Assembly: GCA_046597055.1 (NCBI GenBank)
Contig: JBKJLC010000160.1
Location: 1-45,641, forward strand
Source: Kofleriaceae bacterium
GTDB taxonomy: Bacteria > Myxococcota_A > Polyangia > Haliangiales > Haliangiaceae
Direction of reading: 5' to 3'
DNA length: 45,641 bases
Each line of letters begins with the position of its first letter. Within the stretch, counting starts at the first letter, position 1. The position numbers and the translations under genes are program-made. The notes under the pieces are model-generated. The model worked only from the letters and a program-made list of their open reading frames with translations, ran no database searches and was not told the origin of the DNA. Shown here in pieces: positions 1 through 45,641 of this stretch.

Positions 1-21
1 TTCGTGTTAGGACACCGGATC

Positions 22-1842
22 ATGACGGCGCCGATGCCTGCTCCCCGTCGCGGACGGCTCGCGCTGGTCGGGTCGTGCGGGGTGCTGGCCGCCTGGTGGG
101 TGATGTACGCGCTGGTCGCGGCGTGGACGCCGTGGCAGGGCAACGACTGGAACCAGCTGGCGTGGTTGCGGCACCGCCAGCCGATCGACGCGCGGGACGT
201 GTTGGACTTCGTCGGGACCAACCCGTCGCTGGGCGACGTCGTCGGCCAGCTCGGCGTCGCCCACCCGTGGGCGTACGTGCTGGTGACGCCGACCGTCATC
301 ATCTTGCTGGTGCTCGGCCTGCACGCGCTGGCGTTCAGTCGCACCCCGAGCCTGCGTTCGCCGCGTGATCTACTTCACCTGGCCGCGCTGCACGCGTTGA
401 TCTGGACCGGCGCGGCGCGGGTCGGGGTGACGCTGGGTCATCGGCCCCACGTCGCGCACTTCGTCTACGGTCTGTGCGCGATGGTGTGGCTGCTGGCCGC
501 GGTCCGCGCCTGCGGCGAGCGGCCGCGGGGCGGCGCGGCCCGCGCGGCCGGCATGTTCGTGCTCGGCCTGGCCGCGGGCGCGTCGAACCACCACATCGGG
601 CTGCTCGGGCTGATCGCGGTGATCGTCACCCTCGTCCGCCGCCGGCGGCGCGGCGCCCCGGTGCCGGTGTGGATGGTGGTGGCCGCGGTCGGCATCGCGC
701 TCGGCCTGGCCGCGCTGTTCTCCAACCCCACGCCCTACTTCGCGGCGCTCGGCCGGCGCGGCTTCAGCTCGACCTTCGGTCAACTGGTGATGTTCTTCAC
801 CGAGGGCGCCGAGACCATGGCGCTCACCACGCTCACCGCGTTCGCGATGCTGCTCCGCAGCCGGCTGGCCGGCGTGCCGATGCCGATCCCGACCGCGAGC
901 GAGCTGCGCTGGATGGCGACCTGCTTCTTCGCCGGGTTCGCGCTGGTCTTGGTCGCGATGTTCGGACCGCGCTGGGGCGAGCCGGCGATGTTCGCGCCGG
1001 CGGTGCTGTTCGTGGCCGGCGCGGTGGTGGCGCTGGCGCGCCTGGCCGACGACCGCTACATCCGAGTCGGCCTGCTGGTGTTCGTGATCGGGGTCCACGC
1101 GGTGGTCGCGGTCCAGCTGCTGCCCACGTACCGCCAGGCCGACCAGGACATGCAGGTCCGCCTCGCCCAGCTGAAGGCGGCGCCGGCTGACGGGGTGGCC
1201 ACCATCACCCCGTTCCAGCAGGTCGCGACCTCGTTCTGGTTCTACGGCGAGGATCTCGGGCGAGTGACCGGCCGCGAGGTCGCCGCGATCGAGGTGTTCG
1301 GGCTGCGTGATCTTCGCTTCGACCGCGAGACCGGCGTCTACGAGCCCTCGACCGGATTCGAGATGACCATGTCGATCGAGCTCGATCCGCCGGCGCCGCC
1401 AGCCGAGCTGGCGCGGGCGATCGCGCCCCGGATCGGCACCAGCCTGATGGTGGCGCGGACCCAGTGGCGGCGCGCGATGTACGAGCTCGGCAGCCGCCAC
1501 AACCTGGTGCACAGCACGCTCGAGATCACCAACCTCGAGTTCGAGGGCCGGCGCGGTCGCCGGGTGTTCGCCGGCAAGCTGGTGCCACAGATCGGCCTGA
1601 TCAGCCCGCGCTCGGACTGGCGCCAGCCCGATCCGCTCCAGCGCATGTCGTTCATGGTGCGCTGGAAGTCGCTGCGCATGCAGCCGACCGAGCTATTCGT
1701 GGTCGGCATGGGCGACAACCTCCCGGTCGAGCGCGACGGCGACAAGGTGTACTTCGTCCCGACGTGGGCCGGGGCCTACACGCTGATCGCCTGCGACGCG
1801 GTCGAGTGCCTGGCGGTCGAGACCGCCTGGGCCCGCTACTGA
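22..1842 (+). CDS. Multi-pass membrane protein, DUF6056-like / putative GT-C-fold glycosyltransferase paralog with C-terminal extracytoplasmic domain
   Basis: About 10 hydrophobic segments. Aligns by eye to the convergent gene 1862-3748 (NPSLGD/NPRIGE, GASNHHIG/GMGNEHTG, FWFYGED/LWFLGED, C-terminal ACDAVEC/ACTATEC). Start ATG 22 or GTG 4. Confidence 0.65.
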   Translation: MTAPMPAPRRGRLALVGSCGVLAAWWVMYALVAAWTPWQGNDWNQLAWLRHRQPIDARDVLDFVGTNPSLGDVVGQLGVAHPWAYVLVTPTVIILLVLGLHALAFSRTPSLRSPRDLLHLAALHALIWTGAARVGVTLGHRPHVAHFVYGLCAMVWLLAAVRACGERPRGGAARAAGMFVLGLAAGASNHHIGLLGLIAVIVTLVRRRRRGAPVPVWMVVAAVGIALGLAALFSNPTPYFAALGRRGFSSTFGQLVMFFTEGAETMALTTLTAFAMLLRSRLAGVPMPIPTASELRWMATCFFAGFALVLVAMFGPRWGEPAMFAPAVLFVAGAVVALARLADDRYIRVGLLVFVIGVHAVVAVQLLPTYRQADQDMQVRLAQLKAAPADGVATITPFQQVATSFWFYGEDLGRVTGREVAAIEVFGLRDLRFDRETGVYEPSTGFEMTMSIELDPPAPPAELARAIAPRIGTSLMVARTQWRRAMYELGSRHNLVHSTLEITNLEFEGRRGRRVFAGKLVPQIGLISPRSDWRQPDPLQRMSFMVRWKSLRMQPTELFVVGMGDNLPVERDGDKVYFVPTWAGAYTLIACDAVECLAVETAWARY

Positions 1843-1861
1843 CCGGCCCGTCCCACTCGGC

Positions 1862-3748
1862 TCAGTGCCAGTAGGTGCCGGCCAGCCAGCACTCGGTGGC
1901 CGTGCAGGCCTGCGCGATCATCAGGCCGCGGCACCAGGGCACGTAGGCCATGCGCAGGCCCCGCTCATCCCGGACCAGGTCGACCGTGCGGGTGCGCCCA
2001 CAGCCGTGGAGGTAGCCGTCGGTCAGGCCGGCGGGAAAGGTGCCGTTGCGCAGCAAGATGTAGACGCGGAGGTCGTCGTCGGCGCGGACCAGCTGGTCGA
2101 TGACCTCGAACTCGCCGGTGGTGGCGCGCCAGCGGGTGCCGAGGAAGGGCCGGCCCCGCAGCTCGGGAGGCGCGAAGCCATCGACGTGCGCGACCACCTC
2201 GACCACCCGGTGACCAGGGATCTGCTCGAGCTGCGGCAGCAGCCTCCGGATCAAGCGCACGTCGCGATCGGGATAGGCCGACACGTACGACAGCGGCATC
2301 ACCAGGCGGCGCCAGACCTCCGCCTGCGCCATCGGCGGGTCCATCGTGAACTCGATCCGCGCCTTGAACGGCACGGTCGGCTCGGCGCGCAGGGGCCGGT
2401 CGAGCTCGATCCCGCCCAGCCCGTAGACCTCGTGGCCGACGAACTCGCGCAGCGACGCGTAGTCGAAGTCCTCGCCGAGGAACCACAGGTTGCGGGTGAT
2501 CTTCGACAGCGGCGGCACGTACGCGATCTCGCCGGGACGAGCGCGCGCCGCCGCCGCGAGCCGGGCGTTGCGATCGCGGCCCTCGGGCGCGATGGTCGCG
2601 TAGGTGACGGCGCCCCAGGTGCCGTGGATGAGCAGCGCGCCCAGCGCGACGCCCACCATCGCGCGCCGGGCCGACCGCTCGGCCGCGACCACGTCGCACA
2701 GCACCGCACCGGCCAGCGCGAACATCGTGGCCGACGCGAAGAACAGCCGCTCGCCGGTGGTCGGCGACGCGAACAGGGTCGCGACCACCGCAAATGCGGG
2801 CACCAGCAGCGCCAGCACCAGCACCACCGTGCGGCGATCCGGCGCCGGCGCCGGGCGGCCGGCTGCGTGCGCGCGCAGGAGCGCGACGAACACCCCGACC
2901 AGCACCAGCACCACGGCGAGCTGGGCCTCCCACAAGAACTGGAGGACGATCTCCCACAACCCGTCGGGTCCGCGCTCGGTGATGTGGTCGAGCGGGCCTT
3001 GGCGGGCCGCGATCGACCCGTAGCGTTTCTTCTGGCCCGGCGCGAAGAACAGCATCGGGTAGCCGATCGCCAGGCCGGCCAGCCCGGTGATCATCCAGGC
3101 GTGGAACCGGCGATGGAGCCGCCACGCCGCGTACACCAGCCCGGCGAGCGCCACGAACACCGTGGGCCCGGTGTGCTCGTTGCCCATGCCGGCGGCCCAG
3201 CCGAGCGCGAACATCGCCGGGATCATCCACCAGCGCGGCGCGAGCGCGCGCTCGACGACGATGCGGTACGGGACGATCAGGAGGAGCGTCAGCGCCAGCG
3301 CGTAGACGTAGTTGGTCGTGAACGGGCGGTAGACGAACAGGATGCCGGGGATCGGCGAGGCCAGCCACACCAGCGCGGTGACGATCAGCAGCCGCTGCCC
3401 GTCGGCAGCGCCCGGCCGCGGCCACCGCCCGAACGCCACCGCGAACGCGAGGAAGAAGAACCCGACCGCGACCGTCGGCGTGAGCAGCGTGTGGATCCAG
3501 CGCGGTCCGTTGACCAGCAGGAGCCAGTTCTCGCCGATGCGCGGGTTGTACTCGTGATAGTTGAAGCGTGCGTTGTCGATGAACGAGCCCAGCGACAGGC
3601 CGTGCTTCTTGATGAACGCGATCTGGTACCAGTCGTCGAGGATGTCGGGCGCCACCGCCGACTGCACGGCGAAGTAGAGCCAGAACAGCGCGACGCTGGC
3701 CCAGAAAGCCAGCCGGGCGCGGCTTGACTCGCCGGGGTCGGCCGTCAT
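1862..3748 (-). CDS. DUF6056-like membrane protein, putative GT-C glycosyltransferase (628 aa)
   Basis: First TM is followed by an acidic DDW loop, NPRIGE and GNEH motifs, then many TMs. The ATG at 3748 overlaps the upstream gene's TGA (ATGA coupling). Confidence 0.7.
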   Translation of the reverse strand: MTADPGESSRARLAFWASVALFWLYFAVQSAVAPDILDDWYQIAFIKKHGLSLGSFIDNARFNYHEYNPRIGENWLLLVNGPRWIHTLLTPTVAVGFFFLAFAVAFGRWPRPGAADGQRLLIVTALVWLASPIPGILFVYRPFTTNYVYALALTLLLIVPYRIVVERALAPRWWMIPAMFALGWAAGMGNEHTGPTVFVALAGLVYAAWRLHRRFHAWMITGLAGLAIGYPMLFFAPGQKKRYGSIAARQGPLDHITERGPDGLWEIVLQFLWEAQLAVVLVLVGVFVALLRAHAAGRPAPAPDRRTVVLVLALLVPAFAVVATLFASPTTGERLFFASATMFALAGAVLCDVVAAERSARRAMVGVALGALLIHGTWGAVTYATIAPEGRDRNARLAAAARARPGEIAYVPPLSKITRNLWFLGEDFDYASLREFVGHEVYGLGGIELDRPLRAEPTVPFKARIEFTMDPPMAQAEVWRRLVMPLSYVSAYPDRDVRLIRRLLPQLEQIPGHRVVEVVAHVDGFAPPELRGRPFLGTRWRATTGEFEVIDQLVRADDDLRVYILLRNGTFPAGLTDGYLHGCGRTRTVDLVRDERGLRMAYVPWCRGLMIAQACTATECWLAGTYWH

Positions 3749-5202
3749 GGCACCGCGCCCGAGCCGGGCGCGCCCGCAGGGGGCAGACTCGTGACAGGCA
3801 CCCGCGAGCCCGGCGCCGCGCGGCCGGCGGCATAGCGGCGCGCGAACAGGATCACCGCGGCCAGGAGCGCGCACAGCATCATCCAGTGCGAGTAGCGAAG
3901 GTCGGGCGTCGGTGCCGTGAAGAACAGGGACGCCTCCATGCTGAGCCCGCCGAGCAAGAGCGCGAGCACGTCGCGGTGGCGCAGGGACAGGATCAGCAGC
4001 GCCAGCGCCAGCAAGAGATATGGATACGGCCGCATCAGCTGGGTGTGCATCACCAGCCAAACCGCGTGCTTGTGCAGACGATCTTGCAGCGCCGATGACC
4101 GGGATCCGATCCCGGCCCGGGTCAGACCGGGCGGATCCTGATCGCGGTGCCGGATGGCCGAGCCCCACGGGTAGTTGCGGGTCGCGCCGATCACCTCCTG
4201 GAACGTCCACCACCGGTGCTTCAGGTAGGCCCCGGGGTGGTCGGCGATGACCGACTTCCACGCCCGCTCGATCGCCGCCCGGGTGGCGAGCGGGGGCATC
4301 AACTCGGGCTGCAGGGCGAAGATCTGCTCGCGGCCCGCGACCACCAGCTGCCGGTAGTTCCATGGCTGGTAGCCGGCGCGCGCCGCCTGGTGCAGGTCGT
4401 GGGTGACCACCAGCGGGATCCCGTCGAGGAGCTGGTGCAACTGGTCGTCGGGAATGGTCTCGTCGACGTGGCGCAGGGTCCCGACAATGTCCATGGTTGC
4501 CAGCGCGGTGTGCCACAAGCTGCTGCGGCGATCGGGGTCGGTCAGCGCGGCGTTGACGCCCATTGCAGCGAGCGTGACCGCAACCCAGGCCGCGACCGCG
4601 AGGCCGTACCGGGCGAGTGCGGCCCGCCAGCGCCCCGGCCCGGTCCCCGGCGGCAACCACACGAACAGGAGCCCGACCAGTGGCAGCGTGGCCGCTGGCG
4701 CGTTGACCCGCATCGCGGTCGCCACGCCGATCGCGCCCAACCCGACCAGGCGCCAGGCCCGCCGGTCATCCAGCATCAAGCCGACGCCGAGCAGGAGAAA
4801 GGCTGCCATCAGGCAGTCTTTCCAGACCACCACCATCGTGGTCAGGATCGGCGGCGCCAGCAGCACCAGGACCGCCGCGAGCGCGGCCCGCCGAGGCCGC
4901 ATCGCGCGCCGCAGGATCAGGTAGCAGCCGATCAGGAACGTCACGCCCTGGATCACCAGCATCCCAGGCGGGCCGGCGATCACCAGGTCGACCTTGCGCC
5001 ACAGCGCCGCCATCGCCGGCGGGTGGCCGTCGCTGTAGACGCCCGCGCGCGCCTCGGCCAGCTGTTCGAACGAGTCGATCGTCATCAGGCCGGGGAAGCC
5101 ATAAACGAGGAACAGACCCAGGCCGATCGCCAGGATCGCTGCGGGCGTCAGTCTGCCCAGCGCGGCCCGGCACCGCCGCATCGCGACCGCGACCGCGCTC
5201 AT
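3745..5202 (-). CDS. Multi-pass membrane protein, putative GT-C-type glycosyltransferase
   Basis: Motifs PGLMTIDS...SDGHPP, WKD, RVNA and C-terminal DLRY resemble membrane glycosyltransferase-like proteins. Alternative start at ATG 5283. Confidence 0.6.
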   Translation of the reverse strand: MSAVAVAMRRCRAALGRLTPAAILAIGLGLFLVYGFPGLMTIDSFEQLAEARAGVYSDGHPPAMAALWRKVDLVIAGPPGMLVIQGVTFLIGCYLILRRAMRPRRAALAAVLVLLAPPILTTMVVVWKDCLMAAFLLLGVGLMLDDRRAWRLVGLGAIGVATAMRVNAPAATLPLVGLLFVWLPPGTGPGRWRAALARYGLAVAAWVAVTLAAMGVNAALTDPDRRSSLWHTALATMDIVGTLRHVDETIPDDQLHQLLDGIPLVVTHDLHQAARAGYQPWNYRQLVVAGREQIFALQPELMPPLATRAAIERAWKSVIADHPGAYLKHRWWTFQEVIGATRNYPWGSAIRHRDQDPPGLTRAGIGSRSSALQDRLHKHAVWLVMHTQLMRPYPYLLLALALLILSLRHRDVLALLLGGLSMEASLFFTAPTPDLRYSHWMMLCALLAAVILFARRYAAGRAAPGSRVPVTSLPPAGAPGSGAVP

Positions 5203-5291
5203 GGCTACACCGGGGTGACCGCGTCCCGGCTGCCCGGGGCGACCGCCTGACGGCCGGTCTGACGACGTCGCGCGGGCTGGCATGGGGTCGC

Positions 5292-5300
5292 CTTATAACA
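5292..5300 (-). promoter_or_regulatory. Putative extended -10 element (TG-T-TATAAG)
   Basis: AT-rich hexamer with TG extension in otherwise very GC-rich DNA, 8 nt upstream of ATG 5283. Confidence 0.35.
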
Positions 5301-5357
5301 CCGGCGCGGCCGCGGTGAACCGACGTGACCGGGGCCACGTGGCCGATGGCCGCGCGG

Positions 5358-5927
5358 TCACAGCGCGGCGGCCAGCAGCACCCCGGTCACGCCGACCATC
5401 GCGGCGATCACCAGCGCGTCGAGGAAGCGGCCGTAACTCTGGATGCGGGCCCGCAGCGGCGCGCGGCCGGCGTGCTCCTCGGCCGGCAGGCCGACCTCGA
5501 CGATCGTGCGGCGCATGAGCTCGAACTTGTCCCAGTCGCGCGCGGCCAGGAACCAGGTCGAGCCGCGCCGCGCCCGCAGCGACAGGCCATCGCGGAACAT
5601 CAGGACCCGGGCGATGCGGTCGCGGTCCATCCGCACCACCCACCGGCCCCAGCCCCAGCGCACGCCGTCACCCGCGATCGCGACGTGAGCCCGGCGCACC
5701 GCGAGGCCGACCCCGGCCAGCGCGAAGCAGGTCAGCGCCCACCCCACCAGCGAGGCGCCGGCCCGAACGTCCGGGTTCCGGGCCGCCAGCGCGATCGCGC
5801 CGCTGCCGGCCAGGCCGACGTAGCGCGCCCCGATCTCGGCGAGCCGCCGCGGTCCCCGCCGAGCCGGAAACACGCCGCGCGCGGTGGAGCCGAGCCCGAG
5901 CCCGGGCGGGGTATCGACCGCCGCCAT
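5358..5927 (-). CDS. Hypothetical membrane protein (189 aa)
   Basis: Two N-terminal TMs and one C-terminal TM. The ATG directly abuts the glnD TAG stop, suggesting co-transcription. Confidence 0.7.
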   Translation of the reverse strand: MAAVDTPPGLGLGSTARGVFPARRGPRRLAEIGARYVGLAGSGAIALAARNPDVRAGASLVGWALTCFALAGVGLAVRRAHVAIAGDGVRWGWGRWVVRMDRDRIARVLMFRDGLSLRARRGSTWFLAARDWDKFELMRRTIVEVGLPAEEHAGRAPLRARIQSYGRFLDALVIAAMVGVTGVLLAAAL

Positions 5928-8711
5928 CTACTCGGCCAGCGCCGCGATCACGCGCGAGCGGATCGCCGCGATGTCGGCCGGGTCGGTGATCTTGCAGCCG
6001 CCGCGGGTGACGTAGAAGACGTCGGCCACCTTCTCGCCTTCGGTCGACACCTTGGACAGCGAGATGTCGAGTCCGAGCTCGGCGAGCGTGTGCGTGATCG
6101 CGTAAAGCACGCCGATCTGGTCGCGGCTGAACACCTCGACGATGGTCGCCTCGGCCGACTCCTCGTTGTCGGCCTTGAGCTCGGTGGGCACCGCCGGCGT
6201 CACCCGCGGCGGTAGGCCCGACGGCCGGCGCCGGCGGGCGATCAGCGCCGACACCTCGGCCGGGTCGGGCGAGCCGGTGGCGAACAGCTGCTCGAGGTCG
6301 GCCTCGAGGCGCGCCCAGCGCGGATCGCTGTCGGGCACCGCCTCGCCGACCAGATCGCGCACGAAGAACAGATCCAGGGCGAGGCCGGCGCCGGGCGCGT
6401 CGGCGTGGCCGACCACCGCGCCGAGGACATCGAGCCGGTGCGCGACCAGCGCGCCCGCGATCGCGGCGAGCACGCCGTGGGCATCGGGCGCGACCACCGC
6501 GACCTCGCTCATGCCCTTGAGCGGGAAGTGCGAGACCGCGATCCCGACCCGGGCGCCGCGGGCGCGGACCCGCGCGGCCAGCTCGACGTGGCGCGCCGCT
6601 TGCCGGGCGGTCAGCTGGGCCAGGAACCGATCGTCGACGCCGGCGACCAGCGCCTCGAGGTCGGCCGCGGTCGGCTCGCCGCTGGTGTCGCCGTCGGTGG
6701 TCTCGGGCAACGGCGCCGCCGCGGTCGCCAGCGCGAGCACCTTGGCCCGACGCTCGGCCTCGGCCGGGCGCGCCGACGGCCCGGGCCCGTCCGCACGGGC
6801 CAGGTGATCGCGCGCACGCAGGAACAGCTCGCGCATGAGCCCGTCTTTCCAGGCCGACAGGTTGTTGGGCGCGGTCATCGCCGCGTCGCACAGCGTCAGC
6901 AGATAGAGCTGGGTCAGGCGCTCCTGGTCGCCGACGCGCTCGGCGAAGCGGGCGACCACCTCGGGGTCCGACAGATCGCGCCGCTGCGACAGATGGGACA
7001 TCGTGAGGTGCTGGCGGACCAGGAACTCGGCGATCGCGATGTCGCTGTCGGTCATGCCGAGCCGGCCCGCGACGGTCGCCGCGATCACCGCGCCCTTCTC
7101 GGCGTGGCCCTTGCCGAGCGGCTTGCCGACGTCGTGGAGCAAGGTCGCCAGGTACAGCGGCGCCAGCCGGGTGACGGTCGGATAGATCTCGGTGGCGACC
7201 GGGTGCTCGGTGGCCAGCTCGCCGCGCGCGATGCGCTTGAGCATCGCGACCGCGTAGAGCTGGTGCTGGTCGACCGTGTAGACGTGATAGAGGTCGTGCT
7301 GGACCCGGCAGGTCACCGGCGCCCACTCCGGCATCATCGCGGCGAGCAAGCCGAGCTGGTGCAAGATCTCGAGCGCGGCCGGTTGGCCCTTGTCGCGAGG
7401 ATCGATCAGCGCGTCGACGAAGTAGCGCGCGGCCACCGGATCGGCGCGCAGGCGCTCGCCCTCGTGGGGCGCCAGCTCGGCGATCAGATCGCGGGTGTGG
7501 CCGTAGACCGGGACGCCCTGGGCGACCGCGACCCGGAACAGCCGCAGCATCTCGCTCGGGCGACCCGACAGCACCCGCGGCTCGCGCACGGCCAGCTCAC
7601 CGTTGAACGTGAGGAAGTTGCCGTCGACGGTCGCCACCCGCGGCTTGCGGCGGGGCGGGACCCGCGCAGTCTCGAGCAGGCGGTCGGCGACCTGGACCAC
7701 GCCGCGCGCGTGCAGGTAATACCCGCGCATGAGCGCCTCGACCGCCGGCGCGACCGCCGGGCGGATGTCGCCTTCGGCCAGCTGCGCGTCGGGATACAGG
7801 GCGGGCGCGATGCCCTCCTGGAGCTCGAACGTCAGCTGATCGGTGCGTCGGCCGCCCTGGAGCTGAGCGAGCGCGCGCAGGCCGAGCAGAAAGTGGCGGG
7901 CCTCGGCCAGGACGTCGGCCTGGCGACGGGTCAGGTGGCCCTGATCGCGCAGGAGCTCGATGGTCTCGCCATGCGACGGCAGCGGTCCGGCGCGCAGCAG
8001 CCAGCGCGCCCGCGCCGCCCACAGCGCGGTTGCCAGGTCGCGCAGCGCGCCGATGCCCTGCTTGAGGTTGGGCTCGAGCAGGTACAGCGAGTCGCCGAAG
8101 CGATCGTGGCGCTTCTTCTTCTCGGCAGCGAGCGCGGCGATGAAGTCGTTGGCGTCCCCGCCGGGCGCGATCGCGGCCCGGGTCGCGGTGCACAGCTCGT
8201 CGGTCAGCGCCATCGCGCCGGCCACGTGCCGGACGTCGACCAGCGCGGTCGCGGTGGCGAGGTCGCCCTTGGCCAGCCGGGCCGCCGCGCGCGGCTCGCG
8301 CACGGCGTGACCGACCGCGACCTTGGCATCCCACAGCGGATACAGCAGCCGGTCCGCGCAGCGCTTGGCGGCGGCCTCGTCGCCGCGGTGGAGCACGATG
8401 AAGTCGATGTCCGAGTACGGGGCGAGCTCGCGCCGGGCCCAGCCGCCGGTCGCGACCAGCGCCAGCGGCGCCTCGACGTCGCGCATCGCCCACCGCCAGC
8501 GTGCGGCCAGCGCGCGATCGTAGACGTCCGACAGCGCGGCCGCGGCGGCGCCGCCTCGCTGGCCGCGCTCGAGGGCGCTGCGCTGGGCGCCGCGCGCGTG
8601 GCCGAGCTCGGCGCGCAGCGCGGCCGCGGCCTCGGCGGAGTGCGAGTCATGCACATGGGCGGCGTCCACGGTCGGCACTGTAGCGGACTGCGGCGGTGAA
8701 GGTGGATCCAT
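5928..8711 (-). CDS. glnD: [Protein-PII] uridylyltransferase / uridylyl-removing enzyme
   Basis: Nucleotidyltransferase motif ATGGWARRELAPYSDIDF, LEPNLKQGIGALRDL, HD domain (YHVYTVDQH...LLHDVGK) and two C-terminal ACT domains (SKVSTEGEKVADVFYV). Confidence 0.97.
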   Translation of the reverse strand: MDPPSPPQSATVPTVDAAHVHDSHSAEAAAALRAELGHARGAQRSALERGQRGGAAAAALSDVYDRALAARWRWAMRDVEAPLALVATGGWARRELAPYSDIDFIVLHRGDEAAAKRCADRLLYPLWDAKVAVGHAVREPRAAARLAKGDLATATALVDVRHVAGAMALTDELCTATRAAIAPGGDANDFIAALAAEKKKRHDRFGDSLYLLEPNLKQGIGALRDLATALWAARARWLLRAGPLPSHGETIELLRDQGHLTRRQADVLAEARHFLLGLRALAQLQGGRRTDQLTFELQEGIAPALYPDAQLAEGDIRPAVAPAVEALMRGYYLHARGVVQVADRLLETARVPPRRKPRVATVDGNFLTFNGELAVREPRVLSGRPSEMLRLFRVAVAQGVPVYGHTRDLIAELAPHEGERLRADPVAARYFVDALIDPRDKGQPAALEILHQLGLLAAMMPEWAPVTCRVQHDLYHVYTVDQHQLYAVAMLKRIARGELATEHPVATEIYPTVTRLAPLYLATLLHDVGKPLGKGHAEKGAVIAATVAGRLGMTDSDIAIAEFLVRQHLTMSHLSQRRDLSDPEVVARFAERVGDQERLTQLYLLTLCDAAMTAPNNLSAWKDGLMRELFLRARDHLARADGPGPSARPAEAERRAKVLALATAAAPLPETTDGDTSGEPTAADLEALVAGVDDRFLAQLTARQAARHVELAARVRARGARVGIAVSHFPLKGMSEVAVVAPDAHGVLAAIAGALVAHRLDVLGAVVGHADAPGAGLALDLFFVRDLVGEAVPDSDPRWARLEADLEQLFATGSPDPAEVSALIARRRRPSGLPPRVTPAVPTELKADNEESAEATIVEVFSRDQIGVLYAITHTLAELGLDISLSKVSTEGEKVADVFYVTRGGCKITDPADIAAIRSRVIAALAE

Positions 8712-8866
8712 GCATGCGGGCCGACGGCGGCTGGTCGCCGGGATTCCGTGAGGTATGTTCGGGAGATCGACGGTCCGGGACCCATGGATGGCGCCGAGGT
8801 TGGCGGCGACCCCTGCGACCGCGCGAACGGCGGCGGCGGTGCCGGTCGCGGCGGCGAGGCGACCTG

Positions 8867-10798
8867 ATGGCCGCCGGCGGACCCGGGCGCACGATGCGGT
8901 CGTTCCTCCAGGACGACGCGGTCACCCGCCACACCCTCGCCCCGGGCATGGTGCGGCGGATCCTGCGCTTCGCGGTCCCGTACCGGGCCGCGCTCGCCGG
9001 CTTCCTCGTGCTGCTGGTGATCGACGCGACGATCGGAGCGGCGATCCCGTGGCTCTACCGCGACATCATCGATGTCGGCATCGCGCAGGGCCGGCGTGGG
9101 TTGGTGATCGCGCTCGCGCTCGGCGCCGCCGGGCTGGCGCTGGCCTCGGCGGGCATCACGCTGGCGCAGCGCTGGCTGACCGCGCGGATCGGCGAGAGCC
9201 TGGTCTTCGATCTGCGCACCGCGGTGTTCGACCACGTGCAGCAGCTGCCGGTCGCGTTCTTCAGCCGGACCCAGACCGGCGCGCTGATCCAGCGGCTCAA
9301 TGGCGACGTCCTCGGCGCCCAGCAGGCGTTCACGTCGACGCTGTCGAACGTGGTCGGCAACCTGCTGGGCGTCGCGTTCGTGCTGGTCGCGATGGTCCTG
9401 ATGTCGTGGCAGCTCACCCTGCTGGCGCTCGCGCTGCTGCCGCTGTTCGTGCTGCCGGCGCGGTGGATGGCACCACGGCTACGCCGGGTCACCACCGAGC
9501 GTTACCAGCTCGACGGCGCGATGGCGCAGACGATGACCGAGCAGTTCAACGTCGCCGGCGCGATCCTCGCGAAGGTCTACGGGCGAGCCGCCGACGCCTC
9601 GACCGAGTTCCGCGGCCGGGCCGCGCGGGTCCGTGACGTCGGGGTCACCCAGGCCTGGTACGCGGGCATCTTCCGGGTCTCGCTCACGCTGGTGGCCGCG
9701 CTCGCGGTCGCGCTGGTCTACGGCGTGGGCGGCGTGCTGACGCTCGACAGCAACCTCGGGGTCGGCACCCTGGTCGCCCTCACCCTCTACCTCAACAAGC
9801 TGTATGGCCCGCTGACCTCGCTGTCGAACGTGCAGGTCGACGTCATGACCACGCTGGTCGCGTTCGAGCGCGTGCTCGAGGTGGTCGATCTGCCGCCGTT
9901 GATCGCCGATCGCCCCGACGCCCACGTGCTGCCGCCGGGCACCGAGCCGTCGATCGAGCTCGATCACGTGAGCTTCCGCTACCCGTCGGCGGCCGAGGTG
10001 TCGCTCGCCTCGCTCGAGTCGGTCGCGACCCTGTCCACCGACGCGGGCGCGACCGTGTTGCACGACCTCAGCTTCCGGGTCGCCCCGGGCCAGATGGTCG
10101 CCCTGGTCGGCCCGTCGGGTGCCGGCAAGTCGACGGTCACGGCGCTGGTGTCGCGCCTGCACGACGCCACCGAGGGCGTGGTCCGCATCGGCGGTCACGA
10201 CGTCCGCGCGCTCACCCAGGAGTCCCTGCGCCAGATGATCGGCGTGGTGACGCAAGACGCGCACATGTTCCACGAGAGCATCCGGGTCAACCTGCGGCTG
10301 GCCCGCCCGGACGCCACCGACGCCGAGCTGATCGAGGCCCTGCAGGTCGCGCAGCTCGCGGACCTGGTCGCGTCGCTACCGGACGGCCTCGACACCGTGG
10401 TCGGCGATCGCGGCTACCGCCTGTCGGGCGGCGAGCGCCAACGCCTGGCCATCGCCCGGCTCCTGCTCAAGGCGCCCGCGATCGTCATCCTCGACGAGGC
10501 CACCGCCCACCTCGACTCCGAATCCGAGGCCGCGGTCCAGCTCGCCCTCGCGACCGCGCTGCGTGGCCGGACCTCGCTGGTCGTCGCCCACCGCCTGTCG
10601 ACCGTGCGCGACGCCGACGAGATCCTCGTCCTCGACGGCGGTCGCCTGGTCGAGCGCGGCACCCACGCCGCCCTCCTCGCGGCCGACGGCACCTACGCCG
10701 AGCTCTACCGGACTCAGTTCGCCCCGCCGCTCGGCCGCGCAGATCCCGATGAAATCGGTGCAAGCGATCGGGACTGCCCGCTGGTCCGCTCGTCCTGA
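8867..10798 (+). CDS. ABC exporter, fused permease + ATP-binding protein (MdlB/MsbA-like)
   Basis: Six-TM N-terminal domain, Walker A GPSGAGKS, signature LSGGERQR, Walker B ILDEAT and H-loop AHRLST. Confidence 0.93.
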   Translation: MAAGGPGRTMRSFLQDDAVTRHTLAPGMVRRILRFAVPYRAALAGFLVLLVIDATIGAAIPWLYRDIIDVGIAQGRRGLVIALALGAAGLALASAGITLAQRWLTARIGESLVFDLRTAVFDHVQQLPVAFFSRTQTGALIQRLNGDVLGAQQAFTSTLSNVVGNLLGVAFVLVAMVLMSWQLTLLALALLPLFVLPARWMAPRLRRVTTERYQLDGAMAQTMTEQFNVAGAILAKVYGRAADASTEFRGRAARVRDVGVTQAWYAGIFRVSLTLVAALAVALVYGVGGVLTLDSNLGVGTLVALTLYLNKLYGPLTSLSNVQVDVMTTLVAFERVLEVVDLPPLIADRPDAHVLPPGTEPSIELDHVSFRYPSAAEVSLASLESVATLSTDAGATVLHDLSFRVAPGQMVALVGPSGAGKSTVTALVSRLHDATEGVVRIGGHDVRALTQESLRQMIGVVTQDAHMFHESIRVNLRLARPDATDAELIEALQVAQLADLVASLPDGLDTVVGDRGYRLSGGERQRLAIARLLLKAPAIVILDEATAHLDSESEAAVQLALATALRGRTSLVVAHRLSTVRDADEILVLDGGRLVERGTHAALLAADGTYAELYRTQFAPPLGRADPDEIGASDRDCPLVRSS

Positions 10799-11241
10799 GC
10801 GCAGCGCGGGGCGTGCGCGGCCGGCCCCGCCTCGGCTCGTCCTCCGTGCGGGCATCGAACACCGGGCTCGTTCGAAATGCGTCGCCGACGACGGCGCTTG
10901 GCCGTTCGTCGGCGTCAATGCCCCGCACGTCCCGAGCGCAGCGCTCGGCGCGAAGCCGAAGCCCCCCCTCGGGACGATCAGATTCGCCAGGCGATTGAAA
11001 AGCGCGCCTCCTTTCCGGTGTCCCTGCGCCGGCACGGGGCGCCGTGTCGGCGGGTAGACCTGCAAGGTGCAGCCCATGATCTTCGACGGGCTACGCCCGC
11101 CCGCGGGCTCGCTGCGCGAGCCCTGGTTCAGGGACACCGGAAGGTGCGCGGAATCCTGAGGGCGCCCGGACGCTCGCTGCGCATTATGCGTCCTTCGACT
11201 TCGCCCGTCGCTCCGCGCCGGGCTTCGCTCAGGACGAACGG
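10786..11241. repeat. REP-like dispersed repeats in direct and inverted orientation
   Basis: CCGCTCGTCCTGAGCG (10786-10801) matches the reverse complement of 11226-11241 at 15/16. A third degenerate copy starts at 10923. CGAAG(C/T)CGAAG tails are shared by the 10923 and inverted 11241 copies. Confidence 0.6.
11013..11142. other. Multi-branched inverted-repeat structure (possible structured RNA or MITE-like element)
   Basis: Perfect 14-bp terminal inverted repeat TTCCGGTGTCCCTG/CAGGGACACCGGAA enclosing hairpins at 11027-11052 (11 bp) and 11105-11123 (8 bp) plus smaller stems. Confidence 0.5.
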
Positions 11242-11265
11242 GAGAGCAAGTACTCGAATGAGCGC

Positions 11266-11306
11266 CTGCCGCTGCCGCTGCCGCTGCTGATGCCGCTGCC
11301 GCTGCC
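11266..11306. repeat. Intergenic (GCCGCT)n hexamer tandem repeat
   Basis: CTGCCGCTGCCGCTGCCGCTGCTGATGCCGCTGCCGCTGCC is seen directly. Confidence 0.6.
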
Positions 11307-11337
11307 GGTCCCCGCCCCGCCCCGCCAGCCCCCGCCG

Positions 11338-12860
11338 TCAGTACCGCGGGAGCCGGTACTCGAAGACGACGACGCCCTGCCCGACCGCCCCGGGCGCGAG
11401 CTCCAGTGTCGTCGCCCACCGGTCACGGCGGAGGGTCCCGACGCCAGCCGGGCGCTCGAAGACAACGCGAGGGCGGACCAGGCCGCGCAGCTTTTCCTCG
11501 ACGCGCACGGTGACCGGCCGGTCGCCGCGGTTGGCGACCGAGAAGACCACCTCGTCGATGACGCCGGTGCCGTCGAGGTCGCGGCCGCTCTTGCGACGGA
11601 AGCCGACGAGGTCGGGCTCGATCCACAAGGGCAAGCGCACGACCGGCGGATCGCCGTCGTTCGCGGCTGGCACCGTCCCGTCGATCCACCCGGCCACGCC
11701 GTCGTCGTCGGCCACGCCGACGCGGAGGATGCCAGGGACGTCGGTCGGCAGGCGCTCGAAGGCCAGCTCGCGCCAGACGGTGCCGGCCGAGGCGGTGCGC
11801 CACTCGAGGCTGCGCGGGCTCTCGTCGTCGTCCGCGATCGCGCCGCGGTAGACGCGATCGACGCGGGCGCGCCGGCGGCTGCTGGGGCCGCGCACGGCGA
11901 CGACGCCGCCGCCGACGGTGACCTCGCCGGCCCAGGCCTCGACCGAGGGTTCGTCGTCGTCGGGCAGCCCGGCGATCAGGCGGACCCGCGCGGTCCGGCG
12001 CGCTGGAAAGCCGGGGGCGTGGATCTCGAGCTGGGGCACGACCGCCACGGCGTCGACGCCAGCCTCGGCGCCGGCGCCCGGCAAGACGATCCGGTAGCTC
12101 GCGCGCCATGACACGTCGGTGGTCGCGTACGACAGCCGTACCAGGTGGCGCCCCGGTCGCGCGGCGTGGACCGCGCAGCGCAGCGCGGTCGCGGCCGGCG
12201 CGCCGCTCACGCCGAGGTGCACGATGGCGTCGACCCGCACCTCGTGGCGGCGACCGTCTTCGCCGCGCACCACCAGGCGGTCGGGCTCGGTCGCGACCAA
12301 GCGACCGCCGAGCTCCTCGCCGTCGCGGCTGGTGCCGACCGCGAGCTCGCCGGCGCGTGGGGTCGCGAGGTCGGCGTCACGGTCGGTGTCACCGCGGGCC
12401 CGGCGCAGGGTCGACGGTGCGACCGGGACCCGACCACCGTCGCCCGCCTCGAGCACCGCTCGCGGGTCGGCGACCTCGAGCACGGTGCCGGCGACGCGCG
12501 CGCCGGCGGCGGTGACGAGGGTGACCGCGCGTCCGATCAGCCAGGCGCCGTCGCGCAGGCCGTCGGCGCTGGCCACGACCTGGCAGCGCCGGGCCGCGAG
12601 CCCGCCGGGGTCGCTGACCGATTCGAGCACGACCGAGTCGAGGGTCAGGCCGGCGGCCACGCCCGGGAGCTCGAGCTCGCCGTCGGCGGGCACCGCGATC
12701 CAGCGCCGATCGTCGACGTATGCACGCCCGACCGCCCCGCCCACGCGCGCGGCGTAGACCACCAGCGCGACCCCGGCCGCGTCGCCGGGGCGGGGCGCGA
12801 CCGGTCGCGGTCCGCACGCGGCGAGCACCAGCGCGAGGAGCCCGACCGCGCCGCGCCCGA

Positions 12861-12864
<4 letters not shown>
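11338..12864 (-). CDS. DUF4139-like lipoprotein
   Basis: Lipobox LAAC. VRLSYATTDVSWRASY and C-terminal SVANRGDRPVTVRVEE motifs resemble DUF4139. ATGA overlap with the gpsA-like gene. Confidence 0.6.
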
Positions 12865-13837
<973 letters not shown>

Positions 13838-13841
<4 letters not shown>

Positions 13842-15499
13842 GGCTTGGCTCCCGCGGTCACGCTCGGGACCGCCGAGGTCGCCGCCGCCGCGGCCGGGCG
13901 CGCCGGCGCCAGCTGGGCCAGCCGGTTCTGGTAGTAGAACACCAGCTCGAGGTCGCCGACCTGCAGCAGGTCGCCGTGGCGCTCCACCACCGGCCGCGAG
14001 TGGTAGGTGCCGAGCGCGCGCACCGCGTCGTCGACGATCGCGGCGTCGCCCGACGACGCGACCCGGTGGTGCAGCCGGCCCGCCGACGGCTCGGCCGCGA
14101 TCCGCTGACGCAGCTCACCGACGCCGCGCACGACGTCGGCCACCGCGACCTTGCGCCCCGGCGGCAGCCGCAGCAGCCGGTACACGTCGCGGGTGCCGGC
14201 CGCCGCGCACACCGCGTCGTAGATGACGCGGGCCACCACGTGGGTGGCGTGGAAGACGGTCTCGCGCGGAAACACCTCGACCAGCCGGCGCCCGAGCAAG
14301 CGCGTGTACTCGGCGTCGCGCTGGTCGTCGACCGCGAGCTCGCCGTCACCGCCCTGGAGGTAGGTGCGCGGGTCGACCCGGCGACCGGCGCGGTCGCGCG
14401 ACTCGCCGTCGTCGTCGACGTCGTTGCCGAATGGGTCGATCGGCCGTCCGAACCGGACCACCACGCCGCCCTCGTGGACGAGGATCTTGCGGACGAACTC
14501 GACGATGCGCCCGAGCCGCGAGAACTCGTCGTCGGTGATGATGTAGCGGCGCTGGCCGGTCTCGGCGAGGTAGTCGTTGACCAGGGTCTCGGCCTCGAGC
14601 ACCAGCCGGTAGTTGATCGTCGCCGGCACGATGTAGATGCGCCGCTGCGGGTGCCCACCGCGCACGTTGTTGGCATACGCGGTGACCGCGGTGCCGAGCA
14701 GGCCGAGCTTGACCGACCGCTCGACCACGTTCGACCGGTTGCGGGTGCCACCCGGGAAGAACAGCGAGTGGTAGCCGCTCTCGAGGAGGACGGTCGAGTA
14801 CTCCTTGAGGATCTCCTTGTACAGCTCGAAGCGCAGCCGGCGGTCGACCCGGTACGCACCCAGGTTGTGCATGAAGAAGCTGATGAACGGGTTGGTGAAC
14901 AGGTTCTTGCCGGCGCCGTAGGTCACCGGCGGCAGGCCCGCGCGCTCGAGCGCGAGCCCGATCACCACCGAGTCCATGTTCGACGAGTGGGTCGGCGTCA
15001 CCACCAGCGTGCCGAGCTCGGCGATGCCGCGCAGCACGTCGAGCGGGCCCTCGACCTGGATGCGGCTGTCGAGCTCGCGCAGGAGGCCGGGCACGCCGCC
15101 CTTGATGCTCGACAGCGGCGACATCAGGAAGCCGACCCCGGGGGTCAAGACCCGGGTCGCGAAGCGGTACACGCGCGGATCGAAGTTGCCGACGATGTCG
15201 CGGCCGTAGTGGCGCACCAGGCGGCGCAGCTCGTCCTCGAGCTCGGCCGCCGACATCGAGCCGAGCCGACCGGCCAGGTCGCGCCAGCGCGCGGTGTCGC
15301 CCTTGCCGCCGAGCCGCTTGAGCTCGTTCACGCAGACGTCGTTGAGGGCGTACTCGAGCGACTCGTCGCCGCCGCGGGCGGCGCGCGCGACCAGGCGGGC
15401 GACGACCCGCCGCTCGACCTCGCCGAGCACCCGCTCGCGATCAGCGTTGAAGTGCTCGAGGCGATTGCGGGCCTCGTGCACCGGGCGGTCGCTCGCCAT
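13838..15499 (-). CDS. plsB: Glycerol-3-phosphate O-acyltransferase (PlsB/GPAT-like)
   Basis: HxxxxD motif [21 protein letters not shown] and [10 protein letters not shown] acyltransferase blocks. In an operon with the gpsA homolog. Confidence 0.75.
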
Positions 15500-15831
15500 G
15501 CGTCGTTGATACCACGCAGACACCTGCACCATCGCCGAGGCGACCGGATCTGCACGGCTTTTCCGCGGTCGCCGGCGTCACGGGGGCGGGAGTGCGGCGG
15601 GTCTCTCCGAGATCGGCAGCAATCGGGCTTGCACTCCACGAGAGCGTGTTATGGTGCCTCTGCATCGCGTCGCTCGCTTCCTGGCGAGCGACCTCCCGCG
15701 GATGGCTCTTCCAGCTTCTCTGGCAGCTCTCCTCGGTAGGCGTGGCCCCCGGATCTTCGGGCAGGCCGCCGCGGCGGGGCTGGACCATGCGTGGCCCGCC
15801 CGAGCACCGGCGCCGAGTCGGCGAGGCAGAG

Positions 15832-19380
<3,549 letters not shown>

Positions 19381-19443
19381 CGGTCCCGCCAGTCGTCACG
19401 GCGCGCGCCGCGCCGCGCGGCGTCAACGACCTCCCGCCGGTGA

Positions 19444-21516
19444 CTACTCGACCGTGATCGTTCCGACGATCATGTCCATCGCGCACGCGTAGGTCACCCG
19501 GCCTGCGGTCGGGAACGTCTGGCGCACCTCGACCCGCGTGCCGAGCGGCAGCTTGGTCTCGCGCCGGTTGCCGCCGACCCGGAACACGACCTCGGTCGCG
19601 CAGGTCTTGTCGGTGGTGCGCTCGAACACCAGGTCCACCGGCCGGCCACGTGGCACCACCACGTTGGCAGGCTCGAAGCCCCGCTCGGTGACCTTGATCG
19701 CGACCCGGGTCGGTCGCGCCGGCTTCGCGCGCGCCGGCGTGGGGCTGCCGCCGCGCACGCCGGCCGGCTTCGGCTGGGGCGCACCGGAGGACGGGGCCGA
19801 CCCCGCCGGCGCCGACTTGCCAGCGGCTTCCGCCAGCGCGCGGACGTCGGCGACCAGCTGGTCGAGCGCGCCGGCGGCGGGGCTACGCTCGAGCACCAGC
19901 CGACCGGCGCGGTCGTAGATCTTCAGATGCGGCAGGTTGAAGCCACCCGGGGTCAGGTGGCGCGCGACCGCCGCGCTGTCCCAGTCGACCGCGTCGATCC
20001 GTCGGATCGCGACCGTGTCGGGGTGGGCGCGCGCCAGCGCGATCAGCTCGGGCTCGAGCACCTTGCACGGCTGACACCAGGTCGCCCAGAAGTCGAAGAT
20101 CGTCAGTTTGCCCGGGACCGGGGCCAGCGCGAAGGCCGCACCAGGCGGGCCGAGGTCCTTCACGTCGGGCCGGGTGGCCACGGACCGGACGACCGGCTTG
20201 CTGCCGCCAGGCCGGCGGGGCGGGTCGGCCGTCTTCAACGGATCCGCGGCGGCCGGCTTGCCGGTCGTGCGCGGCTCGTCGCTGGCCCCGGTCACGGGCT
20301 CGGGTGCCGGCGCGTCCCCGCGGGCTTCCGCCGGCCTGTCTCCACCCGTGTCCCCGTGCGCAGCGTCGGCCCGGTGCGCATCGACAGCCCCGTGCGCATC
20401 GACAGCCCCGGGCGCATCGGCGGCGTCGCCGTGCTCGTCCCCGTGATCATGCTCGTCACCGTGCGCGTGATCGTGATCGTGCGCGTCCTCCGCCCCGGCC
20501 GGCGCCGGGCCGCCGAACGACCACGACGCACCGAGCTCGACGATCGCCGGCATCTCGAGCTGGCCGCCCACCACGTGGGTGACGACCGGCACCTTGACCG
20601 CCAGGTCGACCGTGATCGACCGGGTCGCCGACCACGAGCCACCGGCGACCAGCATCGCGTCGAACCGCCCGCGGTTGCCGTCGTCAGTGTGGACCACCCC
20701 GCCCCACCGCTCGGCGGTCTCGCCTTGCACCTCGACGCCGCCGCGGATGCCCCAGCGCGCCCCCAGTCCGCGCCGTGCGGCGACACCGCCCGCGTACCGG
20801 TCGCCGGCCTGGTAGCCGTTGCCGCCGGCGTAGAGGACCTGCTGCATGAACCCGAAGCCGCCGATCCGCCACGGGCCCCAGCCGCGCGAGGCCTCCACCG
20901 CGATCACCGGGTTCACGGTGCCGTTGCCCATCTGCAGGTGCTGGTGCGGCAGGTCCAGGTCGCCGAGGACGAACGGATCAGCCTCGGTCCGCCCGAGCGG
21001 CACGGTGAACCCTGCGCGCGCGGTCCAGCGCAGCCCGGCGACGCCGCCGCTGATCGAGCCGAGCACCATCGGGTCGCCGATCCCGCTCACCAGCTCGTTG
21101 CGATGGTGAATCCCGGGCCGGGTCAGCTCGACCTCGCGGCCGCCAGCATCGAGGTACTGGATCGCGCTCGACACGGCGCGCACTGGCAGCACCAGCGAGG
21201 CGCCCAGCCGGCGGGTCAGCCCGACATCGACGCCGAGGCGAGTCTCGGTGACGAGCAACGCCTGGTCGTGGACGAGGTCGATCGCGCCCTGCCCGACCAC
21301 CTCGTCGTTGTCGTCGTGGGCCGTCTGGACGTAGGTGCCCAGCCACGCCAGGCGGACCACCACCTGCCCTGGAGCGAGCGTCGCGTCATCGACCTTCCCG
21401 ACCGGGAGGTTTGGGTTACTTCAACCCGCTCAAGCGCCGCCGGCGCGGACCAGCCGGGGATCGACCCCGAGCGCGGCCGCGACGATGACGCTCCAGGCGC
21501 CGATCCGGAACTGCAT
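19444..21516 (-). CDS. Putative UxxU selenoprotein (690 aa with readthrough): signal-like peptide, U-A-G-U, outer-membrane beta-barrel-like domain, His-rich linker, thioredoxin (WCQPC), cupredoxin-like domain
   Basis: In frame with the called ORF 19444-21363: ATG 21516 MQFRIGAWSVIVAAALGVDPRLVRAGGA-TGA(21432-21430)-A-G-TGA(21423-21421)-SNPNLPVGKVDDATLAPGQV. A SECIS-like hairpin follows. Downstream motifs are DFWATWCQPC and CATEV...YACAMDM. Confidence 0.8.
21392..21410 (-). promoter_or_regulatory. Putative bacterial SECIS element
   Basis: mRNA ACCUCCC-GGUC-GGGAAGGU forms a 7-bp stem with one bulged A and a GGUC apical loop, starting 10 nt after the second UGA. The geometry and loop resemble the E. 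coli fdhF SECIS. Confidence 0.7.
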
Positions 21517-21522
21517 GCTGGC

Positions 21523-21528
21523 ACCCTA
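21523..21528 (-). promoter_or_regulatory. Putative -10 box (TAGGGT) for leaderless transcript of the selenoprotein gene
   Basis: TANNNT hexamer 6 nt upstream of ATG 21516 with no Shine-Dalgarno. The same arrangement occurs at several other genes in the window. Confidence 0.4.
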
Positions 21529-21627
21529 CCCCGCCGGCCGCCCCGCGGCAGCCGCCGCACTCAAGATCTGACGCGGTCCGCACGATCGCCGCCTCGCGAG
21601 CCGCGCTGACCGCGGTACACTGCACCC

Positions 21628-22113
21628 GTGCTCGGGTTTCTCGGCAGTCTGCGCATCCGTCGTCGCTCGACGCGTCGAATCGAACTCGCGCTGACCCGCA
21701 GCACGCACGTGGTGGGATGGAGCCTGACCATCACCAGCGTCGGACTGACCGCGTGGCTGATCGGCGTCTCGCTCGCGATCGCGGCGGTCCCCGCGGTCGG
21801 CGCCCTCATCGGGCTCGTCATCGCGACCATGCGCCAGCGCCTGGTGTTCGATCGCGACGACGGCGTGCTGCGCATCGACCAGCGGCTGCTCGGCTTCCCG
21901 ACCCAGTCGGTGGTGCCGCTGTTCCACCTGCGGGCGGTCGTGATCCGCAACCGGCTGCGCGGCGGCTTCGTCGCGGTGGTCGAACGCCGGGTCGGCGAAC
22001 CGATCGTCCTCGATAGCTCCGCCACCCCCGGGCCGCTGTACGCGCTGGCGCAGGCGGTCGCCGAGGTCGCCCAGCTGCGGCTGGTGTACGACGCGACCGC
22101 CGCCGCCCGCTGA
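21628..22113 (+). CDS. Hypothetical membrane protein (2 TM + soluble C-terminal domain)
   Basis: Typical high-GC3 codon usage. TACACT lies 6 nt upstream of the GTG start. Confidence 0.7.
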   Translation: MLGFLGSLRIRRRSTRRIELALTRSTHVVGWSLTITSVGLTAWLIGVSLAIAAVPAVGALIGLVIATMRQRLVFDRDDGVLRIDQRLLGFPTQSVVPLFHLRAVVIRNRLRGGFVAVVERRVGEPIVLDSSATPGPLYALAQAVAEVAQLRLVYDATAAAR

Positions 22114-22200
22114 CCGCCCGGTCGGCCGACGCCCGGACCAGCACCAGACAGTCGCCCGGTCGCCTCGCTCCGGTGCGTGCTGCGGTGTAGCGTGGCGCCG

Positions 22201-22857
22201 ATGCGAGCCGTCCCCGCATGTGCCCTCGCCGCGATCGCCGCCGCTACCGGCTGCGAGGACAAGAAGCCGCCTGCGGCCGCGGTCAGCGCCGCCGATTCGC
22301 CGGTGACGCTGTGGGGCATCGAGCCGTCCGAGTGGAGCTGCGATCGGATCGCGACCCCGGCCCTGATGAGCCAGGCGCTCGGCGGCCCGACCCGCGCGAT
22401 CGACAGCCCGATGGCGACCGCGGTCGGCACCGCCAAGCCGTGCACCTTCGTGTTCGAGGGCGACCAGCCCGAGGCCTGGAGCTTCGACCTGGACTGCCGG
22501 CCGTCGGCGATGCGGGTCGCGGCCCAGCTGTTCACCGAGTACGCCGCGCAGAACGTCGCCTACATCGACGCCTTCGACGCTGCCACCGGCGGCAAGGTCA
22601 TCAAGGACGACGCCGGCGTCGAGCAGCACGCGGTCGAGCCGCCGCGCGAGGTCGCGGTCGGCAAGCGGGGCCTCGATCACCACGGCATGCAGATCCTGTT
22701 CATCGACGACGACGCGCCCTGCTACGTGCGGGTGTCGGGGCCCGATCCGGACCGCCGCCTGCGGGTCGCCGAGCTGGTCGCCAAGCAACTGACCGCCGTC
22801 AACGCGCCGATGCGCCCCTACCCGGCACCGTCGCCCGCGCCCGCCGCCGGGAAGTGA
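22201..22857 (+). CDS. Hypothetical lipoprotein
   Basis: Signal peptide with lipobox ATGC and several Cys in the mature domain. Confidence 0.7.
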   Translation: MRAVPACALAAIAAATGCEDKKPPAAAVSAADSPVTLWGIEPSEWSCDRIATPALMSQALGGPTRAIDSPMATAVGTAKPCTFVFEGDQPEAWSFDLDCRPSAMRVAAQLFTEYAAQNVAYIDAFDAATGGKVIKDDAGVEQHAVEPPREVAVGKRGLDHHGMQILFIDDDAPCYVRVSGPDPDRRLRVAELVAKQLTAVNAPMRPYPAPSPAPAAGK

Positions 22858-22887
22858 ATCGAGCCCCGCCTGGTCAGGGGTCGAGGA

Positions 22888-24273
22888 GTGATCATGTCCA
22901 GAGTCTGTCTGTTCGCGCTCGCCGGCGTGGCGCTCGTCGCCCGCCCCGTCCCGGTCGCCGCCGCGCCTGCCGCGATGGCGATCGAGCACTACCGCCTCGA
23001 TAACGGGCTCGAGGTCATCCTCCAGCCGGACCCGACCATCACCTCGGCGGTGGTCCACGTCTGGTACCACGTCGGCAGCAAGGACGAGGTCATCGGCAAG
23101 TCTGGCTTCGCCCACCTGTTCGAGCACCTGATGTTCGAGGGGTCCAAGCACGTCGGCGAGGGTCAGTTCGACCAGCAGCTCGAGGCCGCCGGCGGCTGGA
23201 ACAACGGCACCACCAGCAACGACCGCACCACCTACTTCGAGCAGGTCCCGGTCGCCAGCCTGCCGCTGGCGCTGTGGCTCGAGGCCGATCGCATGGCCGG
23301 GCTGTGGGACGCCATGAACGACGGCGTGCTGCGCAACCAGCGCGACGTGGTCAAGAACGAGCGCCGGCAGGAGATCGAGAACCGCCCGTACGGCGTGGCC
23401 GAGCTGATCCTCCAGCAGGCGCTGTGGCCGCGCGGCCACGGCAACTGGAACCTCACCATCGGCACCATGGAGGATCTCGACGCGGCCAGCCTGGCCGACG
23501 TCGAAGCGTTCTGGCGCACGTACTACCGGCCGTCGAACGCGACCCTGGTCGTGGTCGGTGGCTTCGACGTCGCGCGCACCAAGGCGCTGATCCAGACCCT
23601 GTTCGCGTGGATGCCAAGCCAGCCGGTGCCCAAGCGACGCACGCTCGACGCGCCGGTCGAGCCGCTGGCCAAGGCGGCCTCGCTCGAGACGACCGACAAG
23701 GTCCAGGTCCCCAAGGTCTACCTCGCGATGCGCGCGCCCGAGGCGTACGGCAAGGGTGCCGCCGAGCTCCTGGTCGCCGCCCAGATCCTCGGCGGCGGCA
23801 AGACCAGCCGGCTGCACCGGCGGCTGGTGTTCAAGGACCGGGTCGCCACCGATGCCTACGCCAGCTTCAATCCGATGTTCCTCGGCAGCGAGCTCACGCT
23901 CGAGGCCACCGCCCGCCCCGGCGTGACCGCCGCCACCGTGCGCGCCGCGCTCGAGGACGAGGTCCGCCAGCTGGCCGCGAAGCCGCCGACCGCGTCGGAG
24001 CTCGAGCGTGCGCGCCGCGTGCTCGAGGTCGAGCTGCTCTCGGGCCTGGAGAATCCGGCCAGCCGCGCCGGCACCCTGGCGCAGTGGGCCGCGTACACCG
24101 GCGACCCCGATCATCTCGCCGAGAGTCGCGAGGCCCTGGCGCGGGTGACGCCGGCGACCTTCGCCGCCGCGGTCGCGGCCTGGGTGCGCCTCGACGCCGC
24201 GGTGACCCTGGTGGTCAAGCCGGAGGTCGCGGCCCCGCTCCCCGCGGCTCCGGCCCCGGGAGGTGCCAAGTGA
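22888..24273 (+). CDS. M16 family zinc metallopeptidase (pitrilysin-like), catalytic subunit
   Basis: LDNGLEV, WYHVGSKDE, inverted zinc motif HLFEH, NGTTSNDRTTYFE, signal peptide and GAGGAG SD. Confidence 0.93.
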   Translation: MIMSRVCLFALAGVALVARPVPVAAAPAAMAIEHYRLDNGLEVILQPDPTITSAVVHVWYHVGSKDEVIGKSGFAHLFEHLMFEGSKHVGEGQFDQQLEAAGGWNNGTTSNDRTTYFEQVPVASLPLALWLEADRMAGLWDAMNDGVLRNQRDVVKNERRQEIENRPYGVAELILQQALWPRGHGNWNLTIGTMEDLDAASLADVEAFWRTYYRPSNATLVVVGGFDVARTKALIQTLFAWMPSQPVPKRRTLDAPVEPLAKAASLETTDKVQVPKVYLAMRAPEAYGKGAAELLVAAQILGGGKTSRLHRRLVFKDRVATDAYASFNPMFLGSELTLEATARPGVTAATVRAALEDEVRQLAAKPPTASELERARRVLEVELLSGLENPASRAGTLAQWAAYTGDPDHLAESREALARVTPATFAAAVAAWVRLDAAVTLVVKPEVAAPLPAAPAPGGAK

Positions 24274-25805
24274 ACCGCGCTGCGCTCGTCACCGTCACGA
24301 TCGGCGCCCTGCTCGCGAGCTGCTGCCCGGTCGCGCCGGGCGGCGCGGTGTCGACCTTGCCCGACCCGACCCCGGTCGGCCCTGACCCTGACCCGACACC
24401 CCCGCCGGATCCGGTCGCGCCGGCCGTCACGGTCGACTGGGCCGCCGCGGGCATCGACTGGTCGAAGCCGCCGGCCGGCTGGGAGGACACGGCCTTTGCG
24501 CCGCCGACCCCGGTCCGGTTCGTGCTGCCGAGCGGCCTCACCGTCTACCTGATCGAGAACCATCGCCTGCCGCTGGTCAGCGTGCGCATGCTGCACGGCG
24601 CCGCCGGCAGCCGCCACGACGGCGCCCGCGCCGGCCTGGCCGCGCTCACCGCCGACCTGCTCGACGAGGGCGCCGGCACCCGGTCGGCGACCGAGCTGCC
24701 TGAGGAGCTCGAGCGGCTGGGCGCCAGCCTGGCGATCTCGGCCGGGACCGACGGCACGGTGCTCGCGCTCGACAGCCTGGCCGAGACGCTCGACCCCGCG
24801 CTGGCGCTGGTCGCCGACGTCGTCTTGCGGCCCCGGTTCTCGGCCGCCGACTTCGCCCGGGTCAAGGCCGAGCGGATCGCCGATCTCGAGCTGCGGGTCG
24901 ACAGCCCGCGGGCAATCGCCGCGCTGGTGTTCGAGCGGGTCGTGTTCGGTCCCCATTCCTACGCCAACCCGGGCAGCGGCTGGGTCGACACCGTCAAGGC
25001 CCTGACCCTCGCCGACGTGAAGTCGTTCTGGAAGGGCGGCTTCGGCCCCGGTGCGACCACGATCATCGTGACCGGCGACGTGACCCGCGCCGCCCTCGAG
25101 CCCACGCTGGCCAAGCTGTTCGGGGGCTGGAAGCGCAAGCTCACGCCGCCCCCGCGCCCGCAGCCGCCCGCGGCCAGCAAGCCCGTGCTTGCGGTGGTCG
25201 ACATGCCGGGCCGACCGCAGACGGTCGTCACCATCGGTCGCCTCGGGCCCGACGTCGGCGATCCAGCCCGGGCCGCGCACGACGTCGGCAACGCCGCCCT
25301 CGGCGGGAGCTTCGCGTCCCGCCTCAACACCCGGCTGCGCGAGGAGCTCGGCTACACCTACGGCATCTTCTCGACGTTCTACCGCGGCCAGTGGGCCGGC
25401 GCCTGGAGCACGTCGTCGTCGATCCGCACCGACGTCACCGGCGCGGCGATCCGCGAGGCCCTCGCGATCATCAGGGCGACCGCGGCCGCGCCGCTGCCGG
25501 CCGACGAGCTCACCAAGACCAAGGCGCTGCTGACCCGCAGCCTGCCCCAGGAGTTCGAGACCAACGCCTCGATCGCCGCCGCGTTCGCGACCGTGATCCT
25601 CGAGCAGCGCCCCCTGATCTACTGGCGCGAACGCATCGCGGCGCTCGACGCGGTCACCGGGCCCGCGGCCCAGGCCGCGGCCGCCCGGCTGTGGACCGAT
25701 CTGTCGATCGTCGTGGTCGGCGACTGGTCCGCGATCGGCAAGGACCTCGAGGCGCTCGGCCTGCCGATCGTCCGCTACGACGTCCAGGGCCGCCCGCTGC
25801 GCTGA
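24270..25805 (+). CDS. M16 family peptidase, non-catalytic partner subunit (lipoprotein)
   Basis: GTG overlaps the upstream TGA. Has LPSGLTVYL and SRLNTRLREELGYTYG, lacks HxxEH, and has lipobox LASC. Confidence 0.88.
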   Translation: MNRAALVTVTIGALLASCCPVAPGGAVSTLPDPTPVGPDPDPTPPPDPVAPAVTVDWAAAGIDWSKPPAGWEDTAFAPPTPVRFVLPSGLTVYLIENHRLPLVSVRMLHGAAGSRHDGARAGLAALTADLLDEGAGTRSATELPEELERLGASLAISAGTDGTVLALDSLAETLDPALALVADVVLRPRFSAADFARVKAERIADLELRVDSPRAIAALVFERVVFGPHSYANPGSGWVDTVKALTLADVKSFWKGGFGPGATTIIVTGDVTRAALEPTLAKLFGGWKRKLTPPPRPQPPAASKPVLAVVDMPGRPQTVVTIGRLGPDVGDPARAAHDVGNAALGGSFASRLNTRLREELGYTYGIFSTFYRGQWAGAWSTSSSIRTDVTGAAIREALAIIRATAAAPLPADELTKTKALLTRSLPQEFETNASIAAAFATVILEQRPLIYWRERIAALDAVTGPAAQAAAARLWTDLSIVVVGDWSAIGKDLEALGLPIVRYDVQGRPLR

Positions 25806-25894
25806 TCGGAGCGCACGACCGGGTGAGCACCCCGGGCCCGGCAGCCGACATCTGATAATATTCGTGAGATGGTCGGCTGAGGGCCGGCCCAGTC

Positions 25895-27811
25895 ATGCCG
25901 ACGCTTCCGATACTCGACTACGAGGAGATGTACCGCGTGCTCGCCGAGAGCGCGACGGACGCGATCATCACGATCGACGAGCACAGCATCATCTGCTCGG
26001 TCAATCCGGCCGCCGAGCGGCTGTTCGGGTACACGGCAGCGGAGCTGCTGGGCGCCCCGATCGCCAGCGTGATCCCCGAGCGGCTGCGCGCCAGTCACTA
26101 CGGTGGCGTCGCCCGGTTTCTCACGACCAACACCCGTCACTTCCTGTGGACCGGCGTTCGAATGCCGGTCTGCACCCGTGACGGCACCGAGCGGACCGTC
26201 GAGATCTCATTCGGCGAGTTCACCTCGGGTGGCCGCCCCATGTTCTCGGGATTCCTCCGGGACGTCACCGATCGCCTCGCGGTCGAGAACGCCCTGCGCG
26301 ACAGCGAGTACCGTCTCCAGCACGTGCTGCTCGCCACCAACGACGTCGTCTACGACTGCGATCTGGCGAGCGGGACCATCTACTTCAGCAACGCGTTGCG
26401 GACCGCGCTCGGGCACCTGGGGTCGCAGGCCCACTGGCCCGTGGCGTGGCGGGACGAGCGAATCCACCCCGAGGACCGAGCCGGCCTCGCCGCGGCTCGC
26501 GACGGCGCGATCGCAGCACGACGCGACGTCTGGTCGGAAGAATACCGATTCGAGCGCGCCGACGGCGCCTACGCGCGCGTGCTCGATCGTGGCGGGGTCG
26601 TCCGCGACGCTGACGGGCGGCCGGCGCGACTCATCGGGTGCCTGACCGACGTCACCGAGCGGCGGATGCTCGAGCATCAGCTGCGCGAATCGCAGAAGAT
26701 GGAGGCGATCGGGCGGCTCGCCGGCGGCGTGGCGCACGACTTCAACAACTTGCTCACCGCGATCCTCGGCTATGCCGAGCTGGCGCGCCGCGACGCCAGC
26801 CTGGCCCCCGGCGTTTGCGCCGACCTCGACGAGATCTCGAAGGCCGCGACGCGGGCGGCCCGGCTGACCCAGCAGCTGCTCACGTTCGCGCGGCGCGATC
26901 CTCGGCAGCGCTGCGTCCGCCTCGACGTCAACACCGTGCTCGGTGACTCCGAGCCGCTGCTGCGACAGCTGCTGCGCGAGCACACGCAGCTGCTGATCCA
27001 GCGCGCGCCCACACCCGCGATCGTCGAGATCGATCCGTCGCAGCTCGAGCAGGTCTTGCTGAACCTGGTGGTCAACGCGCGCGACGCCATGCCGGGTGGG
27101 GGCACCGTCTGCATCGAAGCCACCACCACGACCCGCGCCCAGGACGCGAGCACGCCGGTGCGCGACTACGTCGTCCTCACCATCTCGGACACCGGCAGCG
27201 GGATCGCAGCGGCGGACGTCTCGCGCATCTTCGAGCCGTTCTTCACGACCAAGGGCGAGGCCGGGACCGGACTGGGGCTCTCGATCGTCTACGGCGTGCT
27301 GCAGCGGCACGATGGATTCATCGAGGTCGACAGCGCGGCCGGCGTCGGCACGCGCTTCCTGGTCCACCTGCCGCGCCAGGCCGGCGACGCGACGCCGGCC
27401 GACCTCCCCGCGCAGCTGCCGACGGCACGGGCGGCGGCGTCCGTACTCCTGGTGGAGGACGAGGCCGTGGTGCGCCAGTTGATTCGTCGCCTGCTCGTCA
27501 GCGCCGGGCATCGGGTGTTCGACGCCCGGCACGGGGCGGACGGCCTGCTGGTATGGAGGGCGCACGCCGCCGAGATCGACGTGGTCGTCACCGACCTCGT
27601 GATGCCGGAGATGGGCGGCCGCGCGCTGGTCGAGCACCTGCGACGCGACCGCCCGAACCTGCCCGTGATCTACGTGTCGGGTTACAGCCACGACGATGTC
27701 GCGAACCGGGGTCTCGACGATCCGGGGGCCACACTCCTGCCCAAGCCGTTCGCACCGGAAGCCCTCCTCGACGCGATCCATGACGCCGTCTCACGCGCCG
27801 GCGGCGGCTAG
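25895..27811 (+). CDS. Hybrid sensor histidine kinase (2 PAS, HisKA, HATPase, receiver)
   Basis: H-box GGVAHDFNNLL, N-box NLVVNARDAM, DTGSG, FFTTK...GTGLGL, and receiver LLVEDE...TDLVMP...KPF. Confidence 0.95.
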   Translation: MPTLPILDYEEMYRVLAESATDAIITIDEHSIICSVNPAAERLFGYTAAELLGAPIASVIPERLRASHYGGVARFLTTNTRHFLWTGVRMPVCTRDGTERTVEISFGEFTSGGRPMFSGFLRDVTDRLAVENALRDSEYRLQHVLLATNDVVYDCDLASGTIYFSNALRTALGHLGSQAHWPVAWRDERIHPEDRAGLAAARDGAIAARRDVWSEEYRFERADGAYARVLDRGGVVRDADGRPARLIGCLTDVTERRMLEHQLRESQKMEAIGRLAGGVAHDFNNLLTAILGYAELARRDASLAPGVCADLDEISKAATRAARLTQQLLTFARRDPRQRCVRLDVNTVLGDSEPLLRQLLREHTQLLIQRAPTPAIVEIDPSQLEQVLLNLVVNARDAMPGGGTVCIEATTTTRAQDASTPVRDYVVLTISDTGSGIAAADVSRIFEPFFTTKGEAGTGLGLSIVYGVLQRHDGFIEVDSAAGVGTRFLVHLPRQAGDATPADLPAQLPTARAAASVLLVEDEAVVRQLIRRLLVSAGHRVFDARHGADGLLVWRAHAAEIDVVVTDLVMPEMGGRALVEHLRRDRPNLPVIYVSGYSHDDVANRGLDDPGATLLPKPFAPEALLDAIHDAVSRAGGG

Positions 27812-27897
27812 GTTCGAAGCCCGGCAGGTGGCGCGATCGGTGACGCGATCACGCCGCGGCCGCGCTCGGCATGGGCCCGTGCTACCCCTGCCCTTCG

Positions 27898-29292
27898 ATG
27901 TCGGCTCGTGCGTCTGGTGAGCTTGCGGCCCAGCTCCGGCTGGCGCTGCCGCTCGGGGCGCAGCAGGCCGGCATGGTGCTCATGGGCCTGGTCGATACGG
28001 CGATCCTGGGCCACTACCACCCGGACGCCTTGGCCGGCGCCGGGATCGGGAACAGCCTCACCTTCGCGGTGTCGTGCGTCGGGCTCGGCGTCCTGCTCGG
28101 GCTCGACCCGCTGCTCGCGCAGGCCATCGGCGCCGGCGAGGCCGGGCGGACCCCGCGGCTCCTGCGCGACGGGCTCGCCGTCGCCTACCGGCTGGGCGCG
28201 ATCCTCACGCTGATCGTGGTCGCGATGCCGTACGTGCTCGGCGTGGCCGGGGTCGACGCGGCGGTCGCCGAGGAAGCGCGGGTCTACACGTACGCGCGCG
28301 CGATCGGGGTCACCCCGTTCCTGCTGCAGGTCACGCTGCGCGGCTTCCTGCAGGCTCACGCGCGGACCGCCCCGCTGATCGTCGCGGTGGTGGTCGGCAA
28401 CCTCGTCAACGCGCTGTGCGACTGGATCCTCGTGTTCGGCGACGCCGGGCTGGTCGACCTGGGGCTGCCCCCGATCGGCCTGCCGGCGCTCGGCGCGATC
28501 GGCGCCGCGATCGCGACCAGCGCGGTCACGATCGTCACCGTCCTCTACTACGCGGCCGCGGTGCGCCAGCTGACCGCCACGCTGCCGGCTGAGCCCCCGC
28601 CGGCTCGCCCGCCGGGCTCGTCGGCGCTGGCGATCCTCCGGGTCGGCCTCCCGATCGGGCTCCAGCTGGGCGCCGAGGTCGGCGCGTTCGCGCTGGCCGC
28701 GGTGCTCGCCGGCCGCCTGGGCCCGACCCCGGCCGCGGCCCACCAGGTCGCGATCCAGCTGGCCAGCCTCTCGTTCGCGATCGCGCTCGGGATCGGCGCC
28801 ACCGCCGCGATCCGGGTCGGGCTCGCGATCGGCGCCGGCGATCACCAGGCGGCCCGCCACGCCGGCCTGGTCAGCCTCGGCCTCGGCCTGGTGGTGATGA
28901 CCACGTCGGCGGCGATCTTCGTGGTCGCGGCCGGCCCGCTCGCCGGCCTGTTCACCGACCGGCTCGAGGTGATCGCCGCGGCGATCCCGCTGGTGCAGAT
29001 CGCCGCGGTGTTCCAGCTCTCCGACGGCGCCCAGGCGATCGGCGCGGGCGCGCTGCGTGGCGCCGGCGACACCCGCGCCTCGTTCATCGCCAACCTGGTC
29101 GGCCACTACGCGGTCGGCGTGCCGATCGCGCTCGGGCTCGGGTTCGCCGCCGGGATGGGCGCCCCCGGGCTGTGGTGGGGGCTGACCGCCGGGCTCACCG
29201 GCACCGCGGTGGTCCTGGTCGGGCGGTTCCTGTGGCTGACCGCACGGCCGATCGCGCGGGTCGAATCCGAGGCACGCGCGACCGAGCTCTGA
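27898..29292 (+). CDS. MATE family efflux transporter (NorM-like)
   Basis: About 12 TMs with VDTAILGH, LGAIGAAIAT, AAHQVA and FQLSDGAQ...GALRGAGDT motifs. Confidence 0.93.
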   Translation: MSARASGELAAQLRLALPLGAQQAGMVLMGLVDTAILGHYHPDALAGAGIGNSLTFAVSCVGLGVLLGLDPLLAQAIGAGEAGRTPRLLRDGLAVAYRLGAILTLIVVAMPYVLGVAGVDAAVAEEARVYTYARAIGVTPFLLQVTLRGFLQAHARTAPLIVAVVVGNLVNALCDWILVFGDAGLVDLGLPPIGLPALGAIGAAIATSAVTIVTVLYYAAAVRQLTATLPAEPPPARPPGSSALAILRVGLPIGLQLGAEVGAFALAAVLAGRLGPTPAAAHQVAIQLASLSFAIALGIGATAAIRVGLAIGAGDHQAARHAGLVSLGLGLVVMTTSAAIFVVAAGPLAGLFTDRLEVIAAAIPLVQIAAVFQLSDGAQAIGAGALRGAGDTRASFIANLVGHYAVGVPIALGLGFAAGMGAPGLWWGLTAGLTGTAVVLVGRFLWLTARPIARVESEARATEL

Positions 29293-29304
29293 TACCACCG
29301 CGGC

Positions 29305-30981
29305 ATGGCTCGCCTCGCGGCCGTCGCCGCCGTGCTCACCGTGGTCGCCTGCGGCGACGACGCCACCCCCATCGTGCCGCCCGACGCCGCGCCGACCGGC
29401 ATGGCCGCGGTCGCGGTCGCTCACTACGACTACACGCTCGACCTCGAGACCCGCGCGGCCGAGGCGCGGCTGACGGTCCGCCTGCTCGCCCCCGGCAACT
29501 GCATCGCGCTGCCATCACGCGCGCCGATGCTCGACCTCGGATCGGTCACGCTCGGCGGCGCGCCCGCGGTGGCGACCACCGATGGCGTCACGCTCACCAC
29601 GTGCGGCGCCGGGTGGCCGGCCGGCACCGAGCTGGTGCTGACCGCGCGCATGACCCAGCCGCTCGAGACCTGGGGCGGCTCGCAGGTCGGCTACTCGGTC
29701 CGCGCCGACGGCGTCGGCCAGCTCTTCTATCTGATCTCGTGGGTCGGCGGCTGCGATCGGTTCGGCCCGTGCGACCCGGCCCCCTCGGCGTTCGCGCGCT
29801 ACCGCTTCACGGTGCGTCACCGGAGCGGGGTCCAGGCGCTGTGCCCGGGCCGGATCACGGCGGGCGAGACCGTGACCGTGTGCGAGTTCGATCAGCCGGG
29901 TGGCCCGACCTACTCGACGTTCGGGATCGTCGCGAGCACGACCTGGCAGACCCGCGAGCTCGGGACCTGGGGCGGCGTGCGCGCCGTGCTCCACGACCGG
30001 CCCGCGTCGGGGATGGCGGCGCTGATCGACCCCGGGTACCACCAGGCCTTCCTCGCGTGGATGGTCGAGCGCTTCGGGCCCTATCCGTACGGCGACCAGC
30101 TGCGGATCGCGACCGGCTCGACCTACTGGTCCGGCTTCGAGCACCCCGGCAACATCGTCCTCGACACCGGCCTGGCCCGGCCCGGCGGCGGCAGCTCGTA
30201 CGCACGTCCGGTCGGCCACGTGCTCAACCACGAGATCGCGCATCAGTGGGCCGGCGACCAGACCACGCTCGCCAGCACCTACGACTTCGTGTGGAAGGAG
30301 GCGATGGCCGAGTACCTCGCGTTCGTCTACGAGGACGACACCGAGCCCGCGGTCGCGCTGGTGACGGCGCGGGCCTGGAAGAGCTTCGCCTACGGCGCGG
30401 CGTACTTCCCGGTGCCGGAGGAGGCGCCCGCCCTGCTCGACTACTACGGCGAGGTCTACGGACCCGGGCCCATGATCCTGTTCCGGCAACTCGAGGTGCT
30501 GACCTCGCGCGGCCAGGTGATCGACGCGATCAAGATGCTGCTCGGCCAGGAGCGCGCGGTGTCGGTCGACCAGGTCCAGGCCGCGCTCGAGACCACGACC
30601 GGGCTCGATCTCGATAACTACTTCGATACCTGGATCCGTGGTCGCGGCGCGCCCGCCTGGCCGACCTTCCGGGTGGCGATCGTCGGCGCCGGCCTGACCC
30701 AGCAGGTGCAGGTCACCGAGACCACCGCCGGGGGCGTCCACGGCTGCGACTTCGCGGTCGAGCTGCGCGGCGCGCCCGGCGAGTCGCACAAGGTGATGAT
30801 CCGGCGCGGCGTGAACGGCGTCGCGATCGCCACCGAGCTGGCGGGCGTCGCGTGGACGGTGACGTCGACAGTGCTCGATCCCGACGCCCAGTGTCTGGCG
30901 TACGCCGAGGCGGCGACGCTGGTCACGCCCCGCCATCCTCCGGGGTGGTCGCCGTGGCGCGCTTCATACCGTCCACAGTGA
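29305..30981 (+). CDS. M1 family aminopeptidase, lipoprotein
   Basis: Lipobox VVAC, GFEH (GAMEN-like) motif, HEIAHQW followed by downstream E (WKEAMAEY), and VYGPG. Confidence 0.85.
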   Translation: MARLAAVAAVLTVVACGDDATPIVPPDAAPTGMAAVAVAHYDYTLDLETRAAEARLTVRLLAPGNCIALPSRAPMLDLGSVTLGGAPAVATTDGVTLTTCGAGWPAGTELVLTARMTQPLETWGGSQVGYSVRADGVGQLFYLISWVGGCDRFGPCDPAPSAFARYRFTVRHRSGVQALCPGRITAGETVTVCEFDQPGGPTYSTFGIVASTTWQTRELGTWGGVRAVLHDRPASGMAALIDPGYHQAFLAWMVERFGPYPYGDQLRIATGSTYWSGFEHPGNIVLDTGLARPGGGSSYARPVGHVLNHEIAHQWAGDQTTLASTYDFVWKEAMAEYLAFVYEDDTEPAVALVTARAWKSFAYGAAYFPVPEEAPALLDYYGEVYGPGPMILFRQLEVLTSRGQVIDAIKMLLGQERAVSVDQVQAALETTTGLDLDNYFDTWIRGRGAPAWPTFRVAIVGAGLTQQVQVTETTAGGVHGCDFAVELRGAPGESHKVMIRRGVNGVAIATELAGVAWTVTSTVLDPDAQCLAYAEAATLVTPRHPPGWSPWRASYRPQ

Positions 30982-31175
30982 GCGAGAGTGCGCGAGCGCT
31001 CGACCCACCTGTAGGTGAGCGCGACAGACACGATCTCACTCCCGATCTTGCGTGCCGCCCGGCTGTTTCCGGATATGCGGCTGTGGTATCCGGCATTCGT
31101 GTAAGTGCCGCAGGGGATGCGGCGTTCCGTCGAGCCGGCTGTCCACTGCCGGACGCGTAACAAGGAGACTTGGCC

Positions 31176-32171
31176 ATGGTTACTCTGACTGCTCGTAGCT
31201 TTCTCGTCGTCGCTCTCTCGGCTGCTCTGACCACCCTCACCGGTTGCCCCAAGGGTGGCGGCATTCCCGGTCGCGGTGGCAGCGGCAGCAACATCGACCC
31301 CAACACCTGCGGCAACTACGCGGCGAGCGACGCCGGTCGCAAGCTCAAGGCGTTCCTCGAGGCGACGGTCAAGCTCGACGCCGAGGCGCAGGCAGTCGTC
31401 AATGTCGTCGGCGAGAGCTGCGCGATCATGGGCCGCGAGCTCCAGATGAGCGCGAACGAGCTCCAGGGCGAGCCCAAGGCGGTCTGTGACCGCGTGCTCG
31501 CCCGTCTGAACGACGACATGAAGGTCGCGTTCAAGGGCGAGGCGAGCCTCAAGATCGATTACAAGCCGGCCGTCTGCACCGTCGACATCCAGGCCGCGGC
31601 CAGCGCCGCCGCCTCGTGCGAGGCCAAGGCCGAGGCCGACGTGAAGGTGACCTGCGAGGGCACCTGCAACGGCACCTGCGAGGGCACCTGCAAGGGTGGC
31701 ACCGGCCAGGGTGGCGAGTGCAACGGGGAGTGCCAGGGCACCTGCAAGGGCCAGTGCGATGGCCACGCCGACGTCCAGGCGTCGGCCCAGTGCGAGGCGG
31801 CGGCCGAGGTCAACGCCTCGGTCGACGTCAAGTGCACCGAGCCCGAGCTGACCGTCGAGGCCGAGGCGTCCGCGATCGTCGACGCCGACAAGGCCAAGCG
31901 CGCCATCGCCGCGATCAAGAACGGCCTGCCGAAGATGCTGTCGGTCCGCGCCCGCATCAAGCCGCTCCAGTTCGCGGTCAAGACCTGGTCGCGCGCCGCG
32001 GGCGAGCTCGCCGGCGCTGGTCGCGATCTCGCCTCGTCCTTCAAGGACCAGGCGCTGTGCATCACCGGGCAGCTTGCCGCGGTGGGCCAGGCGGTCGGCC
32101 GCATCGAGGCCAACATCAGCGTCTCGGTCGAGGTCTCGGCCTCCGCCTCGGCGTCGGCCGGCGCGAACTGA
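31176..32171 (+). CDS. Cys-rich lipoprotein with CxGxC repeats
   Basis: AGGAG SD, lipobox LTGC and the repeat CEGTCNGTCEGTCKG...CNGECQGTCKGQCDG. Confidence 0.85.
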   Translation: MVTLTARSFLVVALSAALTTLTGCPKGGGIPGRGGSGSNIDPNTCGNYAASDAGRKLKAFLEATVKLDAEAQAVVNVVGESCAIMGRELQMSANELQGEPKAVCDRVLARLNDDMKVAFKGEASLKIDYKPAVCTVDIQAAASAAASCEAKAEADVKVTCEGTCNGTCEGTCKGGTGQGGECNGECQGTCKGQCDGHADVQASAQCEAAAEVNASVDVKCTEPELTVEAEASAIVDADKAKRAIAAIKNGLPKMLSVRARIKPLQFAVKTWSRAAGELAGAGRDLASSFKDQALCITGQLAAVGQAVGRIEANISVSVEVSASASASAGAN

Positions 32172-32212
32172 CCCGCACGAACGTCACCTCGGTGACGTTC
32201 TGAACGCTGGTT

Positions 32213-32245
32213 GACGGGCCGCCATGGGGCGGCCCGTCCTGCTTT
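32213..32245 (+). terminator. Putative intrinsic terminator
   Basis: 11-bp GC stem GACGGGCCGCC/GGCGGCCCGTC with a 4-nt loop followed by CTGCTTT, downstream of the 31176-32171 gene. A second perfect hairpin lies at 32179-32200. Confidence 0.6.
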
Positions 32246-32337
32246 CGGCGCGCCATTCTTGCGTTTGCAAGACGACCGCTGGCCCGTGGCCAGGAATTCG
32301 TGTATGTAGCGCCGGTTCCCTCCCGAGGCACGAGGCC

Positions 32338-33297
32338 ATGAAGACACTGACCGAGTTCTCGATCGTGATGCTCCGCCGTGGCGCCGAAGCGCGCGCGGCC
32401 AAGTCTGCTGAGGGCGTGCTCCCGGAGGCGATCGCCGAGGCGATTGCCGGCGCGCTCAGCGTCCCGGCCGAGCGCGCGCAGCGCCTGGTCGAGGCGCTCG
32501 ACGTCGTCGGCGACAGCCTCGAAAAGGTCCGCCTGGTGCGGGTCTACCAGGGCGAGAAGGGCCCGGTCGGCGCCACCAGCGTCGGCGAGTTCCACTACGC
32601 GATCGATCGCGTCACCAGCGGCAGCAACCAGCGCCGGCCCAAGCCGGCCGGCGGCGACCGCGGTGGCCGCGGTGGTGGTGACCGCGGCGGCGGCGGCGGC
32701 CCCGGTGGCGGCGGCGGGTTCGGTGGCGGCGGCTTCGGCGACAAGAAGGGCCCGCCCAAGCCGCGCGGCCTGAGCGCCTTCATGGCCGGTGCCGACAAGC
32801 CCAAGGAGAGCGGCGACGACGACCGTGGCCCGCGTGGCGAGATGCCCCGCGCCGGCATGGGTTGGGTCCTCACCGCGGCGCCTCGCGAGGCGCGCGGCGA
32901 TCGGCCCGGTGGTGGTCGGGGCGGTCCCCGTCCCCCGCGTCGTGACGACCGCGGTCCGCGGCCCGGCGGTGGCCCCGGTGCCCCCCGGGGTCCCGGTGGT
33001 GGTCCTGGCGGCGGTGGCGGCGGCGGCGGCCCGGGTGGTCGTGGCCCGCGGCCCGCGGGTCCCGGCGGCCTGGCCGGTGCGGGTCCGGGTGGACCCGGTG
33101 GTGACCGGCGTGACGATCGTCGCGGTCCTGGCCCGGGCCCCGGCGGCGGTCGCGACCGTGGCCCCGGTGGCGGTGGTGGTGGTGATCGCGGACCGGGCGG
33201 CCCCCGGCCTGTGAATCAACCGGCGGTCGAGACCGTCTCAGCCGCCACCGAGGCTCCCGCGGCGGCGATCTCTGGCGACGAGACGCCCAAGTCCTGA
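32338..33297 (+). CDS. Hypothetical protein: small folded N-terminal domain plus long Gly/Arg/Pro-rich (RGG-like) tail
   Basis: MKTLTEFS... followed by about 200 aa of GDRGG/GPGG/RGPR low-complexity sequence. Confidence 0.75.
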   Translation: MKTLTEFSIVMLRRGAEARAAKSAEGVLPEAIAEAIAGALSVPAERAQRLVEALDVVGDSLEKVRLVRVYQGEKGPVGATSVGEFHYAIDRVTSGSNQRRPKPAGGDRGGRGGGDRGGGGGPGGGGGFGGGGFGDKKGPPKPRGLSAFMAGADKPKESGDDDRGPRGEMPRAGMGWVLTAAPREARGDRPGGGRGGPRPPRRDDRGPRPGGGPGAPRGPGGGPGGGGGGGGPGGRGPRPAGPGGLAGAGPGGPGGDRRDDRRGPGPGPGGGRDRGPGGGGGGDRGPGGPRPVNQPAVETVSAATEAPAAAISGDETPKS

Positions 33298-33420
33298 TCC
33301 GTCCGCAACGGCGAGCCCCGGGGTAGTGTCCGACTCGTGTCGGACACCACGATCGAGCAGGTCCGCGCCGGTCGTCCAGACCAGCCGGTCCGCCAGAACC
33401 ATCCCCCCGGAGGCTCCCCC

Positions 33421-33933
33421 ATGATCCGTCTCCCCGCTCTGAATCGGCGCTCGCTTCTGATCGCGCTTCCCCTGGTCGCGGCCCTGGTCCTCGGGCTGGG
33501 CGCAACGCCAGCCCAGGCCGACATGTCCAAGAAGGTGATCGCCGCGTTCAAGGGCAAGATCCTGGTCACCAGGTCCCCTCTCGAGGGCGGCGCCGACGAC
33601 AAGGCGACGATCGGGCGGTTCAAGAAGGAGACCCTCACCTCGGTGGCTGGGGCCGCCAACGCCGAGGAATCGCAGGAGTGGACCTTCGTGTACACGGCCT
33701 TCCTGAAGAGCAGCGGGTCCACGACCCTCAAGCTCGAGTTCCACGACGGCAAGAAGTACGTCGCCGACAAGACCCTGAGCGGGGTCGATCCCACCTCGAC
33801 GGTGCTCGCCGGTGACATCGTCATCAGCGAGGACGACGGCCTGACCAAGGGCAAGAAGTACACGCTGAAGATGGTCGGCAACGTCCGCGGCAAGGACGTC
33901 GTGCTCGCGACGTCCACGCTCACCATGAACTGA
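33421..33933 (+). CDS. Hypothetical secreted protein (beta-rich, Lys-rich)
   Basis: GGAGG SD and a signal peptide ending AQA. Confidence 0.75.
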   Translation: MIRLPALNRRSLLIALPLVAALVLGLGATPAQADMSKKVIAAFKGKILVTRSPLEGGADDKATIGRFKKETLTSVAGAANAEESQEWTFVYTAFLKSSGSTTLKLEFHDGKKYVADKTLSGVDPTSTVLAGDIVISEDDGLTKGKKYTLKMVGNVRGKDVVLATSTLTMN

Positions 33934-33980
33934 CGTTCGCGGGCCGTGGCGGCCCGCGCGTCGCTCAGGGGCACCGGCCT

Positions 33981-36011
33981 TCAAGCGTCGCGCGAGAACC
34001 GGAGGTCGGCCCTGAGCGACGCAGCGATCGACTCCTTCGCGGCCGCGACCACGGCGTCGACCGTGAAGCCGAGCTCGGCGAGGAGCACCTCGGCCGGCGC
34101 CGATGCGCCGTAGCGATCGAGGCCGACCACGGTACCGGTGGTGCCGACCACGTCGCCCCAGCCGAAGCTCACGCCGGCCTCGATCGCGACGCGCGCGCGC
34201 AGGGCCGCCGGCAGCACCGACTCGCGGTACGCGGCGTCCTGCTGGAAGAAGCGCTCCCAGCACGGCATCGACACCACCCGGGCCGCGATGCCCTCGCCGG
34301 CTAGCTTGTCCTGGGCGGCCAGGGCCAAGGTCACCTCGGAGCCGGTCGCGACCAGCGCGACGTCGGCGCGGCCGCCGTCGGCGTCCTTCAGCACGTAGGC
34401 GCCGCGGGCGACCGGCGCATCGGCCGGTGCCACCACCGGCAGGTCCTGCCGCGACAGCACCAGCGCGACCGGGCCATCGGTGCGGCCGAGCGCGAGCGCC
34501 CAGGCCGCGCGGGTCTCGTGCGCGTCGCAGGGCCGGACCACCCACAGGTTCGGCATCGCGCGCAGCGACATCAGGTGCTCGACCGGCTGGTGGGTCGGGC
34601 CGTCCTCGCCGAGCCCGATCGAGTCGTGGGTCCACACGTACGTGACCGGCAGATGGTTGAGCGCGGCCAGCCGCACCGACGGCCGCATGTAGTCGGAGAA
34701 GACGAAGAACGTCGCCGCGAACGGCCGCACCGCGCCGTGGTAGGCGAGCCCGTTGCAGATGGCGCCCATCGCGTGCTCGCGCACACCGAAGCGCAGGTTG
34801 CGGCCTGCCCCGCTGGGCCCGAAGTCGCCGCCGGGCACGATGGTCTTGGTCGACCCGCCGAGATCGGCGTCGCCGCCGAACAGCCACGGCACCTTGCCGG
34901 CCAACGCGACCATGCACTTGCCCGAGGCGATCCGGGTCGCGACCTGCTCGCCCGGGTTCCAGGTCGGCATCGCGTCGGCCCAGCCGGCCGGCAGCTCGCC
35001 GGCCCAGGCCTGGTCCCACATCGCGCCGAGCTCGGGATGCGCGCTCCGCCAGGCCGCCAGCCGCGCTCGCCAGGCCGCGTGGGCGGCGGCGCCGCGGGTC
35101 GCGATCTCGCCGCAGTGGGCGCGCACCGGCTCGGGCACGTGGAAGTGCAGCTCGGGGTCCCAGCCCAGCGCACGCTTGGTCGCTGCGAGCTCGTCCTTGC
35201 CGAGCGGCGAGCCGTGCGCGCTCGAGGTGCCGGCCTTCTTGGGCGAGCCGAAACCGATGGTGGTGCGCACGACGATCAGCGTCGGCCGCTCGGGGTCGGC
35301 CTTGGCCTCGCCGATCGCGCGGTCGATCGCGTCGACGTCACGATCGCCGTCCTCGACCCGCAGCACCTGCCAGCCCATCGCCGCGTAGCGCGCGCCGACG
35401 TCCTCGCTCATCGCGAGCGAGGCCGGGCCGTCGAGCGTGATCTGGTTGTCGTCGTAGAGGCAGATCAGCTTGCCGAGCTTGAGGTGACCGGCGAGCGACG
35501 CCGCCTCCTGCGCGACGCCCTCGACCACGTCGCCGTCGGACACCAGCGCGTAGGTGTGGTGATCGACGATCGTGTGGCCAGGCCGGTTGAACATGTGGGC
35601 GAGGAAGCGCTCGGCGATCGCCATGCCGACCGCGTTGGCGTGGCCCTGGCCGAGCGGGCCGGTGGTGCACTCGACGCCGGGCGTCTCGTGGCGCTCGGGG
35701 TGACCCGGCGTCTTCGAGCCCCACTGCCGGAACGCGCGCAGATCGTCGAGCGACAGGTCGAAGCCGGCCAGGTGCAGCAGCGAGTACACCAGCATCGAGC
35801 CGTGCCCGGCCGACAGCACGAACCGATCGCGATCGGGCCACTGCGGCGCCTGGGGATCGACGATCAGGTGCCGCTGCCACAGCGCGTACGCCATCGGCGC
35901 GGCGCCCATCGGCAGGCCCGGGTGGCCGCTGTTGGCGCGCTGGACGGCGTCGATCGAGAGCGTCCGGATCGTGTTGACGGCGAGGCGAACGAGGTCGTCG
36001 GGGGCGGTCAC
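33981..36011 (-). CDS. tkt: Transketolase
   Basis: [33 protein letters not shown] ThDP motif, GVREHAM and [18 protein letters not shown]. Confidence 0.98.
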
Positions 36012-36181
36012 GTTCGCGGAACCTACACTGCCGAGTGGGCGAGGACCACCCGCCCGTGCATCTGGCGCGCGTGCCGCGACGCCGGTGGGGAACGTCGCAC
36101 CACCGCGCCGGCGCGGCCGATCGTCCCGCGGATCTTGTAAGCTGCCCCGTCACTTCGTTTTCTTCGATGGGGGCTGACTGC

Positions 36182-38020
36182 ATGACGACTCGCCTGTGCT
36201 CCGTGCTCCTCCGCGCTGCCGCGCTCGCCACGCTCGCGACCTGTGGCGGCAAGGAGTCGCCCGCGATCACCAGCCCCGGCCCGACCACCGGCGCGACCGG
36301 CGGCACCGCGACCGGGACCCGGCCCGCCGACGCCACGCCGGATCAGGGCGCGCCCACCGGGCCCACGGCCCTCGGCGACGCCGTCGTCAACCACCTGCCC
36401 GAGGTCTTCCCGCCGCGCTGGAAGGCGGTCGGGGTCGGTCAGACCGTGTCGTTCTCGGTCGCCGCGATCGACCAGGATCTCGACGACGTCCGGGTCGAGG
36501 TCACCGCGATGCCGACCTCGGCGAAGTTCGATCCGCTGACCCAGACCGTGACCTGGAAGCCGACCCGGCGCGACCTGCCGAAGGGCAGCTTCGCGCTGGC
36601 GATCACCGAGCTCGGATCGGGCGCGACCCGGGCGGTGACCTGGGACCTCGCAGTCGCGACCCGGAAGCAAGACGTCACCCGGCCGCCGCCCGGCCCCGAC
36701 GCGGCCGAGACGCTGTTCACGATCCACGATCCGGCCCGGCTCGCCGACACCCGCAAGGCGTACCCGTTCGACACCATGCTCGCGCTCGGCGCGACGATGT
36801 TCCGCGCCAGCTTGCCGCCCGAGGCCCAGCAGAAGCTGGCGCCGGTCAACAAGGCGGCCCTGTTCAGGAGCTTCCTCAAGGGCATGGCCGCGATCCACCA
36901 GAACCCACGGCTCGATCCCGACGCCAAGGAGTTCGACCAGAAGGTCTTCGGTGATCCGAAGGCCTGGCAGCTGACCGTGGTGCGGCCGCGCATCGACAAG
37001 AAGCTGCACGAGCTGCGGCTGGTCTACCGGGCGGTGAACGCGCCCGAGCCGGTGTTCGCGATGTTCCGCGTGCGGCCGGTGTGGGACGTGCCGACCCTGC
37101 CGCCCGAGGGCAAGGCCCTGAACAACCAGGTCCTCGCCGAGCTGCTGTGGAAGCACCTCCTCACCGCCGACGGCGCGATCAACCCGAAGCTGGTGAAGGA
37201 CCGCCGCGCCCACGGCAAGGCGGTGCTCGCGTTCGTCCAAGGCGTGCTGACCTACCAGGCGGCGGACGTCGCCCAGAAGCCGTGGGCGCGCGCCGGCTTC
37301 ATCGCGCTGCCGACCGAGGCCCGCATGGGCGGCGGCTCGGCCCGCAACCCCGACGGCACCTACGCGTCGGGCGACGGCTGGGCGTGGAGCGTGATGAAGC
37401 CGATGGCGCTGCCTGACGGCGCGACCCAGGCCTACGTCAACATCCCGATCCCGGGCTTCTGGACCCACACGGTGCCGTCCCCCGACAAGACCGCGTGGAT
37501 CGGCAAGTGCGCGCCGGCGTTCGACCCCGACGATCCGAAGCACAAGGCCGGCCACGAGGTGCTGTGCCGCAAGGCGCTCGGCTTCGTCGACCTGCCCGAC
37601 ACCACCAGCGGCACCGTCGCCCCCGCGAAGATCGACGCGATCAACCTGTACCGCGCCCACAAGGAGGGCGACGCAGTCGCGCTGTTGCCGCTCGACGATG
37701 GCCGCCGCGATCACGGCGAGGAGAACGGCATGACCTGCGCGCAGTGCCACATGCGCACGTTCGGGGTCCGCGACTACGGGGACGCTGCCACCGCCGATCC
37801 CAGGGCGGGCACGCCCCGGGCGCCCAACCGGACCCTCCCGACCCTGAACTTCCAGATCGTCCCCGCCGAGTACTGGGAGGCCTACACGCTGGACTTCATG
37901 CAAGACCAGGCGTGCAAGGCCAAGGTCCACCTCGAGGCCGCGCTCGGCAAGCCGGCCGCGCTCACCTGCGCGCTCGCCGATCCGGCGGCCCCGCGCGTGA
38001 CCGCGCCGCTGACGCACTGA
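36182..38020 (+). CDS. Lipoprotein with Ig/cadherin-like domain and a C-terminal c-type heme motif
   Basis: Lipobox LATC, an Ig-like segment (VSFSVAAIDQD...TWKP) and CAQCH near the C-terminus. Confidence 0.7.
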   Translation: MTTRLCSVLLRAAALATLATCGGKESPAITSPGPTTGATGGTATGTRPADATPDQGAPTGPTALGDAVVNHLPEVFPPRWKAVGVGQTVSFSVAAIDQDLDDVRVEVTAMPTSAKFDPLTQTVTWKPTRRDLPKGSFALAITELGSGATRAVTWDLAVATRKQDVTRPPPGPDAAETLFTIHDPARLADTRKAYPFDTMLALGATMFRASLPPEAQQKLAPVNKAALFRSFLKGMAAIHQNPRLDPDAKEFDQKVFGDPKAWQLTVVRPRIDKKLHELRLVYRAVNAPEPVFAMFRVRPVWDVPTLPPEGKALNNQVLAELLWKHLLTADGAINPKLVKDRRAHGKAVLAFVQGVLTYQAADVAQKPWARAGFIALPTEARMGGGSARNPDGTYASGDGWAWSVMKPMALPDGATQAYVNIPIPGFWTHTVPSPDKTAWIGKCAPAFDPDDPKHKAGHEVLCRKALGFVDLPDTTSGTVAPAKIDAINLYRAHKEGDAVALLPLDDGRRDHGEENGMTCAQCHMRTFGVRDYGDAATADPRAGTPRAPNRTLPTLNFQIVPAEYWEAYTLDFMQDQACKAKVHLEAALGKPAALTCALADPAAPRVTAPLTH

Positions 38021-38037
38021 TCTCGGCGCCGTACCCG

Positions 38038-41013
38038 ATGGCCAGTCCCTCACCCAGCACCACCCGCGCGAGGAAGGCGAGCCTGCCCGTCGTCGGAGGC
38101 CCCGACACCGGCGGCGCCAAGCCGCCCAAGGGCGGCGGCGGCAAGGCCGCCAAGGTCCGCGCCGGCGGCTGGGCCGCCTTCACAGATGCCGGCACCGCGC
38201 CCCGGGTGATCATCGCGGCCCGGGTGGTCCTCGTGCTGGCGGCGGCCGCGACCGTGCCGACCCTGCTCGGCGTCTCGCACGGCAACCGGATCTTCTGGAC
38301 GATGGCCATCGCGGCCCTGCCGTTCTTCTTCGCGGTGGTCGGCTTCCACGTGTGGCGGCGGATCTGTCCGCTCGCCGTGGCGGGACAGCTCGGCCGGCTG
38401 GTCGGGCGGCCCGGCACCCGCAAGGTCGACGGCTGGCTGGCCGAGAACTACCTGCTCGTGCAGTTCGGGGTGCTGGTCGCCGCGCTGTCGCTGCGCCTGG
38501 TCGCGACCAACGGCTCGGCGCTGTGGCTGTCGGGGTTCGTGATCGCGGTGTTCGTGACCGCGGCGATCGTCAGCTTCCTGTTCGGCGGCAAGACCTGGTG
38601 CAACTACCTGTGCCCGGTCGGCGTGGTCGAGAAGATCTACACCGAGCCGTCGCGCAACGTCGCCGGCAAGGGCGAGCTCACGTCGCAGTGCGCGCCGTGC
38701 GTCGCGTGCAAGAAGCACTGTCCGGACATCGATCTCGAGCAGGGCTACTGGAAGGAGGCCTCCGAGCGCCCCCGCCGCCTCGCGTACTTCGCGTGGCCCG
38801 GCATCGTCGTCGGGTTCTATACGTACTTCTTCCTGGTGTCGGGATCGTGGGCATACTACTTCGACGGCGGCTGGGCCTACGAGCGCGACCTGCCGACCCA
38901 CGCCTTCGATCCGGGCTTCACGTTCGCGCCCGCGATCCCGCGGATCGTCGCCGCACCGCTGACGCTGATCGGCTTCGGGCTCGCGAGCTTCATCGTGTTC
39001 GCGGCGATCGAGCAGCTGGTCATGCGCCCGCGCCTCCGCCGGCTCGGTCCCGACGCGACCGCCGAGGCCAAGGACGCGCTGCGTGCGCGCGTGCGTCACG
39101 GCATGCTCGCGGTCGCGGGGCTGGTCGCGTTCAACGCGTTCTATCTGTTTGCCGGCCAGCCCTCGCTCGGGCGCCTGCCCGGCTGGGTCGTGACCGGCTG
39201 GGGCTTGATCGTCGTGTTCGCATCGACCGCGATCTTCATCCGCCGGATCACGCGCCGCGAGGAGCAGTACGTCCACGAGAAGTTCGCGCAGAAGATCCTG
39301 AAGAAGTGGGAGTGGGGCGACGCGCCACCGTCCGACAAGCTCGAGGACATCTACTTGCTCCACACCGAGCGCACGAAGCAGCGCGAGGCGCGGCTGCGCG
39401 CGTACAAGGAGACGGTCCGCGAGATGGTGGCCGATGGTCTGGTGACCCGGCAGGAGCTCACGATCCTCGACAGCCTGCGCGCCCAGCTCGGCGTGTCGGA
39501 CAAGGATCACCAGAAGATGATCAACGAGCTGTCCGCCGAGGAGCGCCAGCTGTTCGACCCGGCCTACCGCGGGTCGGTCGAGCAGCGCCTCAAGGGCGAG
39601 CAGTACCGCAAGGACCTCCAGCGGATCTTCATCGAGGCAGCGCGCTCGGGCGCCAAGCCCGCGACGTCGACGCTCGAGGCGCTGCGCCACGAGCGCGGGG
39701 TAACCCCCGACGAAGAAGAGTCCGAGCTCGCACGGATGCTCGCGCCCGGCGGTCCGATCGCGGCGCTCTACGAGGCGGAGCTCGCGGAGATCACGCGGCT
39801 CGTCGCGGCGGCCGAGGTCACGAATCATCCCGGCGCGGGCGCGGCGTCTGCCGTGAAGCCCGAGATGGAGCGAGCAAGCGAACGCTTGCAAGCGAGACCA
39901 GACGCCGACTCGGCCAGCCTCGCGCTGCTCCGTCACCTCGCACGGCTGCGCGCGCACGAGCACGCGATCAACGCGCTCGGCGTCCTCGCGGTGATGACCG
40001 ATCGACCCGAGGTCGAGCAGGTCCGCGCCCAGGCCGCGGCGCGCGGCGTCGTGCGCAGCGAGCTCCTCGAGATGCTCGACGCCGTCGACCCGGCACTCCG
40101 CGTTCCGCTCGTCGACGCGCTGACGCGGCTCGAGCGCGGCGGCGCGACCGAGCTCGTGGTGGGGCCCATCCTCGCGATCTCCGAGGATCCGTCGCGCTAT
40201 CTGCGCGCTGCGGCGGCGGTGTTGCTGTCGCGGTTCGACGACGACGGGTCACGCAAGCGCCTCGAGGCCATGCTCGACGACGGTGAGCCGATCGTGCGCG
40301 AGGCCGCAGTGCGGGCGATGGGCGCGAAGAGCCGGCTGACCCGCGATCTCCTGTCGAAGGTGCTGAGCGATCCGGATCCGATCGTCCGCAGCGCCGCCGT
40401 GCGCGCGGTGTCGGGGACGACCTCCTCGGAGCTGCCCGCCCTGAATCCGTCGATCTTCGCGCAGACCAAGCACGGCGTCGGCAAGCCCGGGGCCTACGCC
40501 ACGCTCGATGCCAACGCAGCGGTCGCCTCGCTGACAACGATCGAGAAGATGATGCTGATCCGCCAGGTCCCGATCTTCGCCGACCTCGGCCCCGATGATC
40601 TCGAGGAGCTCGCGACTGTCGTCGAGGAGCGTCGCATCGAGCCAGGCAAGGACGTGTTCCGCGAGGGTGACCCCGGCGATGCCGTGTACCTGATCGTGAA
40701 GGGGCTCGTGCGGGTATTCACCGGCGGCGATGGCGAGCGTCCCGAGCGCGTGCTCTCCGAGCTCGGACCGGGCGCGTGCATCGGCGAGATGGCGGTGCTC
40801 GATGCCGCGCCGCGCTCGGCGACCGTCCGTGCCATCGAGCGCACACGGACGCTGCGCGTGCCGGGCGAGGGCTTCAAGCGCGTGATGTCGGAGCGGCCCG
40901 AGATGTCGCAGGCGATCGTCGCCGAGCTCGTCAAGCGCATGCGCGGCATGATGAACAGCCCCTCGCCGGCGTCATCGAGCGCGGCGATCGCGATCCCGAA
41001 GCAGGATGCGTAG
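38038..41013 (+). CDS. Membrane 4Fe-4S (NapH/FixG-like) domain + HEAT repeats + cyclic-nucleotide-binding domain protein
   Basis: WRRICP, WCNYLCP and CAPCVACKKHCP. HEAT-like DPIVRSAAVRA repeats. cNMP domain FREGDPGD...GEMAVL...PRSATV. Confidence 0.8.
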   Translation: MASPSPSTTRARKASLPVVGGPDTGGAKPPKGGGGKAAKVRAGGWAAFTDAGTAPRVIIAARVVLVLAAAATVPTLLGVSHGNRIFWTMAIAALPFFFAVVGFHVWRRICPLAVAGQLGRLVGRPGTRKVDGWLAENYLLVQFGVLVAALSLRLVATNGSALWLSGFVIAVFVTAAIVSFLFGGKTWCNYLCPVGVVEKIYTEPSRNVAGKGELTSQCAPCVACKKHCPDIDLEQGYWKEASERPRRLAYFAWPGIVVGFYTYFFLVSGSWAYYFDGGWAYERDLPTHAFDPGFTFAPAIPRIVAAPLTLIGFGLASFIVFAAIEQLVMRPRLRRLGPDATAEAKDALRARVRHGMLAVAGLVAFNAFYLFAGQPSLGRLPGWVVTGWGLIVVFASTAIFIRRITRREEQYVHEKFAQKILKKWEWGDAPPSDKLEDIYLLHTERTKQREARLRAYKETVREMVADGLVTRQELTILDSLRAQLGVSDKDHQKMINELSAEERQLFDPAYRGSVEQRLKGEQYRKDLQRIFIEAARSGAKPATSTLEALRHERGVTPDEEESELARMLAPGGPIAALYEAELAEITRLVAAAEVTNHPGAGAASAVKPEMERASERLQARPDADSASLALLRHLARLRAHEHAINALGVLAVMTDRPEVEQVRAQAAARGVVRSELLEMLDAVDPALRVPLVDALTRLERGGATELVVGPILAISEDPSRYLRAAAAVLLSRFDDDGSRKRLEAMLDDGEPIVREAAVRAMGAKSRLTRDLLSKVLSDPDPIVRSAAVRAVSGTTSSELPALNPSIFAQTKHGVGKPGAYATLDANAAVASLTTIEKMMLIRQVPIFADLGPDDLEELATVVEERRIEPGKDVFREGDPGDAVYLIVKGLVRVFTGGDGERPERVLSELGPGACIGEMAVLDAAPRSATVRAIERTRTLRVPGEGFKRVMSERPEMSQAIVAELVKRMRGMMNSPSPASSSAAIAIPKQDA

Positions 41014-41052
41014 CGCTTGCGAGCCCGCCGTCCGCGCGCGTACGCTCGCGAC

Positions 41053-41331
41053 ATGAAGCGAGACGCGGCTCAAACCATCTTCCGCACCGTGGTGTTCGCC
41101 GGCGCGATGCTCGGCACTGGCGCGTGCGGCGGCAAGAGCAAGCCGGCACCTGCGGCACCGAGCAACACAGCACCCGCGGCGACCGACAACGCGACGCCGG
41201 CCGACGGCACGACCCCGGCAAACCCATGTGCCGGCGCCGACCCGTGTGCAGGCGCCGATCCGTGCGCCTCGCGGCCGCGTGTCGACAATCCGTGCGGTGG
41301 CGGCACCGGCCGCGGCTTCATCCTGTCGTGA
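41053..41331 (+). CDS. Small lipoprotein-like precursor peptide 1 (C-terminal TGRGFILS; (N/D)PC repeats)
   Basis: 92 aa with IFRTVVFAGAMLGTGAC leader and NPCAGADPCAGADPCAS...NPCGG. TACGCT lies 6 nt upstream of the ATG. Confidence 0.75.
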   Translation: MKRDAAQTIFRTVVFAGAMLGTGACGGKSKPAPAAPSNTAPAATDNATPADGTTPANPCAGADPCAGADPCASRPRVDNPCGGGTGRGFILS

Positions 41332-41455
41332 GCGTCATCCTGTCCTGACCGTCGGGGCCTCTCGGGTTCGAGATGGAACGAGCCAGCGGATGCTGGCGAG
41401 CGGGGCCTGGAATTCGGCGGGCCGCGGTGTCATCGTCAACACCCTGGGAGGATTC

Positions 41456-41890
41456 ATGGCGAAGCACCGCGAGCTTGCGAACATTGTCTTTGCGACCACG
41501 CTCGGTCATACGAGCGCATCGAAGATCTGGCGGACCGTGGTGTTCGCCGGCGCGATGCTGGTGACGCCGATCGCTGCCGGCTGCGGCGGTAACACCAAGC
41601 CCGCGCCCGTCGAGCCGATGCCGGTGACCCGCACCGAGCCCGCGCCCACCGAGGCCGAGCAGGACGCGAAGGAAGCCGACCAGAAGGCAGCCTCCGACAA
41701 GGCCGCCGCCGAGGCACAGGCGATGGCCGAGCAGGAAGCCGCCGACAAGGCTGCCGCCGATGCGGCCGCGAAGGAAGTCGCCGCCAAGGAAGCGGCCGAC
41801 CGCGAAGCCGCCGCTGCCGAAGCCGCGAAGAAGCCGCGCCCACGCACCACCAAGTCGCGCCCGACGGGCCGCGGCTTCATCCTGTCGTAG
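41456..41890 (+). CDS. Small lipoprotein-like precursor peptide 2 (C-terminal TGRGFILS)
   Basis: 144 aa with GGAGG SD, IWRTVVFAGAML...AAGC leader, an Ala/Glu/Lys helical middle, and a C-terminus identical to peptide 1. Confidence 0.8.
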   Translation: MAKHRELANIVFATTLGHTSASKIWRTVVFAGAMLVTPIAAGCGGNTKPAPVEPMPVTRTEPAPTEAEQDAKEADQKAASDKAAAEAQAMAEQEAADKAAADAAAKEVAAKEAADREAAAAEAAKKPRPRTTKSRPTGRGFILS

Positions 41891-41897
41891 CGCCGTC

Positions 41898-42776
41898 ATG
41901 GACGTGCTCGCCGCCGTCGATCCGCAAGGTCGCGACGAAACCTACGAACCGACGAGCCCGTGGTGGCTCTCGGGCACGCCGCTCGAGGCCGAGCATCACC
42001 GGCTGATGCGCCGGCGCTCGGTCTCGATCCCGTGGGCCGAGTCGACGGCCGCCGCACTGACCGCGCCGGAGCGTGCTCGGCTCGCCGGCACCTGGATGCG
42101 GCGCTCCGAGGCCGAGTACCTCGCGGTCTCGACCTTCTCCGTGCTCGCGCTCGATCTCGTCGCCGCGCGCGCGCCCGCCGACGTGCTGTCGCTGTGCCTG
42201 CGCGCTGGCATCGACGAGATTCGTCACGCCGAGATGTGCGTGCGGATGGCGGCGATCTACTCGGGCAAGCAGAACCTGCCGCCGTTCGGCATGTCCTCGC
42301 TTCCCGACGAGCCCGAGCGACCGAAGCTGCACCAGGCACTCGCGAACACGATGCTCGTGTCGTGCGTCTCGGAGACCTACGCGACGACCGTGCTCGCCGC
42401 GACCCTCGAGCTGACGACGGATCCCACGGCACATGCCGTGTTGACGTCGATCTACTCGGACGAGGTCATGCACGCGCGGCTCGGCTGGTCGTACCTGCGG
42501 CACGCGATCGAGACCGGCGATGCTGGGGTGATCGAGGCGGCTGCGCAGATGCTGCCGCGCGCGCTACGTGGCGTCGCGAATGTCGTCGAGGCCGAGCGGC
42601 CCGTCGGCGAGGTGACCCCGGCGGTGCGCACGCACGGGCTGATGACACCGGCAGAGGAGCGCGTGATCTTCGCGACCTGCGTGCGCGAGGTCCTGGTACC
42701 CGGCTTCCAGGCGCTCGGCGTGCCCGTCGGCAGTGCCCTCGACGATTACGGAGACGCATGGGCCAGCGCAGCCTGA
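41898..42776 (+). CDS. Ferritin-like diiron-carboxylate protein
   Basis: Paired E...DExxH motifs: EAEYLA...IDEIRH and VSETYA...SDEVMH. Confidence 0.8.
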   Translation: MDVLAAVDPQGRDETYEPTSPWWLSGTPLEAEHHRLMRRRSVSIPWAESTAAALTAPERARLAGTWMRRSEAEYLAVSTFSVLALDLVAARAPADVLSLCLRAGIDEIRHAEMCVRMAAIYSGKQNLPPFGMSSLPDEPERPKLHQALANTMLVSCVSETYATTVLAATLELTTDPTAHAVLTSIYSDEVMHARLGWSYLRHAIETGDAGVIEAAAQMLPRALRGVANVVEAERPVGEVTPAVRTHGLMTPAEERVIFATCVREVLVPGFQALGVPVGSALDDYGDAWASAA

Positions 42777-43387
42777 TCGCCGCCACCACGCTCGCGCTCG
42801 CCGGCCTCGGCGTCGGATGCCCGAGGCGTCACGAGCCCACGCTGCCGACCCGACCGGCCGAGCCCATACTTGCGCCAGTGACCGGCCTTGGTGCCAAGGT
42901 CGTCGCCGACTTCGAGGCCGCGGTCGGCAGGAGCAAGGACGCGTTCGTCGAGCTCTTCGATTTCGCCGCAGTCGGCGAGATGGAGATCCTGCTGCATCGC
43001 TACGATCTCAACGGCCGGCTCGCGATCACCGAGGACGAGCGCGCGCAGTTCGCCGCCGAGGACGGCACGCCGTACACGGCGGAGCGGGAGCGCCGTAACG
43101 TCACGAACTTCTATCCGTTCCTCGCCCAGCGCACCGTCGGCAACGGCGGCTGCATCGCGACCGAGCCACGGACGCGGTACGGCAAGCTACTCGGCCAGCC
43201 GTTCGAGCCGTTGCCCCCGAACACGCCGCCGGCCTACGAGACGCTACGCACGCACGCCAACGAGTGGCTCGCTCGCGGCGGCGTGGTCCGCATCGCGTGT
43301 CGCAACGGCGATGGTGGCCTCGCGCTGGTCTACACGGCGCGCGACAACGCCCGCGGCTACGATCTGATCACGATCTACGACGACTGA
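42758..43387 (+). CDS. Hypothetical lipoprotein
   Basis: GGAG SD and lipobox GVGC. The start overlaps the ferritin-like gene end. Confidence 0.7.
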   Translation: MGQRSLIAATTLALAGLGVGCPRRHEPTLPTRPAEPILAPVTGLGAKVVADFEAAVGRSKDAFVELFDFAAVGEMEILLHRYDLNGRLAITEDERAQFAAEDGTPYTAERERRNVTNFYPFLAQRTVGNGGCIATEPRTRYGKLLGQPFEPLPPNTPPAYETLRTHANEWLARGGVVRIACRNGDGGLALVYTARDNARGYDLITIYDD

Positions 43388-43407
43388 TCGGCACCGCACG
43401 ATCTCGT

Positions 43408-43435
43408 CACGCACGCACGCACGCACGCACGCACG
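43408..43435. repeat. (CACG)7 tetranucleotide microsatellite
   Basis: Seven perfect CACG units between convergent genes. Confidence 0.85.
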
Positions 43436-43490
43436 CGCGCTCGATCCCGCGTGGCACGCAACCGAGCCCACCCGCCACGACCGCCCGCCA

Positions 43491-43754
43491 CTACCGGGAC
43501 GGATGAAGGACGTCGCGATCGCGACGGGCCTTTCCCGCAAGGGTGCTGACGAACACGGGGACTGCGATCAGCACGAACGCGATCGCAGCGAGCGGTTTCG
43601 CGACGAAGATGCACGCGACAAGCAGCGAAAGGATCACCGAGAACAGTGCCGTGAATCCCACGACCGCATGAGGGACGCCATCCGGCTCACGCAACAGGAC
43701 CGCGCCGAGTCCACGATCGAGCTGCGGCATCGCGACCGATCGTCCGTCATGCAT
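43491..43754 (-). CDS. Small 2-TM hypothetical membrane protein
   Basis: Hydrophobic hairpin FTALFSVILSLLVACIF...IAFVLIAVPVFV. Start is uncertain. Confidence 0.5.
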   Translation of the reverse strand: MHDGRSVAMPQLDRGLGAVLLREPDGVPHAVVGFTALFSVILSLLVACIFVAKPLAAIAFVLIAVPVFVSTLAGKARRDRDVLHPSR

Positions 43755-43908
43755 GGAGCGGGCGAAGCATTCTTGCGGTTGGTCTGGCTTCATTCCATCC
43801 AGCAAGAGCATCGCGCGTGCCAAGCAGAAGTGTCCGCGATGTCATCCGCTCGGATCGGCTGCTCGTACCAAGATGTACGCGCCTGGTACTTCGTCCGGTT
43901 CCGCTGCG

Positions 43909-45021
43909 TCAGAGGTAGTAGTGCAGCTGGAGCAAACCGAAGAAATCGCCACGGCTGATCTCGAACGCGACGGTCGATGCTCGCAGTAGCGCGGACACCT
44001 CGAAGTGCGCGCGCGGGAACCACGCCATCTCGATGTCGAGCGCGGCACGTTCGTCGCGACGCGCGCGGAGATCCGGATCGAAGTGATGTGCCCCCAACGC
44101 GAGGCTCCAGCTCTTCCCGGCGCGATACCGAGCGTTGGCGTAGCCCACAAGTCGGCCGACATTTGCACCATCGAGATGGATGACGCCACCGTCGAGCTCG
44201 ACCGAGAGCAGCAGATTCACCGACGACAGCCAACGCTTCCATGCGCCACCGGCCCAGCTCTCCGTGCTGCCGTCGTCGTGAAGCGCCTTGCCGTGGAGCG
44301 ACCAGCTGCCCGTGCCATCTCCGGTGATGTGCTCGATGTGGAACGCGCCTCCCCAGCCATGCCGCCCGACGCGCGGCGCGAGCTCGAGCGGCGTCAGCAA
44401 GGTGACGTGTGCCTCCCAGGTATCCTTGATCAGCCCTCCGCTCGCGGCGTAGCTCTCCTCGAGCGTGTGCAGGCCGGTGTACCGACGTACGTAGGCGGTG
44501 TGATCCGGAATCCGTAGCCCGAACATCGGAAAGAACCGGCCTGCGCGGACGTACCATTCGCGCGATTCGGCCTGATAGAGGATGTAGTGCTCGCGACTGC
44601 CGAGGCGATCGGTGAGTGGCTGCGCCTTGCGAATCGCGGCGAGCACGCCAAACGTCGCCTGCGCCGACACATTACCGCGTGCGACGCGTGCGTAGACATC
44701 CGCCTGCATCGGGAACACGGCGGTTTCGGTTCCCTGGCGGACGTGCTTGCCGAGCGCCGCGACGCGGAGGTCACCGCCGAGCGCCAGCCAGGTCGGCAAC
44801 TCGAACAGACCGTGCGCGAACCGGCCGTCTCCGGCACCGGAGATCGTCGTCGCTGCTTCATCGCGTCCGTAGTCGTTGATCAGACCACCACCGACGGGCG
44901 AGAAGTGACATTCGGAACAGCGCGTCGTCCCGGTCGAGAACTGGAACTCGGGATAGCCATCCGCTCTCCCGAGACCGATCACGAGGACGAACACGACGGT
45001 CGACCAGAACGTCAATCGCAT
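43909..45021 (-). CDS. Outer-membrane beta-barrel with N-terminal CxxCH heme motif
   Basis: Signal peptide, CSECHFSPVGGG, amphipathic beta strands and C-terminal LLQLHYYL barrel signature. Confidence 0.75.
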   Translation of the reverse strand: MRLTFWSTVVFVLVIGLGRADGYPEFQFSTGTTRCSECHFSPVGGGLINDYGRDEAATTISGAGDGRFAHGLFELPTWLALGGDLRVAALGKHVRQGTETAVFPMQADVYARVARGNVSAQATFGVLAAIRKAQPLTDRLGSREHYILYQAESREWYVRAGRFFPMFGLRIPDHTAYVRRYTGLHTLEESYAASGGLIKDTWEAHVTLLTPLELAPRVGRHGWGGAFHIEHITGDGTGSWSLHGKALHDDGSTESWAGGAWKRWLSSVNLLLSVELDGGVIHLDGANVGRLVGYANARYRAGKSWSLALGAHHFDPDLRARRDERAALDIEMAWFPRAHFEVSALLRASTVAFEISRGDFFGLLQLHYYL

Positions 45022-45398
45022 GGAGCCCCGCGACTCATCCACGACTCGAACAGCTCGATCTCGATGTCTGCGAGCCGTCCGTTGGGTGGCATCCCGGTGG
45101 GACCTTCCCTGCGCAACAGGCCGGAGAGGAGACTGCTGGTGGGATTCATCACGTCGACGTAGCCCGTGACCGGCGTGGTCGCATCTCCGCACTTGCGTCC
45201 GGTCAGGCTCTCGTACGCCGCAGCATCATCATGGAGCGCGAGATTCCCTGCGACGGAGAGCTCCGAGTGACACGCGCTCGTCGTGCAGCTCGGCACGATG
45301 ATCGCCGAGTAGATGTAGTCCCACCGCTCGGGACGCTCGGTCGCGCACGCGGTCGCGGTCGCGAGCCAGGCCAGCGTCGCGACCAGCGCGAGCTTCAT
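45012..45398 (-). CDS. Small lipoprotein c-type cytochrome (CX4CH...MPP)
   Basis: Lipobox ATAC, CTTSACH, distal MPP ligand and a terminal WMSRGA motif. Confidence 0.7.
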   Translation of the reverse strand: MKLALVATLAWLATATACATERPERWDYIYSAIIVPSCTTSACHSELSVAGNLALHDDAAAYESLTGRKCGDATTPVTGYVDVMNPTSSLLSGLLRREGPTGMPPNGRLADIEIELFESWMSRGAPCD

Positions 45399-45640
45399 CG
45401 ATGAGCGTCCGAGGCGTTCGCCACGTACACCAGTCGCCCACCCGCGTCGCCGACGCGGTAGCCGGCATAGGAGCCCGCGAACAGCCCGGCGATCGCGATC
45501 GCACCGAGGATCTGCTGGCGATGTCGATCGCGCTGAAGGAGGAACGTCACGCCACACAGGACGAGGTTCCCACCAGCGACGTACAAGAACCAGTACGCCC
45601 GTGACTCATGAGTCGACAGCGCTTCCTCGCTCGCATAGCC
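45395..45640 (-). CDS. Partial membrane protein, DUF2231-like (start lies beyond the window end)
   Basis: Open to the window edge: ...THESRA, two TMs, GDAGGRLVY. ATGA overlap with the next gene. Confidence 0.5.
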   Translation of the reverse strand, partial: GYASEEALSTHESRAYWFLYVAGGNLVLCGVTFLLQRDRHRQQILGAIAIAGLFAGSYAGYRVGDAGGRLVYVANASDAHR

Positions 45641-45641
45641 C

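Follow-up and report, generated by a model that had tools for sequence, protein, structure and literature searches.

A candidate protein-modification cassette in a Kofleriaceae bacterium: exported precursors with common ends, a ferritin-like enzyme and a lipoprotein

The window analysed here is a stretch of 45,641 nucleotides from a Kofleriaceae bacterium; all features described below lie on its forward strand. Two adjacent small genes have common ends and unrelated middles, as the initial annotation had recognized. Precursor A (41053..41331, 92 aa) consists of a leader/signal helix, lipobox Cys25, four DPC/NPC repeats, an RPR motif and a GRGFILS tag. Precursor B (41456..41890, 144 aa) has a leader/signal, a lipobox Cys, a Pro-rich and then Ala/Lys/Glu helical spacer with repeats, RPR and the same tag. 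Common to both are the leader I[FW]RTVVFAGAML (conserved motifs IFRTVVFAGAM, 41077..41109, in A and IWRTVVFAGAM, 41525..41557, in B), a Cys followed by GG, the RPR motif and the end TGRGFILS-stop. Tag and stop occupy 41308..41331 in A, where they mark a candidate modification site, and 41867..41890 in B. The shared ends are real and far from chance. A six-frame translation of the genome (15.7 million residues) contains TGRGFILS four times, always at the end of an ORF: twice in the window and twice on contig C52, which carries a second copy of the cassette. Neither precursor matched a Pfam or NCBIfam family at cut-off. The lipobox-like C-G-G noted earlier is present in both as a Cys and then GG, but the lipobox itself is made of the residues before the Cys, read by eye as TGAC in A and AAGC in B.

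Seven nucleotides after the stop of precursor B begins the gene of a predicted ferritin-like dimetal oxidase or oxygenase (41898..42776, 292 aa; from fold model and ligand residues). It contains the two E...DExxH motifs that had been annotated, E73/D106-E107-x-x-H110 and E159/D188-E189-x-x-H192. The cassette had been taken to end at 42776; in fact it continues to 43387 with a 209-aa lipoprotein gene (42758..43387) that overlaps the enzyme stop and is, by co-occurrence, a third obligatory member. Upstream lies the gene of a membrane protein with NapH/MauN-type 4Fe-4S, HEAT and cNMP-binding domains (38038..41013; Pfam/NCBIfam), which is non-obligatory. The segment 38137-43387 is the only foreign-looking part of the window contig. 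Contamination by the whole contig was rejected, its tetranucleotide profile being ordinary (rank 149 of 183).

A putative housekeeping-type promoter (TTGCGA and TACGCT, 18 nt apart; 41017..41046) ends 6 nt short of the precursor A start codon, and the transcript is therefore probably leaderless. Of 41 A-type precursor genes, 28 have TAnnnT at 5-8 nt upstream of the start codon (1.4% for random ATGs) and 3 have SD-like sites; a strict sigma-70 scan found no promoter. Upstream of precursor B there is a bipartite promoter-like motif (CTGGAAT ... GTGTCATCGT, 41407..41436), possibly an alternative-sigma promoter. Its second half precedes 26 of the 43 precursor genes that lack a leaderless -10 box and none of the 53 that have one, against a background of 0.0007 per 120 nt; this enrichment is post hoc, because the motif was derived from the same sequences.

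The wider precursor family was studied in 110 proteins of 81-251 aa selected by the tag pattern, so the invariance of GRGF among them is partly circular. Conservation is confined to the two ends, with the consensus I[WF][RK]TVVxAGAML for the leader and RxR...GRGF[IV]L[SA] for the C-terminal tag, and the codons of the tail show synonymous variation at their third positions (96 genes). The RxR motif precedes the tag by 6-11 residues in 108 members, across a spacer that is not conserved. These proteins, predicted to be exported and mostly lipidated, have free middles, for example DPC repeats, Ala/Lys helices, coiled coils, and DUF1573 or PEGA domains. By a pattern test, [AGS]C follows shortly after the leader in 84 of the 110, both window genes included, and 26 lack a lipobox. 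Twenty members contain no Cys at all, and the tag itself is Cys-free. The DPC/NPC repeats were rejected as target of the enzyme: only 50 of the 110 precursors have them, and they also occur on two other lipoproteins of the genome, encoded on C231 and C285, without leader or tag. A search for fused forms of the precursor gave three matches, none of them a true enzyme fusion, which is weak evidence.

A genomic association of tag and enzyme had been set as a check of the initial annotation, and it proved strict among 147 genomes of the order, which are kin and so not independent. The tag is present in 61 of 61 enzyme-positive genomes, and the leader pattern matches in 58 of the 147, every one of them enzyme-positive (control 0). 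An in-frame tag stands behind 108 of 114 leader-pattern matches, and the tag lies no more than 400 nt upstream of the enzyme match in 55 of 63 cases. Among 86 enzyme-negative genomes the tag pattern matched in three, at off-consensus ORF ends (reversed control, 11/86). Each locus holds one to three precursors with the same end. The 209-aa lipoprotein occurs in 63 of the 147 genomes; every one of the 61 enzyme-positive genomes is among them, and there its gene always follows that of the enzyme. Most matches fall in one family and presence within one genus is patchy (38/91); the three cassette genes appear and disappear as a unit, whereas the flanking gene remains. Some precursors are encoded in trans, at distances of up to 0.9 Mb on one contig, and these occur in enzyme-positive genomes only. 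The upstream 4Fe-4S/cNMP gene is syntenic in most loci and present in 86 of the 147 genomes; 28 of these have no enzyme, for which reason it was rejected as an obligatory part of the cassette. Its product is a possible electron donor. No reductase was found in the minimal cassette, and at the loci examined the cassette held neither a protease nor an exporter.

Further afield, a phylum-wide search with the tail pattern (without TAG stops) matched in 10 of 401 genomes, outside the order at control level. Locus scans for distant enzymes yielded four loci and one locus. A distant orthologue from another order adjoins a radical SAM gene and has an upstream peptide with leader, lipobox, RPR and TRGF. 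In sibling enzyme clades the C-terminal motif of the upstream peptide changes with the enzyme (WGPP, GPLPP, LGPAP, RIGP repeats).

The enzyme is cytoplasmic, with no signal peptide seen, and its model (pLDDT 92.7) is an all-helical ferritin-like bundle. The predicted ligands E73, E107, H110, E159, E189 and H192 form a 4-Glu/2-His site, complete in 18 of 18 orthologues; among 61 wider homologues five of the six are present throughout and E189 in 58. The best fold matches are PaaA-like and aldehyde-deformylating oxygenase-like proteins, MMOH and R2 proteins (Z 17-19.4, rmsd 2.6-4.6 Å, 208-248 residues), for example 4mud (Z 19.4, rmsd 2.6, 208 aligned) and PaaA 3pvr_A (Z 17.9, rmsd 3.3, 223 aligned). 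Foldseek gave no row at E <= 0.001; the same families rank top, and PaaC, a catalytically silent ferritin-fold subunit, is among the top rows. Fold and 4-Glu/2-His pattern are common to the enzyme and PaaA/PaaC, aldehyde-deformylating oxygenase, MMOH, R2/R2lox and AurF/CmlI, at 9-17% identity. The known substrates of these ferritin-like diiron oxygenases are small molecules, CoA- or carrier-bound. An AurF-type N-oxygenase, the kind of enzyme first suggested, was rejected: AurF and CmlI have a third His as metal ligand, placed four residues ahead of the last Glu, and in the alignment with AurF this His falls on I185, a position that is Ile in 18/18 orthologues and Ile or Leu in 54/61 homologues. 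The sequence match to AurF is weak (E 4e-5), and PF11583 is not matched at gathering score by the window enzyme and is passed by one distant homologue (34.3 vs 29.6). No Pfam or NCBIfam match to DUF692 (MNIO) was found, and the all-helical model is not a TIM barrel. Relatives of the enzyme make up 8213 clusters at 50% identity (E <= 0.001). We also considered that the tail corresponds to the GRP[FY] motif of fused lipoprotein-enzyme relatives, which profile alignment did not support: GRP aligns to the N-terminal G[TS]PL of the stand-alone enzyme, with a conserved Trp 20 residues away in both, and the precursor profile gave no alignment to the motif.

The 209-aa lipoprotein has invariant FDF, ExLxRYD, TPY and RExxNV motifs, two Cys and a C-terminal RGYxxxTIYDD. 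It has no Pfam or PDB match, and its only leads are weak NTF2-like ones (score 0.76-0.79; atlas matches all <0.9).

Modelling of the enzyme with its precursor, another check proposed at the outset, supports binding, with a score of 0.79 vs 0.22 for the best of three controls. The mark used is reached by 116 of 157 solved pairs and 2 of 215 mismatched pairs, a calibration that is only rough because own alignments and iron were used. Runs have at least 21% of contacts in common, and partner pLDDT is 46-47. The predicted contact is the leader and not the tail, which is not confidently placed: precursor residues 1-19, with the leader motif of A, are modelled in a groove around T160, V190, R194, W197, V265 and G269. 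This interface is more conserved than random sets (2 of 2000; 45 distant homologues), with part of the conservation lying next to metal ligands. Because the controls were unrelated proteins and not other signal peptides, any hydrophobic helix might dock in the same way.

The cassette looks like an undescribed route of chemical protein modification before export in one group of myxobacteria. On balance we consider it probable that this is a leader-guided protein-tagging pathway of RiPP-lipoprotein type, in which the leader-bound enzyme oxidizes the tag, the protein is exported and the lipoprotein reads the tag. The conserved N-terminal helix of the precursor would serve both as Sec signal peptide and as recognition leader. 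According to the model, the cytoplasmic enzyme would bind it in the groove beside the second ExxH motif, and the bound helix may be hidden from the export machinery. The 4-Glu/2-His site would activate O2 and oxidize the C-terminal G-R-G-F. Hydroxylation or desaturation of the Phe ring is perhaps the best candidate; Arg N- or C-hydroxylation and Gly/backbone oxidation with cleavage are possible to a similar, lesser degree. The product would then be exported, lipidated where a lipobox is present, and would stay on the exported protein, where a spacer or folded domain would present the modified tag at its end. Outside the cytoplasm, the co-occurring 209-aa lipoprotein may bind or further process it. 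The initial annotation had the enzyme modify or recognise the tail; of the two we favour modification, by inference. The RiPP precursor system proposed there stands as far as conserved ends tied to an enzyme are concerned; because the tag is also found on folded-domain and non-lipidated proteins, it resembles protein tagging more than a small-peptide pathway. Among the papers found by literature search, none describes this cassette or a ferritin-like enzyme acting on a ribosomal peptide, so the proposed chemistry is without direct precedent there. As a tentative possibility, the cassette could be an anchoring or ligand-display system. Here the oxygenase would read the signal peptide as its leader and introduce a new, Cys-free modification into the Arg-Gly-Phe tag, whatever the cargo. 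The dedicated lipoprotein would capture or cross-link the modified tag in the envelope. The system would then represent a single clade in a superfamily that comprises thousands of such enzymes, in split or fused form and with a separate core motif for each.

As the initial annotation had allowed for a sorting signal, the tail might instead be an unmodified sorting or docking signal for the 209-aa lipoprotein (or for a protease or transpeptidase), with the enzyme binding the leader but acting oxidatively on RxR, on the leader or on a small molecule. Co-occurrence is as tight for the lipoprotein as it is for the enzyme, the lipoprotein's invariant acidic and aromatic residues suit an Arg-rich ligand, RxR precedes nearly every tag (108/110), and the tag is carried by folded DUF1573 and PEGA domains and by genes distant from the enzyme; the modelled contacts, too, involve the leader only. 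We nevertheless hold this unlikely, since no tag family was found without the enzyme and the C-terminal motif of sibling clades shifts with the enzyme, as a core sequence would. Still less likely is a classical RiPP, whose modified tail is released by cleavage as a small peptide that diffuses away as a signal or antibiotic and whose lipoprotein is a peptidase, receptor or immunity protein. The one to three same-ended precursors per locus, an RxR that could be a protease site 6-11 residues upstream and the radical SAM gene beside the distant orthologue would agree with it. However, there would be no point in costly middles that are folded or form long coiled coils (up to 251 aa), the spacer between RxR and tag is unconserved, and the loci examined revealed neither protease nor exporter in the cassette.

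That the ferritin-like protein is a signal-peptide chaperone, or a redox- or metal-gated export checkpoint, with no covalent change to its substrate, appears very improbable. It would leave the conserved tail unexplained and is at odds with a full ligand set invariant in all 18 orthologues, even if the model is confident of no contact other than that with the signal peptide and silent PaaC ranks among the top Foldseek rows. Finally, peptides and enzyme could be neighbours by descent in one lineage, with no functional link, given that the genomes are kin and most matches come from one family. Patchiness within a genus (38/91), three genes that come and go together beside a flanking gene that stays, and in trans precursors up to 0.9 Mb off restricted to enzyme-positive genomes make this scarcely credible.

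By analogy, the logic of the proposed tagging pathway has precedent in DAG-RiPPs (DybA/DybH, NedA/NedBC, MelA1/MelH; Chen et al., PNAS 2026, PMC13056109; preprint 10.1101/2025.10.31.685832) and bufferins. As described there, DAG-RiPP precursors likewise start with a lipoprotein or Sec signal and end in a conserved motif; the part between varies and can be a folded protein of more than 30 kDa, and their gene stands beside that of a cytoplasmic iron oxidase acting before export, as the enzyme would here (PMC13056109). Their modifying enzyme, however, belongs to the MNIO TIM barrels and targets Cys motifs (PMC13056109), whereas ours is a ferritin-like helical bundle with a Cys-free tag. The DAG-RiPP N-terminus is reported to be under relaxed selection, and leader-independent pathways are expected (PMC13056109; 10.1101/2025.10.31.685832); here, in contrast, the signal peptide is the most conserved part of the precursor and is modelled on the enzyme. 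The word "ferritin" does not appear in the main text of either the paper or the preprint. In bufferins, oxazolins and further MNIO substrates with a signal peptide, a Sec signal replaces the classical leader, and for bufferins preliminary data led to the suggestion that it is part of the recognition sequence, masked until modification (PMC12452194). These systems are described as needing a DUF2063/RRE-type partner and as modifying Cys (PMC12452194); our cassette holds no such partner, and the predicted groove is on the enzyme itself. MYXO-CTERM and myxosortase offer another likeness: there, too, varied exported proteins of myxobacteria bear a C-terminal tag that is served by a dedicated processing enzyme (PMC11980579). 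The MYXO-CTERM tag combines an invariant Cys with a transmembrane helix and an Arg-rich end, and a CPBP protease cleaves it (PMC11980579), whereas GRGFILS lacks both Cys and transmembrane helix and goes together with a diiron enzyme and a conserved leader. The precursors scanned gave no NCBIfam match.

Taken together, if the tagging pathway is true, ferritin-like diiron oxygenases would join the enzymes that modify ribosomally made peptides and proteins, and their chemistry would be Cys-free and directed at Arg, Gly or Phe; if the anchoring or display reading is true, they would represent a whole new class of peptide-modifying enzymes. The signal peptide would then be a leader bound by the enzyme itself, which would answer how an exported substrate is modified before export. 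Since such different proteins carry the seven-residue tag, it might be usable as a portable tag for modification. A very large unannotated family of myxobacterial enzymes, labelled only "ferritin-like domain-containing protein", would thereby become directly testable.

Two small genes lie side by side in the window, precursor A (41053-41331, + strand, 92 aa) and precursor B (41456-41890, + strand, 144 aa). The leader I[FW]RTVVFAGAML, a C-G-G sequence, an RPR motif and a terminal TGRGFILS are common to both proteins. A 292-aa ferritin-like ORF (41898-42776, + strand) begins 7 nt past the stop of precursor B, and the arrangement described in the initial annotation, paired small genes with common ends just ahead of a ferritin-like enzyme, is thus borne out. 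The third cassette gene encodes a 209-aa lipoprotein (42758-43387) and overlaps the stop of the enzyme gene. No Pfam or NCBIfam family reached its cut-off for precursors, enzyme or this lipoprotein. A search of all six reading frames of the genome that contains the window (G000), 15.7 million residues in translation, finds TGRGFILS 4 times, 4/4 at an ORF end. The 2 occurrences beyond the window pair belong to a second cassette copy on contig C52, where one precursor lacks a lipobox and bears a DUF1573 domain. The surrounding locus (L021, G000:C52:11716-19824) is a divergent second copy of the whole block (66-75% DNA identity), with transketolase, large lipoprotein, ferredoxin/cNMP protein, two precursors (the second being the DUF1573 carrier), enzyme and lipoprotein.

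Anatomy was derived from 110 distinct full-length precursors of 81-251 aa (115 rows, minus two unpublished ones and those with no recognisable leader, plus an extra earlier set). The leader, I/T-W/F-R/K-T-V-V-x-A-G-A-M-L, is almost invariant. GRGF is present in 110/110, followed by [IVL], then L in 109 and S or A in 106; RxR stands upstream of the tail in 108/110, 6-11 residues before the final eight residues in 106. Since the tail codons vary synonymously (96 genes), the constraint acts on protein. Among the middles are Ala/Lys helices, stretches of Gly/Ser, coiled coils and the domains DUF1573 (E 2e-17, 4e-19) and PEGA (E 4e-9). A lipobox-like Cys occurs in 84/110 and DPC/NPC repeats in 50/110, while 20/110 are wholly devoid of Cys. 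Small DPC/NPC-repeat lipoproteins whose signal peptide is ordinary and which lack the tag are also encoded at G000:C231:20083-20310 and G000:C285:8593-8937; the repeat may bind metal by itself.

The proposed genomic association of tail proteins with the ferritin-like family holds across all 147 genomes of the order, which are kin and hence not independent counts. Enzyme orthologues (E <= 1e-40) were found in 61/147 genomes and the tail-plus-stop pattern in 64/147, including 61/61 enzyme-positive ones. The matches in 3/86 enzyme-negative genomes have off-consensus ends: two are ends of leaderless ORFs and one has a Trp codon in place of the stop. The reversed pattern, used as control, matched 19 genomes, 11 of them enzyme-negative. 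To escape the circularity of tail-based selection, the leader alone was searched; it occurs in 58/147 genomes, every one enzyme-positive (control 0), and the 3 enzyme-positive genomes missed carry IWRAV leaders, outside the pattern. Leaving out the unpublished genomes G466 and G467 gives, of 145, 59 genomes with the enzyme, 62 with the tail and 56 with the leader; no claim depends on this pair. An in-frame tail follows within 900 nt in 108/114 leader matches; it is out of frame in 2 and absent by pattern in 4, of which one ends GRGFILR, one leaves its contig, one lies at most 62 nt from a contig end and one reads into unrelated sequence. The tail lies at most 400 nt upstream of the enzyme in 55/63 enzyme matches. 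Tail matches more than 4 kb away or on another contig (33/128) are a mixture of chance, contig breaks and genuine precursors in trans, two of which share a contig with the enzyme at distances of 43 kb and 0.9 Mb. Within a single genus the distribution is patchy (38/91 genomes), and a class-level search gave a match in 33/401 genomes, 3 of them outside the order.

The enzyme model is confident (pLDDT 92.7) and all-helical. In structure it comes closest to a PaaA-like archaeal protein (Z 19.4), followed by PaaA (17.9), an aldehyde-deformylating oxidase (17.4), MMOH (17.2) and R2 (17.0); Foldseek with this model returned no row at E <= 0.001. The ligands E73, E107, H110, E159, E189 and H192 are kept in 18/18 orthologues. 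AurF, an example offered in the initial annotation, is the top natural PDB sequence match (E 4e-5), but I185 stands where AurF has its extra His; the site is therefore 4-Glu/2-His and membership of AurF is ruled out. Fold likeness alone shows no reaction. Homologues, from Kofleriaceae or Myxococcales, are named 'ferritin-like domain-containing protein', and by them the source organism is placed with the myxobacteria. A review keeps heme-oxygenase-like enzymes apart from ferritin-like oxygenases.

The initial annotation inferred that the enzyme modifies or recognises the tail. Binding of precursor A is indeed predicted, since a model of enzyme, precursor A and two irons scores 0.79 and the best of 3 controls, which included no other signal peptides, 0.22; however, the confident interface comprises precursor residues 1-19 (I9, V13, V14, A16, G17), that is, the leader, and the tail is not named in it, which is evidence neither way. 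The score mark is reached by 116/157 solved complexes and 2/215 mismatched pairs, counts that are only roughly valid here because the model was built from custom alignments with a ligand present. Model runs have at least 21% of contacts in common, with partner pLDDT of 46-47. On the enzyme side T160, T163, V190, R194, W197, S198, V265 and G269 take part. The 26 interface positions, some of which flank metal ligands, score higher for conservation across 45 distant homologues (0.53) than random sets do (0.42; 2/2000). The model of a fused relative, with its N-terminal signal helix block at pLDDT 78-90, would fit packing of this helix on the domain.

The cassette lipoprotein is found in 63/147 genomes, namely every one of the 61 with the enzyme plus two fragmented assemblies. 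Acidic or aromatic residues fill many of the 38 invariant columns in its alignment (24 sequences), which also has two Cys. It has 429 homologues, 'hypothetical protein' being the sole name among matches listed; it matched nothing in PDB or Pfam, and atlas leads stayed below 0.9.

Upstream, a membrane protein that joins a NapH/MauN-type 4Fe-4S ferredoxin to HEAT repeats and a cNMP-binding domain (38038-41013) is syntenic in most loci. It occurs in 86/147 genomes, and because 28 of them are enzyme-negative (other genes come after it in those inspected), it was rejected as an obligatory part; it is a neighbour and a possible electron source. A ~600-aa lipoprotein (36035-38020) that carries CxxCH, a possible haem c motif, close to the C-terminal end makes a conserved pair with it. 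The pair belongs to no known family and is kept in genomes without the cassette; the two may make up a module for electron transfer that cyclic nucleotides control. A short GCAC tandem repeat (43410-43440) directly follows the cassette lipoprotein's stop. Further on (43909-45557, minus strand) are genes for a small lipoprotein with CxxxxCH and for a larger protein that has a signal, an N-terminal CxxCH and an aromatic C-terminal end, possibly a cytochrome/porin pair; it has no Pfam match and paralogues on three other contigs.

At 50% identity the enzyme profile collects 8213 clusters with E <= 0.001, 29 of them at 1e-30. The closest atlas clusters are chiefly Myxococcota hypotheticals. Many of the top 150 have a lipoprotein-like N-terminal part fused to the domain. 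Among 15 distant-enzyme loci, 11 have a small ORF with a signal immediately ahead of the enzyme (three represent one clade), 3 are fused and 1 is a partial match. The C-terminal motifs of upstream peptides, judged by eye, vary by clade (WGPP, GPLPP, LGPAP, RIGP repeats). Sibling clades (L147, L149, L150, L153-L159, L161 and the G000 paralogues L022-L025) have their own signal-bearing peptide ahead or fused; some ends are Cys-rich. A GRP[FY] motif of the fused family was first assumed to be the tail counterpart; alignments speak against it. An orthologue from another order (genome G232, L148:1723-3999) is preceded by a peptide with VVRSVVMGAAMI, lipobox, RPR and TRGF (ending TRGFAG), and the invariant core therefore narrows to R-G-F. 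A radical SAM gene lies upstream, and we report this locus as a putative variant with an extra modifying enzyme.

The first precursor gene of a locus has a -10-like hexamer directly before ATG in 28/41 cases and SD in 3/41. Later ones have a separate conserved bipartite motif, CTGG[AC]A ... RTG[TG]CATCGT (41407-41436 in the window, upstream of second-type precursor genes), in 26/43 precursor genes that lack a leaderless -10 box vs 0/53 that have one, a post hoc comparison; the two never occur together. The motif could be an alternative-sigma promoter, and because of this difference precursors A and B may come under separate regulation.

Segment 38137-43387, with the ferredoxin/cNMP gene and cassette, is 89% identical to G446, a genome of another genus, whereas 26-38 kb is nearer the window's own genus (73-82% vs 68-74%). 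In the enzyme tree the window enzyme falls inside the other genus's clade (support 100/96; with G446 100/99). Contig composition is ordinary and assembly contamination 7.55%. Horizontal replacement or a chimeric contig are possible origins, and the finding is independent of either.

Building on the sequences, their co-occurrence, the fold and the ligands, we suggest that the precursor's signal peptide would also serve as leader. The enzyme would hold it, as modelled, and, we infer, carry out cytoplasmic oxidation of the G-R-G-F tag; the tagged product would then be exported, usually lipidated, and the partner lipoprotein may bind or finish the tag. We lean, with some reserve, towards this whole pathway of leader-guided oxidation, export and lipoprotein partner. 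The tag might instead be an unmodified sorting signal and the enzyme have another target, with the modelled contact on the leader and the tail kept wherever the enzyme is; we hold this unlikely. Release of a small RiPP seems rather improbable. The enzyme could be a non-catalytic chaperone, which beside its invariant ligands we think quite improbable. Mere synteny, set beside the patchy presence and the precursors in trans, deserves hardly any credence.

The nearest system is that of DAG-RiPPs (PMC13056109; 10.1101/2025.10.31.685832). They combine a signal of lipoprotein or Sec type with a variable middle, a C-terminal motif and a cytoplasmic iron enzyme; unlike the cassette, they rely on an MNIO enzyme and Cys-based chemistry, and selection on their N-terminus is relaxed. 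The main texts of both versions contain 'ferritin' 0 times, and their supplements, with genome-mining hits, could bear on the novelty claim. An MNIO survey reports preliminary data in favour of recognition of signal peptides via a partner protein (PMC12452194). MYXO-CTERM differs from this tag in anatomy (PMC11980579). Our search covered open-access literature and found no paper on this system; the cassette is apparently undescribed there. Taken together, it is a real, conserved, three-part cassette whose chemistry we infer, RiPP-lipoprotein-like with an enzyme class new to that kind.
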